From a virus (taxonomy: Duplodnaviria; Caudoviricetes): a stretch of 64,000 bases of DNA. Positions 1-64,000 of this stretch are shown here, piece by piece (position 1 is the first letter of the stretch; every line of letters begins with the position of its first letter). The notes below the pieces were generated by a model. The model was given only the letters and a program-made list of their open reading frames with translations, did no database searches and was not told the DNA's origin. The translations under genes and the position numbers were made by a program. The stretch lies in the IMG/VR virus record IMGVR_UViG_3300035180_001680, one strand, 5' to 3'.

Positions 1-287
1 GAAGCCCCATCGTCCACATATACCGTAAATTGTAAGTTTGAGTTGTTTAAATTATGATTAATAGACCATGAAGAAGAAGGTGTTGTTACGGTCCCCACAA
101 ATCCAGTAGTGTTTCCTGAAACGACTTGATTCCAGTTTGTTCCGTCGTGGAAATATAATCCAGCACCGCTTCCAGTCTTGAAAAATAATTCCCCAACATT
201 TGGTGTTCCAGGGAAAGCTGAATTGTGGTCAATCGTTAAATTGACAACGTCCGACCCTTCAGCAATTTCAATACCATAATGTTTCAT
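1..287 (-). CDS. Virion structural/tail-associated protein (partial, runs off window start)
   Basis: ORF MKHYGIEIAEGSDVVNLTIDHNSAFPGTPNVGELFFKTG... read by hand; ATAAATA late-promoter motif upstream. Confidence 0.6.
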   Translation of the reverse strand, partial: MKHYGIEIAEGSDVVNLTIDHNSAFPGTPNVGELFFKTGSGAGLYFHDGTNWNQVVSGNTTGFVGTVTTPSSSWSINHNLNNSNLQFTVYVDDGA

Positions 288-361
288 ATAATAACCCCAA
301 TATTAAAGTTATTTATGAAAATAGTGAAATCCCCGAAGGGATTTCACTATTTTGTGAAACA

Positions 362-571
362 TCAATACAATTTTTTGATTAACTGGTGTTTTTGGAGTTC
401 ACGAAGTTGTCTGCTTACCGCCGCCGCTTTTTTTCGTTTACGTTCAACTGTTGGTTTTTCATAAGATTCTCTCGCTCGAAGTTCTTTGAGTAAACCAGAT
501 TGATCTACAACTCTCTTAAAACGTTGAATGGCGCGATCGATGTTTTCATTTTCTTTTACATAAACTTTCAT
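362..571 (-). CDS. rpsU: 30S ribosomal protein bS21
   Basis: RAIQRFKR...[24 protein letters not shown] is the bS21 signature. Confidence 0.95.
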
Positions 572-593
572 ACTGTTTCCTTTTTATTAGTTG

Positions 594-1169
594 TTAAACT
601 TCTTTTTCGAATGGAAATACCACCCATCCAAAATCTTTGGGGATTATGTGTCCTACATAATCTGGGGCGAATACTGCTGATTCTTTATGATACAAAGCAG
701 CTGTAGTAACTTCAAATTTTTGTGACTTTAAAATATCAACGATTTCTTTAAACGTGTGTCCACTATCAACAATATCATCAACCAGAAGAACTTTTGTTGG
801 TTTGAGATTATATTTATTGTGTAATATCCATTTTGGTATATTATTTAATGACTGTTTTCCACCTTGTCCTTTTTTTGATGAGTATTCCAGTGGTTTAAAT
901 GGGATACCAAATTGATGAGAAATTATAACACCTGGAAGTAGTCCTCCTCTTGATAACCCAACAATCAAATCAAAATTCGTTTTTTGTGTTTGAATATCAT
1001 CCCATATTTTAATACTTAATGCGTGAATGTAATCATATGTTGGATGAGATAGAATTAAAGGTACATTTTCATTCTGTTTTCTTTTGTGATATGCCAATGC
1101 ACCTTCATACTTACCATCATTAACCAAAGTACAGTTCCCAGGTTTTTTATCTTGATATATTTTTTCCAT
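594..1169 (-). CDS. Type I phosphoribosyltransferase (Gpt/Hpt-like)
   Basis: IVGLSRGGLLPG and PRPP-binding VLLVDDIVDSGHT motifs. Confidence 0.9.
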   Translation of the reverse strand: MEKIYQDKKPGNCTLVNDGKYEGALAYHKRKQNENVPLILSHPTYDYIHALSIKIWDDIQTQKTNFDLIVGLSRGGLLPGVIISHQFGIPFKPLEYSSKKGQGGKQSLNNIPKWILHNKYNLKPTKVLLVDDIVDSGHTFKEIVDILKSQKFEVTTAALYHKESAVFAPDYVGHIIPKDFGWVVFPFEKEV

Positions 1170-1172
1170 ATG

Positions 1173-1787
1173 TTAATCTTCCAAAAATGATCTACATAGT
1201 GTTTTTGCTGTTCTCACTACAGCCAGTGAAGCTTTTGCATCTTCAAGAGCGTTGTGTGCTGCTCTTTGAACACCTACAAGTTCAAACACGTCATCAGAAT
1301 TAAAACAATCAAATACTGTCCATCCCACTGTACTGGTATCAATAAACCTGTTTCCACTTGTAAATTCAAGATCAAATTTTCGGAATAGTTGACGCATAAA
1401 CCAAATATCAAATGTAGCTACATTATGCCCCAAACATCTAACAGATCGCTGAGAACTGAATTCGGATTTGGGGTCCCAATATTTATAAACGAAATTTGCA
1501 ATTTGAACAAGTGCATCTTCTTCAGATAGTCCGAAAGTATCTAAATGTTGTTTCGTTAAACCGTGAATGGCTTCCGCCGTTTTGTTCCACTTTGATTCAC
1601 CATTCCACTTGATTTCAACATAGAGTTCGTCAATTTGTTTCAGCGTGGAAGCATCTGCTACTACCAATCCCCAAGACACAGCTTGATAGCCTATTGACGG
1701 GTCATCGCTATTAACAGCTAACCCACTTGTTTCACAGTCCATTGCAAGAACTTTTCCAAAATATCCTTTTGTTGATGCGTTACTCAT
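1173..1787 (-). CDS. DEDDh 3'-5' exonuclease (DnaQ/RNase T-like)
   Basis: ExoI DCETSG, ExoII GHNVATFD, ExoIII HNALEDA. Confidence 0.9.
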   Translation of the reverse strand: MSNASTKGYFGKVLAMDCETSGLAVNSDDPSIGYQAVSWGLVVADASTLKQIDELYVEIKWNGESKWNKTAEAIHGLTKQHLDTFGLSEEDALVQIANFVYKYWDPKSEFSSQRSVRCLGHNVATFDIWFMRQLFRKFDLEFTSGNRFIDTSTVGWTVFDCFNSDDVFELVGVQRAAHNALEDAKASLAVVRTAKTLCRSFLED

Positions 1788-1805
1788 TCCTTGTGTCCTT
1801 TATAA

Positions 1806-2966
1806 TTATACACCTATGTGTGGAGTATATATTTCTCCACCAATTTTTACATTAATTTGATGAATTTCTTCTACACTTAAGTCCATTGATTCACTGTGAT
1901 CCCAATAATTTTGGACACCTCGTGATATAACAACCAGTTTAGTTTTTTCAACATTCGTGGTGTTTATTGATACTAATTGAAATCTGGCTCCTGTATACCC
2001 AAATGCTGGTTTGATAGCGTAATATTGCCTTGTGATAAAAATAGGAATACGGAATTTTTCATAAAATTCTTGAACGCGTTCCTTTCCAACGGGTTGGAAT
2101 ATAACTTCTATATTATTTCGCTTAACTGGTTTATCCGTGATAAAATACACAAGTGTATAACGATCTTTTTCAATAAAAAGGTTTAATTCTTTTAAGGGAG
2201 GCTGCTTTGGTGTTTGGATTTTTGTAATAATTTCTGAAACGCTTAAATCAGAATAAAATTCAAAAACCGGATCACCCTTTTTAATGTTATTATAGTTCCA
2301 TACGTTAGTTGGGTCAACGATTCGTTTTATACAGAACTTTCGTTTTACGTTACACAAATCTGTGGTGGACATACGGCCTGATTTCTCGTCTGTGGAAACC
2401 AAATTATATGCACCGACGTATTCACATTCTAATCCACTGTGAAGTAAAATAATATCACCGATGTTAATATCTTTAATTGGGACTCGCGTCTTAACACGTT
2501 TTGTGTTCACTATAGCTTGTTCGTATGGTTCTGAATTAATTGGAAGTAAAACATTTTGAGCTTTATCTCTACCCCAAACACACTCCATCTTGATTTCACC
2601 GTTTTCTATGGTCGTGCAGTCAATAATTTTTGCAAAGTTTGACGAAGAAATTTCTAATTCGAATCCACGAGGGTCGACGATTCTCCAAACAACATTTCCT
2701 CCACCCCAATAAACACGGCGAACACTTTCTGCAATCTTAAAACCTGCTACAGGTGTGTTGTTAATAATAACGGGGTTTATAGAATCAGGTGTGGTTCCCC
2801 GGGTATTGAAGTTTGCCCACCTGTCAACAGTCTCTTTTCTTTTTTCGTATGCTTTCGTTCCTGGTTCGTGTGGAGTAGCAAATCCAAGAGGCAAAGACGA
2901 TTCGGCTTTATGTTGTTGTTTTAAACCTACATAAAATTGGTCGGGAATTTTAATTGAGATGCTCAT
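1806..2966 (-). CDS. Hypothetical phage protein
   Basis: 386-aa ORF in the co-oriented gene run. Confidence 0.6.
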   Translation of the reverse strand: MSISIKIPDQFYVGLKQQHKAESSLPLGFATPHEPGTKAYEKRKETVDRWANFNTRGTTPDSINPVIINNTPVAGFKIAESVRRVYWGGGNVVWRIVDPRGFELEISSSNFAKIIDCTTIENGEIKMECVWGRDKAQNVLLPINSEPYEQAIVNTKRVKTRVPIKDINIGDIILLHSGLECEYVGAYNLVSTDEKSGRMSTTDLCNVKRKFCIKRIVDPTNVWNYNNIKKGDPVFEFYSDLSVSEIITKIQTPKQPPLKELNLFIEKDRYTLVYFITDKPVKRNNIEVIFQPVGKERVQEFYEKFRIPIFITRQYYAIKPAFGYTGARFQLVSINTTNVEKTKLVVISRGVQNYWDHSESMDLSVEEIHQINVKIGGEIYTPHIGV

Positions 2967-3029
2967 TTAATATCATTCAGATGTCAGTATATTTTATATA
3001 TTACACTATATGTTTGTTGAAATCAACGC

Positions 3030-3305
3030 TCATTCATCTTCATCAACAATTCCAATGTGTTTTCGTCGAATAATTGCTCTTAAAGCGACTCCAAACGTGA
3101 AGCCTTTCATGAATTCTTCTTGTCTGTTTTGATCTTCATCAGGACAAGCTTCTGGGGGATTCGGCTTTTTGTTCGCTTCTCGGAATGCCGAATTGAACCC
3201 ATCTATATAATAATCAGAAGCTTTTGATAACAACTGTTGAAGTTCATCATGAAGTTGAGTTGCAATGAGAAAAATTTCCGTTTGGGAGGCTGTTGAATAT
3301 TTCAT
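3030..3305 (-). CDS. Hypothetical protein
   Basis: ORF tightly packed in operon. Confidence 0.5.
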   Translation of the reverse strand: MKYSTASQTEIFLIATQLHDELQQLLSKASDYYIDGFNSAFREANKKPNPPEACPDEDQNRQEEFMKGFTFGVALRAIIRRKHIGIVDEDE

Positions 3306-3307
3306 AT

Positions 3308-3823
3308 TTATTTGTGGTATTTCTGTTCCATGGTTTTTGGAGTTCCGTCTTCGTTGAAACCGTAATCTCCATTATATTGAGATAATGCTTCTGCTTCCCA
3401 TAATAACATTTGACCTACTCTTGTTCCCGGTTTGATTTTCATTGGTCCACCATGAACATGTAAACATCCAGCCATTGAACCATTGTACCCACTATCATAA
3501 TTTCCTGATGTAATGAATACACCATTACGGTTTAGTGTTGATCGTGTAATAACAAAACCGGCTTCTGTTTCACCCATTTTGATAATATGATTGGTTGTAA
3601 TTTCGTAAGTTCCAGGTTCAAGAAACCAATAACCTTCTTCATCCAACGCTACTTCTTCTGTCTCACGATGTATTTTTGATTCTTCGTCAATTACGAATAA
3701 CGTCGGCTTGATTCGGCGAACTGTTTTTAATCGAAGATCAACAGCGTTTTGTTGAATACAATCTGCGTCTAAATTTGTTAATTCCGTTTTACTTTTTGAT
3801 GATGCAGCATGAACCATACTCAT
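3308..3823 (-). CDS. dCTP deaminase/dUTPase family protein
   Basis: VDLRL, RSTLNRNG, DSGYNG, GTRVGQ motifs of the trimeric dUTPase/Dcd fold. Confidence 0.85.
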   Translation of the reverse strand: MSMVHAASSKSKTELTNLDADCIQQNAVDLRLKTVRRIKPTLFVIDEESKIHRETEEVALDEEGYWFLEPGTYEITTNHIIKMGETEAGFVITRSTLNRNGVFITSGNYDSGYNGSMAGCLHVHGGPMKIKPGTRVGQMLLWEAEALSQYNGDYGFNEDGTPKTMEQKYHK

Positions 3824-3874
3824 AACTTAACTCCTTTTTATTATTGTTATTATACTTCTGTAAACCTTTTCTTA

Positions 3875-4039
3875 TTATTCTCGAATCCAGGTCATAAGTG
3901 TCCACATACTTATAGATCCAAGAAAGACCCCTAAAGCATACACAACTGACGTTTCTGTATTTAACGGCCCACCATACAACCCAAAGAACCCCACACTCCC
4001 GAATACCAAAGAAACACCAAGTGCAGTTAAACCACACAT
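3875..4039 (-). CDS. Small two-TM membrane protein
   Basis: Two hydrophobic stretches; start position uncertain. Confidence 0.4.
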   Translation of the reverse strand: MCGLTALGVSLVFGSVGFFGLYGGPLNTETSVVYALGVFLGSISMWTLMTWIRE

Positions 4040-4040
4040 A

Positions 4041-4895
4041 TCATTCTTGTGCATACCAAACTCCACTGTCTTGCACTGTATCAAATAAACCAATAGTCAT
4101 TTTTACATTATGTTCAATTCTTTTTAAAGTTTCTTTGTCTTTTGTTAAAGGATAATCAAATTTAACAGGCATCTTTAACTTCTTTGTTGCCATATAACTA
4201 TCGGAATTTGTTGTATATTCATGACCGAGAATTGCAGCCCACACAGGTCCAGACGAATCAATCGTATCTAATGCTTGCATTCTCATTAGTGTGGGAATTT
4301 CCAATGCTGGTCCAGAATTTAATCCAAGATAATGGTGGTGTTTGTTGAAATTAAACAACCCTCTGTCAATCAACATTTGAGTCATTACGACTCTTGAGTA
4401 AGATGGGTCACACCAAGGAATAGCGTTTGGAACACCAAGAATAGACATTCCAATAATGTCAACATCGGAATTGTTAGCAGCCCAATCATATGAGGCGATC
4501 CAATCCGCCGTATCTCCGGTTACAGATTGTGGAACGAAGAAAGTTCCAAATCCAGCATCTTTGAATAATGGAATAAATTCTCTTGCAGCATCAATCGTTT
4601 TCGAAGAATGTTGAAAAGGATAATCTGGAAGAACTATAACATCAGCCCCACACTCGTGTCCCAATTCAATTAATTTTTCAGGTGAATATGGTTCTTTGAG
4701 TTCATAGGCTGAGTTGTCCATGATAATTAAGTCGTCTGATTCACTGAAATTTTTGTAGATTGATGCATACGTTTTGTCTTTTTCTACGAGATGAGCTAAC
4801 ACCAAATGTGTAGATGACAAAGCTGACATTTCAATATAATTAGTTGGAGCTATAAAACAGAATGATGGGGTGTAATCTTTTAATTGTTTTTTCAT
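4041..4895 (-). CDS. TGT-fold base-exchange enzyme (DpdA-like)
   Basis: IMDNSAYE, ADVIVLPD, HHYLG, TIDSS resemble TGT/DpdA motifs; adjacent to a QueD-like gene. Confidence 0.6.
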   Translation of the reverse strand: MKKQLKDYTPSFCFIAPTNYIEMSALSSTHLVLAHLVEKDKTYASIYKNFSESDDLIIMDNSAYELKEPYSPEKLIELGHECGADVIVLPDYPFQHSSKTIDAAREFIPLFKDAGFGTFFVPQSVTGDTADWIASYDWAANNSDVDIIGMSILGVPNAIPWCDPSYSRVVMTQMLIDRGLFNFNKHHHYLGLNSGPALEIPTLMRMQALDTIDSSGPVWAAILGHEYTTNSDSYMATKKLKMPVKFDYPLTKDKETLKRIEHNVKMTIGLFDTVQDSGVWYAQE

Positions 4896-4904
4896 GTATA
4901 ATCC

Positions 4905-5309
4905 TTATATGGAGTCTCGAACGTATTTAATAATTGCCCCATTTTCGTTATCTTCACTTACATTAACATGCACGGTTCGATCAAATCCGTACTCATTTTG
5001 AATGTGTTTTAGTAATTCGTGGGCGAGCATCTCACAACTTTTATAATCCAAATCAAGTGTTTTCTGGTCATAAAGTCTTTCAATCCAACGTTTAAATTGG
5101 ATAAATTCGATATCCCTGTCTGCGTGGTAAACTTCTATGGTTACTTCAATATGGAAAATGTGCCTATGTAAGTGTCCTAAAAAACTTACATCTTTCCAAG
5201 CATTCTCGGGGTCATCCTTTGTGTTGAGTAAAGGATCTGTTAACGCTGCTGGATAACAGTGTATTCCTTCTTTTTGAGTTTTTACATAGATGAATGATTT
5301 TATTCCCAT
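4905..5309 (-). CDS. QueD-like T-fold protein (6-carboxytetrahydropterin synthase-like)
   Basis: EGIHCYP...HLHRHIFH...DIEFIQFKR...SCEM...VSEDNENGA. Confidence 0.75.
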   Translation of the reverse strand: MGIKSFIYVKTQKEGIHCYPAALTDPLLNTKDDPENAWKDVSFLGHLHRHIFHIEVTIEVYHADRDIEFIQFKRWIERLYDQKTLDLDYKSCEMLAHELLKHIQNEYGFDRTVHVNVSEDNENGAIIKYVRDSI

Positions 5310-5364
5310 ATAATATCCTTTACATTTTAGATAGTATATGGGATTTTGAATAAAAATTCAACTA

Positions 5365-5859
5365 TTAATTTGTTGATAAGGAAAGACTGGTTTCGACGGG
5401 AATAAGAGAACCAACTGGAATATTTTCTGTAGATGTAACTGTATTTAATTTCCCATGTGAACGAACTGTTAGCACATAACCAATAATAACTGTATCTCCA
5501 GGAATCATGTTACAATGAACAACTGGTTGGGGTGAGTAAGGAGTTTGTGGACTTGCCAGTTCTTGCCCAGTGACTGTTCCAACGGCAGCACCAACACCCG
5601 TTGCAATCAATTTTCCACTACCTCCACCAATTGAGTGTCCAATAACACCACCAGCAATTGCTCCAAGAACTGCTCCAATATTTGAATTTTGTTGGATGTA
5701 TTGTTGTGGTGCTTTTCCTGTTTGATAATCATTGACGCATACTTGTCTCATACCTGTAGTTCCAAATTGAGGTTTTGAGGCGAGAACGTGAACGTATTCT
5801 GTTTCCGCATAACACAAACTACTCGACAGTAACAACACGCTTAATAGAATACTTTTCAT
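5365..5859 (-). CDS. Secreted glycine-zipper 2TM protein
   Basis: Signal peptide plus GAVLGAIAGGVIGHSIGGGSGK. Confidence 0.8.
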   Translation of the reverse strand: MKSILLSVLLLSSSLCYAETEYVHVLASKPQFGTTGMRQVCVNDYQTGKAPQQYIQQNSNIGAVLGAIAGGVIGHSIGGGSGKLIATGVGAAVGTVTGQELASPQTPYSPQPVVHCNMIPGDTVIIGYVLTVRSHGKLNTVTSTENIPVGSLIPVETSLSLSTN

Positions 5860-5930
5860 TTTTCAATCTCCTAATAGAAAATGGGGTTAATAACCCCATT
5901 ATCCCACTTTACCTTAAAAAGTCAACCGAA

Positions 5931-6917
5931 TTATAAGTCCAGATATTGCTTTAACGTCTCAACTCGCGAGGAAGATTCGTTTTCAAGTTCCGCCCAGCGT
6001 AGTATTCTTTTAATACCAGTTGCTTTATCTCTAAATTTCACCAAATGTGAACTTGTTAAGTCGTTGAACAATTTAACAAGTTCACCATTGGTTAAATTAT
6101 TCAGTTTGTTTTCAATTTGTTTAATATCTCTACGGTCTCCAGATTGTTTAGTTGGATACACACTTTTTTCAAAAACATCTTGTTTGTGGGCTGTTACAGA
6201 ATCAACTTCTCCATAAACTTCATATTTCCAACAACGTCCTTTAGTGTTGTTGTAGTCCCTCGGAATAGATACGACATCTGCTGGGTTGATTTTAACTAAA
6301 ACAACTCTTGTATAATTAGGATTACCACCGTAATTTTCGAGGTATGATTGAGAACAGAAGTGTAATCCTTTTGAGCAGGTATTATTTCGATTGTCGTCAA
6401 CTTGGTCCCTTGACATCTCACATATACTTCCTACAGAATTGTCAAAAGTTCCAGAGTATATATCTTTATAATCTAATCCAACTTTTTTGTAAGCAAGAAA
6501 ACAACCATCTTCAGTAATTGGCATATTTCCAGATTCCAAAAAATCATATAATTCATTAACGGCCGTTGAACTTGGATTTTGTAATAAATTTGCTAAAAAC
6601 TCCACCATTGGTTTAACATCAAAACCATCTTTCCACATTTTAAAAATTCGGGAAGTGAGTGTATTGTGAATCGTTTTACCACCATACGTAACGACTTCAT
6701 AGTCAAAATCTATGTAAAGTAAATTATTTTGTTGTTGGTTCATTTGTTTGTCAAACCAAGTTTTAATATTAAGAAGTGATTCAATGTTTTCCCAATCTTG
6801 GTTGCGAATAGCGTTATAGACTTCAGTGAAATTCCGGTGAGTCTGGTCAATTGTGTACGCTTTTGAATCAATCGTAATTGATATAAACGTGTCTGTCATA
6901 ATATAAGGGTAAGCCAT
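5931..6917 (-). CDS. rIIB: rIIB-like protein
   Basis: PITEDGCFLAYKKV, TCSKGLHFCS, VKINPADVVSIP; directly downstream of rIIA. Confidence 0.9.
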   Translation of the reverse strand: MAYPYIMTDTFISITIDSKAYTIDQTHRNFTEVYNAIRNQDWENIESLLNIKTWFDKQMNQQQNNLLYIDFDYEVVTYGGKTIHNTLTSRIFKMWKDGFDVKPMVEFLANLLQNPSSTAVNELYDFLESGNMPITEDGCFLAYKKVGLDYKDIYSGTFDNSVGSICEMSRDQVDDNRNNTCSKGLHFCSQSYLENYGGNPNYTRVVLVKINPADVVSIPRDYNNTKGRCWKYEVYGEVDSVTAHKQDVFEKSVYPTKQSGDRRDIKQIENKLNNLTNGELVKLFNDLTSSHLVKFRDKATGIKRILRWAELENESSSRVETLKQYLDL

Positions 6918-6919
6918 TT

Positions 6920-9064
6920 TTAATCTCCGTTAATAAATTGTATGAAATCATTATCAAAATTCTCATTTATCATTTGTTCAAAATCTAAATATTTTAATAT
7001 TGGGTATTTAATGATAATATTATCCCATAATTTTTGGTAAAAGTCTACTTTGGATTTTCCCACTTTATAAATATTTTCCTTTGAATCAGTTTTTGCTTGA
7101 ACTGTATTTCCCAACCGGCTCCAATAAGATATTGTATCATAGTTATATTGATGTTCTTGTGATAAAGATGTAAAGAATTCTTTTACATTTTCATCCTTTA
7201 TATCCACTGAAAACTGTTTGAAAGATTTTTGTTTTTCGACAAGACCAAGTCTTAAAAAGAGTTTGAGTAGGGGAAGTGACTGTGCCCTGAGTTGATCATA
7301 CACCATCTTGGTGTATATCATTTTTTTAGCACTTGGATCTTCACAAGATCGTTGGGCTAATTCGACTAAATTGACCCAATGTTTTTCTTTCTTGAGTTGT
7401 TTCAAAACTCTTGGCCCTACACCATAGACTGTTATGTTTGGTTTAATGAGGTTAAGGCGTGACATTAATTGCACTAGGTCATCAATGTTAGCTGTTGAAC
7501 CAGAATCTTTGATTGCAACACCAAACCTATCTAGTTCAACATAATACCCACCATCCTTTATATCAACAGAAACAGAATTCCACATGTCCCGTTTGGTAAC
7601 CCGCATTCTGCCATTCCGTTGATAACAATTTATCGTTCCTGGCTGATTAACAACTCTAACCTTCGTCGTTTGTGTGACAACGGGGAGCGGCAACTCATCA
7701 ACGTTTTTTATTGGAGGGTTTCCTAGTAAATCAATTAATTCATCATATGCTCGTTTTGCCTCGTCTGAATTCGAATCCAGAGAAATTAGATACAGTTCTC
7801 CTGGTTGTTTCTTTGCGTGTTCTTTAATTCGAATTCCCGCACCCTTTGAACTATTATTAAGAAAAAAGTGAGAATTGGAATATTCTCCGCGTACTTCATT
7901 TGATAAATATTTTCCAGTTCGGTGTCCTCGTCGGTTTGCAAACACTTTTATTGTAATATGTGTCGTTATAGTTAAAGATTGTTTAAAATTAAACTGAACA
8001 TCTAATGCTTTACCATTTTTCCATTTTAAGTTGTGGGGGAGAATGCTTCCAAACGAACGGAAAAGTGCAGTGAACTGTTTGCAGGCTTCCCAAAAGGTGG
8101 GTAGAGCGTCTAAATCTTTAACCATTTTGTCGACAATTTCATTTTGAGTTGAAACGAGAGTCTTTTTTAATTGTTCGCACGTGTAAGCATCATAAGAAAG
8201 TGCTTCACGTGACAATGCAACGTCTAGATTTCCACGTTCATTGTTATCATCAAACATATCAAAATAAAAATCTATTGGAGAATTTATCAGTGAGCTAACA
8301 CAGTCTGGAATATCTTGTTTGTATACTGAATTAAAATTAACTGGGTAAAAAACCCCACCTTGAATTACTCGTGGACCTCCAAATCGTTTTGTTCTCAATC
8401 CCCAGTTTGTTCCTCTTATAAGATATTCATGACTGTCGAACGCAACTCGTTCAGGTGCAAGTCCCTTTATGTTTGGTAAAGGAGTAAAATATTGTAATAC
8501 AGAAAAAACCTTGAGTTGAAATACATTAAAATCGTATTGTTTAATTGGAACGATTACTTCCAAACCAGAAGGTTCGTCGTTCGGTTCTTCGTTTATTAGA
8601 GCAAGAACCGGGATTCCTTCTTCGCCAATATAAGCAGTGTATGTTCGTTTAAATTGTTCGATTCGGGACACGATTGTAAAATTATCTGTATACGCAAACG
8701 GACTCTTCGCACCAACCCCAAAAGCTCCAATTTCTCTGTTGGATGAATTTTTAGTACTCTCCGAATATGTAGTATAGATGTCAAACATTTCCGTGTGAGT
8801 TAAACCTTTTCCATAATCACGAACAGAGAAGTGAGGATACATTTCATTCGGAACATGAATGTCAAAAGGAATATTTTCTTTTCCTGCTACTGTATGAGCA
8901 TCTTTTGCGTTACTTGCAAGCTCTCGTATTACAGCTCCTGTTTTATCGGCATATATTTTATCTGATAAAAGGTTAAACATTTTAGCGTCAGCTTTAATAG
9001 TAAAAGCTTTTTCAGTAAAATTGCCGCCACGTTCAACAGTTTTCTGAATTACTTCCTGTTTCAT
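6920..9064 (-). CDS. rIIA: rIIA-like protein (GHKL/Hsp90-type ATPase N-terminus)
   Basis: IRELASNAKDAH, VRDYGKGL, IGAFGVGAKSPFAYTD. Confidence 0.9.
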   Translation of the reverse strand: MKQEVIQKTVERGGNFTEKAFTIKADAKMFNLLSDKIYADKTGAVIRELASNAKDAHTVAGKENIPFDIHVPNEMYPHFSVRDYGKGLTHTEMFDIYTTYSESTKNSSNREIGAFGVGAKSPFAYTDNFTIVSRIEQFKRTYTAYIGEEGIPVLALINEEPNDEPSGLEVIVPIKQYDFNVFQLKVFSVLQYFTPLPNIKGLAPERVAFDSHEYLIRGTNWGLRTKRFGGPRVIQGGVFYPVNFNSVYKQDIPDCVSSLINSPIDFYFDMFDDNNERGNLDVALSREALSYDAYTCEQLKKTLVSTQNEIVDKMVKDLDALPTFWEACKQFTALFRSFGSILPHNLKWKNGKALDVQFNFKQSLTITTHITIKVFANRRGHRTGKYLSNEVRGEYSNSHFFLNNSSKGAGIRIKEHAKKQPGELYLISLDSNSDEAKRAYDELIDLLGNPPIKNVDELPLPVVTQTTKVRVVNQPGTINCYQRNGRMRVTKRDMWNSVSVDIKDGGYYVELDRFGVAIKDSGSTANIDDLVQLMSRLNLIKPNITVYGVGPRVLKQLKKEKHWVNLVELAQRSCEDPSAKKMIYTKMVYDQLRAQSLPLLKLFLRLGLVEKQKSFKQFSVDIKDENVKEFFTSLSQEHQYNYDTISYWSRLGNTVQAKTDSKENIYKVGKSKVDFYQKLWDNIIIKYPILKYLDFEQMINENFDNDFIQFINGD

Positions 9065-9227
9065 TTATTCTCCAATTCTTTAAGTTCTTTATCTTTCAAC
9101 CTTTTGTAGTCAACCTTTTATAGTCAAGCACAACATCTATAGGTAAAGCGTAATATCGTTCTTTGTAGATAATACAACCCCTACCCATTCTCGTTTTTTT
9201 TCGTAATAAAGTCAACTTTTATGTCGT

Positions 9228-9641
9228 TCACACCATTCTCCCAAAAGTAATATGCATATTGTTAATTGGTTTGAATCCAAGTTCTTTTCTATAGTCGTTT
9301 AATTTTTTGCTACGAACAGGAAGTGCGAAGAATTTCCAATGTTGTTCAAATTCAACATTGTATTCGAACGTGATGATTTCACCAGCATGAGCTTTCCACG
9401 TGTTTCGAAATTCAGGCTTAACTGGATACCGTCCATCAAGAACTGTGACATGAGCTTTCCACGCTGGAAGTTGAAGTCGAAGCCCCCACATTCTTTCAAC
9501 CCACCAATTGTAATAATTTGCAATACGGGGGTCCGTTTCGACGATTAACCACCAATCATCGTTTTGGCGAGTTTTCCGAAGTTCTGGACGTTTTGGTTCA
9601 TATACAAGTTTCCCTGTTGCTTTAACCCAATTAGTCGTCAT
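9228..9641 (-). CDS. 2H phosphoesterase family protein
   Basis: Two HxT motifs (AHVTV, MHITF) about 65 aa apart. Confidence 0.7.
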   Translation of the reverse strand: MTTNWVKATGKLVYEPKRPELRKTRQNDDWWLIVETDPRIANYYNWWVERMWGLRLQLPAWKAHVTVLDGRYPVKPEFRNTWKAHAGEIITFEYNVEFEQHWKFFALPVRSKKLNDYRKELGFKPINNMHITFGRMV

Positions 9642-9704
9642 GATGTAAACCCCAAATTTTATATCAAATATAATTATACATCATGAAGACATAAGGGTCA
9701 ACAA

Positions 9705-9917
9705 CTACATTACTAGTTTTTTTGGAAACTTCTTTTTTCGTAATTTTTCCACGACCGCCCAACATGTAATAGCTTGTTCTTCACTTACAGTTACATCATC
9801 AGGCCACAGACCAAATTCATCCATCGCATATAACGCTTCGGAGAGATCACCGACTAACTCGGGGTCATCTTGTTCAAAAAACTTTGATACTTGTTCTCGG
9901 TGTTCTTCATATTCCAT
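9705..9917 (-). CDS. Hypothetical protein
   Basis: Acidic small ORF in operon. Confidence 0.45.
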   Translation of the reverse strand: MEYEEHREQVSKFFEQDDPELVGDLSEALYAMDEFGLWPDDVTVSEEQAITCWAVVEKLRKKKFPKKLVM

Positions 9918-9918
9918 T

Positions 9919-10095
9919 TTATTTCCCTTCATCTAAATCAATACCGTCGTCAATTGAAACAGGTATTTGATATCTGTGGTAACAGATTGGACATTTAATG
10001 ATAACATTAATAGATTGTTCATCTGTTGTATACGTATTAACTGTTAAGTTATTGTTCCTAAAAACAAACGCAGCTCCACAATTAGGACATTTCAT
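9919..10095 (-). CDS. Small zinc-ribbon protein
   Basis: MKCPNCG...KCPICYH, 58 aa, read by hand. Confidence 0.55.
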   Translation of the reverse strand: MKCPNCGAAFVFRNNNLTVNTYTTDEQSINVIIKCPICYHRYQIPVSIDDGIDLDEGK

Positions 10096-10139
10096 TTTAT
10101 TCGGTTAATACTAAATTTGTGTTTTTTTCATTATTCTTC

Positions 10140-10784
10140 CTAATCAATCCCAACGATTTTTTCAATTTCAACCCGAACGCGTTCGGCTGCGACACTGGTG
10201 TATGCTTCGTTGAACATTTCTCGACAAGCCTTTAAAGATTTCGGGTCTGGAGTAAATCCACGGCCAACAAATCTGTAAAAACGGATTACCCTCAAGTAGT
10301 CTTCTTTGATACGGTCTTTGGGTTTTCCAACAAAACGTAACGTTCTCGTTTTAATATCGTCCATTCCCATACCAGTTGGGTCAATAAGCTCCATCGTTTT
10401 GGTGTTAATGTATAATGCGTTTACGGTAAAATCGCGACGGTGAGCATCATCATCGATTGTTCCCAATTCAACTTCCGCGTGGCGACCATCACATACCACA
10501 TCTTTTCGGAAATTGCTGACTTCAACGGTATAACTACTGAAATGGACGTTAAGCACAAAGTGTGCGACACCAGTCAAAGACACTTCAAATCCACCGTCTT
10601 CAAACAGTTCGATTAACCGTTTCATTGGGATATCCGTAACGATGTCGTAATCATTTGGAGTTTTTTCCATCAACAAATCACGAGTCGCTCCCCCCACAAC
10701 GTAATTGTTGTCAGAAAATGCGTTTAGTACTGTAATAATTGGGAATAACTTAATTGGGCACGTTCTTTTAAAATCAATTTTCAT
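10140..10784 (-). CDS. tRNA nucleotidyltransferase (CCA-adding/poly(A) polymerase class II), head domain only
   Basis: VVGGATRDLL, DYDIVT, RRDFTVNAL, EDYLRVIRFYRF; ends at about 214 aa. Confidence 0.9.
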   Translation of the reverse strand: MKIDFKRTCPIKLFPIITVLNAFSDNNYVVGGATRDLLMEKTPNDYDIVTDIPMKRLIELFEDGGFEVSLTGVAHFVLNVHFSSYTVEVSNFRKDVVCDGRHAEVELGTIDDDAHRRDFTVNALYINTKTMELIDPTGMGMDDIKTRTLRFVGKPKDRIKEDYLRVIRFYRFVGRGFTPDPKSLKACREMFNEAYTSVAAERVRVEIEKIVGID

Positions 10785-11115
10785 CAAAGATCCTTTTTGC
10801 AGCAAAATCCAGTGTTGATAATAAAACTGGTAATGTAGTATCAAGAACACGTATACCTTGTTGTAACCAGTGTAGTATCGTGTGTTGTTCGTAAGATGTT
10901 GTGGGTATTGGTTTAATTCGTTCTGTTAATAAAAGTTGTTGATCCATATCAAGAGACGCGTTAGTCTCTTTGAGAACACAACCAATAAAGGCCCGTGCTG
11001 CCCAAGGATGGGCTTCAACGATTGTTTCTACAAAACCGGGTGTGAACGTAAGAATTTTACGCCCTGGTGTTTTTGATTTTCGTAATGTGTGGGTTTTCAT
11101 AAAGAGTATTATCAT
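10774..11115 (-). CDS. Hypothetical protein
   Basis: ORF in operon. Confidence 0.45.
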   Translation of the reverse strand: MIILFMKTHTLRKSKTPGRKILTFTPGFVETIVEAHPWAARAFIGCVLKETNASLDMDQQLLLTERIKPIPTTSYEQHTILHWLQQGIRVLDTTLPVLLSTLDFAAKRIFDEN

Positions 11116-11158
11116 AGTTAATAATGCGATAATACCTTACCCCTCAAACGAAGAAATG

Positions 11159-11407
11159 TCAACTGCTAATTTGTATACCCTTATATTTTTGGAGGAGATA
11201 ATCGAAAGTGTCGTCAAACGCATATGAATATACCATAGAACTTGGAGCTTCAAAGTATCCCCATGCTTCACGAAGACCGTTTAACTCAACTGGACCAATA
11301 TATCGTGCCAGTTCATTGAACTTTCGTGATTTTGTCATATAATCGTCGTTGTTCTTGATAGACTCAATTAAGTCTGTGATTAAGTCTGTTAATAGGCGTG
11401 TGTTCAT
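11159..11407 (-). CDS. Hypothetical protein
   Basis: ORF in operon. Confidence 0.45.
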   Translation of the reverse strand: MNTRLLTDLITDLIESIKNNDDYMTKSRKFNELARYIGPVELNGLREAWGYFEAPSSMVYSYAFDDTFDYLLQKYKGIQISS

Positions 11408-11455
11408 GTTTGCTTTGTTTGTCGTTGAATGTATTTACAAACAAAAAATGAACAG

Positions 11456-12241
11456 TTAACTATTCATTTTTTGTTCATGTTGTGCAATTTTCTTTTTGAT
11501 TATTTCGTGAGCAGGAGTTCCAGGCTTTGTTTTTGATAAAGCCGTTTTGTGAACTTCTAATTCCTTTTTGAGTCGTTCTTGTTCCGCCGCTCTTCTACTG
11601 TCTTGCATTTGTTTAATTACACGTTGTTCTACTTCTTCTCTTGATTCTTTCCGGCGTAGTGTTACTCTATCGTTCATATCAGACCAAGCACGGTATTCTG
11701 AATTTCGTTGTTCGATTAGCATAGATGATTGTAATTTCATAAATGTGTCTTCATTAGCTAATTGCATAGGCATTAACTGTATATATTCTTCGAAATTATT
11801 TGTCCGAATTGCTTCTCTTACATCTGTTGCGGATGTAATTCGGGGTGTTTGTTTTACTTGAATATTCAATCCTGTCTTTTTGTTACTCTCTTCAACAATT
11901 TCTCTATATCGCTTAATTCTGTCTTCACCAGCATAAATTGCACGAATTTGTTTTCCTTCGTTTTTTAAATGAAACAACATTCCATTTAAGTTAGCGTTCA
12001 TTACTTCGATTACAATTGCAGAAGGAAATACTTCATGTATTAACGATTTTTGTTGTTTAAACGATAATGGATTGTTAACTTTATCTTCTGAAGAGTTTTT
12101 GCCTTTAACAACTGCGATTATAGGATTCTTCATAGATTCAATTATAGAAGCGTGCCCTTTGTGGAACGGTTGGAATCGTCCCACAAATAAATCATATTCT
12201 TGTCCTTCTTCAATGAGATACTGTTTAAACGTCTTTGTCAT
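11456..12241 (-). CDS. Cytidylyltransferase/NMNAT-like HIGH nucleotidyltransferase
   Basis: FVGRFQPFHKGH; N-terminus MTKTFKQYLIEE. Confidence 0.8.
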   Translation of the reverse strand: MTKTFKQYLIEEGQEYDLFVGRFQPFHKGHASIIESMKNPIIAVVKGKNSSEDKVNNPLSFKQQKSLIHEVFPSAIVIEVMNANLNGMLFHLKNEGKQIRAIYAGEDRIKRYREIVEESNKKTGLNIQVKQTPRITSATDVREAIRTNNFEEYIQLMPMQLANEDTFMKLQSSMLIEQRNSEYRAWSDMNDRVTLRRKESREEVEQRVIKQMQDSRRAAEQERLKKELEVHKTALSKTKPGTPAHEIIKKKIAQHEQKMNS

Positions 12242-13359
12242 TTCACTATTCCTTGTTCACGAAGCACTGAAACTATTCTATTAATAGTTTCTTTTCGCTC
12301 TTGTGTTAACCCTTGTTTTATATTTATTCTTTTCTTTTCTTTTTGTAAAAGATTGGCAAGAGTGATGTATAATTCTTCAGCCCACCAATGATAATTATTA
12401 ATTAATGGACCCATAAACAACGGAAGAAGTGAATACGTTATGTTAGAAAAACGTTGCTCTTTTTGAACTAACATAAATTGGTTAAGGTTTTTAAGTTCTT
12501 CACTGTGTATCATACACATTAACAATGTTAATCTTGATATAAAGTAAATGAAAGTGTCATCTGTGGTTTCGTCTAGTGAGAATGTGGTATGTTTTATATA
12601 TAGATCCACGTCCTCTTCTAAATGTTGAAATATAATATCCGTTAACAGTTTCTTAAAGTCACTCATTTCATTATATCGTTCTTCTTGTTTATCTGAAGTA
12701 AACAGTGGGTCCACAAGTTTTGCAGAACATTTATTGTTTTCAAAGTAAAATACAAGCCCCTCATATCCCCCTTCGTGTAACCAACTTAAGTGTTCTGGTG
12801 TTTTGAATATAGACATAATATATTCAATAAACTCTTTTCCGCCATATTTGTGTTTTCGTTCTTCTGCTGACGTTATAACAAATGATTTAATTTGTTTTTT
12901 CTGGTTTTCTGATAATTTTCCACTGAACAACACAGGAGGTTCAGAAATGTCTAATAGAGATGCAATACGTTTATTTTCAGGGTTAGTTGGTAATAGTGTA
13001 GAACCACTCTGATTAATATATGACAATATTAAGTTGTTTTTGGGTTTAGTTGAATATTGGACTTTAGTTTTTAGTTTTTCGTTAAACAATTCCAAATATA
13101 TTTCAGAATTATCTGGAATTTTGTTGGATAAAAGAGGCTCAATATGATGAATGCAATCTTCATAAATGTCCATCGTTGAACGTTTTATGTTATTAATTTC
13201 CCCACGACCTTCTCTTCCGTGGTAAGAAAATATTCCATCATTCTTCTTAATTACAAATGCACACTGGTCAATCTTCACGTTGATAACCACAGTATCATTC
13301 AAAAGATTATCCAAATAGGTGTCACCTTTTTTGGTATAAATGTCGTGTAAATGTTCCAC
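12238..13359 (-). CDS. RNA-ligase-like nucleotidyltransferase-fold protein
   Basis: VKIDQ (motif I-like), PVLFSG, YEGLV (IV), AKLV (V); motif I is non-canonical. Confidence 0.45.
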   Translation of the reverse strand: MEHLHDIYTKKGDTYLDNLLNDTVVINVKIDQCAFVIKKNDGIFSYHGREGRGEINNIKRSTMDIYEDCIHHIEPLLSNKIPDNSEIYLELFNEKLKTKVQYSTKPKNNLILSYINQSGSTLLPTNPENKRIASLLDISEPPVLFSGKLSENQKKQIKSFVITSAEERKHKYGGKEFIEYIMSIFKTPEHLSWLHEGGYEGLVFYFENNKCSAKLVDPLFTSDKQEERYNEMSDFKKLLTDIIFQHLEEDVDLYIKHTTFSLDETTDDTFIYFISRLTLLMCMIHSEELKNLNQFMLVQKEQRFSNITYSLLPLFMGPLINNYHWWAEELYITLANLLQKEKKRINIKQGLTQERKETINRIVSVLREQGIVK

Positions 13360-13366
13360 TTTTAAT

Positions 13367-13936
13367 TTATATTTGATATGTTAATTTTGGTAATCCTTGA
13401 TGGGAAAAATCCACGTTTAGTAGGTTACAAGCCCGAGCGTGGTGTTCCAATGTCAAGCCAATCTCATACTGTATATAAAGTAGATGTGATTCAATATCAG
13501 GTATTAATATGGAAGCAGACGGACTTATTAAGTCAGGGTCATCATCAACGATGATGAAATTGTCAACATAATGAACATCCAACCAACGTTTTATTTCTTC
13601 AGTTCTCCCACCATCACCGGCTCTTGGTGTGTGCCAATTTTGGTGTAACTGAATTTTCAAATTGTTGTTTTTGAATGTCAGTTCAATTTGTTCTCGAGAC
13701 GCATAATGAAACCAGTTTGATGAAATAACTCCAACAACATCATTGTTCTCTGTCCACACGTTAAAGAAACTGACGGCAATTGGGTCAAATTTAACAATGT
13801 TGTGTAAATCCTTGTGTCCAAAGGGATGATTTCCAGATTTTCGGGATTCATTTAAAAGTTGAATATTTTCAGGTAGACACCAAGCTCTACGTGGAAGTAG
13901 TGGTCCGTCGATGTCTATAAATATGATTTGTGACAT
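13367..13936 (-). CDS. HAD phosphatase (Swiss-Army-Knife RNA-repair-like)
   Basis: IFIDIDG, ISSNW, RTEEIKRWL, FIIVDD. Confidence 0.85.
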   Translation of the reverse strand: MSQIIFIDIDGPLLPRRAWCLPENIQLLNESRKSGNHPFGHKDLHNIVKFDPIAVSFFNVWTENNDVVGVISSNWFHYASREQIELTFKNNNLKIQLHQNWHTPRAGDGGRTEEIKRWLDVHYVDNFIIVDDDPDLISPSASILIPDIESHLLYIQYEIGLTLEHHARACNLLNVDFSHQGLPKLTYQI

Positions 13937-14224
13937 TTACGATTGAGCTTTCCTAATAGCTTTATCTTCAATCCATGTAACTTCTTTGCTGTTCAATTCT
14001 TTTTTCCAATTGAATTTTTTTGCGTGGTTGTTTTTATAAAAAGCGTCTGTAATGTGGACTTGATAATCTGTGGGACTATCACCAGTACCATAACCATCGG
14101 GGGTAATTGTTACTTCAAGTTCAAAAGTAATCTTATCGTTTTCATTTTCAGTTTCGTGGGTGTAATCAATTTCAACTGGTACAGTTTCTGCTCTGTTATT
14201 TTCAAAAAGTTGTTTTAGTTTCAT
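13937..14224 (-). CDS. Hypothetical late protein, MKLKQLFE N-terminus
   Basis: ATAAATA upstream; shared N-terminal motif. Confidence 0.6.
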   Translation of the reverse strand: MKLKQLFENNRAETVPVEIDYTHETENENDKITFELEVTITPDGYGTGDSPTDYQVHITDAFYKNNHAKKFNWKKELNSKEVTWIEDKAIRKAQS

Positions 14225-14257
14225 GGTAGTTTCCTTTGTATGGATAATATATTTATC

Positions 14258-14506
14258 TTACCACGAATCGTAATCTGTGAGATCAATTTCTTCTCCAGTT
14301 ACTGCCTCTTGAACTTTCACAATTATCCCAAGACTGGTTGGAGTAAACTTGTAAGTTAACCCACCTCCAATCGCCCCATAATATGGAGCTCCTTTCATTG
14401 AAAGTCCAGGAGGTAGGTCTGATTGAGAGTTAAAAGCTTTTTCGTACACTTCATCCTGCCACACGTAAAGTCTTTCTAGTTGTTTTTGATCAAGCGCAAA
14501 CATCAT
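14258..14506 (-). CDS. Hypothetical phage protein
   Basis: YYGAIGGGLTYKFTPTSLG; overlapping stop/start with neighbour. Confidence 0.6.
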   Translation of the reverse strand: MMFALDQKQLERLYVWQDEVYEKAFNSQSDLPPGLSMKGAPYYGAIGGGLTYKFTPTSLGIIVKVQEAVTGEEIDLTDYDSW

Positions 14507-14724
14507 TCTTCATCCTCTTCGAACCAATTTGGGTGTAATTCTTTGAACACTTCTCGAACTAGTGGATTTTCCCAATAATTGCTGTCACTTTCACAGTCCC
14601 AATCCATATCTTCAAGTTCGCTAATTAAATGTCGTAAAAACTGTTTTTTGTCTGTAACAGGATTTTCACCTATTAAAATGTCACAAACCTTATCAAACAC
14701 GATTGTTCCGCCACACCACCCCAT
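14503..14724 (-). CDS. Hypothetical phage protein
   Basis: MGWCGGT...DWDCESDS; operon packing. Confidence 0.6.
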   Translation of the reverse strand: MGWCGGTIVFDKVCDILIGENPVTDKKQFLRHLISELEDMDWDCESDSNYWENPLVREVFKELHPNWFEEDEE

Positions 14725-15210
14725 ATTAATTCTCCTTGTTCACCAATCGCTGTTAAGCAACTGTTTACTGATAAACACAGGAGAATTTAAAGAACATGAA
14801 TTTCTTGGGTCTTCTGTGTCTGTTGATATCACAGCTTGTATATCATCTTCACCAATTTCTGTTCCTCGAGTTTTGTCGGAAGTCGTAACATATCCTGAAA
14901 AATAGAAAAGGTATTTTGGTTGTTTCATCTATACACATCCTGTTGGTTTTGGTGTTCCAGCATATCTTCCAGCTTGTTTCGCTGGACCAAAAGGGAACAA
15001 ATCAAACAAAAATTTCTTCTCTCCCCACTCATCTCCAATTAAGGCTCCGTACAACCCACCCAGTATCTTATCAGATTGATTAAACCATTCTTCTCGTATC
15101 AATTTAACATCCTCTCGTGAATATTACTAACATTTAACATTCCTTACATATAAATTATTTTGTTACAATTCAATAAATATTATACACTATTTAAACATTA
15201 AAGTCAACTT

Positions 15211-15783
15211 ATGAAGAAAACAGTTTTGGACACGACTGTCCACAGTTTATCATTAGCATTAAAGGAACGGGACATCGTTACAGGACTTCATTCTGAACGA
15301 GTGTGTGAACTTGCGAGATTATTAGCACAAGAACTTAAGATTACAAACAAGGATTTTCATGTTCTTAAAATGGGGGCATGTTTTCATGACATTGGAAAAA
15401 TAGGGATACCTGATAGTATTTTATTAAAAACATCTTCATTAACTGAAAAAGAGTGGGAGAAGATGAAAACCCATACAGTTATTGGTCAACAGATTGTCAA
15501 TGCTTTGGGTGTTGAAGGGTGTATTGAAGCAGGAACAATTGTTCGGCATCATCACGAATGGTTTAACGGGGAAGGATACCCCGACCAACTCGTTGGTAAG
15601 GATATCCCGCTAAATTCCCGAATTGTTAGTATAGTTGACGCATATGATGCTTTAGTATCTCATAGAACGTACCATTGTTCATTGACACACGAAGAAGCAA
15701 TTGAAACCTTAAAAACAGAAACTGGAACTAAATTCGATCCTGAAATAATGAAGGTGTTTTTATCAATTACAAAACCGTCTTAA
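15211..15783 (+). CDS. HD-GYP domain phosphodiesterase
   Basis: HSERV, FHDIGKIGIPDSIL, HHEWFNGEGYP, RIVSIVDAYDAL; ATAAATA at about 15173. Confidence 0.92.
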   Translation: MKKTVLDTTVHSLSLALKERDIVTGLHSERVCELARLLAQELKITNKDFHVLKMGACFHDIGKIGIPDSILLKTSSLTEKEWEKMKTHTVIGQQIVNALGVEGCIEAGTIVRHHHEWFNGEGYPDQLVGKDIPLNSRIVSIVDAYDALVSHRTYHCSLTHEEAIETLKTETGTKFDPEIMKVFLSITKPS

Positions 15784-15960
15784 TTACCATCCTCCTGAAG
15801 AACCGCCAACGTCAGTCAAATGACGCACTACTGGAATCCGAATCAAAAGAAGACCAACTACCAGAACTACAAAATTAGTTAGTAGTTGTTGATTTTTACC
15901 TATATCTCAAAATAGTTTCACTGCTGACCTTATAAACGATTAAAGGGTCAACAGATATTT

Positions 15961-16599
15961 TTAATCAGGTTTCCAAATAGGGTCAATTAGAACTAACTGG
16001 GGACCAACAGAAGTTAACCTTGCCATAATGTTTCCTGAATGTAAGTCTAAATCTGCTATAGTACCATACGTGCGTAAGAAATTAACAACTTCTTCAAATT
16101 GAGCATTGCGCTCAATTTTTTTGTTAACAATAGCATCATGATAATAATTAATCAATTGACTCGTTGCAAGACTTTTGGCAAACTGTTCACTCATTCCGAG
16201 TGCCTGAAGTTGGTGAGAAATAGCATCTTTAATTTTAGGAGAATTTAATGGTAATAATTTTTCCATGTCAACAACTCCTGTATTATCATAAACAGAATCT
16301 ATTCTGTTGATGTATATATCAAACTCTTTCCGATACAGACGAATTTTATAAATTCGAGGTAAAAAGGGGTTATTTTGGTGTTTTTGAATAAACCGCAGGA
16401 ATTGAAGATACCCATCTTCTTCTGTGTTAAAACCAAAGACTTTTGTTACCACTCCAGGCTTCTTTATTCTATCAACTACAACAGCCTGAAGGCCAGCTCC
16501 AAGGCGTTTTAATGAATCTGTGTCTGTGTAACCATTTCTAACTTTAACACTATCAGATTTTCGAAGAGCTTCTCCTCCGATAATTTCAAATAACTTCAT
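15961..16599 (-). CDS. Ser/Thr protein kinase, T7 gp0.7-like
   Basis: LGAGLQAVV, VTKV, LPRIYKI, DLHSGNIM, LIDP parallel T7 0.7 (LGNGHFS...DMHSGNIM...ITDP). Confidence 0.8.
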   Translation of the reverse strand: MKLFEIIGGEALRKSDSVKVRNGYTDTDSLKRLGAGLQAVVVDRIKKPGVVTKVFGFNTEEDGYLQFLRFIQKHQNNPFLPRIYKIRLYRKEFDIYINRIDSVYDNTGVVDMEKLLPLNSPKIKDAISHQLQALGMSEQFAKSLATSQLINYYHDAIVNKKIERNAQFEEVVNFLRTYGTIADLDLHSGNIMARLTSVGPQLVLIDPIWKPD

Positions 16600-16625
16600 A
16601 CAATACTCCGATTTTGAGTATTTAT

Positions 16626-16658
16626 CAACCTCTCAACTAAGAAAACCCCAGATGCTTC
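16626..16658 (+). mobile_element. Remnant of the IS left end
   Basis: TTTAT|CAACCTCTCAACTAAGAAAACCCCAGATGCTTC nearly identical to the element start at 52697. Confidence 0.75.
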
Positions 16659-16720
16659 TTAAAATATTATAGTTAGAATCGTTTTGATAGTCAACTACCT
16701 CGTTTCCTTGTTATATATGT

Positions 16721-16805
16721 TGGTCCACCCGGAGGGATTCGAACCCTCATAGTCAAAGACGCGAGATTAAAAGTCTCGTACCGTACCAGTTCGGTGTCGG
16801 ATGGA
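16721..16805 (-). tRNA. tRNA-Lys(UUU), long variable arm
   Basis: CGAGA-CTTTTAA-TCTCG anticodon arm, T-arm, CCA. Confidence 0.85.
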
Positions 16806-16809
16806 AATA

Positions 16810-16883
16810 TGGTACACCGCCACGGTATTGAGCCGTGTTCTACAGGGTAAGAGCCTATTGCATCACCTTAATGCTTGCGGTGC
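16810..16883 (-). tRNA. tRNA-Lys(CUU)
   Basis: ATAGG-CTCTTAC-CCTGT; CCA. Confidence 0.85.
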
Positions 16884-16892
16884 ATTATATTT

Positions 16893-16967
16893 TGGTAGGG
16901 CGCCTGGAATTCGAATCCAGCCTAAAAGATTAAAAGTCTTCTGTGCTTCCGCTGACACTAACACCCC
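16893..16967 (-). tRNA. tRNA-Lys(UUU)
   Basis: GAAGA-CTTTTAA-TCTTT; CCA. Confidence 0.85.
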
Positions 16968-16980
16968 ATTAAATTCCACT

Positions 16981-17069
16981 TGCTCCGGTCCGAGGAATCG
17001 AACCTCGCCTCCTTTCGGAGCCTTCGCATTAACAGTGCGAGACCTTCACCAAGCCAGTCCGACCGGAGC
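16981..17069 (-). tRNA. tRNA-Asn(GUU), long variable arm, no encoded CCA
   Basis: TCGCA-CTGTTAA-TGCGA; V-arm CTCC-GAAA-GGAG. Confidence 0.85.
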
Positions 17070-17080
17070 AAGTGAAACTT

Positions 17081-17154
17081 TGGTAGTCCCTAGAAGAATT
17101 GAACTTCTGTATCTGCCATGTCACGACAGCACTCTACCATTGAGTTAAGGGACT
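17081..17154 (-). tRNA. tRNA-Val(GAC)
   Basis: CTGTC-GTGACAT-GGCAG; CCA. Confidence 0.8.
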
Positions 17155-17160
17155 ATTAAA

Positions 17161-17173
17161 TTTTTAAAGAACA
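17161..17173 (-). promoter_or_regulatory. boxA-like element
   Basis: TGTTCTTTAAAAA between terminator and first tRNA; rrn boxA consensus TGCTCTTTAACA. Confidence 0.65.
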
Positions 17174-17174
17174 T

Positions 17175-17207
17175 AAAAAAAGCCTCGGGAGATTTCTCTG
17201 CCGAGGC
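17175..17207 (-). terminator. Intrinsic terminator of attenuator 1
   Basis: GCCTCGGCAGAG-AAAT-CTCCCGAGGC followed by T7. Confidence 0.9.
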
Positions 17208-17227
17208 CTATTAACTTTTGTTTACTT

Positions 17228-17329
17228 TCAGATGATTAGTTTGATTTCAACAGTCAATGCCTCGGCGTGTGAACGTTTATTATTAACGTTTACATTATTG
17301 ATAAAAATTGGTTTAGTTGAATCGAACAT
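17228..17329 (-). CDS. Leader peptide 1 (Asn/Val/Lys): MFDSTKPIFINNVNVNNKRSHAEALTVEIKLII
   Basis: 33 codons; contains antiterminator GCCGAGGC (17259-17266) complementary to the terminator 5' arm. Confidence 0.85.
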   Translation of the reverse strand: MFDSTKPIFINNVNVNNKRSHAEALTVEIKLII

Positions 17330-17365
17330 TTGTAAATTCTTTAAGTTTGTTAAGTTAGTGTTATA

Positions 17366-17394
17366 AGTATATATGACTTATTTATGAAAGTCAA
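17366..17394 (-). promoter_or_regulatory. tRNA-operon promoter 1 (sigma70 plus embedded late ATAAATA)
   Basis: TTGACT-N17-TATACT with ATAAATA in the spacer; same block at 23326, 36623, 60373. Confidence 0.9.
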
Positions 17395-17592
17395 CAAAAG
17401 TTTACAGATAACTGTTGCAACTTCATAATCTTTAGATTTTTTTCAAATCTTCGTCATCTTTTTCATATCCTTTTTTGAAATCCCTCATACCTCTGTCAAA
17501 TTGTTTTTCAAGCGTACGAAGTCGGCGTGGTTCCTATGTTTTTTTGATAGTTCAGTAAATTCGTCTACTAAATCCGCTTGTGTATCTTCCAC

Positions 17593-17868
17593 TCATTCAG
17601 ACATTAAATGGGTTGCATCTTCACGCAACTGTTTTGTCTTACCTTTTGTGATTTCACTTTCATTCAACTTTTCCATACCACTCTTCGTAATCTTTCCAAC
17701 AATCTTTCCATCTTTCTTTACTTCGACAGGGTATCCCGTCTTTTCAGAATGTTTCTTCATTGTCGAAATCACTTCTGGTGTAAGATTAGCAGCACTCGTG
17801 ATAAATCCATTGGACTTTGAACAATAAAACTTATATAATTCAGTTTCAAATAATTGTTTTAATTTCAT
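17593..17868 (-). CDS. Hypothetical late protein, MKLKQLFETE N-terminus
   Basis: ATAAATA upstream; shared N-terminal motif. Confidence 0.55.
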   Translation of the reverse strand: MKLKQLFETELYKFYCSKSNGFITSAANLTPEVISTMKKHSEKTGYPVEVKKDGKIVGKITKSGMEKLNESEITKGKTKQLREDATHLMSE

Positions 17869-18018
17869 TATTTTTCTCGGTTATTCGAGTTATTTATTAT
17901 TAAGCGTGTTGGTTTCCAATAATCATAAAGTGATTGTATAAAACATGATTTTTACCACGTAAAAACCAAATCACGGTTGCCATTGCTCTCAAAGACGTTG
18001 TTTTAATTACCATTTGAC

Positions 18019-18237
18019 TTATCCTTGAAGGCTTTCATGGGCCTTTTCATTTAAAATATACCCATATTTATCGGAAAACTCATTCAATTCATCATCAGAC
18101 ATATTTGACCCATCTTCAAACGTACCTGAACAAAAATAAGCATCACAGAAATCAGGATAATCTAAAGAATCAACTCCATCAACCTCCAACGAATTAACAT
18201 TTACTTCTTTATCATTGATAATAAATTGTTCAGTCAT
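18019..18237 (-). CDS. Hypothetical phage protein
   Basis: VDGVDSLDYPDFCDAYF; operon packing. Confidence 0.6.
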   Translation of the reverse strand: MTEQFIINDKEVNVNSLEVDGVDSLDYPDFCDAYFCSGTFEDGSNMSDDELNEFSDKYGYILNEKAHESLQG

Positions 18238-18521
18238 AGTTTTTCATTCCTTTCCAAGATTGGATTAATAGTTACACCAGAAGGGCAATCGTTATTTTCA
18301 AAAAGTTTAAAATTTGTGTATGGGTTACCACAAACAACACATTTTGTATATGGAGTTATTGAAGATCTTTGTCCATTATATAATGTTTGTTGGTCTTCAA
18401 TTGATAGTGTATCGAAATATTCATTAAAAGTGTTAACAATATTTTGAACATATGCCAATGATACACCAAAATGAACCTGTCCACATTTTTTACACGTCGT
18501 ATATCTGATATCGTTGTTCAT
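18234..18521 (-). CDS. Zn-finger hypothetical protein
   Basis: CKKCG...CVVCG. Confidence 0.6.
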   Translation of the reverse strand: MNNDIRYTTCKKCGQVHFGVSLAYVQNIVNTFNEYFDTLSIEDQQTLYNGQRSSITPYTKCVVCGNPYTNFKLFENNDCPSGVTINPILERNEKL

Positions 18522-18538
18522 TTTTCATCTCCATAAAT

Positions 18539-18614
18539 TGGTCCCGTCGGTCAGATTCGAACTGACAAAATAATAGTTTAGGAAACTATTGCCTTTCCCT
18601 TTGGCTTCGACGAG
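18539..18614 (-). tRNA. tRNA-Arg(CCU)
   Basis: ATAGT-TTCCTAA-ACTAT; CCA. Confidence 0.85.
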
Positions 18615-18622
18615 AAAGAGTC

Positions 18623-18829
18623 TTACTTCTTAACCCTTTTTAAAGCATCTTTGCGCATTAACACTGTTCTATCATTTCCATATTTGTGAACTTGAAGAAA
18701 CTCAACTCCGTCGATTGAACGAATGTCATAGATGTCGTTGCATTCCCACCGCTCCTGATTTATCGGGTTTTCAAAAATCCCTGGAACTGGTACTGGTTTT
18801 ACTGCTTGTTTTACTTTTCGCTTATCCAT
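18623..18829 (-). CDS. Hypothetical phage protein
   Basis: ORF with RBS. Confidence 0.55.
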   Translation of the reverse strand: MDKRKVKQAVKPVPVPGIFENPINQERWECNDIYDIRSIDGVEFLQVHKYGNDRTVLMRKDALKRVKK

Positions 18830-18984
18830 TTTTATTCCTTTTTGGTGTCAACTTCAAATTCTTTTTGAAGTTGTTCTAACAATAAACGCCTAGATTCTTT
18901 ATCTTTTCTAAGTTTTTGTAACTTTCGTTCTTTTGCCTTTTGAGCTCGAAGTTGTGCTTTTTTACCCGTTCTACTTCTGCCTCA

Positions 18985-19272
18985 TCACTCAATCTGAATT
19001 TCTTTGAAAATTTGTAATCGTTGTTTTGTGTCCGTTAACCATTCTTTTGATGTAGTATGAGCACCTTCATCGTAATCTTTATCGCCATTGTAAATGCACA
19101 CAACACAATTAGTTGTGACTAATAAAATTTCCCGATGTTCTTCATCGATCTTAATTTCATCAAACGATTCTCCATCAAAAAACACAAAGCAGTCTTCATT
19201 TTCAGAAATAATAGAAATAACCTTTTCAGTGAATTTGCGTGCATTTAACCAACGTTTATCAAAAATGTTCAT
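18985..19272 (-). CDS. Hypothetical protein
   Basis: ORF in operon. Confidence 0.5.
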   Translation of the reverse strand: MNIFDKRWLNARKFTEKVISIISENEDCFVFFDGESFDEIKIDEEHREILLVTTNCVVCIYNGDKDYDEGAHTTSKEWLTDTKQRLQIFKEIQIE

Positions 19273-19371
19273 TCTGGGTCACCTGTTATAGTTAACATAT
19301 CGGTTGTACTTTTGAGCACCATTTAAATTTTCTTTAAGTGTATATTAATACTCTATACTTTCAAGGCGGTC

Positions 19372-19731
19372 TCAAGATGTAATACCTCGAGGCTTTGAAT
19401 TGATATATACAACTCGTTTGCTGCTATATCGTTTTTCAGCAATATCCTTGTCAGTAACGTATGCATCGTCTTCCCAATCAACATATCTTTTGTAAGAATT
19501 TTTCAGTTCTTTAACCTCTTCAGGTGTAAATTGAAAGTTCATGTTATTTTGGTGTCTACCTTCTTCAGATTGACACTGTTTCATGTAATTTTCGAATGTC
19601 ATTCTAACTAAACTTCCTTCAATGAATTTGGAATCGATGTGCATATAATCGCCGACCATGCTATTCCACAACACGACTTCAGGATTACCTTCAAGTTCTG
19701 TTAACATTTTAATCAAGTCATTCTTTCTCAT
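19372..19731 (-). CDS. Hypothetical protein
   Basis: ORF in operon. Confidence 0.5.
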   Translation of the reverse strand: MRKNDLIKMLTELEGNPEVVLWNSMVGDYMHIDSKFIEGSLVRMTFENYMKQCQSEEGRHQNNMNFQFTPEEVKELKNSYKRYVDWEDDAYVTDKDIAEKRYSSKRVVYINSKPRGITS

Positions 19732-20078
19732 TTGATTTTTCCTGGCGTAATAATTATTGTTGCAATGCAGTGTTGGTTCCTTGGAAGGTCTTTTTCACAC
19801 TGAATCACATTCTTGTGAAGCTGCCGCGCCATGGTGTTCAGTGTTGTATTATACACATATAAGTTATATCCAAGCCATCCCAAAGAAAAACTTATCACAC
19901 CAGTCTAGGTATAAAATTCCATAATTACGTAATGGTCACCGACAGGCATCTTTGTCTTTGTACTAACTCACGTTTTAGTTCCTTAGTTCATGATTTATCC
20001 TAAAATTGCTATATCGACATCATACTTACACTAATGTTAAAAGACAACATAAATATTAAATAACGACTGGGACATGAA

Positions 20079-20510
20079 ATGAGATTGAATGAGATTTTTA
20101 ATTCGAGTGTAGAAATACATGTTGACGTTAAAACATATGAGGAATGTAAAATGTTTTTCGTGGTTGGGGAGATGGAATATGTTTTCCATGCTTATGAGAC
20201 ACAAACGAATGATGACAAAGGAAATCAGGTTTGGAACGTTGCATTCCGTGCTCAAAAAGGAAATCAAACGTCACACGGAATAACAGGTTCCGGAAATGCT
20301 TCTCAAGTTATGGCTGCTGTTATCCAGTGTATTAAAAAATGGATTGAATTATATCCAAAAGTTGTTACGTTCTTCTTTTCTGCAAAATTAGATGAACCAT
20401 CCAGAGTAAAATTATACAACCGAATGGCTCAATCTATTAAAGTTCCAGGGTGGAAAATGTATAAGGAAACGTTCAAAACCAAAGAACTATATTATTTTAC
20501 AAAAGGTTAA
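20079..20510 (+). CDS. Hypothetical late protein, MRLNEIFN N-terminus
   Basis: ATAAATA at about 20049; shared N-terminal motif. Confidence 0.65.
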   Translation: MRLNEIFNSSVEIHVDVKTYEECKMFFVVGEMEYVFHAYETQTNDDKGNQVWNVAFRAQKGNQTSHGITGSGNASQVMAAVIQCIKKWIELYPKVVTFFFSAKLDEPSRVKLYNRMAQSIKVPGWKMYKETFKTKELYYFTKG

Positions 20511-20722
20511 TTGTTAATTTTCCCTTGTTCAATATTATCTAAATGTTTTCTAATGTAACGCATAAACAATATTGCTTTGTCAGAATCGTTGAATACTCCA
20601 TCCCCTGTGTCTGATACTGGAACAGGAAATTCAAATCCATTACTTGTTTTATACCATAATTCATTTTGTCTATAAAACTGAAAATGTACAGTTTGGTCTT
20701 TCACTAACTCTTTAACGTTCAT
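20507..20722 (-). CDS. Hypothetical phage protein
   Basis: FEFPVPVSDTGDGVF...KAILFMRYIRK. Confidence 0.6.
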   Translation of the reverse strand: MNVKELVKDQTVHFQFYRQNELWYKTSNGFEFPVPVSDTGDGVFNDSDKAILFMRYIRKHLDNIEQGKINN

Positions 20723-20855
20723 GATAAAATTCCTTTTTTGAGGTGGGATATAAAAAGTTGTGGACTTTTTTCTTCGTCTGTTGACTCGTGCTTTCACGTT
20801 TACACTAAAATCCCATTGTTGTATTTGTACTACAGAAATACACAGAATTGTGTAT

Positions 20856-20927
20856 TGGTCCCCTTGGCCTGAATCGAACAGGCATAAGGTCGCTTAGAAG
20901 GCGTCCCACCACTCCATTGGCAAGGGG
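20856..20927 (-). tRNA. tRNA-Arg(UCU)
   Basis: GACGC-CTTCTAA-GCGAC; CCA. Confidence 0.75.
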
Positions 20928-21081
20928 GAATAAAAGTGCATTACTTTAAAGTGTTTTAATTAAACGAATATTTATAATTTGGCGGCGCAAAAGTTAATGA
21001 AAACGTGTTACTATATTTATGCACAAATATTTTTCACATCATTTCCAACTAGAGACAACCGGTATATCTATCTTGTGTGCC

Positions 21082-21168
21082 AGGCGGAAGACGGAGGAAT
21101 CGGACCCCACCCCTTGCGGAGCGTTTCGTTTAGCAAACGAACCTGAACACCAGAACAGTTCATCTTCC
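21082..21168 (-). tRNA. tRNA-Ser(GCU)
   Basis: TTCGT-TTGCTAA-ACGAA; long V-arm. Confidence 0.85.
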
Positions 21169-21173
21169 AATAA

Positions 21174-21443
21174 TTATTCTATTTCATCAACCAATTTGTT
21201 TAACTTAATTCTTTGTTTCTTTCGTTCTTTCCACTTCATGTATGCTTCAAAGCGTCTTTTGTTTCCATGCCGAGTCCCTGGTTTATTCAAAAAATCGTAT
21301 AATATGTTTAACAGTTCAGGGTTTTCCAATTCTTCTTTACCTATCCAAAACGGGTGTTCGGTAGAGCAATCTGTATCTTCCCGATATTGACGTATTGCTC
21401 TTTTGGATTTATTCTTCTCTTTGTGTCTTAATGTGTTAGACAT
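21174..21443 (-). CDS. Hypothetical basic protein
   Basis: ORF between tRNAs. Confidence 0.5.
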   Translation of the reverse strand: MSNTLRHKEKNKSKRAIRQYREDTDCSTEHPFWIGKEELENPELLNILYDFLNKPGTRHGNKRRFEAYMKWKERKKQRIKLNKLVDEIE

Positions 21444-21518
21444 AGTTAATAATCTTTAAAAGTTTGTTCTCTCATTGTATTGAATACAAAGACTAATATC
21501 AACATTTGTTTATGATGT

Positions 21519-21590
21519 TGGCCTCCCATGATCGAGTTGAACGATCCAGAATTGATTCGTAGTCAATAAGCTAGTTCCCCTAGATGAGAG
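21519..21590 (-). tRNA. tRNA-Arg(ACG)
   Basis: ATTGA-CTACGAA-TCAAT; CCA. Confidence 0.8.
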
Positions 21591-21598
21591 ATAATTTT

Positions 21599-21678
21599 TG
21601 GCGGGTGTGAAGGGAATTGAACCCTCCTGATTTTCCGAAGTGACAGTCCGGTGACCACGCCATGCAGTCCCCACACCC
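21599..21678 (-). tRNA. tRNA-Asp(GUC)
   Basis: CCGGA-CTGTCAC-TTCGG; CCA. Confidence 0.85.
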
Positions 21679-21773
21679 AAAAGTTAAAACAACACACTAC
21701 TACTGTCAGGTTGTTACACACCCTTTCGTCGTCTTCGGTATAGCAGACCGAATGCTATTTGACGGTGTTGATT

Positions 21774-21858
21774 TGGTACCACCGGTTGGAATCGAACCAA
21801 CTTTGAGGTTTCCCTCCAGGATTATCGGTCCTGTGCCTAACCTATCGGCCACAGTGGT
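21774..21858 (-). tRNA. tRNA-Ile(GAU), long variable arm, C33
   Basis: CAGGA-CCGATAA-TCCTG; V-arm GAGG-GAAA-CCTC. Confidence 0.8.
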
Positions 21859-21864
21859 GTTGTT

Positions 21865-21940
21865 TGGTAGGACCAACCGGGTTCGAACCGATGACAGTCT
21901 GCTTGTAGGGCAGATACTCTACCAACTGAGCTATGGTCCC
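21865..21940 (-). tRNA. tRNA-Val(UAC), C33
   Basis: TCTGC-CCTACAA-GCAGA; CCA. Confidence 0.85.
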
Positions 21941-21964
21941 ATTGAACGATTTCTCGTCCGTTTG

Positions 21965-22342
21965 TTACTTTCTGTGCCTTCGTTTATATAATCGCAATAC
22001 ATCACGCAATTCATTTTTGAAGGAACCATTTTCGCTGTAATATACACAACGACCCAAAGTACCTTTATTCATTCTATATTCCAACGCTTCTACTGACGTT
22101 TCTTCTGGTTGGAACTGTTCCTCCAAACCATAACACGAACAGTGTGATCCATTAACCTCATACAGTATACCGTTTTTCTCATACAACACAAACGCGGATC
22201 CACTATAATCTTCGTACGAATACCAAGCTAATAAGATCTTTTCACCATCATTCAGTTCTATCTGAAATTTGTGTTCAACGTCTTCTACATCACCAAAATT
22301 TCCTAAAAAGTATTGTTTCATCATCATCTCCTTTGTGGTCAA
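21965..22342 (-). CDS. Hypothetical phage protein
   Basis: YEDYSGSAFVL...GSHCSCYGLE. Confidence 0.65.
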   Translation of the reverse strand: MTTKEMMMKQYFLGNFGDVEDVEHKFQIELNDGEKILLAWYSYEDYSGSAFVLYEKNGILYEVNGSHCSCYGLEEQFQPEETSVEALEYRMNKGTLGRCVYYSENGSFKNELRDVLRLYKRRHRK

Positions 22343-22383
22343 AAAATCGTTTAACTCATATTAGAGTTCTGTTATTACAATAC

Positions 22384-22460
22384 TGGTACCCTTGGAGAGA
22401 TTCGAACTCCCGACCTTCTCGTTCGAAGCGAGACAATCTAGTCCACTGATATACAAGGGC
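22384..22460 (-). tRNA. tRNA-Arg(UCG)
   Basis: TCTCG-CTTCGAA-CGAGA; CCA. Confidence 0.88.
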
Positions 22461-22651
22461 ATATCAAATCATTATATCCTCAATTTCTTTCTTAAATCTT
22501 GAATCCTTCTATTATACTCAGAAACGTTAATTTCAGCAACGTTGGAAGACTTTTTTATTAGGGCCATTTTTAATTCTGTTTCTAATCTATTCAACTGCCC
22601 ACGCATTTTTGCTACTTTTTATCTTCTTTGCTCATTTTACTTCGTCCTTTT

Positions 22652-22728
22652 TGGCAACCCCGTCGAGAATCGGACTCGAAAAATCAACAAGGGTCAAAAC
22701 CTTGCGTCATCACTAGATGAACGGGGCA
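22652..22728 (-). tRNA. tRNA-Gln(UUG)
   Basis: CAAGG-TTTTGAC-CCTTG; CCA. Confidence 0.75.
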
Positions 22729-22735
22729 TCTGTTT

Positions 22736-22810
22736 TGGCACCGCCGATGGGACTCGAACCCACCTGAATCTCATAGACAGTGAGATGCTCTCCCCGAGAG
22801 CTACGACGGT
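22736..22810 (-). tRNA. tRNA-Asp(GUC)
   Basis: TCTCA-CTGTCTA-TGAGA; CCA. Confidence 0.85.
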
Positions 22811-22823
22811 ATTATACTTCAAA

Positions 22824-22897
22824 TGGCAAGCCCACCAAGAGTTGAACTTGGACTAGAAGATTCAAAATCTTCTGTGCTACCGCTACACCACGGGCCA
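22824..22897 (-). tRNA. tRNA-Gln(UUG)
   Basis: GAAGA-TTTTGAA-TCTTC; CCA. Confidence 0.88.
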
Positions 22898-22903
22898 ATT
22901 AAA

Positions 22904-22978
22904 GGCTAGGAAGTAGAGAATCGAACTCTATACGAATGCGCTCAGAACGCACCACCTCGACCAATCGGCTTCTTCCCA
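22904..22978 (-). tRNA. tRNA-Gln(CUG)
   Basis: GTGCG-TTCTGAG-CGCAT. Confidence 0.8.
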
Positions 22979-22991
22979 ATATATTTTCAAA

Positions 22992-23004
22992 TTTTTAATG
23001 AACA
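22992..23004 (-). promoter_or_regulatory. boxA-like element
   Basis: TGTTCATTAAAAA after terminator 2. Confidence 0.6.
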
Positions 23005-23015
23005 GTTGTAAAACG

Positions 23016-23048
23016 AAAAACCCAGTCTCTTTTGGAAACTGGGTTTTT
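23016..23048 (-). terminator. Intrinsic terminator of attenuator 2
   Basis: AACCCAGTTTC-CAAAA-GAGACTGGGTT followed by a T-run. Confidence 0.9.
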
Positions 23049-23071
23049 CTTTTTAAGAATTTAGCTTTATG

Positions 23072-23167
23072 CTATACCCAGCCTCCAGACATAATAATAT
23101 CACTGTCGCGACGTACTTGGCGTCGGCGAATGATACTAATACTCTGTTGTTGTCTGGTTACGAACAT
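23072..23167 (-). CDS. Leader peptide 2 (Arg/Gln/Ile/Ser/Asp/Val): MFVTRQQQSISIIRRRQVRRDSDIIMSGGWV
   Basis: 31 codons, RBS AAGGAG; CTGGGT (23076-23081) can pair with terminator 5' arm ACCCAG. Confidence 0.9.
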   Translation of the reverse strand: MFVTRQQQSISIIRRRQVRRDSDIIMSGGWV

Positions 23168-23325
23168 TTGTAAAGCTCCTTAAATTAAATGGTGTTTACT
23201 ACTTTATCGTCTGCTTAATATACGCTTCTACGCACCCACATATTTCTATGTTTTGTTAGTACCGGGACGTCCTAGCTTTCAACACCTAACTATTTAGTTA
23301 AGCACTTTGCTCAACTGTTGATACA

Positions 23326-23354
23326 AGTATATATGACTTATTTATAAAAGTCAA
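23326..23354 (-). promoter_or_regulatory. tRNA-operon promoter 2
   Basis: TTGACT-TTTATAAATAAGTCATA-TATACT. Confidence 0.9.
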
Positions 23355-23459
23355 CATTTATTTATCAATCTCAAAAACACATCTGGTGCTTGGAACATCA
23401 TATACGTCGTTGACATCTTATGTCTCCTTAAAAGATATAGTATTTTTTAAACTAACGAT

Positions 23460-23762
23460 TTATCTTTTTCTTTTCTTTTTTCGTTCAATGCTTTCATTAG
23501 CACTTACATAATATTCAGGTGGTTTTTTTGTAATCCACTTAACAAACTTTTGGATGTTTTCATACTCCAATAAACGTTCAATCGTGTGATAATAATTAGC
23601 CAATTCACGTTCACTGAATGTGGCGTGGATATATCTATGGCAAACACGGTGGAGCATAACTCCATCTTTCCCTTTAAACGTCTTTGGAATTAAATGGTGG
23701 AAATCCACATTAATGTCACCCAGTGTTCTTCCACACAATGGACATAAATCATTTTCTGCCAT
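23460..23762 (-). CDS. HNH endonuclease
   Basis: CPLCGR...HHLIPK...HRVCHRYIH. Confidence 0.85.
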   Translation of the reverse strand: MAENDLCPLCGRTLGDINVDFHHLIPKTFKGKDGVMLHRVCHRYIHATFSERELANYYHTIERLLEYENIQKFVKWITKKPPEYYVSANESIERKKKRKR

Positions 23763-23905
23763 TTTTATATATTTCTTGAATTGATTTTTCTAATTTAGAA
23801 TAAGTTTCTGATTTCATACTCAACCAAATTTACTCGCCTGTCTTTTGTCTTTTACAGGAATCATTACTTTGTTTGGAAAATGACCATCGTCGCACATTGG
23901 GCAGC

Positions 23906-24217
23906 TCATATTACATCCCTTTTAAGAAATTCACTTCTTCGTCCTTGAACATAAAAAAACATTCTTTTCCTTGTTAACAAACGGTGCGCACTATCTTCAG
24001 AATATAAATGGAGAATTCCTGATGCGTCTCTTGAATATTCACAAGCATTCGGCACTGTTAGAGCTATTCGGAAAGAGAAATCTTTATCTCCGATAAAATC
24101 TTCTAACGCAATCCACAGGGCTACGTCTTTATGAGTTTTAATCAAATTATTACTCATTCTTATGGAATAGAGGAGACCTCTCAATAAAATCTGACGTTCA
24201 GTTTCAGTTATCTCCAT
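23906..24217 (-). CDS. Hypothetical protein
   Basis: ORF in operon. Confidence 0.5.
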   Translation of the reverse strand: MEITETERQILLRGLLYSIRMSNNLIKTHKDVALWIALEDFIGDKDFSFRIALTVPNACEYSRDASGILHLYSEDSAHRLLTRKRMFFYVQGRRSEFLKRDVI

Positions 24218-24358
24218 ATATCTCCGTTCAAGATTGTTAGCAACAAACGCGGATGCTATTGACAGAGATACTAAAAATTCGTTCCAAAACTCATCTGGTC
24301 ATCCCTCATTGTTTAGTTTAACTTTGAACTCATCAATAGCAGAACATGCTTTATTGTG

Positions 24359-24652
24359 TCAGGAGTTTGAGTCGGATACGTTGCTGTCTTGATCATCATC
24401 TCCATCTTCAAATTCATCATCCCACTTATCGTATACAAAATCTTTTTCAATAATGACTTCTTTAGAACACGCAACTTTCATTCGTTCTAGAGTCACAAGA
24501 ATTTCTTCAACACTGTATCCTCCAACTCCGATAGCGTCTTCGGTCATTGCTGTAACATTTCCAGTATTGTTGTAGTATACCTCACGAATTTCAAAGTAAA
24601 CTTCACCACCACTTTCACACTGAACCAATCGATGATTCCAATGACAACTCAT
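24359..24652 (-). CDS. Hypothetical phage protein
   Basis: WNHRL...IREVYY. Confidence 0.6.
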   Translation of the reverse strand: MSCHWNHRLVQCESGGEVYFEIREVYYNNTGNVTAMTEDAIGVGGYSVEEILVTLERMKVACSKEVIIEKDFVYDKWDDEFEDGDDDQDSNVSDSNS

Positions 24653-24954
24653 CCGAATACTCCCAAAACGTTAAATCCAGTTCCAGTCATACGACGTTTG
24701 CGTTCTTCTGCTGCATCGTGCCACTCTTGACAATCAACGCAAAATTTTGCTGTTGGATATGCCAACTGTCGTTCAACAGGAATTGGTAATTCACAGTCTT
24801 GACATAATTTGTTTGGGTCGGCCAATTTTGCTGCTTCTTCTTTCGTTCCCTGGAACACCTTTGATCGAATTTCATTTACACCAGACTCGCGTTCTGCTCG
24901 TTCTGTAAATTCAGCCAATTCAGCTTCATCATATACTTCTGTGTTTGTCGTCAT
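24649..24954 (-). CDS. DksA/TraR C4 zinc-finger protein
   Basis: CQDCELPIPVERQLAYPTAKFCVDCQE. Confidence 0.85.
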   Translation of the reverse strand: MTTNTEVYDEAELAEFTERAERESGVNEIRSKVFQGTKEEAAKLADPNKLCQDCELPIPVERQLAYPTAKFCVDCQEWHDAAEERKRRMTGTGFNVLGVFG

Positions 24955-25147
24955 ACATTTTCCTTATTAAATCTTAATTCGAGTGAGTGAATCATACACA
25001 TTCCCCTAATGAAAGTCAACATATTTATTAGTTGTATAAATATAAAATATAAAATATAATTACCATATACTTCAACAGAGGGCTCCAACAAGCCCCTTCT
25101 CATCATCAGATTTTGTGATGATACATTTTCTTAATTAAGGAGAAAAC

Positions 25148-25684
25148 ATGAGAGGGATACTATTGTCCATTTTTTTGTTAGTTACATCTACAGTTTACGC
25201 GGGTTCTGAATACCAAGAAAAACAGAACAATTTACAACAACTTATTGATACAAATAAAAGCTCTATCGATAAACAACGATACTGTTTAGCTGAAACAATA
25301 TATTTTGAAGCTGCAGATTATAAAAAATCACAACTTGCTGTTGCAAACGTAGTAATAAATCGTGTAATAGATTCAGACTATCCTAAAACAGTGTGTGCAG
25401 TTACACATCAAACAACCAAAACTCGGTCCGGAAAGCACGTGTGTCAATTCTCATATCAATGTGATGGGGATAAAGACATAAACACGGAATCTGATAAATG
25501 GGCCAGTGCTCAAGAAATTGCTGCAAGTATTATGCACGCATTTGTAATTCAACAACGTACAGATATAACACACGGTGCTACACATTTTCACGATGAACGA
25601 GTTACACCTTCTTGGGCAGTATCTCCAAGTTTTGTTGAAGTGTTAAAAACAAAGCACCTTACATTTTACAAAGAACGCGATTAA
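25148..25684 (+). CDS. SleB-like cell wall hydrolase (Hydrolase_2)
   Basis: CLAETIYFEA, AVANVVINRV, CQFSY, GATHFH; TATAAATA upstream. Confidence 0.9.
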   Translation: MRGILLSIFLLVTSTVYAGSEYQEKQNNLQQLIDTNKSSIDKQRYCLAETIYFEAADYKKSQLAVANVVINRVIDSDYPKTVCAVTHQTTKTRSGKHVCQFSYQCDGDKDINTESDKWASAQEIAASIMHAFVIQQRTDITHGATHFHDERVTPSWAVSPSFVEVLKTKHLTFYKERD

Positions 25685-25769
25685 CTACTTGTTTTTAAAG
25701 TCAGTTTCGTAATACCCTTCACCTTTTAGATGAAAGGGTATTCCTTGTGAGATAATTCTCAAAAACGTT
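25652..25769 (+). repeat. 118-bp direct repeat, copy 1
   Basis: Identical to 27056-27173. Confidence 0.9.
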
Positions 25770-26171
25770 TTGATGGAATCTGGCCTGGTTGCTGTTGCAT
25801 ACGCACCAGGAACTTGGGTACTGTTCACAGAAGAAGAGGTTACAGAGTAATGGCGCACGACGGTAAGAACGTCCACTGCTTATCGCGTGAACCTCTTGAG
25901 CGGAAGTTTCACGATGAGTGAAAAAAGCATCAGGAACAAAACCATACTCTGGAATACATCCTTTACCGTTGTGTTTTTACCGTTGAAAAAGTGATTGTTG
26001 ACTTTATGGGGTGAATGTGAGATGATTGCTTCATCCTATTATTTTATCTGGAGTATTTGTGATCAAACTTCAACACCTTTCTACACGCGCAATTGCAGAT
26101 GCCAACGTGTTTGCAAACGCATTCGCCACATCACACAGTGACGATTGAAACTTCTTGGGATTGAATTCTAA

Positions 26172-26417
26172 ATGAATGTGTACACTGATAAAACGCTAAC
26201 AGACCTTGCTGAAGTAACGGCGCCTGGTCAGGACACATTAAAGCAATTGGTGAAAGAATTCTTCTACTACCTTGATATGACAGAAGAAAGTGATTCGGGT
26301 AGAGTATTTCACCCAACCATCATAACGTCGTGCAGAGTGCACGACCAACAAGCTATCAATAAAATTCTTAAACAGTTGAAGGCACACGTAACAGACGATC
26401 GGGATTCAACTGAATGA
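26172..26417 (+). CDS. Hypothetical phage protein in inserted segment
   Basis: YLDMTEESDSGRVFHPTIITSCR; higher-GC block. Confidence 0.55.
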   Translation: MNVYTDKTLTDLAEVTAPGQDTLKQLVKEFFYYLDMTEESDSGRVFHPTIITSCRVHDQQAINKILKQLKAHVTDDRDSTE

Positions 26418-26704
26418 CAAAAGACATACGATATAACACGATCTCCGGATTGTTCGAAGATGACACAAGCCTCGTCCCCGTTAGCGTTCACTTTTCTGAA
26501 TGGTGGAACGGCGAAGGATTGACATTCAACTTTGATGATCAAAAACATATTTCACTGCACTCAGATGAAATCCGGGCACTGTGCGTGATTGCGATTGCAA
26601 CGGGTATGGTCAGCGTTGACGATTGCATAGAAGCTGCATACCAGATGAAGAAAGAATCATCTGACCGAGACGAAGCAATTCGCAAGACCAGAGAAGGTGG
26701 TTGA
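26414..26704 (+). CDS. Hypothetical phage protein in inserted segment
   Basis: Overlapping ATGA with upstream ORF. Confidence 0.55.
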   Translation: MTKDIRYNTISGLFEDDTSLVPVSVHFSEWWNGEGLTFNFDDQKHISLHSDEIRALCVIAIATGMVSVDDCIEAAYQMKKESSDRDEAIRKTREGG

Positions 26705-26736
26705 CTTTCGCCATCAGTTGGTGGTATAATGACCAC

Positions 26737-26945
26737 ATGAAATTAACAGAATTGAATGAATACTTTGAACCATCTCTGTATGAGATGTCAAACTTTTCCT
26801 CCCGCAATACAGGCCTCCCACCAGGAACTGTTCTCTGAGAACCGAGCCTACAGTATTACCTCACTCAAAATACAGAATCAAAATTAGTCACCCACAGAAT
26901 GGTACCGCGGTATTTGCTATTTGGGGAAACCACTTGGACAATTGA
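26737..26945 (+). pseudogene. Decayed MKLTELNE-type gene
   Basis: MKLTELNEYFEPSLYEMSNFSSRNTGLPP then frame break; TTGACT...TATAAT at 26701-26730. Confidence 0.5.
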
Positions 26946-27055
26946 TTGTGCTGATATTTTAGACAAACCAGCCCACTAAAAACAACGGTAGTAATGGTGT
27001 ATGATCCGACAGAGTATACGGAGTTGATCACGTTCATCTCCGAAGCCATTGAACC

Positions 27056-27173
27056 AAGCACCTTACATTTTACAAAGAACGCGATTAACTACTTGTTTTT
27101 AAAGTCAGTTTCGTAATACCCTTCACCTTTTAGATGAAAGGGTATTCCTTGTGAGATAATTCTCAAAAACGTT
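27056..27173 (+). repeat. 118-bp direct repeat, copy 2
   Basis: Identical to 25652-25769. Confidence 0.9.
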
Positions 27174-27280
27174 GGTTTTCCACAAGATGGACAAATTTTT
27201 GGTTCATTGGATTCTTGGACTTTTTCGAGCACATCTTCTTTCGAATGACACGATGAACATTGATAAGTATAAAGAGGCAT
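27089..27280 (-). CDS. FmdB-family zinc-ribbon protein
   Basis: MPLYTYQCSSC...CPSCG...FHLKGEGYYETDFK. Confidence 0.88.
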   Translation of the reverse strand: MPLYTYQCSSCHSKEDVLEKVQESNEPKICPSCGKPTFLRIISQGIPFHLKGEGYYETDFKNK

Positions 27281-27461
27281 TTAACTTTCTTCGTCTTTCT
27301 CAAACCTTAATTTGGGTGCAATTAACCGTATAAATAATAGAAATACCACAATTACCATTCCTTCAGTTTCAAATATGAGAAGTAGTAGTTTTAAGAATTC
27401 CATACGATCACTTCACAAACCATCAAACACATTAGATATTTGAAGATTTTAACTGTCATAA

Positions 27462-28424
27462 TTATAGATGTTCAACAGCACCTTTGGAAAGTCCTTCGCT
27501 AACATAAATTTCTCGTGCTCCAAGGACTTTCAATTTCGTACTATAATATTGCTTAATATACGCAGCTAAAAACTCAACGGTTGTTTCAGTAGGAAGAACT
27601 ACAACTTTATGATAATCAGTGTTCAGTGTCATTTTGAAACGTCCACGCTGTTCGGTTGAATAACCAATCACTATTTCGTTGGGTGTAATTGATAATACGT
27701 TATCTTTACGAACAAACACTGTGTTGTCCAACTCTTTAGCAATTTCACACAATTCATCATATACCAAACTATTATAACTTACGTTATCGGTATGGATAAA
27801 CGAACGATGACCATGAGCAATGTTTTGACAACCAAACGATGTTGAATCTTTTAATCCGTGAACGTAGTGAAATGTGGCTGTAGCAACCATAATGTCAATT
27901 AAATGTTTATCCACATTATTAAAACATTGAACCTTTACATTAATATCTGGATACTTTGTTTGTAGATATGTTTGAACGTGTCGTCGAAAAGCATCACCAA
28001 TATAGTAGACACTGTATTCTGAATTTGTGTTCATTTTTTGTTCTATGACTCGAACAGCGTCTTTTGCCAAAATTAAAGTCATATTTGGTGTTACAATTGT
28101 AACAACATCGTCGGAACTATCATCAATAGAGACAACGTTCGAATATCCTTCAATTATCCACAATTTATGATCAAAACCATTTTTGTGTATATCAAATTCG
28201 TGTTTATCAATAGCAGTTTTAATATCTTTTTTAATAGTGGAAAAGTCTACAACGACTTTTTCTGTTGGGTCAGGACGACCAGATACGATAAAACTGGGAT
28301 TGAAAGACCCACCTTTAACACAGCCTTCGTTATCAATATAGGCGTGATCAACAACGGTTAAATTGTTGAGAAACATTGTTGATGATTCTGGTTCTTTGAA
28401 ACTATCTGGGATTTGTGTTATCAT
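27462..28424 (-). CDS. Tandem T-fold QueD2-like protein
   Basis: VVDFSTIKK...DHKLW; FHYVHGLK...CQNIAHGHRS. Confidence 0.75.
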   Translation of the reverse strand: MITQIPDSFKEPESSTMFLNNLTVVDHAYIDNEGCVKGGSFNPSFIVSGRPDPTEKVVVDFSTIKKDIKTAIDKHEFDIHKNGFDHKLWIIEGYSNVVSIDDSSDDVVTIVTPNMTLILAKDAVRVIEQKMNTNSEYSVYYIGDAFRRHVQTYLQTKYPDINVKVQCFNNVDKHLIDIMVATATFHYVHGLKDSTSFGCQNIAHGHRSFIHTDNVSYNSLVYDELCEIAKELDNTVFVRKDNVLSITPNEIVIGYSTEQRGRFKMTLNTDYHKVVVLPTETTVEFLAAYIKQYYSTKLKVLGAREIYVSEGLSKGAVEHL

Positions 28425-28474
28425 TTTTTCTCCAATTTAATTGTTGTAGAATTATACAACAATTTTAAAATATT

Positions 28475-36908: not shown

Positions 36909-36986
36909 TAAAATATTATATATCTTTTTAATCAAAGAGTCAACTTGATACATCCGTTGATATCCAGTTCACTATAATAATATAAG

Positions 36987-37538
36987 TTACAGGTTGTACT
37001 TCTTTATAAATGTAGGATAAGTCATACTGTCCAAATCTTTTTTAACTTGAGCTTCTAATTTTTTATCTGTTCCAACAAGATCTCTCAGTCTCTTAGTATC
37101 ATACACACATTCTTCAGGAAAATTCTTCATGGCTCCTCTTGCAGTCTCGTCATTAATACTAGCTCCTAATTTCCATCCACTAACCCGTTTTGGATTTTCT
37201 TTTAGGGCACGTTCGAACATTCCTGATGGTAAACGTGATGGCCCTGTGATTGAATCTGGATCTTTTGAACGAAGATCGTTTCGTTCCATAAAAGCTTCAT
37301 ATTCGTTATCAAAAATTTCCATCTCTTTAAATTTGCAATTATCAATTCCACCTGCTGCGTTCACATATTTTGCTTCTGTTCTATCGGCAGCGTTCCGATT
37401 AGCACCAGCTAAGAACGTCTGTCTTAAATTACCCTTTCCATACCCATAATAAGTGCTGTGGTTGTTAGAGTTGGTAACTTTATACACAACCCAGTCTGTA
37501 GTATTTTCTGTTAGAGGAATTAGGTCTTTTAATTTCAT
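36987..37538 (-). CDS. Late protein, MKLKDLIPLTE N-terminus, GIY-YIG-like start
   Basis: WVVYKVTN...YYGYG; ATAAATA upstream. Confidence 0.55.
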   Translation of the reverse strand: MKLKDLIPLTENTTDWVVYKVTNSNNHSTYYGYGKGNLRQTFLAGANRNAADRTEAKYVNAAGGIDNCKFKEMEIFDNEYEAFMERNDLRSKDPDSITGPSRLPSGMFERALKENPKRVSGWKLGASINDETARGAMKNFPEECVYDTKRLRDLVGTDKKLEAQVKKDLDSMTYPTFIKKYNL

Positions 37539-37810
37539 TTGATTGTTCCTTTTAAGTTTGTTGTTTATACCTTTATATTTATTATTAAGTTTTAAGAAAA
37601 ATACATCATGCCAGCAATAAACACAACCCCACTCCAAACATTTGGTACTATTCCAACATATACATCCGTATCCAGATATTATGTTAATGGGACACCATCG
37701 GTCGTTTTTGCTGTGTACCGTAGGGTCAATTACCACATCTGGATTTAGGGTATTGCATTATGAAAATCAAGTAACAACCGACGCCGGTCCAAGGTCTTCA
37801 TTCTTGGTGT

Positions 37811-38188
37811 TCAGTTAACATTAAATTGTTGTAACGCTCTTTCAGTTCCCACACCAATAAGATATTTTGTATCTCTATAGTGTGGGTTCTTTTCGAGTAA
37901 TTCTGTTGTTTCTTCACGCGCCGTATTTAATACAGCCACAATATCATCAATAAGGTATTGCGCGTGAACTTCACCGTTTTCATTTAAAATATCAAAAGCC
38001 CAAATTGTGTTATCAAATTTGGTGTCTGCTAATGAACACCTTGCAGACCAGTTTTCTGGATACAGATATACTATAGCCGTTAAAATAACGGTTCGTGCTT
38101 TGTTAAATGCTTGTATAAAACGTTGAATGTTTAAATCTATATCTTCGACGTTTTCGGTATTCAAATTTTGTTCAAGAATATCAGACAC
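37811..38188 (-). CDS. Hypothetical protein
   Basis: ORF with RBS. Confidence 0.5.
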   Translation of the reverse strand: MSDILEQNLNTENVEDIDLNIQRFIQAFNKARTVILTAIVYLYPENWSARCSLADTKFDNTIWAFDILNENGEVHAQYLIDDIVAVLNTAREETTELLEKNPHYRDTKYLIGVGTERALQQFNVN

Positions 38189-38248
38189 ATCAATTCGGTC
38201 CTATAAAATTTTTAATATTGTACTCGTTTTATAGTTATCTGTCAACGA

Positions 38249-38884
38249 TTAATTTTTGGAAGGTCCAAGAACTTGTCTCTTGAATTCTGTCAAATGTTGT
38301 TTATCTTTTGGAGAGTTGGTTTTTACATGGTGTCCGGTTTTAAAATCTCTCCATGCGTATCCGTATTTTTTTCCAAGAAATTTAAAATCTCCTTCTCGAG
38401 CCATCAACGCAAAAAGATATTGTTCTGTACGAAATTCTAACCCACGTTCTAAATATTCGTCTTTCACTTTATCGAACACAGAACGTCTCATTATGCATAA
38501 TTGATGAACAGGGATTGGTGTTTGAATGTGATACTCTCTTGTCCACTCTGTTGTTTCACTGTAAAATTGTCTTCTTATGTTTTTATACGGATTGACTATA
38601 AAAGAGTTAGTATATACACCTGAAAGTGTTTTATCTTTTTCCATTTCTTCCAAACACGCATGAAATGCTTCTGGAAACACATAATCGTCGTGGTCTACGT
38701 GACAAATGTATTCAGCCGAACCTGTACCATAGCCTACGCATCGGGCTTTTTTGAGAGGTGATATATCATCAACGAAATGTATGTTTATTAAATGTGAAGC
38801 AGGTTCTATAGATTTTAGACACTGTTCATATAGTTTTTTATCATAATCACCAAACCTACATATGTGAACGTCTATTTTATTCAT
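38249..38884 (-). CDS. GT2-family glycosyltransferase
   Basis: AEYICHVDHDD (DxD), downstream of fibre genes. Confidence 0.75.
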   Translation of the reverse strand: MNKIDVHICRFGDYDKKLYEQCLKSIEPASHLINIHFVDDISPLKKARCVGYGTGSAEYICHVDHDDYVFPEAFHACLEEMEKDKTLSGVYTNSFIVNPYKNIRRQFYSETTEWTREYHIQTPIPVHQLCIMRRSVFDKVKDEYLERGLEFRTEQYLFALMAREGDFKFLGKKYGYAWRDFKTGHHVKTNSPKDKQHLTEFKRQVLGPSKN

Positions 38885-38885
38885 T

Positions 38886-39206
38886 TTATTTTTTACCTTT
38901 TAAATAAGAACATGTTTGGCAGTATGGAGGAATAACATTAACGTTAAATGTGCTCGTATGAGTTTCATAATTAACATATTGGGTTCTATCTTTCATAAAT
39001 GGACAAGGATATTTATGTCCGTTTCCGTATGCAATAGAACTATATGTACTTGCAACAGGTAACCCAGATTGTGTCCAATTTATTCCATCAGGACTTACAG
39101 CTGAAACTTTTGTTGCTCCATAACCAACAGTTACAAATTTTCCATTTCCATAAACAATAGAAAACTTTGTTCCAAAGTTCACCACATGTTCCTGATTTTC
39201 CCCCAA
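38886..39206 (-). CDS. Fibre-associated repeat fragment
   Basis: YGNGKFV...SPDGINWT repeat. Confidence 0.5.
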   Translation of the reverse strand: MGENQEHVVNFGTKFSIVYGNGKFVTVGYGATKVSAVSPDGINWTQSGLPVASTYSSIAYGNGHKYPCPFMKDRTQYVNYETHTSTFNVNVIPPYCQTCSYLKGKK

Positions 39207-39228
39207 AGTGATACAAAAATTCCAGGTA

Positions 39229-40071
39229 TCATTTTATATCATTCAGAATTTGACAAATTGCAAAATTTCCTGATGGACTTACCATATAACTCAACACATC
39301 AACTGCGTTTGCTGTTGGTGTTAACGTTGGAGCAATACCACCAGCAAACTTCCAGTATGAATTAAAGGTTAAAGTTCTCGGAGTTGTTCCATTTTGAATT
39401 ACGATTATTCCACCCTGACCAGCACTAGAATTAACAGGAGAGTTGAGTGTTGAATTTTCTGTCATAACAACGGAGAAGTTGTTTCCTGAATCCATATCTA
39501 GACCGATAATTCCTCCAGAAGAAAACAAATAAACATATTGTCCACGTTGGCCTGCTGTCCATATATTAGATTGAGACGTTATCAAACTACTTGGATTTGC
39601 CCAATATTGATGTCCACCTGAATCAGATATTATAACTGTGTTTGGAGGACTTGTTGTATTTGTTCCAAAATTAATACCAGTAGTAACATTCAATTTATTA
39701 GTGCTTATAATTCCTGAATTGGTTATATTAGTAGATGTTATATTATCAGAAGTTAAAGTTCCATTAACAATAGTTGAAGAGTTAATTGTATCAACGGTTA
39801 ATGTATAAACCGTTGAAGAGAAAGGTAAAGTGTCAATCTCTAATGTGCTATATTGAGAAGAATCAATTGAATATGAGACTGCTGAAGGAGTTACAAAGGT
39901 TGTAGGTCCCGATGCTACAGCTGTTAATAACCACTCTTCACCCGATATTAATGAATTTATGTTATTGGAAAGTAGTGTATCTACACTTGTTTCAATAAAA
40001 TCATCTGGTAAAATGTGAAAAGAGCAAAAATTAAAAGATCCTACTATTGTACTTGTTGTTGGTGTTGGCAC
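39229..40071 (-). CDS. Tail fibre-related protein
   Basis: Ser/Thr-rich; C-terminal LTFNSYWKFAGGIAPTLTPTANAVDVLSY domain. Confidence 0.7.
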   Translation of the reverse strand: MPTPTTSTIVGSFNFCSFHILPDDFIETSVDTLLSNNINSLISGEEWLLTAVASGPTTFVTPSAVSYSIDSSQYSTLEIDTLPFSSTVYTLTVDTINSSTIVNGTLTSDNITSTNITNSGIISTNKLNVTTGINFGTNTTSPPNTVIISDSGGHQYWANPSSLITSQSNIWTAGQRGQYVYLFSSGGIIGLDMDSGNNFSVVMTENSTLNSPVNSSAGQGGIIVIQNGTTPRTLTFNSYWKFAGGIAPTLTPTANAVDVLSYMVSPSGNFAICQILNDIK

Positions 40072-40085
40072 TTGTCATTCTCCTT

Positions 40086-43000
40086 TTATAGATATCCACC
40101 GCCACCAACCGCACAATTCCCCACAGAAAATAGTACGTTGGCAACCGGTATTTTTACAGTCATCATTTGGCTAGTATTTGTTCCTGCTCCATTTTGGTGC
40201 GTGTATCCTGTAACTGCTATTTGATTATTACGAACATCCAAACAACGATTTGAGAAATTCCACAACAAACCTTCTGGACTTGCAAAACCTATATCGGAAG
40301 ACCAATCAAGAGTTAGACTTGGAAGACTTATTTTTAGTATTGACCAGTCACTACCAAATGTATTCGTTTGAGGATTTCCAACAGCTATTAATTCAGTTGG
40401 AGTTGCCACAATTTCATAGAGTTGACTATAATTTCCATGAGAATTGTCATATGTTCGAGATGTCACCAACTCACCTATCGTAGCTGTTATTCCTGCACCT
40501 TGTGTGGCAATATATTCACATATACAGAAGTTGGTCGATCTTTGAGTGAAAGCTTGTCCACACACATAAATTGAAGTTCCCCCAGAGTTGTGTAATGTAC
40601 TTCCAATCCCAAGAGTTATACCCGAAAATGTCTTATAGTTAACTAAGTTACCAGCCGCATCATACGCTTGATCATTTATGTGAGTAGCGTCTCCAGATAC
40701 ATCACTTAAGCTAATCCACTGTCTATTTCCTGCCGAATCATAAGCTGCAACAAAACCGTTGTTACTGGAATTGGACAATGAATCCTTAGTAAATAAATTT
40801 CCACACACATATATCTGATTCAGAGAAGGATTATATGTTATTCCTGTTAAACGACAATCACCCCTCGATGATGTTGAATCTTGAATCAACTGTTGCCATA
40901 TAACGGAACCATCGACACCCGACAGTTTTACAATTAAACCAGCGTTCATTTGAAGTCCTGTATTGTCTGGATTTTTAATTATTAAAAATCCACCAGCGTA
41001 AACGTCATTTACGGAATCGACTACAATGTCTGTGATTTGGGGTTGATACGTTCCTGGAGAAGAATTTATATCAATGTTTTGAGTAATACCCACCTGCCAC
41101 AAGACGTCACCATTTGAATTTAATTTGAGTATGGGTTGCGTATTCGATGTACCATAAGAATTAACATTTACTGCCATAATTATGTTATCTTGAGAGTCAA
41201 TCGCACTAGCATCTGCTGTTGCTGTTGATCCAGATGTCCCATTATTATCACTTATAAGTTGTTGCCATACAGTATTTCCTGCAGAATCGACCTTAATTAC
41301 CAATACACTTGTAAGAAAACCTTGATTTACAGAACCAAGAGTTATAATGTTTCCCAAACTGTCAATTTTTACAGTTGAACCTTCAGTTCCGTACGATGTC
41401 AATGCTCCACTTTCAACAACAGATACCCAAGAATCTGGTGTTCCACTGAAAAACCGAATATGTCTTGTATCAGTTGTCATAACGAGTCTACCATCAACAA
41501 CGTATGACATAGTTCCATTAGTTCCAGAATCTGTAATCGTTAATGATGTATCCTCTTGAAAAATCATGTTACTTGCACCGGATGAAAGTGTCCAAGTTCC
41601 TGGTCCGGTTTTTGTTAATACACCTGTTGTTCCAGTTGCGAGATTGGAAATTGCTGTTAAATTAACGTTGAGTGGTTGACCGTCGGTTATCCCATAACCA
41701 GCAAGAGTTGTAGGTTTCCATAATACAGAAGTCCAATCAGGAGTAATTGTAATAGGGGTTCCAGTTGCTGTTACACGTCCTTTCGCGTCGACGGTAAATG
41801 GGGTAGAAGTTAGAGCACTGTTGTTATATGTTCCAGCTGCAACTCCGCTGTTTGAAAGAGTAGTTGTAATACCACTTGTACCCGAACCACTAATATCACC
41901 CGACAAGGTAATTGTTTGATTAGCAGCACTATCGACGTACTGTTTTGTAGCAGCTTGTAGATTAGCAACTGGGTTTGCATTCAAAGTCAAGAAACCCGTC
42001 ATCGTGTCGCCAGATTTAGAGACCTTATCAGAGAGGTCTGACATAATTAGAGTTAACGTTGTATCTAAGGGGGTTCCTTGATAGAAAACATCAGTTGATT
42101 GGTGTGTGTGAGCCAGTGGTGTTCTCGCATCCGACATTCTTGGGTCATTATCTCCAACAGCGATTGGAGTGTTTAAATTAAGTGGATCTAGAGATAATTC
42201 AGTGATACCAATAACAGAACCAGAAGCTTTTTGAGTTACGACAGTATTGGTTACAGCACCCGCATCATTGAAATATCCTTGACCAAATATAATTGAGGTT
42301 GGTGATATCACTCTGGCAATTGGCTGTTGAAAACCTCTCGTAGGGGTGGCTATCCCGGGATTTACGTCAGTTAGTTGACCGTTAGAGTCAATCCATATTT
42401 TTGCATTTGGTGTTTGCCAATCCCAAGCAGGATTAGTAATCATTCCTTGGATTGTAACAAATAAACTTTCTCCGTATGTTGCACTATCAATAGCCATACC
42501 TATAAACCCAGCTGTTGTGTCTTCATAGTTAGCCAAATAATAATCATTGAAATATTCTAACTTCACTGCTGAATAAGAAGGAATACTTTCTCTTGCAATC
42601 CCGACAACAATAGAAGTTTCAAGTTCTGCCGTCCGAACATCAGAATTTTCTATAAAAAACCTATCTTCTGATGTGACGAAAGTCTTGTTAGCTTTTTTAA
42701 TTGGAGTTCCAGTACCGTCTCGTAAAATGCGTCCTGATTTAATAGGAGACGCAACCCCCACTTGTGTTCCAGTAGGATATGGAACAATGATAGAACCATT
42801 TTCAATTTTTGCAGCAAATACTCTAATCTTTGGAGTCCAAGACGAACCACTCCATACCTTCATTGTCATTGAAGAAGTATCAAACCAATGTTGTCCAGTT
42901 GCTGGAATTGTTGGGAACGGGATAGTGGTTTGAAATGGGTCAATAGGACCGAACACGGGAGCTACTGTCGTGAAACCATACGTTACGAGAGCTGTAAGAT

Positions 43001-43238
43001 TATCTATGTCCCAAAAAATCCAAAAATCGGAACTGTTTGAAACAGGAAGACCAGTCCAACGTACAGTCGCATTCTGGCCCAACGGTTCAACGAGAAAATA
43101 TTCTGAACTTTGTTGAGAAAATGTTACGGTTACAGGTTTGTTCGTTGTCGAAAGAGAGATACTATCACTTCCAACAGATGACCAAGATAAAAAATTTGAT
43201 TGATATTGAACCAACCCCTGTCTAAAAGATAACTGCAT
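40086..43238 (-). CDS. Large tail fibre/virion structural protein (1050 aa)
   Basis: SKSGDTMTGFLTL..NP...AATKQYVD, LSGDISGSG, VDAKGRVT fibre motifs; TATAAATA upstream. Confidence 0.75.
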   Translation of the reverse strand: MQLSFRQGLVQYQSNFLSWSSVGSDSISLSTTNKPVTVTFSQQSSEYFLVEPLGQNATVRWTGLPVSNSSDFWIFWDIDNLTALVTYGFTTVAPVFGPIDPFQTTIPFPTIPATGQHWFDTSSMTMKVWSGSSWTPKIRVFAAKIENGSIIVPYPTGTQVGVASPIKSGRILRDGTGTPIKKANKTFVTSEDRFFIENSDVRTAELETSIVVGIARESIPSYSAVKLEYFNDYYLANYEDTTAGFIGMAIDSATYGESLFVTIQGMITNPAWDWQTPNAKIWIDSNGQLTDVNPGIATPTRGFQQPIARVISPTSIIFGQGYFNDAGAVTNTVVTQKASGSVIGITELSLDPLNLNTPIAVGDNDPRMSDARTPLAHTHQSTDVFYQGTPLDTTLTLIMSDLSDKVSKSGDTMTGFLTLNANPVANLQAATKQYVDSAANQTITLSGDISGSGTSGITTTLSNSGVAAGTYNNSALTSTPFTVDAKGRVTATGTPITITPDWTSVLWKPTTLAGYGITDGQPLNVNLTAISNLATGTTGVLTKTGPGTWTLSSGASNMIFQEDTSLTITDSGTNGTMSYVVDGRLVMTTDTRHIRFFSGTPDSWVSVVESGALTSYGTEGSTVKIDSLGNIITLGSVNQGFLTSVLVIKVDSAGNTVWQQLISDNNGTSGSTATADASAIDSQDNIIMAVNVNSYGTSNTQPILKLNSNGDVLWQVGITQNIDINSSPGTYQPQITDIVVDSVNDVYAGGFLIIKNPDNTGLQMNAGLIVKLSGVDGSVIWQQLIQDSTSSRGDCRLTGITYNPSLNQIYVCGNLFTKDSLSNSSNNGFVAAYDSAGNRQWISLSDVSGDATHINDQAYDAAGNLVNYKTFSGITLGIGSTLHNSGGTSIYVCGQAFTQRSTNFCICEYIATQGAGITATIGELVTSRTYDNSHGNYSQLYEIVATPTELIAVGNPQTNTFGSDWSILKISLPSLTLDWSSDIGFASPEGLLWNFSNRCLDVRNNQIAVTGYTHQNGAGTNTSQMMTVKIPVANVLFSVGNCAVGGGGYL

Positions 43239-43335
43239 ATACGGCTCCTAATCATTATACTTCACATAAGATATTTATAAAATTATGTTGACGTTTTAAT
43301 TTATATGTTTTATCATTTAATTTGACATTTAGGAG

Positions 43336-43692
43336 TTGTGTATGGCTAGACCAAAAGGTAGCAAGAACAGAAATAAAGAAAATGTTATCGAAGCAGTTCA
43401 AACAGAAAAACGTCCTCGGGGGCGTCCTCGTAAAATACCAACAGAGTTAGTTGAAGTTAAAGAAAAGCGTCCTCGAGGACGTCCTCGTAAGAATCAAATT
43501 AATTCAAAAGTTCAACCTAATACAAATTTAGAAGAATTCCCTGAAAAGAGTATATCAAAAAATTCTTTACCTGAAATAGAAGAAGATTATAGTTCCGTGA
43601 TGGATAGTTATTCAACAACTCGTTGGACGTCTGATGATTGGAGTGGAAGTAATTTTGATAATTTTTCGATTGGTTCTGATTACATGTATTAA
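43336..43692 (+). CDS. AT-hook DNA-binding protein
   Basis: RPKGSKN and two KRPRGRPRK. Confidence 0.7.
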   Translation: MCMARPKGSKNRNKENVIEAVQTEKRPRGRPRKIPTELVEVKEKRPRGRPRKNQINSKVQPNTNLEEFPEKSISKNSLPEIEEDYSSVMDSYSTTRWTSDDWSGSNFDNFSIGSDYMY

Positions 43693-43877
43693 CCGTGTTT
43701 GGTTTTCATGTTATAACTATCAAGTAAAGCAATAGGGACTGGTGAAACCAGTCCCTTTCTATGTAAAAAACATATTTGGTTAAGAAAATCAGAGTAATAC
43801 GTTGGATGAAGAGCAATTCCCTTCGCGAGGTATAGCTGTAAAATATCACAACTTACCCTATCCCGCATATAAACTCC

Positions 43878-44114
43878 TTAATGAATAGAATCGTAGTATC
43901 GTTTCTTTATGTTAGAAATACATTTCTTTTGAGCAGATGTAGATAGGTGTTCGAATTTAGGATCATTGTCAAGCATTACGTCTATCGCTTCGTCGAAGGA
44001 CATTTTATCATTCTCGATCATGTCCGCTAATGTCTCGACCCATAACTTATAGTCTGCTTCTGATACATTTGAGTATTCATCTTTGGTGGTTTCGAGGAGT
44101 TGGTTTAATTTCAT
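43878..44114 (-). CDS. Hypothetical late protein, MKLNQLLE N-terminus
   Basis: TATAAATA upstream. Confidence 0.6.
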   Translation of the reverse strand: MKLNQLLETTKDEYSNVSEADYKLWVETLADMIENDKMSFDEAIDVMLDNDPKFEHLSTSAQKKCISNIKKRYYDSIH

Positions 44115-44200
44115 TTTGTTTCCAGTATAGAGAGTGAACGTATTTATACTAAAGTCAAACAGTTGTTTAAAATAAATCCACTCTCCAACATAACGCTTGG

Positions 44201-44686
44201 TTACGTTTGTGTTTCGGGTGTTGGATCCACGCTGCGCCAAACCATTAAAACACCTTCCTGTTTTCGAACGTTTACGTGCCCTGGAAGTCCTGTTTTATCA
44301 AACCGTTTGAATTGGCGAAGAACAGGCATCGAAATTCCATATTTTTCGATGAATTGTTCTGCAGGAACAGGAGTTTCGGTGATGGCTAAGAACGCTGTTT
44401 GAATTTTATCACCCTTACGCCCGCGCTTTTTTTCGGTAGTCGTGGAAGCTATGTTTTTGATTTTTGGTTTATTGGAACTTACACGCCCAAACAAAACTCC
44501 ATAAGGTTCAACGTTTAAAGTTGTATCTACTTGAAAAACGCCCTTTGAAATTAGTGCTTTTGCAGTATTAAGTTCTTGAGAAGTAACCCCAAGAACCGTA
44601 CACGCTTGATCGTCAGATGGATGGTATGCGTTAATTAGGGCAAAACGCTGACCCCAAGAGAGATTTGTAATTGAAATGTTCGTCAT
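44201..44686 (-). CDS. Hypothetical basic protein
   Basis: ORF behind a TTGACC promoter. Confidence 0.55.
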   Translation of the reverse strand: MTNISITNLSWGQRFALINAYHPSDDQACTVLGVTSQELNTAKALISKGVFQVDTTLNVEPYGVLFGRVSSNKPKIKNIASTTTEKKRGRKGDKIQTAFLAITETPVPAEQFIEKYGISMPVLRQFKRFDKTGLPGHVNVRKQEGVLMVWRSVDPTPETQT

Positions 44687-44779
44687 AATTTGTTTTCCTT
44701 TCGTTGCTGGTTAAATGAGGTTAGTTCTCATTGTTAATATAATATATCAAAAAATATTTAAGGTCAACACAGTGATCAA

Positions 44780-44806
44780 CAAAAAAGGCGCCAAAGCGCC
44801 TTTTTT
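44780..44806. terminator. Bidirectional intrinsic terminator
   Basis: AAAAAAGGCG-CCAAAG-CGCCTTTTTT. Confidence 0.75.
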
Positions 44807-44825
44807 GTGTGAGTAATGTTATATT

Positions 44826-45420
44826 TTATTTGGTTATTGTCCACAAATCGCTTGCTAAATTTCGATCTACCACGTATTGATATGGCATTGTAAAGTATCC
44901 ACCCTGCCCCCCAACTTGCCCCCCAAAAAATTGCGGACGATTACTCGTTGAGTAGTATTATCATATCCCACCATAAGAACAGCGTGTCCTCCTTGACATT
45001 GTTCACCATCAACAGGCATTATTCAGTATTCCCGTTTGGGCTACTTGATCACTTTCAAAACTACCGAAAACTGTAAACCCGAATATGATAGGATAACCTG
45101 AAGTCAAAACTTGTTTAATACCGTTTACACCGTTTGAACGATCTACACGAGCATAAGCTGAAATTTTTTCTTGAGAGTGCATCAGAATAAGCGGAATCAA
45201 CAGGTTTAATGGCGAAACGATAAGTTAAGTATGGACAAACATCTTCTGAACACACACCAAATGTTGCTAACGTTTGGATTCCACCACAAATTCTTGCACC
45301 AGCATCTTTAGTAATTGTTCCTTCCATGTTGCGTTCATTGTAATAAACAAATAACCTACTTAAGTCAGCAAATTTATTATTTAATTCAAATTCGTTTGTC
45401 TTATTTTCAAGAAACTCCAT
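44826..45420 (-). pseudogene. Frameshifted papain-like (C1) cysteine protease
   Basis: SRLFVYYNER, GYPIIFGFTVF, GGHAVLMVGYD and NxWG segments spread over different frames. Confidence 0.75.
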
Positions 45421-45455
45421 AAAAAATTACATTTTAAACTAACACCGCAAACCTT

Positions 45456-46244
45456 TCAACGATTGATTGAGTAATCATATAAGGCTGAAAATATTTTTGA
45501 TACGTTATGATTGTAAAAACCTGATGAGTTAATACAGTTAAATTCTATAACCTTTATTTTGTCATCGACAAGAGCTGTGTCCATAACACAACACGGACTT
45601 GGTACCCACTTATCGGCGAATTTTTGTGCTTCTTTTATAACGCCAGTTTCCGTTTCATGATTTTTAATTAATCGTCCATTTGCACGGTACATGGAACCGT
45701 CAACAATTTCCCCTCCAACAACAAACCAACGCCATTCAGCTTGAATCGTCTGTGGTTCAGCAAGAACAATCATCGTTTCCGGTTCCATTTTATAAGTACC
45801 AGACATGTCACATTCCATTGCATCTTTGAGCCATTCTCTACATTCTTTCGCTTCAATAATTTGTCCAGAAAATTGTTTCAGATCTTCTGAAGGACGAATA
45901 AACCAAAGTTCGTTATCTGGTCTCGTGTGTAAAAACTCAATCGTCACGTTCAATGGTTTAATGAACTGTGCATTCATCATATCGTCACGGTTGGATGCAG
46001 CAGCTTCGTAATTGAATTTAGCTAAATCAAAATAGAGACCTTCCCATTTTAATTCATAATCAAGGTTTGTTAATAGTGTTGAACCATAAGGAATGTATTT
46101 GGTTCCTGTTAATGGTTCGGTTGAAGTTATTTCTCGAGAGAAAGGAATTAATCCAACAAATTCATGTGGGTAGTGTTCAACAGCAGCTTTTGTTAACTGA
46201 AGTTGTTCTTTATCCATTAAATTGTGTTGAATAAGAAATTTCAT
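45456..46244 (-). CDS. ATP-grasp domain protein (DUF4343-like)
   Basis: FIRP..DLKQFSG, EWRWFVVGG, VMDTA, VIEFNCINSSGFY. Confidence 0.8.
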   Translation of the reverse strand: MKFLIQHNLMDKEQLQLTKAAVEHYPHEFVGLIPFSREITSTEPLTGTKYIPYGSTLLTNLDYELKWEGLYFDLAKFNYEAAASNRDDMMNAQFIKPLNVTIEFLHTRPDNELWFIRPSEDLKQFSGQIIEAKECREWLKDAMECDMSGTYKMEPETMIVLAEPQTIQAEWRWFVVGGEIVDGSMYRANGRLIKNHETETGVIKEAQKFADKWVPSPCCVMDTALVDDKIKVIEFNCINSSGFYNHNVSKIFSALYDYSINR

Positions 46245-46450
46245 TTATTTAACTCCTCTCACTATAATATAACCAATCGCGCCGTCCGCACACATCACAT
46301 TTATACCCTTCTGTGTCCATGTCTTTATCTTTTGGGTCTCTTTTCATATTTGGACAATCGTGAATTTCGTATCCAGGGCGAATTTTGTCTTTGTTGATAC
46401 ATCAAGGACGACAATCTTGATTTATTTGCACGATTTACTTCTATTGTGTT

Positions 46451-46538
46451 TGGCGGAAGTAGTAGGATTTGAACCCACGTGCCCTTTCGGACCATCTGCT
46501 TTCAAGGCAGCGCCAATAAACCGCTCTGGCATACTTCC
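46451..46538 (-). tRNA. tRNA-Ser(UGA)
   Basis: CTGC-CTTGAAA-GCAG; long V-arm; CCA. Confidence 0.9.
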
Positions 46539-46626
46539 AATACTATTTACTCGAACAACTTTGTCCCCAATAACAAATTCTTTCTCCAACACACCGACCA
46601 GTTTCTTTCCAAACCAATCTCCCTCT

Positions 46627-46980
46627 TTAACTCGTTACAACATCGCTGTCTCCTGTTACAGGAATAATTTCCATTAAAGTTTTGTTCGTTGAGTTTTGTT
46701 CATTTGCTTCTCGAATCTGTTCCGCAAATGACGCATACACACTACCCATTAAACCACTCATACGTTCAGACCCCTTATAACAAACATACACGGAACCAGA
46801 AGAATTTGTAAATTCATAACGGTCATCGAATTCTTCTTGTTGTGTAATACCTGAACTTAACTTCCAACTGTCACCATTAAGGTATCCACCATACCAACCT
46901 GCAAAAATCTTTTCTATTTCTCCAAATTCATCATTTGTGAATTTGACCTTAACCCAACAATCTGGTGTATATTTACTCAT
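46627..46980 (-). CDS. Hypothetical phage protein
   Basis: KIFAGWYGGYLNGDSWKLSSG. Confidence 0.65.
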   Translation of the reverse strand: MSKYTPDCWVKVKFTNDEFGEIEKIFAGWYGGYLNGDSWKLSSGITQQEEFDDRYEFTNSSGSVYVCYKGSERMSGLMGSVYASFAEQIREANEQNSTNKTLMEIIPVTGDSDVVTS

Positions 46981-46995
46981 ATTATATTCCAAAAG

Positions 46996-48498
46996 TTAAA
47001 TTGTAACGAGTTGATAACGTTCACTGTTAATAACATCAAGCATCAAATCATAAGCAGACAAAAATTCTCCACCTATTGTATGCTTAAAGATAGACGGACT
47101 ACATCCACTAACCATTTGAAAACCACGCTCATCCATACTCATTGGAAACTGTTGGTTCTGAGCATCAACATTCCAAAACACCAAATTGGGCATTGTATAT
47201 CCACACTCACCAAATTCTTTAGAAATTGTTTGGAATAATTTTTCGTCAACCATACCCCGACCTTGATGCTCATAAGAATATCTAGCGTTGCTTGTAGCGG
47301 CATCAAATTCCATGTCAGAAATGATATACAACTTCTGTGGTAATTCAGATTGTGCTAACTTGTTTTGTTTGGCAACAGTAAGAATCAAACGGAACACAGC
47401 TTGAATATCTGTATTCATTTCCCATGCAGAACTATTCATATTGGCTATTTTTTCAACAAGGTCAGCTCCCTGAATTTTAAGTAGTTGAGGTGTAGAGCTA
47501 AAAGTAATGAACTTGTTATGATAAGCTTCACAAGTGTTACGTTCAGCCAAATACATTCCAACCGAAATGGCAACTTCCAATGGAAGACCAGCCATAGAAC
47601 CAGACACATCAACTACAGCAAGAGCATTTTCTTGTTTATCTCCAATATAGTTTGGAAGAGCGTCCCACAACGCATCCATGAGTTGGCGTTCGTGTTGTGG
47701 TGTGTTCCTGCCCATCGTAAATGCTTTGCGGACGATTTCATATGGAAAAAGAACACTCGCATTGATTTTCTTTTCGCCAGTCTTTAAAGAATCCAAGAAT
47801 TTCTTACGGCGTTCAGCATCGTGCGCGAAAAAAGCTTTCCCATATAACAAGTTAGCTTGAGAGGGAACGGCACTGTATTCAATACTATCCCACTGATTGG
47901 CAGACACCAACCGTTCAACAATGTTAATTTTCTTACGAAGAGTGCTCAACATCAAGCGATATGCTTTGGATCTTAATTTAAGACCCTTACGAGTTTTTGT
48001 TGCAAGTCGTTTCGTTTCTTTTGAAGAAGCGTTTTCACTTTTCAACCATTTTGCAAGCAACGAGGGATGTTCAGATGCCACGTCTTCGGTAATCTGTGTA
48101 AAGATTAGTGCAATCGCATCTGTTTCAAGTTCTGTATCAAATAACACATACAAATCATCCCAACGTCCAAAGTATGGAATAAGTTTAATGTTTTTACGGA
48201 CAGCGTCAGGGTTAACGTTAATCAACCACTTTAATTGCTTTCTAAACGTATCACGTTCACCTTGACCACCACGAGCGTCCCTGAAATAGAACATAGCACG
48301 AGTGGCTAACAATGCATTTTCTGCATAAGCTTTTGAAAACAAATGAAGAATTTCATCATCATCACGATTGCGGAGTGCACCACCCTGTGCAAACAAATCC
48401 AACATAGCTGATTTGGTTGTATCAAATGCAACAGCACCATTTTCCGTGTGTGCTACATTGGTTGTAATAGAAAGGGCATCCACAAATTCTTTGCTCAC
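46996..48498 (-). CDS. TROVE/Ro60-like plus vWA protein (DUF2828-like)
   Basis: TENGA, RDARGGQGER, GRWDDL, AKWL, VVDVSGSM (MIDAS), SDMEFD. Confidence 0.8.
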   Translation of the reverse strand: MSKEFVDALSITTNVAHTENGAVAFDTTKSAMLDLFAQGGALRNRDDDEILHLFSKAYAENALLATRAMFYFRDARGGQGERDTFRKQLKWLINVNPDAVRKNIKLIPYFGRWDDLYVLFDTELETDAIALIFTQITEDVASEHPSLLAKWLKSENASSKETKRLATKTRKGLKLRSKAYRLMLSTLRKKINIVERLVSANQWDSIEYSAVPSQANLLYGKAFFAHDAERRKKFLDSLKTGEKKINASVLFPYEIVRKAFTMGRNTPQHERQLMDALWDALPNYIGDKQENALAVVDVSGSMAGLPLEVAISVGMYLAERNTCEAYHNKFITFSSTPQLLKIQGADLVEKIANMNSSAWEMNTDIQAVFRLILTVAKQNKLAQSELPQKLYIISDMEFDAATSNARYSYEHQGRGMVDEKLFQTISKEFGECGYTMPNLVFWNVDAQNQQFPMSMDERGFQMVSGCSPSIFKHTIGGEFLSAYDLMLDVINSERYQLVTI

Positions 48499-48584
48499 TT
48501 GTTTCTCCTTTTATCAAGACACATTTTACTGGTTAGATTAAATGTCTAGTGTATTATGCGATTGCTGTTAGTGTCTTTAAACTA

Positions 48585-48809
48585 TTAAAGATTTCTTATA
48601 ACTTGAAATTCATATTGTGGTGGAACTATAACTGCTTTTACGTCTTTAGGCAACGCTTTGTCAAGTGCGTTCGAAATTTCTATTATTTTACTCTTCTTAA
48701 ATAGAGAATCGTCATGAACTTTTATGACTAAAACATCACCTGGATTAAGTTCCAGTTTTGAAATTTCCACCAATACGGTGTTAAAATTAATAACTGGTTG
48801 AGAATCCAT
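48585..48809 (-). CDS. Hypothetical protein
   Basis: LELNPGDVLVIK. Confidence 0.5.
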   Translation of the reverse strand: MDSQPVINFNTVLVEISKLELNPGDVLVIKVHDDSLFKKSKIIEISNALDKALPKDVKAVIVPPQYEFQVIRNL

Positions 48810-49030
48810 TATTCGTCTTTACTAGTATCAGTTCGTTCAACACGCTTCTTTTTGTTTGCTTGGTATGTCAATTCAGCTGAAATCATAGCACGTTTGTATG
48901 CATCACGTGCATGCTTATCTTCAATTGAAGCCATCATACGCTTAATTGATCCCGGTAACTTAAAATGCCGGTTGGGTTTTCCAATAATCACTGCAACCGC
49001 TTGATCTTTCTTTGCTTTTTTGGTAGTCAT
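48809..49030 (-). CDS. Small basic phage protein
   Basis: FKLPGSIKRMMA...RDAYKRAMISAE. Confidence 0.6.
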   Translation of the reverse strand: MTTKKAKKDQAVAVIIGKPNRHFKLPGSIKRMMASIEDKHARDAYKRAMISAELTYQANKKKRVERTDTSKDE

Positions 49031-49449
49031 TTTGGTCCTTTTCGTTAATTTAACAAGACGCCAACCGAAGCTCGGTCAACACCTACCGTATTGAAACACG
49101 GTAGCACGTTTTTGTTGTAGTCTCCATTGGGAAGCTTCACAAGAGCAATCTCCTCCACTTCCCAGATTCTCCACAACTCAAGTCAAAAGATTGCTGTGTG
49201 CGTCTTAAACTTCAATAAAGACATTTTACGGTGATTAAAATCAAAAATCAACGATATTATTCGCAGTTATCGGAAAATTTTTCCCAATGGTCTGGCCCAT
49301 TGACACGATTTATCAAGAGCGTGTACTCTCTTTTTTCAAAGTGACAGTTCACAAGTATGCTTTAAACAATCTGCATTACCAACTCTCTAACCCCTTTTAC
49401 AAGGGAGGTTCTACACAGATTGTTTAAAGCAGACACCTCAATCGAGGCA

Positions 49450-50370
49450 TTTACTTTGTATAAGGTTGAGATTAAACCTATACTATTGATACCTTCGAGA
49501 CATTATCTCATCACCTGCTACAGCTAGAGTTCTTCTCTTATCCACATAATCAGCTTTCGCACAACTATGTCTATCAACATGACTGCATTTTTTAAGTGGT
49601 TGCTTTTCCACCAACATGTAAAGCTACTCGATTATCTGTCTACCGCCAACCTTGCGAGCTGTACAAGAGCGCTAACTCTCTGCGTGCGACTTTCTTTCAA
49701 CATCCTCGACCTTGCGAGTTTTGGACGCCTTCATTACCTTGCGGCTGAAGGATTAAGCCATTTTCACTTTACACTGGAAACGTCTTTGCGTTTTATGTAA
49801 TATAATCCAAATTTATATGGGCTGTTAACCCTAACATTGTTAAACCTACCAAGAAGTGCGTTTCCAGTGGATTTCATACCTTTTGAGTATAAAAATACCA
49901 CACTCCTCATGTTTTTCATCTGCCGACTACTCAACCAGTTTTCAGGAATCGTGACACCCTATTACAGGTACCAAAACCCCCTCAACTTGCACAACAGCCC
50001 TTACTTGCGGGTTCGGACCACTGTACTACCCTTTACCTTTTGAGATGGCTAGTTTGTGTAGGCGTGAGGTCGGCACAACCCGTTACTCTCCAAATGCCCA
50101 AGTTCCCTGCAGAGCAGGCTTGTAAACATTCGTTCTTTCCACACCCCTAACTTCCCTCATATGACTACCGTTGGCGATAATCAGCTCCTTTCGGAGTAGG
50201 TCAGGCTTGCTTGTTTGTACCCCTTACAGGGCGCGGTAGTTGTAGGACCTACCGCTTTCACAACATCGCTGTTGGTTACTTTGCACAAGCGCGTAATTCT
50301 TTATCTTTTAAATTGTTTCTGATGAAACGTTCTGAATTCACAGAACTAATTAAAAGAGTGACTTTCTTAA
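49450..50370 (-). ncRNA. Giant structured ncRNA, GOLLD/ROOL-like
   Basis: About 900 nt without a credible ORF; many GCAA/GAAA-capped hairpins on the minus strand; downstream of a tRNA; TTGACT promoter near 50410. Confidence 0.6.
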
Positions 50371-50657
50371 TACTATCTGTATACTTTATACTAACTTCTT
50401 CATTAAGTCAACAGATATTTAAATTATTTTTGTTGTATTGTTTACTCCTCATGTAACCACCTTGCCTTCTCCTGGTTGATTTCGAAGAACAATCCAAACC
50501 AACCTGGGTGAGCTCCTTGCGAGAGCACAACACAACAAAAACAACTCAAAGTCTATTTTACTACTTTTATTTCGTATCGTCAACAACTAATTTTGTACTA
50601 ACTTCAAAATCACATTCAGTACAAAACACCTTCTTTGACCGCCTAACAATATAATCT

Positions 50658-50733
50658 TGGTAGCGGGGGTCAGACTTGCACTGACCTATTTCGGCTTATG
50701 AGACCGGTGATGAACTACCTCCTCTACCCCGCA
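50658..50733 (-). tRNA. tRNA-fMet(CAU)
   Basis: CTCATAA loop, 1-72 mismatch, CCA. Confidence 0.8.
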
Positions 50734-50906
50734 ATTAATACAAAAGTGTAGACGGTCTGTTTTTCACTAAAGAATGGCGTACCAGTCCTGATCATTGATG
50801 TTATCTCCAATTTACTACACTTTTAATCATCGTTAGAAACGCTCGGTCCTTTATAGAGCTTCGGATCCCTTCCTGTGGAATTGAACCACACCCTTTTCTA
50901 ACTTCT

Positions 50907-50981
50907 CGGTGCCCAATGTCGGAATCGAACCGACGGTCAAGTGTTTTAGAAGCACCTGCTTTACCATTAAGCCAATTGAGC
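50907..50981 (-). tRNA. Amber suppressor candidate tRNA(CUA)
   Basis: GGTGC-TTCTAAA-ACACT in canonical register. Confidence 0.65.
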
Positions 50982-51072
50982 AATCATTTGCTAATATTAC
51001 TTGTTCTTTTAAATAATGTCAACAAATGTTTCTCATTGAATTTATTTACTATAAACAAGGAGTTCGCTGACT

Positions 51073-51330
51073 TTAAATACCAATTCCCGCATGAATAGTG
51101 GGTTCATTTTTGGAAAAATTAAACTCGTTTTTCATGTAATAGTCAGCCAATTTTTCTGTAATCATGCGGATTACATCCGAATAGGAACGTTCCAACACAA
51201 AACGAACATTTGTGTGCCGCCAGGATTTCGTTCGTAAAAATTCATAAACAATTGTCCTATGTTCACGATTAGAAGGGTCGAATATGGTATATTGAGCCGC
51301 AAATTTAAAAATTTCTGTATTCATCATATT
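51073..51330 (-). CDS. Hypothetical phage protein
   Basis: FDPSNREHR...VRFVLE. Confidence 0.55.
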   Translation of the reverse strand, partial: NMMNTEIFKFAAQYTIFDPSNREHRTIVYEFLRTKSWRHTNVRFVLERSYSDVIRMITEKLADYYMKNEFNFSKNEPTIHAGIGI

Positions 51331-51811
51331 AGACCCTATTAAAAGCAATACAACTGTTAGTGTATTGGTGGTCGTTCGTAACTTCTTCACCGACCCAATC
51401 TGGTAAAATTAAACTATCAATTTCTAGCTGAGATTTGTTTTGATTAAACTCGATTTCGGCTACGATAAGCCCCTCGTGTTTTCCCCCAAACACATCAACT
51501 TCCCACAAGTGATAATTATTTTTAACAATGTAACGAACCTTCTCTATGGAATTATGTTCAAAAGCTGAAAATAACTCTTTAGCTAACGTTGGTTCGATAT
51601 CAAATTCGAATTCCTCCCGCCTCAACATATCACCAGTGTCTTTTTTAATAGTCATTCTGTACCAAGACAGGACCTGGGGAACAGATTCAGTCTTTATCCG
51701 AACTCGAGTATTCGGAGCAATGTATGCTTGTTTAATATGAAAAGTTCGAACGATATTGTTCCTCCAATTATCGTTTTTTACTAGAAACTTTCGTTCGATT
51801 TCAAGATTCAT
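51329..51811 (-). CDS. CYTH domain protein (triphosphate tunnel metalloenzyme)
   Basis: EIERKFLV, EKVRY, WEVDVF, VAEIE, PDWVGEEVT. Confidence 0.92.
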   Translation of the reverse strand: MNLEIERKFLVKNDNWRNNIVRTFHIKQAYIAPNTRVRIKTESVPQVLSWYRMTIKKDTGDMLRREEFEFDIEPTLAKELFSAFEHNSIEKVRYIVKNNYHLWEVDVFGGKHEGLIVAEIEFNQNKSQLEIDSLILPDWVGEEVTNDHQYTNSCIAFNRV

Positions 51812-52097
51812 TTTTGTTTCTTTGTTTATAATCAATCGTTAACACTACTTCATCTTTTCCAGTCCAAACTTCACAAAGTCCGTGTTCACCCCATTCACTC
51901 AACACACTCATTTCACCATCACGCCAAAGCTCAGGACTAGCACAAACATAACCTCTTGGAGTAGTAACGCTAGTTTTGTTTGTCCAGGGGTGACCATAAT
52001 CTGTCCATCGCCAGAAACAGTTACAACAACAGCGATCGTGCCACTCTTCTTTCATACATTTGTGATTAATCATCATTAGTTCATCATTCATTAAATG
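51801..52097 (-). CDS. Cys-rich hypothetical protein
   Basis: CCCNC...CASP...HGLCEVW; start uncertain. Confidence 0.45.
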   Translation of the reverse strand, partial: HLMNDELMMINHKCMKEEWHDRCCCNCFWRWTDYGHPWTNKTSVTTPRGYVCASPELWRDGEMSVLSEWGEHGLCEVWTGKDEVVLTIDYKQRNKNES

Positions 52098-52453
52098 AAA
52101 TTTGTCGTCAGGACAAATTGCTTCAACGGGAACAACCTCGACGTTTGTATACCACTGGGGGTGTTGTTGAATAATACCTAACTTTGTCGTTAGCGAGTTT
52201 GGAGTTTGTGTAAAGGTGAGCATCTTGGCGGTTCTCTGATGAACCCTTACCAATAGACTCATAACAAATCTTATTTGAGGAAGTGTGCGTATATTGAACG
52301 GCGTAACGAATCATCAGATTATCTCTGTAATTTTGAACATAACTGAATTTTACACTTAAATTACTGTGATGTCAACAGATAACAAAAAACGGACCGAAGC
52401 CCGTTTAAAGTCAACCCACCACTTAATGTTTATCTCCATTAAGAAAGAATTTT

Positions 52454-52530
52454 TGGAGCGGGAAAAGAGACTTGAACTCTCGACCTCAACTTTGGCAAAG
52501 TTGCGCTCTAACCAACTGAGCTACTCCCGC
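52454..52530 (-). tRNA. tRNA-Gly(GCC)
   Basis: CAACT-TTGCCAA-AGTTG; CCA; TATAAATA just upstream. Confidence 0.92.
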
Positions 52531-52696
52531 ATGTTAGTGTATTTATAAACCCACTCAAACAATCTAACAATCAACACCAAGGGTAATAGAATCGTTCGAA
52601 TCGTTTGTCCCCAAATCCAATATAACCAAGGCGGCCAGTTATACATTGAAACTGTTATATTACTTTGTACGAAATATCAAAAATATTGCTTTTTAT

Positions 52697-54033
52697 CAAT
52701 CTCTCAACTAAGAAAACCCCAGATGCTTCAACATCGGGGATGAATTAGTTGATCTCTCTTCTAACTTCCCCCATAAATACTCTTATACAAAGGGAGAACA
52801 CCACTTGCATAAAGCATACACGTTCCGATTAAATCCGACAACAGATCAGGAAACCGCGCTGAAACAGACAGGTGGATCAGTTCGTTGGTTGTGGAACCAA
52901 ATGTTAAAAGCAAATATTGACAAATATGCTGCTGAGGGGAAGTTTAATTTTCAGTTCGATATGAACCGGATGACAACGAAGTTGAGGGCCGAGATTCCGT
53001 GGCTTGAAGAGGTGAATAGCCAGGTTTTGCAGCAGAAAAACAGGGATTTAGATAAATCAATCAAAGCAAAAATCGCAAGGAAAACCAAACAGACTGGATT
53101 TCCTAAATTTAAGAAAAAGACAGAAAACAATGATTCATTTCGAGTTCCTGGTGGTTTTAAGTTATCGAATAAAGGCGTAAAATTGCCTAAAATCGGATGG
53201 ATTTCGTGGAAAATCAATAGAAAACTTCAGGGGAAAGCGAAAAATATTACATTTAAACAAGTAGGTGATAAGTGGAACGCAGTTGTTTTGTGCGAGATTG
53301 CTGATGTAGAACCAAGAACATTGTTTTCTGATGCCGAAGTTATCGGAATTGATGTTGGAATTAAAGATTTTGCTGTGTTGAGCAATGGAAAGAAGATTGC
53401 TAATCCCAAGGACCTTGAGAAGAGTTCTCGGTTGTTAAAGAGAAAACAACAATCACTCTCTAAGAAGGTTAAAGGATCTTCCAATCGAATCAAAGCAAGA
53501 AAATCTGTTGCTAAGTTGCACAGATCTGTAGCAAATAAAAGAAAAGACTTCCAGTGGAAACTAGTTGATTTGATAACCAAAAATCACTCAGTTGTTTGCA
53601 TGGAAGACCTGAATATTAGCGGAATGGTCAAGAACAGAAAGTTGGCTAAATCAATCGAATCTGCTGGATGGAGAATGTTTAAAGAAAAACTTAAACATAA
53701 ACTAGCAGAGACAGGTGGTTTGGTTGTCAATATCCCTAGATTTGCTCCATCTTCTAAAATGTGCTCATCGTGTGGAGCATTAAATCATTCTCTGACTCTA
53801 AAAGATAGAGAGTGGAAATGTGATTGCAATGCTGAACACGATAGAGACATTAACGCTGCGATTAATATTCGGAATATTGGTTTAAATACGCTGGGAACTA
53901 GCGGAATTTACGCCTGTGGAGTTGCCTCTGATGGGGATATAGCATATGATATATCTAGTTATGCAATGATGAAGCAGGAAAATCTGGGCGTTGGCCTGGA
54001 AGCCCCAAATGCTTTAGCATTGGGGTAGTTCAC
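52697..54033 (+). mobile_element. IS200/IS605-family (IS1341-type, tnpB-only) element
   Basis: TAM TTTAT, left-end hairpin CCCCAGATGCT..CATCGGGG, right-end hairpin ending TTCAC; excision restores the host reading frame. Confidence 0.92.
52805..54028 (+). CDS. tnpB: TnpB RNA-guided endonuclease
   Basis: HTH N-terminus; RuvC GIDVG, MEDL, DRDINAA; CSSCG/CDC zinc finger. Confidence 0.95.
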   Translation: MHKAYTFRLNPTTDQETALKQTGGSVRWLWNQMLKANIDKYAAEGKFNFQFDMNRMTTKLRAEIPWLEEVNSQVLQQKNRDLDKSIKAKIARKTKQTGFPKFKKKTENNDSFRVPGGFKLSNKGVKLPKIGWISWKINRKLQGKAKNITFKQVGDKWNAVVLCEIADVEPRTLFSDAEVIGIDVGIKDFAVLSNGKKIANPKDLEKSSRLLKRKQQSLSKKVKGSSNRIKARKSVAKLHRSVANKRKDFQWKLVDLITKNHSVVCMEDLNISGMVKNRKLAKSIESAGWRMFKEKLKHKLAETGGLVVNIPRFAPSSKMCSSCGALNHSLTLKDREWKCDCNAEHDRDINAAINIRNIGLNTLGTSGIYACGVASDGDIAYDISSYAMMKQENLGVGLEAPNALALG

Positions 54034-54456
54034 AACTCGGTAGTCTTCATTGCTTACATTTGCAACCAGATAATCACCTGGAATACTTTCCAAAACACTA
54101 CCATTCCAAATAGAACACCTAAATGTGTCTTCTTTGAATTGTTTGGAAAGATAAATCGCAGTATCTCTTTTTGTTGCTGTTCCAGGGTTTGTTCCATTCG
54201 AATCGTTCATAATTTCATATTTGTCAAAAGAGCTTTGGCCAACAGGATAACCGGTCATCGTATTAAAATCGTCAAACATAACGACACAATCATCAACAAC
54301 TGTTTGAACACCTTCAAGTGAAATTACTGTAGTTCCGTATAGGCGAATATAATCACGACCCCGCATGAACTGTCGAACAATGGGGAGTGCTTCGGTTAAT
54401 TTAAAGCCGTTTGATATTGAAACTTCGATTGGTGAGCCATCTTTCATTTCAAGCAT
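53959..54456 (-). CDS. Hypothetical phage protein with C-terminus disrupted by the IS
   Basis: PGDYLV...EDYRV then IS sequence; native end IKSNIFDISYKVI lies at about 52655-52696. Confidence 0.7.
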   Translation of the reverse strand: MLEMKDGSPIEVSISNGFKLTEALPIVRQFMRGRDYIRLYGTTVISLEGVQTVVDDCVVMFDDFNTMTGYPVGQSSFDKYEIMNDSNGTNPGTATKRDTAIYLSKQFKEDTFRCSIWNGSVLESIPGDYLVANVSNEDYRVVNYPNAKAFGASRPTPRFSCFIIA

Positions 54457-54465
54457 GATTTTCCT

Positions 54466-54798
54466 TTACTGTTTTGTGTTGTCAACAACAATCCTTAATC
54501 TTGACTGTTCTACATTGGAGCGAATTTCCCCACTAAACACTTGCAGCTCATACTGAAACGCATAGAATTGGGTCCAAAATATAGATTGAACCTTATTGAA
54601 CCGTTCTGTTGAATCATGAATACGGTCTAATCGGAGGTTCATGTTGAATATTTTAGCTTCCATTTGTTTCTGTTTATCGGGGTCTTCTTGCCACCTCATA
54701 ACAGCATCATGAATTGCTTCATTACGTTGTTTGTTGAACTCTGTTGGATTATCCTTGAATAGATTCATCCAATAGTCAAAGGTTTTTTCTTCATTCAT
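54466..54798 (-). CDS. DUF3135-like protein
   Basis: FDYWMNLFKDNPTEFNKQR. Confidence 0.55.
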   Translation of the reverse strand: MNEEKTFDYWMNLFKDNPTEFNKQRNEAIHDAVMRWQEDPDKQKQMEAKIFNMNLRLDRIHDSTERFNKVQSIFWTQFYAFQYELQVFSGEIRSNVEQSRLRIVVDNTKQ

Positions 54799-54804
54799 CA
54801 GAAT

Positions 54805-55074
54805 TCAGTGTGAAAGCCACTGGAGTGCCATATCAATATCGTTATCTAATATATCAACAAGACGTTTTTCCCAGTCATAAGTTGAACTAATATTTACCAT
54901 TCCTGGGACGTTTATATCCATTGGTTCAAATAACACAATAGCCATTTCACAATCAGAAACAAAATCAACGAAACCGACGATTTTATCATCAGAATCGTCT
55001 AGGACGAAACATCCAGGATATCCATGCTCAATATTCTCTTGAGTTGCTTTTATTTTGTAATATTGAGTTATCAT
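54805..55074 (-). CDS. Hypothetical protein
   Basis: Operon packing. Confidence 0.5.
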   Translation of the reverse strand: MITQYYKIKATQENIEHGYPGCFVLDDSDDKIVGFVDFVSDCEMAIVLFEPMDINVPGMVNISSTYDWEKRLVDILDNDIDMALQWLSH

Positions 55075-55520
55075 TGTTTTAGTAATCCTTTAATAATATC
55101 AGATGCAACTTTCCCGTCATACATGCCCCCGTGTGTATTTTTTAGATATTGCATAATAAGACCTGTTCCGTTTGATGTTGCAATCCCACCATTTAAAATA
55201 AATTTAGTAATAACAGAAGTCAATTCTTCAACGGAAAGTTGTTTCGGAAGGTAATATTCCAAAATTTCTCGTTCAATTTCTAACGCGTCACGCCAGTCAG
55301 CATCCTGTCGGTCACCAGCGTAAGATATATTTTCGTTGACACCTTTAAGGAATTTTTTAATTGTGTTTATAACTTCTGCATCGGTTGGGTCTCTAGGTGG
55401 TGTAGCATTTTTTCCAACCATCAACGCTTCACTGTAAAGTGTGGTCAACAAACTTACAGCGTCGGATTTAGATTTACGTGCAACAATTTGGTCAGTTTTA
55501 ATTTGTTCAATAAGAGACAT
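55071..55520 (-). CDS. GatB/YqeY domain protein
   Basis: IKTDQIVARK...EILEYYLPKQLSVEEL...GLIMQYLK...DGKVAS. Confidence 0.85.
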   Translation of the reverse strand: MSLIEQIKTDQIVARKSKSDAVSLLTTLYSEALMVGKNATPPRDPTDAEVINTIKKFLKGVNENISYAGDRQDADWRDALEIEREILEYYLPKQLSVEELTSVITKFILNGGIATSNGTGLIMQYLKNTHGGMYDGKVASDIIKGLLKQ

Positions 55521-55994
55521 TTATTTTTACCTTTAAAGTTAAGAATTCTTGCTCGTGGTTTGGTGAACCTTTGTGTTTTGTGAACACATGGAACAAAAGA
55601 TATCCCATTATCTATTAAACATCAGTTGGTGTCAACATTTATTATTAATTTTCACTTTAGCCGTTTCAGCATCAGTGTCGATAATAATAGTTAAATATTC
55701 TCCATATCTAACCCACTGTGATATGATATCATAAAGTTCTTCACTTCGGTCATCACGTATTGATTCAATTTCTTGTGACGAAAGACCTGTTACGTCTACC
55801 ATACTCTGTTTAACAGCGTTAGCAATACTTTCAGATACACCATCGGGGGGTCTTTAAATGTTAAATTAAATTTCATGATTATTCCCCATTAGTTGGAGTC
55901 TTCAAATTGCCCACAGCAGACTGATATATACGTTCATACACCTGCCTGAACACTGTGTGGTCAGATTAACTTAAAAGTGAATAAACGTCAATAA

Positions 55995-56624
55995 CTATTT
56001 AAATAAAGAGGGTAATGCAACTGAACCACGTTGAACAACAACTGCGTCATCATTATTATCAGCATAAAAAAAGTATTGAGAGTTATCAGCATACACAATT
56101 TTCCAATATCCAGACGGAATTGGAAGACCATTAATTGTTTGTTTGTTTTCGTATACTGCTATCGTTACAACATAAACATCTGTTTTTGAAGAATCAAAAA
56201 TACTTCTTACTTTTTCTTCTAGTAACTTCCACTCAACTCTATTTAAAGTTGGAGATTGTGGAGTCATATTTGTCAATAAAAAAGTTTCTTTCATTTCTTC
56301 TAAAGAAGATGCATCATCAGCAGGTGCCATATGACCTTTGTCATAATGTGTTTTTAAATATTGGCGGTTGTTAGGAACAAAACCAACCCTATCATCAGAA
56401 TGAAAATTGTTTGTTCGTTTTACTGACCCTACTGGGGAATTGTGTTTCAATAATTCTGATACAGCAATTACCTTGTGGTTGATAGTGTCATAATCCGATA
56501 CGTAAAAACTATTACAAAGTTCAGTAGTATTAGGAATGTTAAACGGTTTATGATCTGGGTATAGTTGAGGACAGTCTGCAAACGCGAAAGAAGAAACTAA
56601 AAGAAGCCCAAATAGAAATTTCAT
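55995..56624 (-). CDS. Secreted DNA/RNA non-specific endonuclease
   Basis: Signal peptide; YDKGHMAPA, TFLLTNMTPQ, LNRVEWKLLE; TATAAATA upstream. Confidence 0.9.
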   Translation of the reverse strand: MKFLFGLLLVSSFAFADCPQLYPDHKPFNIPNTTELCNSFYVSDYDTINHKVIAVSELLKHNSPVGSVKRTNNFHSDDRVGFVPNNRQYLKTHYDKGHMAPADDASSLEEMKETFLLTNMTPQSPTLNRVEWKLLEEKVRSIFDSSKTDVYVVTIAVYENKQTINGLPIPSGYWKIVYADNSQYFFYADNNDDAVVVQRGSVALPSLFK

Positions 56625-56649
56625 ACAATAACTCCAAAAAGGGTATTTA

Positions 56650-56982
56650 TATTTTTGGCTTTATTGAGTTGGTCCTGTGTAATTAATTTGCCCAATATTT
56701 GTTTTTTGTGTTGTTGAACTGATTTAACTAGTCTATGAACCCCATCTAATACTACCAATTTACCTTTCGATTTGATAACAATTATAGGATGTGAAGTATC
56801 TGCCTTGATTGTTCGCTGTTTTTCTGTTTTAGTGTATGGGGGAATCCAAATTAAATCAGATACTTCAAACTCTTGGGGCTTGACGTTTTTAATTATTCAT
56901 AATAATTTATTAACGCTATAATCATTTCCTTCAGAGCGAATAATGCTCGAATCTTCTTCTTGATATTGTTCCCATAATAACA
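56650..56982 (-). pseudogene. Interrupted ParB-like fragment
   Basis: HPIIVI...VLDGVHRLVK with an in-frame stop upstream. Confidence 0.45.
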
Positions 56983-56984
56983 TA

Positions 56985-57236
56985 TTATTCCATTGAACTT
57001 ATTACACGTTGAAGTGCAGAACGGATTTTATTCATATTAGATAGAACAGCAGAGGCGTGTTTCTTCTTATCTACGGGGTTTTTCATCTTGTTAACAATTC
57101 CCAAACCACGTTTTGCAGCATCCATCATTGATGCAATTTGGTCCAAAGAAACGTTATCAGGAATCTCGACTGCTTCAATAAGCATTTCCGATTGACCAAT
57201 TCCAGCGAGTTCCATGAGTCTTGATGTTGTTGTCAT
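56985..57236 (-). CDS. Hypothetical late protein (RLMELAGI motif)
   Basis: ATAAATA about 30 nt upstream. Confidence 0.6.
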   Translation of the reverse strand: MTTTSRLMELAGIGQSEMLIEAVEIPDNVSLDQIASMMDAAKRGLGIVNKMKNPVDKKKHASAVLSNMNKIRSALQRVISSME

Positions 57237-57240
57237 AATA

Positions 57241-57516
57241 TTATCCTTTAATTGTTGTAGTATTTATCCAAAGACTGTACGGATGTTCATATTTACAACT
57301 AAACATTACAGAATTAAAGGATTTTCCGGGGAACTCTTCAAGAAAGATATTTGTATGATAATCACTTATAATCATATATGATAGTGTATACTCTCCACCT
57401 TCAACCAATCCAAGTTTTCTAGCTTGAATGCGATTATAATCAAGACCGTGTTCATCAAGAAACCTTACTTTCGTTCCTGGTGGAGCATATAATAAATCAG
57501 TATGAGTCATATTCAA
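57241..57516 (-). CDS. Hypothetical protein
   Basis: ORF with RBS. Confidence 0.5.
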   Translation of the reverse strand: MNMTHTDLLYAPPGTKVRFLDEHGLDYNRIQARKLGLVEGGEYTLSYMIISDYHTNIFLEEFPGKSFNSVMFSCKYEHPYSLWINTTTIKG

Positions 57517-57730
57517 TCCTGTTTTTAATTTAAGTCCAAAAGAACGGGGTTTCCCCCTGTCCTATTACTTATAGCTGCAAGTTCTGCGCAACACTGTATT
57601 AGGTTGTAATCAACAAACTGGTTTGCGATTTTTCGAAGTTCTTTATAATCACGTTCCGACACAGTTCACCTTATCAACAAACATTTAAAGTAAAGATACT
57701 TTACACTAATGGAGAGTAAAAGTCAACAAT

Positions 57731-57853
57731 TGGTTGTTGTGGTAGGACTCGAACCTACACAAGCTGCTGGAAGGGTTACTATTTTAGTCTGTCTTCACAG
57801 AGCTCCCCACTATGATTCCACCGCCGGGGTATACCAATCCCCCTCACACAACA
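57731..57853 (-). ncRNA. tRNA-scaffold RNA with a branched insertion replacing the anticodon loop
   Basis: Intact acceptor, D and T arms and CCA; about 50 extra nt. Confidence 0.6.
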
Positions 57854-57856
57854 ATT

Positions 57857-57949
57857 TGGTAGTCCTGGTGGGTAACGCTCCCACTACTTGCCCTCATCTA
57901 GGACCTTGGATGTTTATAAATCATCTTGTTTTCTTTAAACTACAGGACC
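57857..57949 (-). tRNA. tRNA-Ile(UAU), long variable arm, atypical T-loop
   Basis: GATGA-TTTATAA-ACATC; CCA. Confidence 0.7.
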
Positions 57950-57957
57950 AATTTGTT

Positions 57958-58042
57958 TGGTGTCTCGAGGGAGACTCGAACTCCCACCTTTCGGTCAATT
58001 GTTTTTGAAACAATTCAGTCTACCAATTCCCTGCACCGAGAC
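57958..58042 (-). tRNA. tRNA-Leu(CAA)
   Basis: ATTGT-TTCAAAA-ACAAT; CCA. Confidence 0.88.
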
Positions 58043-58061
58043 AAATTTAAAACTTTAAAAC

Positions 58062-58152
58062 TGGCGGAAGGTACAGGAATCGAACCAGCGGCTCTACTTA
58101 GATGCCGGCGACTGCTTTCAAAACAGTTTGTCTGCCATAGACACTACCTTCC
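58062..58152 (-). tRNA. tRNA-Ser(UGA)
   Basis: ACTGT-TTTGAAA-GCAGT; CCA. Confidence 0.85.
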
Positions 58153-58157
58153 ATATA

Positions 58158-58661
58158 TCACTTTCTGTGTTTAATACACCGAGTTGAAATCCAACCCCGG
58201 CCACCCACAGTTCCTCGTGCACCACACACTTCACAAATCATTTTACTTTGATATTCAGCAAACTGAATTGCTGAATATTGTTCTTCGGTTGCGTTAGAAA
58301 CATAAAACCGAAGAGTTCCAAATTTTTCTTTCACTTGCCGAGCAACAGGAATCGAAAGTTCTGCATCATCCATCCTTACTTTGGTTGCGGCAATCAACTC
58401 AGTTGTGATAATAGGGTTAAAATCACTTTCAGGACTACCTGGATACAAAAGTTGACCAAGGTTAGGCACCATACGATCGTATGTGTATTTCTCATAGATC
58501 CAATCGCTGCACAAAAATTCAGACAATTGATTAATAAGATTAAACCAACCATCTCCACAAGTAACCCCCCAACACATACAAGTTTCACTCATCGGAAGAG
58601 TGTGTTCTTTATATAGAGCAGGATACTTCTTAAAAAGATAATTTTGATAATGTCTGTTCAT
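58158..58661 (-). CDS. Hypothetical phage protein
   Basis: CGDGWF...QVKEKFGTLRFY...CEVCG...WISTRC. Confidence 0.65.
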   Translation of the reverse strand: MNRHYQNYLFKKYPALYKEHTLPMSETCMCWGVTCGDGWFNLINQLSEFLCSDWIYEKYTYDRMVPNLGQLLYPGSPESDFNPIITTELIAATKVRMDDAELSIPVARQVKEKFGTLRFYVSNATEEQYSAIQFAEYQSKMICEVCGARGTVGGRGWISTRCIKHRK

Positions 58662-58717
58662 TTTTAGTCTCTCATCATATATTAAATGATATTTTAAAAT
58701 GACGAAAATGTCAACAC

Positions 58718-58805
58718 AGGTCCGAGTGACCGGATTCGAACCGGTACGACCTTTCGGCCGGCAGGGTTTAAGCCTGCTGCATCTACCTAATTACACCACA
58801 CTCGT
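58718..58805 (-). tRNA. tRNA-Leu(UAA)
   Basis: GCAGG-CTTAAAC-CCTGC. Confidence 0.85.
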
Positions 58806-58810
58806 AATTT

Positions 58811-58894
58811 TGGTGCCCCAGACGGGAGTCAAACCCGTAAAAACCTGCGTTCTTAGCGCAGTATCTGTACCAATTTGCATTTGTCACCGGGGGC
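58811..58894 (-). tRNA. tRNA-Leu(AAG), near-duplicate of 59545
   Basis: CTGCG-CTAAGAA-CGCAG; short V-loop. Confidence 0.75.
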
Positions 58895-58906
58895 AATTTA
58901 ACTGTC

Positions 58907-58990
58907 TGGTCCGCAGGGAGGGATTCGAACCCACAAAAGCACTACCGTTTGAAGATAGGGGCTGTACCAATTTACCTAAGCCACCTGCGG
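58907..58990 (-). tRNA. tRNA-Leu(CAA)
   Basis: CTATC-TTCAAAC-GGTAG; CCA. Confidence 0.78.
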
Positions 58991-58995
58991 AAATA

Positions 58996-59086
58996 TGGCG
59001 GAGAGTACAGGAATCGAACCAGCGGCTCTACTTAGATGCCGGCGACTGCTTTCTAGGCAGTTTGTCCACCATGGACGCTACTCTCC
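58996..59086 (-). tRNA. tRNA-Ser(AGA)
   Basis: ACTGC-CTAGAAA-GCAGT; body nearly identical to Ser(UGA) at 58062. Confidence 0.82.
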
Positions 59087-59092
59087 AATATT

Positions 59093-59179
59093 TGGTCGGC
59101 AAGGGGGGATTCGAACCCAACCAAGAGCACTGGAACTTAAATCCAGGGGCTGTACCAATTTACCTAAGCCACTTGCCGA
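59093..59179 (-). tRNA. tRNA-Leu(UAA)
   Basis: CTGGA-TTTAAGT-TCCAG; CCA. Confidence 0.75.
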
Positions 59180-59246
59180 ATAGTACCTAATGAGGGATTC
59201 AAACCCTCGCTCACCTTGTCATATAGATTAATGAGACAAACGTGGT

Positions 59247-59348
59247 TGGTGGCCACAGGATGGGAATTTAACCCACTTATCCAGAGGAATGGGAGCTACG
59301 CCTCGAGGAATCTCCCACAGTGCTGTTTCAACTACACCTATCTGCGCC
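59247..59348 (-). ncRNA. tRNA-like RNA with a 16-nt anticodon loop
   Basis: TGGGAG-ATTCCTCGAGGCGTAG-CTCCCA; T-arm; CCA. Confidence 0.5.
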
Positions 59349-59357
59349 ATAATATTT

Positions 59358-59430
59358 TGGAGCGGGCTATGAGATTCGAACTCACCTCTTTCGGCTTGGA
59401 AGGCCAAACGTACACCACTTGACAACCCGC
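59358..59430 (-). tRNA. tRNA-Gly(UCC)
   Basis: TTGGC-CTTCCAA-GCCGA; CCA. Confidence 0.88.
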
Positions 59431-59439
59431 ATTAAATTT

Positions 59440-59536
59440 TGGAACCGTATTGCAGTCACGCTCTGCCTGTGTTGCACCTGGACTCCAAGTACAACTCTTA
59501 TTGATTCTTACCAGCACCTACTGGAATGATACGGTA
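59440..59536 (-). ncRNA. tRNA-like RNA with non-canonical arms
   Basis: ACCGTAT/ATACGGT stem plus CCA; GCAG-AGCGTGA-CTGC in the T-arm position. Confidence 0.4.
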
Positions 59537-59544
59537 ATATTTTT

Positions 59545-59627
59545 TGGTGCCCCAGACGGGAGTCGAACCCGTAAAAACCTGCGTTCTTAGCGCAGTAGCT
59601 GTACCAATTTGCATTTGTCACCAGGGC
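59545..59627 (-). tRNA. tRNA-Leu(AAG)
   Basis: CTGCG-CTAAGAA-CGCAG; CCA. Confidence 0.8.
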
Positions 59628-59760
59628 AATATATCATGTTTTAATCTTTATAAATGTTCACGTTCTAACTGTTTTCTTGTGTATCGAATTGTGGTTCGTT
59701 TAAATAACCAGATACCACCAACAAAGCGATTGTTCCAAATAACACACAACAGGACAAACT

Positions 59761-59837
59761 TGGTACCCAACCTCAGATTCGAACTGAGAACCACAACGTT
59801 CTAAGCGTTGCCGCGTTACCAATTAGCGTAGAAGGGT
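59761..59837 (-). tRNA. tRNA-Leu(UAG), short variable loop
   Basis: CAACG-CTTAGAA-CGTTG; CCA. Confidence 0.85.
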
Positions 59838-59846
59838 ATTAAATTT

Positions 59847-59936
59847 TGGTGGGGAGAGGACAGAATCGAACTTCTTGCCACGAGGGACAGGGGCTACAAC
59901 CCTGCGCCAGGACCACCTAGCCTTATTTCACTCCCC
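59847..59936 (-). tRNA. tRNA-Tyr(GUA), divergent
   Basis: CAGGG-TTGTAGC-CCCTG; weak T-stem. Confidence 0.65.
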
Positions 59937-59943
59937 TTTATTT

Positions 59944-60029
59944 TGGAACGCTAGGTAGGATTTGCACCCACGTGGGCTTTCACCATCTGCTTTGCAGGCA
60001 GTTCCGTTCGTCTACTCCGGCACTAGCGC
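59944..60029 (-). tRNA. tRNA-Cys(GCA), long variable arm
   Basis: CTGC-CTGCAAA-GCAG; U73; CCA. Confidence 0.85.
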
Positions 60030-60035
60030 ATAAAT

Positions 60036-60154
60036 TGGTGGGCATGGTAGGAATCGAACCTACTCACCACGAGGGAACGGATTTAGTCGAGAACACTGGA
60101 AAACCAATGCTCTCTAGTCAGTCCGCCGCGACTCTCCAACTTCGCCGCATGCCC
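60036..60154 (-). tRNA. tRNA-Tyr with a 33-nt hairpin insertion in the anticodon
   Basis: GCGGA-CTG[33 nt]TAAA-TCCGT; Tyr-type body; CCA. Confidence 0.75.
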
Positions 60155-60169
60155 CAAAATATTTCAAAT

Positions 60170-60181
60170 TTTTAAATAACA
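60170..60181 (-). promoter_or_regulatory. boxA-like element
   Basis: TGTTATTTAAAA after terminator 4. Confidence 0.5.
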
Positions 60182-60190
60182 GTTTACAAC

Positions 60191-60222
60191 AAAAAAGCCT
60201 GGGTCTTTCGAGCCAGGCTTTC
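60191..60222 (-). terminator. Intrinsic terminator of attenuator 4
   Basis: AGCCTGGCTC-GAAA-GACCCAGGCT followed by a T-run. Confidence 0.9.
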
Positions 60223-60240
60223 TTTTGGGATTTTTTCTCT

Positions 60241-60336
60241 TTACATCTTGGTAATTCCCCAAACGGCGACCTGGCTCTTATCCAATATGGATAAAGACCC
60301 GAGTGATAGACAATAACCTAATCCGTTTGTGTTCAT
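60241..60336 (-). CDS. Leader peptide 4 (Leu/Ser/Gly/Tyr/Cys/Ile-AUA): MNTNGLGYCLSLGSLSILDKSQVAVWGITKM
   Basis: 31 codons, RBS AAGGA; GAGCCAGG (60270-60277) is an exact complement of terminator 5' arm CCTGGCTC. Confidence 0.9.
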   Translation of the reverse strand: MNTNGLGYCLSLGSLSILDKSQVAVWGITKM

Positions 60337-60372
60337 TTTGTAAATCCTTTAAGTAATTAATTCAGTGTTATA

Positions 60373-60401
60373 AGTATATATGACTTATTTATAAAAGTCA
60401 A
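60373..60401 (-). promoter_or_regulatory. tRNA-operon promoter 4
   Basis: TTGACT-TTTATAAATAAGTCATA-TATACT. Confidence 0.9.
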
Positions 60402-60485
60402 CGAATCATTCTATTCCATCAGAAATACCACCAACAAATTTCTGACATTCCGTGTTATTATCGATTAATTGTTCAATGATATCAT

Positions 60486-60567
60486 GTGAACTACCCAATT
60501 GTTTTAGCAATCGGGTAGTTCACCCCCGGTGCTGAAGCATCTGAGGGTTTTCTTAGTTGAGAGATTG
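60486..60567 (-). mobile_element. 82-bp non-autonomous mini-IS (left end fused to right end)
   Basis: TTTAT|CAATCTCTCAACTAAGAAAACCC...hairpin...GGGTAGTTCAC; both ends match the 52697-54033 element. Confidence 0.85.
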
Positions 60568-60574
60568 ATAAATG

Positions 60575-60850
60575 TCATTCGTCTTCCTCCGCGTCTGATA
60601 AACCCAAATCATACTTTTCGATATCAAAAGTTGCTCCACAGTGGGCACAATAATACCAAGTTGTTCCCAACCCATTATCCCAAAACTTCCCACGAACATG
60701 TCCAAGTTTTCCACATTCTTCTTGGAGAGATTTCATATCCTGTTGATATTGTTTATATTCAGGTGTATTGTGATATTGGTACATCCACCCTTTTCGTAAT
60801 TCTCTTTCATGTGTATCAAGGTTCGTACGACGTTTCCAAATTGTGTTTTC
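60575..60850 (-). CDS. Hypothetical protein (Zn-binding)
   Basis: ECGKLGH...YYCAHCG. Confidence 0.55.
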   Translation of the reverse strand, partial: ENTIWKRRTNLDTHERELRKGWMYQYHNTPEYKQYQQDMKSLQEECGKLGHVRGKFWDNGLGTTWYYCAHCGATFDIEKYDLGLSDAEEDE

Positions 60851-60851
60851 T

Positions 60852-61193
60852 TCACTCATCATTTACCACCTTTATTAATTTATAGTTGTACGCATCAACA
60901 TATCCAGTTTCCCAGTCATGACTTTCGTTACAAATAACTACTTCGTAAATTCCATCAGAACAACTGTTAAGGTTTGTGATATCAGAAACAACGAACTCAG
61001 GTCCAATATTACTAACATCTTCTTCTAAAATATTAAAACCAAAACTTTTTCTTCGGAGATACGTGATATCTTTTTTAATATGAATACCACGACTATCGTT
61101 CCATACAGATGTCTTTAAACGCACAACACACTTAGACGTTGGTTCAGATGATTGTGGATTCAGATTAAAATCAAACATTCTCGCCAACACCAA
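60852..61193 (-). CDS. Hypothetical phage protein
   Basis: DGIYEVVICNESHDWETGYVD. Confidence 0.6.
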   Translation of the reverse strand: MVLARMFDFNLNPQSSEPTSKCVVRLKTSVWNDSRGIHIKKDITYLRRKSFGFNILEEDVSNIGPEFVVSDITNLNSCSDGIYEVVICNESHDWETGYVDAYNYKLIKVVNDE

Positions 61194-61352
61194 TTCGTTC
61201 CAACGTGTTTTTCATGTCTGTCATTACTGTACCCAACATATGTTTCCACATAAACAAACCTGGTTGTGGGTCTTTGGTTAAATTATAAAGTTTGAAACTA
61301 AGTTCAGACAATATTTTCATATCTTCATCAAATGGGGTCATTTGTATCTTTT

Positions 61353-61856
61353 TTATCGGTTTTTTTCATTAACAAGTTCAGTAATTATTTGTTGTTGCGT
61401 CTGAAGCAATTTGAGTATTTTATCGTGCGAAGACACTGGGTTAGACTTAACAGGCTCCACTTTAATAGGTTCAGTGGAATCTATCTTCATGGGGTGTTCA
61501 GCTTGTTTTCCGAGAACTTCAATATCTGTCAAAAAGTGATTGTCGGAATCAGAACGACACAAAGTCATAGCTTCAGTTCGGTATGTGATTTTGACTTCTT
61601 GTTGAGAATCCATAAGTTCAGCAACTTTTTTAACCAGTTCAGGATTATTTTCGACAGTAAATTCGAATGGAGCTCCCATTACACCAGAACCATTACTAAA
61701 TCCACCACGAATGAGTTGACCTTCCCATGTTTTACAGAAAACTCCTTCCTGGGCTAACTTTGTGACTGAACCAACCTTATTGCCATTACCAGTATCAACA
61801 CAACCAGACAACATAACACCAACGGTTAAACCTATCACAACAGAATGTATTTTCAT
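61353..61856 (-). CDS. Lipoprotein
   Basis: Lipobox LSGC; GVFCKTWEG. Confidence 0.75.
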   Translation of the reverse strand: MKIHSVVIGLTVGVMLSGCVDTGNGNKVGSVTKLAQEGVFCKTWEGQLIRGGFSNGSGVMGAPFEFTVENNPELVKKVAELMDSQQEVKITYRTEAMTLCRSDSDNHFLTDIEVLGKQAEHPMKIDSTEPIKVEPVKSNPVSSHDKILKLLQTQQQIITELVNEKNR

Positions 61857-62066
61857 TGTGTGTTTCCTTTAAAATATTCAGAGTGAAATTATTATAAAAG
61901 TATTCAATGCTTTTAACAACTACTTTTTGATTATAATACCACTGTGATCCTCTACTATTTCGTATTCTTCAAGTTGAAACCATATGTGTCTGTTGACTCT
62001 ACCCATATGATCAATGGGAATATAGCAGACAAACAAAAAATCAAAATCACTGTTCCAACTAAAACA

Positions 62067-62492
62067 TCATTGCTGCTTATCACTTCTGTTGCTCCTTTTT
62101 TGTTGTGCTTCCATTTTTACCTGTTTGATTTGATTTAGAGACGCTTGAAGAGCATCAATGTAATCTTGGATAGCTTCTTCACCATTAAAAATAAAATCAT
62201 AAGACAATTTATTATATCCCTTGAATACACACTCCAATCGGAATTTAACACTTGCCCAAACGTCCTTAAACCAACCAAAAAATCCTGTTTGGTGGTTCCA
62301 ATAATTTGGAGTCCATGTTTTAAAATACAACGTCAAAGACAACAAATCAAACTCGTCATCATAATCGATAATCAATTCGTGTTGGTGTTCATCGCTATGA
62401 CATTGACACTGTGCATTCAGTGCTACCCAGTCGTGCATCCGTCCATTTCTAAAACGATGTGTGTAACTAATATTATTTGCTGGTAATGTCAT
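62067..62492 (-). CDS. Hypothetical phage protein
   Basis: CQCHSDEH. Confidence 0.55.
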   Translation of the reverse strand: MTLPANNISYTHRFRNGRMHDWVALNAQCQCHSDEHQHELIIDYDDEFDLLSLTLYFKTWTPNYWNHQTGFFGWFKDVWASVKFRLECVFKGYNKLSYDFIFNGEEAIQDYIDALQASLNQIKQVKMEAQQKRSNRSDKQQ

Positions 62493-62496
62493 TGTG

Positions 62497-62805
62497 TTAT
62501 TCCTCTAATTCAAAAAAGCCTTTGGGGTAAAAATCATCATACTTCCACTTTGTAAGTTCCCATATCATTTTATCAGCCGAATAACTACGAAACTTATCCC
62601 ACCTTTTATTCATACGGAGTTCCAACTCCCGAATGTCTCTTTGTGTATAACCAACATTAGCGTAAGTATTGTCAACGTCTTCGTGGTTCATCTCACTGAC
62701 TTTATCTATCGCTTGATCTCGATAACGATAAGCAACATTCAACCGATAATTATTAAAGAAAAAGAACCCATTAATTAAAATAACAATGGGAATAATATAA
62801 CACAT
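62497..62805 (-). CDS. Hypothetical protein with N-terminal TM
   Basis: Hydrophobic N-terminus. Confidence 0.5.
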   Translation of the reverse strand: MCYIIPIVILINGFFFFNNYRLNVAYRYRDQAIDKVSEMNHEDVDNTYANVGYTQRDIRELELRMNKRWDKFRSYSADKMIWELTKWKYDDFYPKGFFELEE

Positions 62806-62892
62806 TTGTTTCTCCAGTATGTTGTAAAGATAATTTAAGTTACGTATAGTATAATTAATAATTACATAAAAGACAACACAAAAGGGGATAAA

Positions 62893-64000: not shown

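Follow-up and report, generated by a model that had tools for sequence, protein, structure and literature searches.

The locus and its neighbours

The stretch of DNA analysed here (the window) comprises 64,000 nt of IMG/VR virus record IMGVR_UViG_3300035180_001680, and all coordinates below are positions in it unless another locus is named. The whole record has 178,796 bases and is about half complete by estimate; it contains 42 tRNA genes and one copy of GOLLD RNA, which lies on the minus strand of the window. The genes for rIIA, rIIB and PRPP synthetase, as well as the 42 tRNA genes, are on the same strand as GOLLD. From its size, the 42 tRNA genes, rIIA/rIIB, PRPP synthetase and other phage genes we conclude that the record is a fragment of an uncultured jumbo phage. 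The features of the locus are collected in Table 1.

Table 1. Features at the GOLLD locus, in the order in which they follow one another along the minus strand
Feature	Coordinates	Strand	Basis or remark
168-aa ORF, weak CYTH-domain match, just upstream of the tRNA/GOLLD block	51329-51835	minus	22.3 bits (Pfam cut-off 23.2)
Promoter site before the CUA tRNA, TTGACA-17-TAATAT	50994-51022	minus	Sequence
tRNA, anticodon CUA (amber-suppressor type; ARAGORN label Pyl)	50908-50981	minus	63.9 bits, tRNA model
Atypical tRNA-Met (CAU)	50658-50733	minus	ARAGORN at relaxed threshold only
Promoter-like site, TTGACG-17-TAAAAT	50555-50583	minus	10 of 12 consensus positions
Candidate 118-nt RNA with ~19-bp closing stem (GUUGUUUUUGUUGUGUUGU / ACAAUACAACAAAAAUA)	50428-50545	minus	Fold, z -3.9
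Promoter-like site, TTGACT-17-TAAAGT	50383-50411	minus	9 of 12 consensus positions
A/U-rich putative leader with two small hairpins (GUUCUG..CAGAAC, GUUUC..GAAAC)	50298-50376	minus	Fold
GOLLD 5' domain, ~390 nt, variable, XacN1 type	49909-50297	minus	Fold, shared motifs, partly kept stems
Replaceable peripheral module in the 5' domain	50108-50180	minus	71 nt replaced by 79 others in relatives
GOLLD conserved 3' domain, 446 nt	49463-49908	minus	Full-length RF02032 match, 198.8 bits
Variable single-stranded linker, 73 nt (J13/15 in the published numbering)	49776-49848	minus	Model alignment
Small 3' hairpin, 7 bp, loop GAUU, just past the model end	49433-49450	minus	Fold
Long 3' hairpin, perfect 16-bp arms	49358-49431	minus	Arms 49431-49416 and 49373-49358
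Promoter-like site downstream of GOLLD	49223-49251	minus	Sequence
Structured leader before a 73-aa ORF (49030-48809)	49053-49216	minus	Fold, z -2.65
500-aa DUF2828/DUF7788 protein, ~1 kb downstream of GOLLD	46996-48498	minus	PHROG 850 'RNA-binding protein', E 5e-136

The tRNA-linked phage setting that the first-pass annotation had pointed out is confirmed by rIIA/rIIB, by the 42 tRNA genes of the record and by the two tRNAs upstream of GOLLD (50981-50908 and 50733-50658). In phage XacN1, too, a tRNA-Sup lies a few kb away from GOLLD. The nearer of the two tRNAs here had been read as tRNA-fMet. That reading is confirmed in part: a CAU tRNA resembling phage tRNA-Met is present, with 76% identity to annotated tRNA-Met genes of Salmonella, Klebsiella and Cronobacter phages (~143 kb), but it is atypical, and ARAGORN with default settings and the Rfam tRNA model both miss it. 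Pair 1:72 is a U.U mismatch, the anticodon stem has 4 bp, the T-loop is UGCAAGU instead of UUCRANY, and the CCA end is encoded. It may serve as an initiator, an elongator or a mimic. The spacer between the two tRNAs (50780-50905) folds no better than its shuffles (z 0.03).

Between the tRNA-Met and GOLLD lies the candidate 118-nt RNA, preceded by a promoter-like site. Two hairpins, one with CUCGCAAGG and one long, lie within its closing stem, and a near-identical strain has two insertions inside the RNA, of 5 nt (after 50498) and 17 nt (after 50452). Nothing in Rfam or in cultured phages matches the candidate, and the contig holds it only once. Downstream of GOLLD, on the same strand, come the structured leader, for which BLAST gave no further copy in the contig, two small ORFs and then the DUF2828/DUF7788 protein. 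Thirteen neighbouring ORFs, including the one for this protein, were compared by tblastn with all fetched loci and gave no match; since none of the 13 recurs beside GOLLD in other loci, no protein partner is indicated.

Genes for tmRNA lie ~0.15-1.6 kb from GOLLD at three other loci, all of large phages: XacN1 (L002; 3774-4193), L025 (5916-6334) and L080 (5469-5846). The one in XacN1 is matched by the permuted as well as by the beta-proteobacterial tmRNA model. The 64-kb window contains no tmRNA.

Identity and domains of the RNA

The tract had been described at first reading as an ORF-free, GC-richer giant structured RNA of about 900 nt, either GOLLD or ROOL, with repeated hairpins on the minus strand. 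Of the two families GOLLD is borne out. With cmsearch, the Rfam model RF02032 (GOLLD), which spans the 3' domain only and has a gathering score of 150 bits, matched 49463-49908 at 198.8 bits (E = 1.3e-54 for the whole window) and did so untruncated, over model positions 1-416 of 416. ROOL identity was rejected, the ROOL model giving no match at its gathering score or even at E <= 1, and a comparison of 48500-51500 with Rfam at E <= 1 found nothing besides GOLLD and one tRNA. The source paper for GOLLD RNA (RF02032), cited by Kretsch et al. 2025 as their reference 3, is reportedly Weinberg et al. 2009. The size estimate also agrees: the conserved core measures ~835 nt, and the RNA would measure ~915 nt if counted from the promoter-like site before it. 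We conclude that the tract is very probably a GOLLD RNA gene, carried by an uncultured jumbo phage within its tRNA island.

GOLLD in tRNA-rich giant phages is already in print, since the published GOLLD alignment of Kretsch et al. 2025 (PMC12286853) contains the copy of XacN1 (AP018399.1:38572-38983, without annotation in the GenBank record) and lists others from Stenotrophomonas phage CM1, Xanthomonas phage BUDD, Caulobacter phiCbK-like phages and mycobacteriophages. The copy described here is a further member.

No ORF longer than 81 aa occurs on either strand between 49450 and 50456, in keeping with an ORF-free tract. The higher G+C is clear for the 5' half (0.47-0.50 at 49850-50299, against 0.31-0.42 in the flanks) but not for the rest of the tract. 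The repeated hairpins are likewise present, all on the minus strand: CUCGCAAGG twice in the 3' half (~49721 and ~49655), CUCCGAAAGGAG at ~50195, and CUCAAAAGG at ~50044 and ~49886. A third CUCGCAAGG hairpin, at ~50522, belongs however to the separate small RNA with its own promoter-like site and not to GOLLD.

The 3' domain was aligned with 15 others, drawn from IMG/VR, JGI metagenomes and XacN1. In these 16 sequences, 41 of the 51 RNAalifold consensus pairs show double changes that keep the pair, and this copy fits the covarying pairs. The family-invariant motifs, UCAAAAG (the first hairpin loop), GGAUAAGAG and UAAUCUCA (the 3' loop), are all found at the aligned positions. The 3' domains fall into two subgroups. 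The first resembles env-38 and comes for the most part from large marine contigs; the second holds this copy together with XacN1 (L002), L134, L122/L142, L141, L139, L135 and L132. The signature of the second subgroup is GUCGCACG...GCUCGCAAGGNNGGCGGUAGAC, a stem enclosing two hairpins.

In the model alignment, posterior probability is low within the P21 stem. The first hairpin in the presumed P21 stem has here the loop UUAGCG, containing a self-complementary GC; the loop is UCGAA (CG) in XacN1 and UAGCU in L122 and L139. We infer that this hairpin corresponds to P21a. A matching GC/CG switch, seen as covariation, is reported for the L21a kissing loop between half-shells (Kretsch et al., PMC12286853).

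The linker within the 3' domain, which joins the first hairpin of that domain to the long-range stem, is disordered in published cages and faces the interior. No tRNA was called inside it here (49776-49848). The GOLLD of L122, a 130-kb IMG/VR contig (3172-3629), has a tRNA-like match (34 bits) at 3239-3304, in its linker, and three further members of the subgroup (L141, L135 and L132) carry T-arm motifs of the GGUUCAAAUCC type at the aligned position. Linker tRNAs of this kind are a known GOLLD variant, absent from this copy and from XacN1.

The 5' domain folds with a minimum free energy of -144 kcal/mol (z -2.8). Searched alone by nhmmer against ~140 fetched loci, it had no match at E <= 10 or E <= 1; its link to XacN1 emerges only from an alignment anchored on the 3' domain, which reaches back to ~50280. 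This copy, XacN1 and L134 share five short motifs, whose order is unchanged and whose distances from the 3' domain correspond. Those common with XacN1 are ACAGYGAUG, CAARCAAGC, ACUCYG, GUAGNACA and GAGUAG, and the paired offsets of the five from the 3' domain are -364/-336, -309/-278, -289/-265, -121/-108 and -24/-24. A consensus structure made from XacN1 and L134 alone served as the test structure for the stems. In this copy 50 of its 96 evaluable pairs are standard, compared with 32-40 for slid partners and 35.6 +/- 4.5 for shuffles, and 14 of the pairs are changed on both sides. Because the motifs are co-linear and the stems are kept above the controls, the 5' domain is, as judged from the alignment, a partly conserved relative of that of XacN1. 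Such partial conservation agrees with the variable 5' domain described for GOLLD (PMC12286853, PMC12990946).

A 5' domain of the env-38 type, which has a GGCCG start and an AAAUAAAYNNCGAAAG...GGAUAAAGU module, was rejected. A profile of 17 env-38-like 5' domains, which opens with GGCCG...CGAAAG...GGAUAAAGU as does the env-38 construct in the supplement of Kretsch et al., found nothing in 49000-51200, nor in the other members of this copy's subgroup. The cultured jumbo phages CM1 and BUDD have GOLLD 3' domains; their 5' regions differ again, and the upstream sequence lacks the motifs common to this copy and XacN1.

Natural variation, RNA ends and alternative readings

Four metagenome runs, all of DNA, contain the stretch or its relatives; they come from sediment, microbial mat and, for a small share, hydrothermal vent. 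Relatives with ~88% identity cover 49639-50108 and 50180-50297, and the likeness ends exactly at 50297, which places the conserved core at ~50297-49463. Beyond that point the relatives read, on the RNA strand, TTGACTTTATATTTGTTTCGTATATAATAG, a near-consensus promoter (TTGACT-16-TATAAT) 2 nt before the shared core. Within the core the 71 nt at 50108-50180 are skipped, and 79 other letters take their place. In the linker, 8 of the substitutions listed for the relatives fall within 49818-49836. Of the 13 listed in the 5' domain, when placed on the minimum free energy fold, 6 are unpaired, 6 leave the pair intact by way of G.U intermediates and 1 disrupts a predicted long-range pair, a pattern weakly consistent with the predicted fold. 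The RNA is kept in the sediment and mat relatives, with the changes clustered in the linker and the replaced 5' module.

Pattern searches for further copies differed in yield. The pattern GAAAGTCGCACG...CTCGCAAGG had no match in IMG/VR; GTGGATAAGAGNNGAA gave 119 loci, ~23 of them with GOLLD. The loci L123-L128, found with the pattern AACGCAAAGNNGTTNCCNGTG, are chance matches without GOLLD, and L122, which came from another pattern, is the only one of L122-L128 to hold it.

The first-pass annotation had given the RNA its own promoter and, downstream, a long inverted repeat (49358-49430); both can be located. The promoter-like site at 50411-50383, of the sigma-70 kind, would put the start of transcription near 50376. 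The stretch from there to the core (50298-50376) is taken to lie outside the conserved RNA because the ~88%-identical relatives lose their likeness at 50297; it is a predicted lineage-specific leader behind its own promoter-like site. Past the 3' end of the model, the small hairpin is kept in a divergent relative as CCUCGAAAGAGG, with the loop changed, and is followed there too by the start of the long hairpin. The long hairpin, with its perfect 16-nt arms, folds with z = -5.5, and no shuffle was equally stable. Two strain variants in it, at 49373 and 49374, keep the pairing (C>U opposite G and G>A opposite U). A scan for terminator-like sites did not pick it up, and since no U-run follows, it is not a classical intrinsic terminator; it may be a structure that protects or processes the 3' end.

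Several other readings of the tract were weighed. The choice of ROOL or another large RNA (a group I or II intron, or a new class), with a superficial likeness to GOLLD, started from an earlier impression that size and context suit either family and from nothing else; with a full-length GOLLD match far above the cut-off, and one tRNA as the only other Rfam family at E <= 1 in 48500-51500, we give it practically no weight. Equally negligible is the idea that the tract codes for small proteins. Mechanical ORFs of 31-81 aa can be drawn on both strands, but none is longer, the substitutions in relatives track base pairs and not codons, and the region is accounted for by the RNA model. A decaying, non-functional GOLLD remnant deserves slightly more thought, since the bit score of this copy is the lowest among the GOLLDs compared (the others score 202-308) and the model alignment flags ~20 pairs as non-standard. 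Against decay, the whole model is matched without truncation and the invariant loops are intact; relatives in several samples keep the RNA, with changes mostly unpaired or pair-preserving; and a promoter-like site and 3' hairpins are both present. We therefore regard a remnant as very improbable.

A different question is whether GOLLD is made alone. It could be the distal part of a longer, processed precursor that includes the 118-nt RNA and starts at the 50583-50555 promoter-like site, or farther up with the tRNA genes. This upstream site fits the consensus better (10 of 12 positions; the one before GOLLD, 9 of 12), and from 50583 down to 49463 the scan of the minus strand showed nothing terminator-like; the 118-nt RNA ends in an A-rich strand without a U-run, and all units are on the same strand. 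On the other hand, the near-consensus promoter standing right before the core in a related phage shows that the core can be its own unit, and this copy too has a promoter-like site on the equivalent side. On balance we consider a longer precursor possible but unlikely.

Probable cage assembly and comparison with known systems

Phages and prophages encode GOLLD RNAs close to tRNA islands; the RNAs rise in amount during lysis and form closed cages free of protein (PMC12286853, PMC12990946). This copy too most likely forms cages, given its family membership, its two-domain layout, the L21a-like GC/CG alternation and the published cages, and from these we consider it likely that it oligomerises. 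Extending published work to this copy, GOLLD would probably be made in infection as a transcript of 0.83-0.92 kb, whose folding probably needs no protein. The 3' domains would probably be joined into rings through loop-loop and A-minor contacts, and by analogy with the cryo-EM structures the 5' domains probably cap the rings to give a closed, RNA-only cage of 10-14 copies with the linker turned inward. The copy number here is not predictable, as the cap differs in sequence from that of env-38, the solved cap with which it was compared. The role is most likely tied to the tRNA and translation programme of the phage, for example in holding or shielding tRNAs or ribosome parts, which is conjecture for the family as a whole.

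A bolder proposal is that the XacN1-type 5' domain, which among the loci compared turned up only in this copy, XacN1 and the metagenome contig L134, might be a distinct cap module with another geometry and copy number, that 50108-50180 might be a swappable outer decoration, and that GOLLD, the 118-nt RNA and the atypical tRNA-Met might form one non-coding RNA operon; we hold this as a speculation that is more probably wrong than right.

The established picture of GOLLD is unchanged by this copy, which adds a well-delimited example from an uncultured jumbo phage of sediment and mat; it also shows that GOLLD RNA is recognisable by reading the sequence alone. Its value is comparative. It supplies a second, well-diverged 5' domain of the XacN1 type, and its natural variants mark the parts that are free (the linker and one 5' module) and those that are held.

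ROOL, like GOLLD, is a large phage RNA that is found near tRNA islands and forms an RNA-only cage, and it is unrelated in sequence and fold. What this copy has in common with the GOLLD family is the set of 3' stems and the invariant loops, together with a 5' domain that varies, >800 nt in length and a place among phage tRNA genes. No family-defining difference was found; this copy scores below the marine members, and its linker has no tRNA.

For two GOLLDs the full-length cage has been solved. That of Streptococcus agalactiae is a 12-mer (PDB 9L0R), and its 3' domain alone gave mostly a 10-mer (9LMF) (PMC12990946); the 3' domain by itself thus forms rings, which the 5' domain caps, setting the copy number (PMC12286853, PMC12990946). 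The S. agalactiae RNA lacks P21b, whereas in the alignments with the Rfam model and with the other GOLLDs the corresponding stem of this copy seems to hold both hairpins. The other, env-38 (PDB 9MEE), has 833 nt and forms a 14-mer cage (Kretsch et al. 2025, PMC12286853; PMC12990946). Its 3' domain is homologous to that of this copy, its core has nearly the same length (833 vs ~835 nt) and its gene lies downstream of a Met-tRNA, as here. Relative to env-38-like 3' domains, one hairpin is extended in this copy's subgroup and another is missing. The 5' domain, or cap, has no detectable sequence likeness to that of env-38, and the cap bridges B2-B5 therefore cannot be assumed here.

XacN1 belongs to the same 3'-domain subgroup (GCUCGCAAGGNNGGCGGUAGAC) and has a partly co-linear 5' domain. 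Like the present record it is a jumbo phage with a large tRNA set, and its GOLLD linker holds no tRNA. The two copies are nevertheless well separated: identity is ~70% over the best 210 nt only, and about half of the XacN1-type 5' stems fail in this copy. The surroundings differ as well, XacN1 having a tmRNA gene 1 kb upstream of GOLLD where a small unclassified RNA and a tRNA-Met stand here, and so do the sources, XacN1 being a phage of a plant pathogen and this one known from sediment and mat metagenomes. Since XacN1 can be grown, the pair offers a tractable system for studying the role of the cage and the control of assembly size by the cap.

Follow-up and report, generated by a model that had tools for sequence, protein, structure and literature searches.

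A phage tRNA-Tyr gene with a 33-nt hairpin inside its anticodon: a candidate substrate for protein-based tRNA splicing, with a second copy in a distant jumbo phage

How could a bacteriophage obtain a tyrosine tRNA from a gene whose anticodon is split by a hairpin? To our knowledge, splicing of tRNAs by proteins is considered a feature of archaea and eukaryotes, and in the tRNAs of bacteria and their viruses we know of only self-splicing group I introns as established; a protein route of tRNA splicing is not yet shown for bacteria or their viruses. The gene studied here lies in a stretch of 64,000 nucleotides (the window, below), which represents the minus strand of a 178,796-bp IMG/VR virus record estimated by CheckV to be ~52% complete. 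On its minus strand the window carries 38 tRNAs plus one GOLLD RNA (49463-49908), which is situated among the tRNA blocks and has a full-length Rfam match of 198.8 bits. The interrupted gene and its upstream region consist of the following features.

60036..60154, minus strand: interrupted tRNA-Tyr gene, 119 nt, or 86 nt minus the insert, CCA encoded (ARAGORN intron mode and alignment)
60119..60154, minus strand: 5' exon, with the acceptor 5' strand, D arm, anticodon-stem 5' strand, C32, U33 and G34
60086..60118, minus strand: insert in the GUA-yielding register, 33 nt, being ACTA + hairpin + GAC
60089..60114, minus strand: hairpin of 11 bp with a UUUU tetraloop (-16.9 kcal/mol, z = -6.3; constrained fold)
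60115..60121, minus strand: 5' strand of a 7x7 internal loop, CUGACUA, of which CUGAC is common to the second carrier, L095 (see below)
60082..60088, minus strand: 3' strand of the 7x7 internal loop, GACUAAA, of which ACUAAA is common to L095
60036..60085, minus strand: 3' exon, with U35, A36, A37, A38 and the anticodon-stem 3' strand in its first part, and the long variable arm, T arm, acceptor 3' strand, A73 and CCA in the remainder
60401-60373, minus strand: promoter-like site upstream of the tRNA array
60241..60336, minus strand: leader ORF of 31 codons (..GLGYCLSLGSLS..), with a single Tyr codon and a Cys codon directly after it
ending near 60190, minus strand: terminator-type hairpin between the leader ORF and tRNA-Tyr

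On the whole, the body at 60154-60036 is a complete class II cloverleaf of bacterial type, with a 7-bp acceptor stem (GGGCATG/CATGCCC, G1-C72 present), a D stem of 4 bp, the anticodon stem GCGGA/TCCGT, a variable arm of 13 nt and the T arm GTAGG-TTCGATT-CCTAC, followed by A73 and the encoded CCA. Its anticodon loop has 40 nt instead of 7 and reads CT-GACTA-GAGAGCATTGG TTTT CCAGTGTTCTC-GACTA-AA; a contiguous GUA in a 7-nt loop is absent from the gene, and GUA arises only after removal of 33 nt. The region 60036-60154 is called neither by ARAGORN in its default mode nor by Rfam; the intron mode of ARAGORN reports a tRNA-Tyr(GTA) of 86 nt with a 33-nt intron at 60086-60118. Folded alone, the insert hairpin has the energy and z-score given above, and 0 of 200 shuffles equal it. 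Excision in other registers gives CTA, GAA or GAC, and only the register k=3 (cuts after the third loop base) gives Tyr. These results agree with the preliminary description, which had read here a Tyr-type tRNA body, split inside the anticodon by an 11-bp hairpin, with an anticodon that depends on the register of excision. Three functions had been considered there as possible: an intron spliced by proteins, a pre-tRNA activated by a nuclease, and a decoy.

The position of the insert is further fixed by intact relatives. The 3' half of the gene matches annotated tRNA-Tyr genes of two Alishewanella phages, this intact 3' half being the only match found in cultured phages. Aligned with the intact tRNA-Tyr of Alishewanella phage Slicko01, the body is identical in 73/86 positions, and the sole gap is the 33 nt at CTG|..|TAAATCC, i.e. 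between G34 and U35. Scanning IMG/VR with the D-arm sequence of the family returns 89 stretches; about 80 of them, 83-89 nt in length, are intact tRNA-Tyr(GTA) genes, none of which has an insert. The loop CTGTAAA is present in 76 of the 78 intact family members that could be parsed, and the GTA anticodon likewise in 76 of 78; joining CUG on the left to UAAA on the right gives exactly this family loop. A 106-nt 'tRNA-Ile' annotated in an Alishewanella phage was also considered as an insert carrier and rejected, being actually two normal genes merged.

As had been proposed from the sequence, the gene is the first one after an attenuator, namely past the promoter-like site, the leader ORF and the terminator-type hairpin. 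The Tyr-Cys codon order of the leader is also the order of the first two tRNA genes of the array, and in the 179-kb record each of the 19 other amino acids has a tRNA, while a further canonical tRNA-Tyr is absent. Such a genomic context may point, as weak support, to a decoding role for the interrupted gene. It counts against decoding that several CCA-ending tRNA-like genes in the array cannot decode, so that this phage does retain tRNA shapes with no decoding role.

The insert is real DNA, stable in nature, and no assembly artefact. Four DNA runs from four studies of sediment and microbial-mat metagenomes contain the stretch, one of which may be the source sample, and in three of the four the gene is spanned by main contigs with 0-7 differences per contig.

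X1: main contig over the gene, 59568-60401
X2: main contig over the gene, 59593-60401
X3: main contig over the gene, 59604-60401

For X4, the gene lies on a contig of its own, 151 nt long (60033-60183) and with zero differences, and within 60036-60154 no difference is listed in any of the four runs. Three runs also contain a more diverged relative, in which 60035 is joined straight to 60162, with the whole tRNA-Tyr gene missing and the attenuator leading directly into tRNA-Cys; 59853-59941 is skipped too. The gene is therefore a presence/absence polymorphism between relatives. The second skip covers a tRNA-like gene at 59852-59935 (minus strand), which has GUA in a 7-nt loop on a 6-bp anticodon stem, a D stem that likewise has 6 bp and closes a loop of 4 nt, as in tRNA-Sec (Rfam tRNA-Sec 23.5 bits, below the cut-off), a degenerate T stem, and a variable arm that shares TCCCTCGTGG with the interrupted tRNA-Tyr. 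In two runs, loose ends at 60119 read GGCGGA-CTGTAAA-TCCGTTCC on the minus strand; by their sequence, these are insert-free Tyr loops with an identical anticodon stem, from other genomes of the same communities.

Absence of the insert from relatives had been named, together with finding only unspliced or degraded RNA, as what would refute the first reading; a distant relative does keep the insert, in both position and architecture. A gapped pattern identified this second carrier, L095 (IMGVR_UViG_3300048831_000083), a 35-kb record covering ~10% of a jumbo genome. Its tRNA-Tyr has a 31-nt insert at the same site and, without the inserts, is identical to the window copy in 77/86 positions. By tblastx, only a few proteins are common to the two phages, at 29-54% identity. 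Apart from the interrupted tRNA, the 35-kb and the 179-kb records do not match at the nucleotide level; judged on this comparison, the phages are very distant. The two copies compare as follows.

T arm, anticodon stem, D loop, A73 and CCA: identical in the window and L095
Acceptor pair 5:68: A-U in the window to G-C in L095, both sides changed, pairing kept
D-stem pair 12:23: G-C to A-U, both sides changed, pairing kept
D-stem pair 13:22: A-U to G-C, both sides changed, pairing kept
Insert hairpin: sequence mostly different, 11 bp in the window (z = -6.3) and a 10-bp tetraloop helix in L095 (z = -5.3)

A 5-bp block, AGCAU/GUGYU, occurs in both hairpins, showing that the two inserts are homologous; beside it the window copy has two more bases per side, and these extras pair with each other. 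In constrained folds, both copies have the 7x7 internal loop, CUGACUA/GACUAAA in the window and CUGACAC/CACUAAA in L095, and its size is kept although the base of the hairpin differs by 2 nt per side. Also conserved in both carriers are the seven exonic loop bases (CUG, UAAA) and the insert ends AC...AC. Architecture and insert position are thus conserved in a very distant jumbo phage, which favours intron-type readings over a decaying gene. In addition, the two copies appear to show selection on the tRNA stems, with conservation statistics that are thin for only two carriers, and the stem changes could instead stem from recombination between working tRNA-Tyr backbones and not from selection after insertion.

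Exact and relaxed pattern scans of viral, metagenome and genome collections give no third carrier, the extra matches of the loosest pattern being chance matches in protein-coding sequence. In a descriptor scan of ~1 Mb of tRNA-rich phage DNA, the arrangement of stem, 7x7 loop and hairpin inside a tRNA is found only in these two Tyr genes. Running ARAGORN with a forced intron over 840 kb of phage loci produced mostly false parses and, after filtering, one gene in L057 and three in L004, none with the insert geometry of the window tRNA-Tyr. The L004 genes (3638-3769, 4092-4224 and 5816-5946, in another IMG/VR phage) are tRNA-like and share the insert ends ATCGTC...GATGGTTATC; the L057 gene (4899-5000) is tRNA-Arg(TCT)-like, with a 27-nt insert extending the anticodon arm to ~19 bp.

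What, then, is the insert? A group I intron needs the catalytic core P3-P9, typically 200 nt or more. The insert has 33 nt, no catalytic core and no Rfam match at gathering thresholds or at E<=10, and so is too short for such an intron, as the first reading had it. The Rfam group I model, RF00028, does detect an intron in the same genome, the feature being as follows.

Genome 9390-9709, outside the window (L093 3005-3286): tRNA-Leu(UAA) with a 235-nt group I intron, Rfam Intron_gpI 61.5 bits

Both kinds of intron therefore coexist in this genome. Group I introns of bacterial and phage tRNAs, e.g. of tRNA-Leu(UAA), also occupy the same class of insertion site, 34/35; unlike them, the inserts of the window and L095 have no consistent U at -1 and no terminal G. 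A canonical bulge-helix-bulge (BHB), likewise denied in the preliminary description, is rejected by the constrained folds, in which the loop is an open 7x7 one in both carriers; the positions of the would-be central helix (CUGA against GACU or CACU) cannot pair. Small self-cleaving ribozymes have no Rfam match here. A hammerhead is a three-way junction with CUGAUGA and GAAA, and reading the CUGAC... strand in this way fails on there being only two helices and on core bases that are not conserved, the equivalents of G8 and G12 being U and G in the window and A and C in L095. A repeat derived from a MITE or IS, or another mobile element, is also rejected: the insert is single-copy in 179 kb, no exact copy was found elsewhere in IMG/VR, and the direct repeat GACTA of the window is not kept in L095 (GACAC/CACTA). 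By our own arithmetic, excision by RNase III with its 2-nt 3' overhang geometry would leave only 6 or 8 loop bases, and RNase P or RNase Z, if they treated the hairpin as a minihelix, would leave 13 loop bases.

The reading that we prefer, at about even chances, is that proteins would remove the insert and reseal the exons to give tRNA-Tyr(GUA). The primary transcript would fold as a normal class II cloverleaf in which the anticodon stem is followed by the symmetric 7x7 internal loop and then by the tetraloop helix of 10-11 bp. A candidate protein endonuclease, possibly a two-fold-symmetric dimer, would cut each strand of the loop after base 3 (CUG|ACUA and GAC|UAAA). RNA-repair enzymes such as this phage encodes (HAD phosphatase, Rnl2-family ligases), or else a ligase of the host, would next heal and join the exons, which would yield tRNA-Tyr(GUA) with the normal family loop CUGUAAA. 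Here we infer excision as such, the places where the strands are cut, the enzymes involved and whatever regulatory or protective purpose the interruption may have. The geometry is suggestive: the strands of the 7x7 loop are related by a two-fold axis, cuts after k bases leave k + (7 - k) = 7 bases, and the preserved 7x7 size is the one required if a symmetric double cut is to rebuild an anticodon loop. Counting against splicing, the one signal known to guide splicing by proteins, a central helix of Watson-Crick pairs, is missing from the 7x7 loop, and a second short insert of the window (31259-31374) differs in geometry, leaving no common rule; moreover, a closer relative is without the gene, which is therefore dispensable. 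That second insert, on the minus strand, interrupts a tRNA in its anticodon loop by 31 or 42 nt (two ARAGORN calls); its CUGC/GCAG helix stacks directly on the anticodon stem with 5-nt bulges, and G+UA is again a possible anticodon.

The BHB introns of archaea and eukaryotes, including the split tRNAs of Nanoarchaeum, share with the window insert the layout of anticodon stem, 7 + 7 nt and intron helix; if the insert is spliced as proposed, they would also share the two-fold-related cuts that restore a 7-nt loop and the need for ligation of the heal-and-seal or RtcB type. The BHB motif has 4 paired and 3 bulged bases per strand and is cut after position 6. The window insert, in contrast, has no 4-bp Watson-Crick central helix and no 3-nt bulges, its implied cut is after loop position 3, and no EndA homologue is found in the 179 kb. 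The setting differs as well, being that of a bacteriophage with encoded CCA and a GOLLD RNA, and, in the phage of L095, a tmRNA of betaproteobacterial type (130 bits; L096 18654-19027) that hints to the host. A wider form of the splicing reading, which we hold only tentatively, is that some bacteriophages may possess their own protein-based tRNA splicing, with a two-fold-symmetric endonuclease acting on a helix/7x7 loop/helix substrate by cuts after the third base, and with resealing by an Rnl2-type ligase and HAD/2H proteins, so that the split between G34 and U35, lasting until the transcript is processed, would give a switchable supply of tRNA-Tyr, protected from host nucleases that recognise an intact Tyr anticodon loop. 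Under this tentative form, the helix/7x7 loop/helix would be a functional analogue of the BHB motif, minus its base-paired core.

Short introns have been noted in phage tRNAs before. The tRNAs of Lak megaphages carry 'highly conserved introns', called enigmatic, one of them in tRNA-Tyr(GTA), where it measures 93 nt, follows position 37 and includes a T-loop-like element (Devoto et al. 2019, Nat Microbiol, PMC6784885). Like these, the window insert lies in the anticodon loop of a phage tRNA, is too small for a group I ribozyme and is conserved between phages; it fits the short introns of Devoto et al., a purely descriptive class (PMC6784885). The Lak intron nevertheless differs from those of the window and L095, which are plain tetraloop hairpins of 31-33 nt at 34/35 with a 7x7 loop, and the Lak and window phages are unrelated in host group and phage lineage. 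Our literature search found no paper giving a mechanism for short tRNA introns of huge phages. Among such inserts, that of the window comes close to being the smallest and simplest, since it consists of little more than a hairpin set within the anticodon itself. The independent, highly diverged copy of L095 fixes the constrained features as both half-loops, a loop of 7x7 and roughly one helical turn. The two diverged copies together define a minimal substrate of 119 nt and a geometric rule of symmetric cuts after loop position 3. If splicing is true, it would be a new RNA-processing pathway in phage biology, and the abundant and poorly understood RNA-repair genes of jumbo phages would be linked to a routine substrate.

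With regard to the enzymes, the preliminary description had pointed to ligase-like, HAD and 2H proteins of the window, and these fare unequally. The HAD (13367-13936) is solid, a HAD_SAK_2 domain of the RNA-repair type with 59 bits. The ligase-like ORF (12238-13359), the second one in the genome, is probably an Rnl2-like ligase, a likeness that is supported by atlas features only. For the 2H-like protein (9228-9641), the match is a weak one of 19.8 bits, below the cut-off. Outside the window, an Rnl2-family ligase (PF09414; genome 7862-8377 region) is found with 107 bits, and the half genome also encodes a CCA-adding/poly(A) polymerase head domain (100 bits; 10140-10850) and a HIGH-type nucleotidyltransferase; an RlaP 'RNA repair pathway' protein is encoded by the phage of L095. 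Healing and sealing by phage enzymes would thus be plausible on the genes present. In the 179 kb, about half the genome, the EndA (PF01974), RtcB, T4 Rnl1 (PF09511) and RNase III families were not found. The ORFs adjoining tRNA-Tyr have no Pfam or PHROG assignment, and the genes common to both carrier phages, considered as nuclease candidates, turned out to be replication genes. The ORF embedded in the array at 58158-58661 (minus strand) belongs to a family of >4,000 relatives, mostly of phages; its product has an invariant QVKEK-G-LRF motif and, near the C terminus, three invariant cysteines and a nearly invariant histidine. Its AlphaFold model (pLDDT 96) has no informative fold match in the PDB (Foldseek E > 0.6; best Z of VIA 5.7 over 45 residues).

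Repair of tRNAs is known from phage T4, in which the PrrC/Pnkp/Rnl1 system involves a cut in the anticodon loop and phage-encoded healing and sealing, for which the window phage has HAD_SAK_2 and Rnl2-family ligases. The T4 system, however, repairs a normal tRNA after one cut, whereas the window gene would need two cuts that remove an encoded segment, and a ligase of the T4 Rnl1 type (PF09511) is not found in the 179 kb of the window phage. Defence against nucleases offers another comparison, with nuclease-evading phage tRNAs, namely T5 tRNA-Tyr set against Retron-Eco7 PtuAB (PMC11555353) and anticodon-loop variants (PMC10264068). All of these, tRNA-Tyr among them, are shaped by host defences that cleave tRNA; unlike the window gene, they are intact decoders with point changes and no insert. 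The interrupted G34-U35 would presumably be no substrate for a nuclease that reads an intact loop.

The main rival reading, which we hold to be less likely than splicing, is that the RNA stays unspliced as a tRNA-shaped, non-decoding mimic of 119 nt with an extended anticodon arm. Such a mimic could draw off host nucleases that attack tRNA, or other proteins that bind it, in the manner of a decoy or sponge. Cleavage of tRNA, notably tRNA-Tyr, by host defences is documented, as are tRNA counter-measures of phages (PMC11555353, PMC10264068), selection on the cloverleaf stems fits a mimic equally well, and the array holds other CCA-ending tRNA-like genes with remodelled anticodon arms, i.e. 57731-57853, 59247-59348 with its 16-nt loop, 59440-59535, whose 11-bp arm has an apex resembling the hairpin of the Tyr insert, and 59852-59935; another phage (L057) has the 19-bp anticodon arm noted above. 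Yet the split loop destroys the very feature that a decoy of anticodon nucleases ought to copy. While the hairpin drifts, all seven exonic loop bases persist, as does the exact size of 7x7, for which a mimic has no obvious need, and the phage would be left without a Tyr tRNA despite having tRNAs for the 19 other amino acids. If the RNA does stay unspliced, it would add a mimic of a new type to the contest of phages and hosts over the cutting of tRNAs.

The remodelled genes 57731-57853, 59247-59348 and 59440-59535 (all minus strand) end in CCA and have intact acceptor stems, with a clear T arm kept in the first two and an expanded central domain in one of the three. The 16-nt loop of 59247-59348 is closed by a 7-bp stem and contains CCUCGAGG, and the 11-bp arm of 59440-59535 has a loop of 3 nt. 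Three places contain the 5-mer CUCGA: the Tyr insert, the second insert (31259-31374) and the 16-nt loop of 59247-59348. In addition, long extra variable arms, several of them GAAA-capped, are carried by class I tRNAs and are unusual for their isotypes.

35881-35967, minus strand: tRNA-Glu with a long variable arm
21774-21858, minus strand: tRNA-Ile with a long variable arm
16982-17067, minus strand: tRNA-Asn with a long variable arm
59944-60029, minus strand: tRNA-Cys with a long variable arm

The surroundings of the L095 copy bring in an explanation at the DNA level. There the gene is flanked by an HNH gene and two Seg-like (SegE-like) GIY-YIG endonuclease genes (L097 11814-14057), neighbours that fit horizontal movement of a tRNA-Tyr cassette. 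The insert might then be selfish or protective, a broken homing-endonuclease target or a repair scar in the mobile cassette, leaving a non-functional gene that hitch-hikes. Cooperation of a free-standing endonuclease gene with an intron is known for phage group I introns; Seg-like genes are common in phage tRNA regions, and the whole gene is a presence/absence polymorphism between relatives. We nonetheless judge this explanation improbable, since all three stem changes between the copies are compensated, and since strong divergence of the insert went along with an unaltered T arm, anticodon stem and set of exonic loop bases, which is unexpected for a dead gene. Furthermore, the insert is single-copy, no endonuclease gene adjoins the window copy, and no relative of the L095 endonucleases is found in the 179 kb. 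The homing-endonuclease link itself was rejected, the Seg-like genes being generic to phage tRNA regions and absent near the window copy.

It remains to weigh the register of the cuts within the splicing reading. The preliminary description had noted that cutting one nucleotide earlier gives CUA, and splicing one base earlier per strand would yield a supF-like amber suppressor, perhaps alternating with GUA. The register k=2 has the same two-fold symmetry, and both carriers keep its bases; Tyr-type CUA suppressors such as supF are charged by TyrRS, and the phage already has a tRNA with a CUA anticodon at 50908-50981 (minus strand). On the other hand, TAG is a normal, rare stop in the 179 kb, ending 9 of 132 long ORFs, where read-through adds <=9 codons, so that an amber-suppressing product is not called for; the family has GTA in 76/78 members, and no sequence feature prefers k=2 over k=3. 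An amber product is thus very improbable, and the suggestion of a CUA register gained no support, the GUA register being the one that restores the consensus loop of the family.

The tRNA region of the window also contains a gene of the TnpB/IS605 OrfB type at 52805-54028 (plus strand), with OrfB_IS605, Cas12f1-like TNB and HTH domains, and near it a DNA/RNA non-specific endonuclease (55995-56624) and a YqeY-like protein (55071-55520).

Follow-up and report, generated by a model that had tools for sequence, protein, structure and literature searches.

A likely leader-peptide attenuator ahead of a phage tRNA array, one of four matched leader-array cassettes in a single genome

Why phages carry tRNA genes is debated, and codon bias, host shut-off and escape from tRNA-cleaving defences have all been put forward. 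The phage genome considered here (178,796 bp, single contig, 36.5% G+C) has at least 45 tRNA genes, all on the minus strand of the window, by which we mean the whole 64,000-nt stretch of DNA that was analysed; the window is the reverse strand of the genome. The segment at 60401-60191, ahead of one of the tRNA arrays, raises the question of whether these genes are gated by the translation of a short leader written in the codons that the tRNAs themselves decode. An original prediction had interpreted the segment as an attenuator. Our analysis supported this interpretation, in that all parts were present in order (the 1:2 hairpin as a prediction), the antiterminator was kept and the leader-array match recurred; regulation was inferred, not observed. 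We conclude that the cassette, designated W4, is likely to be a ribosome-mediated attenuator of the trp/ilv type that senses decoding speed and gates the transcription of phage tRNA genes, a conclusion for which there are no expression data. The phage belongs to an uncultured lineage of sediment and microbial-mat metagenomes. Its cassette DNA was found in such metagenomes and no RNA run contained it; termination, read-through and translation of the leader ORF are therefore all unobserved.

On the minus strand, the order of parts is promoter, Shine-Dalgarno (SD) sequence, leader ORF, intrinsic terminator, boxA-like site and a 16-gene tRNA array:

60372-60401, minus strand: promoter block of 30 bp, near-consensus sigma-70, 10/12 matching
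60401-60396 and 60378-60373, minus strand: -35 TTGACT and -10 TATACT of the promoter block, with a 17-nt spacer
60345-60349, minus strand: Shine-Dalgarno AAGGA, 8 nt upstream of ATG
60241-60336, minus strand: leader ORF, 31 codons plus TAA, encoding MNTNGLGYCLSLGSLSILDKSQVAVWGITKM
60283-60324, minus strand: matched run GLGYCLSLGSLSIL, codons 5-18, which are proposed to act as the sensor
60288-60304, minus strand: region 1, predicted to pair with region 2 as an anti-antiterminator hairpin (dG -13.7 kcal/mol)
60269-60284, minus strand: region 2, with the antiterminator core GAGCCAGGU at 60277-60269, codons 20-23
60191-60221, minus strand: intrinsic terminator (dG -15.9 kcal/mol), with six U at 60196-60191
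60221-60210, 60209-60206 and 60205-60194, minus strand: terminator 5' arm, loop GAAA and terminator 3' arm
60169-60181, minus strand: boxA-like element TGTTATTTAAAAA, ten nt past the terminator
57857-60154, minus strand: tRNA array of 2.3 kb with Tyr, Cys, Leu, Gly, Ser and Ile

Apart from the leader, no ATG ORF of 12 or more codons lies between the promoter and the terminator. Four features by which a ribosome-mediated attenuator is recognized were present, namely an SD, a start codon and a short ORF between promoter and terminator, enrichment of cognate codons, an intrinsic terminator, and a positioned, mutually exclusive 2:3 antiterminator. None of the curated Rfam leader families reached its gathering score in the window. 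The Rfam Thr_leader model (RF00506) matched 60188-60297 at 25.6 bits, below its gathering score of 55, and the cassette is therefore not a member of this or any other curated leader family.

The array begins with Tyr(GTA, 33-nt insert), Cys, a second Tyr-like gene, Leu(TAG), a Leu(AAG)-like gene, Gly(TCC) and two unclear tRNA-like elements, and continues with a Leu(TAA)-like gene, Ser(AGA), a tRNA with a CAA anticodon, another Leu(AAG)-like gene, Leu(TAA), a 167-aa ORF, Ser(TGA), Leu(CAA) and Ile(TAT). ARAGORN in default mode reported the anticodons GTA (33-nt insert), GCA, TAG, TCC, AGA, TAA, TGA and CAA, and Ile(TAT), at 57949-57857, was an ARAGORN call at the 90% threshold that scored 29.3 bits with Rfam. 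The two Leu(AAG)-like genes (59625-59545 and 58900-58815) combine perfect anticodon and T arms with enlarged, irregular D arms; they were missed by default tRNA finders, were detected only by eye and by a relaxed search, and gave a partial Rfam match of 20.9 bits. Several genes of the array are non-canonical tRNAs, the function of which is unproven. The A34 tRNAs of the array are Ser(AGA), at 59086-58996, and both Leu(AAG)-like genes, all on the minus strand. Two tRNA-like elements, at ~59350-59250 and ~59250-59180, were not assigned an identity. The ARAGORN call Lys(CTT) at 58990-58907 was set aside for a CAA anticodon because, in our own reading, the latter has a proper 5-bp stem, U33 and A37. 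Gly(GCC) lies at 52530-52454, 5.3 kb downstream of the array. A promoter-like site within the array (58714-58686) could independently feed the last three tRNAs.

Fourteen consecutive codons had been singled out in the original prediction, and we found them exactly as quoted, as codons 5-18 of the ORF at 60336-60241. The claim of a near-complete match to the array held, since 13/14 codons of the run have a cognate in it by standard wobble rules, and so did the statement that GGT has none. The claim that ATA is a rare codon failed: ATA makes up 24% of the Ile codons of the genome and is therefore not rare for the phage. The run had also been said to sample nearly every anticodon of the array, which held as a count (10/10) and was only marginal against synonymous resampling (null 7.9, p=0.043). 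As judged by genome amino-acid frequencies, a run of this length has P ~2e-5, computed on the 12-residue run of a conservative tRNA set. Among 887 small ORFs of 20-45 codons in the genome, the longest L/S/G/Y/C/I run was that of the leader, with 14 codons against 11 for the next best. Tuning at the level of isoacceptors was not shown by synonymous resampling (p ~0.04-0.2), being marginal for the W4 run and absent in the other cassettes, and each sensed codon is present only once or twice in the leader.

The promoter block occurs in exactly four copies in the 178.8-kb genome. Each copy lies ahead of a leader and a tRNA array, and is followed by an SD, an ORF of 31-33 codons, a strong terminator, a boxA-like site and the array:

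17175-17394, minus strand: cassette 1, ORF 17329-17228 with NNVNVNNK and rich in N/V/K; antiterminator GCCGAGGC; array Val/Asn/Lys/Lys/Lys
23016-23354, minus strand: cassette 2, ORF 23167-23072, rich in R/Q/I/D/V/S; array Gln/Asp/Arg/Val/Ile
36420-36651, minus strand: cassette 3, ORF 36568-36470, rich in F/T/A/P/E/W/H/M; array Pro/Ala/Glu/Phe/Thr/His/Trp/Met
60191-60401, minus strand: cassette 4 (W4), leader rich in L/S/G/Y/C/I; array Tyr/Cys/Leu/Gly/Ser/Ile
60181-60169, 36378-36366, 22981-22969 and 17191-17179 (approximate): boxA-like elements, one per cassette

In a matrix of codon-level decodability, the diagonal, where each leader meets its own array, gave 10/32, 20/30, 20/31 and 15/30, against 0-9 off the diagonal. 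The true assignment of leaders to arrays ranked first of 24 permutations, with 72 matches against 57 for the next. Run probabilities over the leaders were 2e-5 to below 5e-6, and every leader had the longest run for its own array's set among the 887 small ORFs. The four terminators differ in sequence, and the last third of each ORF carries its own matching antiterminator (p = 0.001, 0.001, 0.051 and 0.002 for cassettes 1-4). An inverted repeat, TGACTT-N8-AAGTCA, spans the -35 hexamer and the spacer of the promoter block in all four copies (60401-60372; 17394, 23354, 36651); it could be the operator through which a single regulator acts on the four tRNA operons together. A conserved 5' stem-loop of the GAGCA-NNG-TGCTC type directly follows the promoter in cassettes 2 and 3 (approximately 23318-23300 and 36615-36597 of the window) and in all cassettes of a related phage contig, G003; it is absent from cassettes 1 and 4.

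The promoter block is conserved in related phage contigs and served to retrieve relatives: three contigs in IMG/VR and, for one of these, further copies in metagenomes. The promoter pattern gave 0 matches in bacterial genomes; in metagenomes it recovered the G003 phage again and a single match that was put down to chance. Contig G001 (56 kb) has orthologues of cassettes 2, 3 and 4, and G003 (257 kb) has three more distant cassettes; the single cassette of G002, identical to G003a, was left out. The same architecture was found throughout. An SD (AGGA, GGAG or AAGGA) lies 7-10 nt ahead of the ATG in 10/10 cassettes, terminator dG across all 10 ranges from -14.2 to -18.5, and an element of the TGTTCWTTAAMAATTTG type lies 8-40 nt past the leader terminator in eight of the ten.

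We take this element to be boxA-like. The TGTTCWTTAAMAA element follows each leader terminator and precedes a structured, untranslated tRNA transcript, much as the boxA of rrn operons, known also from lambda nut, stands ahead of rRNA. Against the 13-mer boxA consensus of E. coli rrn, 2-3 positions are mismatched. Matches with 3 mismatches are common in this AT-rich genome (48 on one strand), and similarity alone is weak evidence; the remaining matches in the genome lie inside protein genes and were judged to be chance. The conservation of the element suggests, without binding data for NusB/NusE, that antitermination may be processive over the tRNA arrays, beyond the attenuator.

If the leaders sense the tRNAs of their arrays, they should follow array content from phage to phage. 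In G003, the assignment of leaders to arrays was the top of 6 permutations (57 against 33). Its Gly/Cys/Tyr/Leu/Ser array includes Lys tRNAs, and the 18-codon leader of that array has three Lys (3/17 positions in the count); its Val/Ile/Gln/Asp array includes Asn and Met tRNAs, and the leader has Asn and Met. A comparison with homologous arrays lacking Ile(UAU) or Ser(AGA) had been proposed as a check of the prediction, and we ran it on G003. At the amino-acid level it was passed: Ile(UAU) is absent from the orthologous array, and Ile codons are absent from its leader. At the level of isoacceptors it was not fully passed, as TCC is used twice and no Ser(AGA or GGA) tRNA was found. Where an amino acid differs in array membership within an orthologous pair, its frequency was higher in the leader of the cassette with the tRNA 15 times, lower 3 times and the same 6 times, in a tally over pairs that are not independent of one another.

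Within the run, three replacements (G to C, C to Y, L to S) and six synonymous changes separate W4 from its counterpart in G001 (G1c); the variant in a co-occurring strain is set apart from W4 by two replacements (G to S and L to S) and two synonymous changes. Every one of these replacements remains in the L/S/G/Y/C/I class. The tail after the run shows no such constraint, its replacements being D to A, K to M, G to E and T to L. We infer, from sequence alone, that selection within the run acts on codon class and not on sequence. G1c is followed by an ORF before the contig ends, and its array is therefore unseen.

The segment GAGCCAGG (60277-60270) of the leader ORF exactly complements CCTGGCTC of the terminator 5' arm. 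The exact 8-bp complement that had been described thus held, and a G-U pair lengthens it to 9 bp. The duplex between ORF and terminator arm had a dG of -17.5 (p=0.002 against 1000 dinucleotide shuffles of the ORF). In 10/10 cassettes, a segment of the ORF pairs with the terminator 5' arm, and it always lies 3' of the run; p per cassette was 0.001-0.06, with a Fisher combined value of 2e-11, the cassettes being partly related. The 2:3 helix is formed by the following segments:

Window (W4): antiterminator GAGCCAGGU; terminator 5' arm GCCUGGCUC
G001 (G1c): antiterminator GAACCAGGC; terminator 5' arm GCCUGGUU(U)C
Co-occurring strain: antiterminator AAGCCAGGU; terminator 5' arm GCCUGGCUU

Between W4 and G1c, 9/9 helix pairs are kept, one of them through a double, compensatory change. 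In the co-occurring strain, found in three metagenomes, a G>A change in the antiterminator is a synonymous AAG-to-AAA change, and a U inserted in the 5' arm is accompanied by an A inserted in the 3' arm, leaving the terminator stem intact. These results show which parts are present and how they are ordered, the statistical match between leaders and arrays, the covariation in the helix and the way in which leaders track arrays across phages.

We modelled the ribosome footprint on an RNA cut just before the terminator 3' arm, with the specific 2:3 helix as the read-out. Another read-out, the 5' arm paired with anything, was dropped as noisy for W4 and G1c. In the model, the probability of the 2:3 helix was 98-99% with codons 1-16 in the A site, 77% with codon 17, 21% with codon 18 and 0% with codons 19-27. 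The matched run therefore ends where a stalled ribosome loses the ability to antiterminate. The run ended at codon 18, 25, 27 and 21 in W1, W2, G1b and G3c, and the corresponding boundary fell at codons 18/19, 25/26, 26/27 and 20/21, respectively. Co-transcriptional snapshots indicated that the 1:2 hairpin (60304-60288 with 60284-60269) forms before region 3 is made; this hairpin, as predicted by the model, completes a four-region layout of the trp type. At equilibrium and without a ribosome, the cut-off RNA preferred 2:3 (0.99) over 1:2. The 1:2 apex is preserved in G1c only in a shifted register, and cassette 3 showed full 1:2 sequestration without a ribosome. A second pairing, of GGGUCUUU with AAAGACCC (region 1 and terminator 3' arm), was not used because it is not conserved in G1c.

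When the whole terminator was included, equilibrium folding favoured the terminator at almost every ribosome position. The same equilibrium preference is true of trp. The mechanism must therefore be kinetic, which is an inference, and the equilibrium fold with the complete terminator was dropped as uninformative for a kinetic switch in favour of the cut RNA. In W4, W1 and G1c, the antiterminator can re-form with the ribosome at the last 3-5 codons or at the stop; termination thus needs a ribosome ~60-80 nt behind the polymerase, or a second ribosome.

We propose the following mechanism. Host RNA polymerase would start at the sigma-70-type promoter, and a ribosome would load onto the 31-codon leader. 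When aminoacyl-tRNA for Leu, Ser, Gly, Tyr, Cys or Ile is scarce, the ribosome would linger in codons 5-16 and melt region 1, leaving region 2 (GAGCCAGGU) free to pair with the emerging terminator 5' arm; with the terminator blocked, the polymerase would continue beyond the boxA-like site and transcribe the tRNA genes by which those codons are read. Under fast decoding, a ribosome over codons 18-28 would mask region 2 as the terminator is made, and transcription would stop at 60196-60191. Without translation, region 1 would pair with region 2 and termination would be expected. The net effect would be negative feedback, each of the four tRNA blocks being made on demand by the decoding of its own codons. 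Since the leader is written mostly in array-cognate codons inside a terminator/antiterminator switch, the block is probably transcribed only under slow decoding. We infer that termination is regulated, and also its polarity and what would trigger it physiologically (the codon demand of the phage, cleavage or loss of host tRNAs, or starvation). As a whole, we regard the cassette as a probable, evolutionarily maintained leader-peptide attenuator and as one of four units that partition the genetic code, with read-through and regulation unobserved.

We considered four other explanations. In the first, the terminator is a fixed, unregulated dampener or insulator that trims a very strong early promoter by a constant fraction without sensing tRNA, and the ORF merely keeps the 5' RNA stable or free of Rho. 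In its favour, equilibrium folding prefers the terminator, there are no expression data, the codons occur once or twice each and synonymous tuning is absent. However, it leaves unexplained why four leaders match their own arrays and follow array content between phages, why run replacements stay in class, and why an ORF-internal antiterminator is kept by compensatory change. We consider it unlikely.

In the second, the attenuator answers amino-acid starvation (uncharged tRNA) or a general slowing of translation, and the tRNA genes are one more growth-related target. Classical attenuators read tRNA charging, and a ribosome on the leader cannot distinguish absent from uncharged tRNA; the device is the same as in the explanation that we prefer, and the two differ in the physiological trigger only. 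Against this, extra tRNA would not relieve starvation, and a code split into four separately sensed arrays fits the supply of the tRNAs themselves. This explanation, too, appears improbable.

In the third, the ORF encodes a small functional peptide, for instance a hydrophobic membrane peptide, the terminator ends its gene and the likeness to the array is incidental. GLGYCLSLGSLSIL is hydrophobic, and the N-terminal 17 residues are fairly conserved against G1c. However, the four paralogues are of very different composition, each matching its own array; the G003 orthologue has only 18 codons and shares composition, not sequence; the tail is unconstrained; and the ORF-internal antiterminator is unexplained. 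We think this reading very unlikely. A chance AT-rich small ORF beside a terminator is all but excluded: small ORFs are common (887 of 20-45 codons), but the run has P ~2e-5 and ranks 1/887, the duplex has p=0.002, and the genome has four instances of the design, which is found in relatives as well.

We then compared the preferred reading, a leader-peptide attenuator of tRNA genes, with known systems. Among amino-acid-operon leaders, those of ilvGMEDA (Ile/Leu/Val), ilvBN and thr (Thr/Ile) are multivalent, and trpL, hisL, leuL and pheL each respond to a single amino acid. W4 shares with such leaders a promoter, an SD, an ORF rich in regulatory codons, alternative 2:3 and 3:4 helices (with 1:2 as a predicted third) and a terminator ahead of the genes, and with ilvGMEDA, ilvBN and thr the use of several amino acids per leader. 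It differs from them in residing on a phage and in having tRNAs instead of biosynthetic enzymes as its proposed targets, in covering six amino acids (up to nine in cassette 3), mostly with 1-2 codons each and not with runs of a single codon, and in belonging to four units that partition the genetic code. The pheM leader attenuates E. coli pheST, an aminoacyl-tRNA synthetase operon, in response to one amino acid. As is proposed for W4, a component of the translation apparatus is controlled by decoding of its own cognate codons; for W4, in contrast, the proposed targets are tRNA genes, and the amino acids involved are many. T-box riboswitches likewise couple the state of the tRNA pool to the choice between terminator and antiterminator upstream of translation-related genes. 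A T-box RNA needs neither ribosome nor ORF and uses its specifier codon and T-box sequence to bind uncharged tRNA directly, whereas the proposed sensor of W4 is the translating ribosome. No T-box match reached the gathering score in the window, and none was found at E up to 5 in 57800-60450.

In the full-text literature searched, tRNA genes, whether of phages or not, were nowhere described as targets of leader-peptide attenuation. The sole match in a collection of cultured phages was Alishewanella phage Slicko01 (tRNA-Tyr, 87%), which carries nothing comparable to the cassette ahead of its array. Mechanisms of this kind are known, and the target and logic proposed here, tRNA genes gated by the decoding of their own codons, have probably not been described before.

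The attenuator would extend leader-peptide attenuation, known for amino-acid operons and pheST, to tRNA genes. If it is real, phages keep watch on the tRNA pool separately for each codon class and answer with matching tRNAs, and the question of how phages use tRNAs becomes directly testable by reporter assays. The four differently written leaders, together with orthologues that track their arrays, amount to a built-in comparative experiment, and the leaders would serve as compact natural sensors, reporting decoding capacity for many codons simultaneously. A bolder reading, which we regard as no more than possible, is that large phages run a modular sense-and-replace system for the translation apparatus: with the code divided into blocks (four in this genome), each guarded by a test gene that ribosomes read, the loss of any host tRNA of a block would switch on exactly the phage tRNAs that replace it. 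The loss might come from anticodon nucleases or other tRNA-targeting defences, from phage-induced decay of host RNA or from the AT-rich codon demand of the phage, again only as possibilities. If this were true, the tRNA arrays would be inducible modules of both counter-defence and supply and not constitutive codon-usage patches.

Several further observations were made on the genome. Type-II phage tRNAs (Tyr, Ser, Leu) carry hairpin inserts of 31-33 nt in their anticodon loops:

60154-60036, minus strand of the window: tRNA with hairpin insert
31374-31259, minus strand of the window: tRNA with hairpin insert
~3271-3386 and 6773-6888, G003 locus L016: tRNAs with hairpin inserts

Two of the inserts end in CTCGAC; they fold at -7 to -17 kcal/mol and are far shorter than group I introns. 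The insert-bearing tRNA-Tyr is missing from the co-occurring strain, in which 60035 is joined to 60162. A fifth tRNA cluster lies outside the window (genome C1, ~9290-9400) and consists of Met, Leu (235-nt intron), Gly, Pro and Thr; its promoter reads TTGACT-17-TATAAT, and an ORF of 4 codons and a boxA-like site are present, with neither a terminator nor a matched leader.

A tRNA with a CTA anticodon (50908-50981, minus strand), of the amber-suppressor type, was labelled Pyl by ARAGORN. TAG is the rarest stop codon (25/226), and the genome otherwise reads well in table 11; stop-codon recoding, at which this tRNA hinted, was ruled out because 86% of the genome is covered by ORFs of table 11. 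TAG is the stop codon of the leader in sister cassette 2. The rIIA-like protein of the phage (714 aa; 6920-9064, minus strand) has <30% identity to any cultured phage. A full-length GOLLD RNA (49463-49908, minus strand; Rfam RF02032, 198.8 bits, E 1e-54) lies between tRNA arrays. Finally, an ORF at 62893-63999 on the plus strand, which runs off the window, resembles, by eye and from its translation only, an enzyme of the IMP dehydrogenase/GMP reductase type with an intein-like insert.
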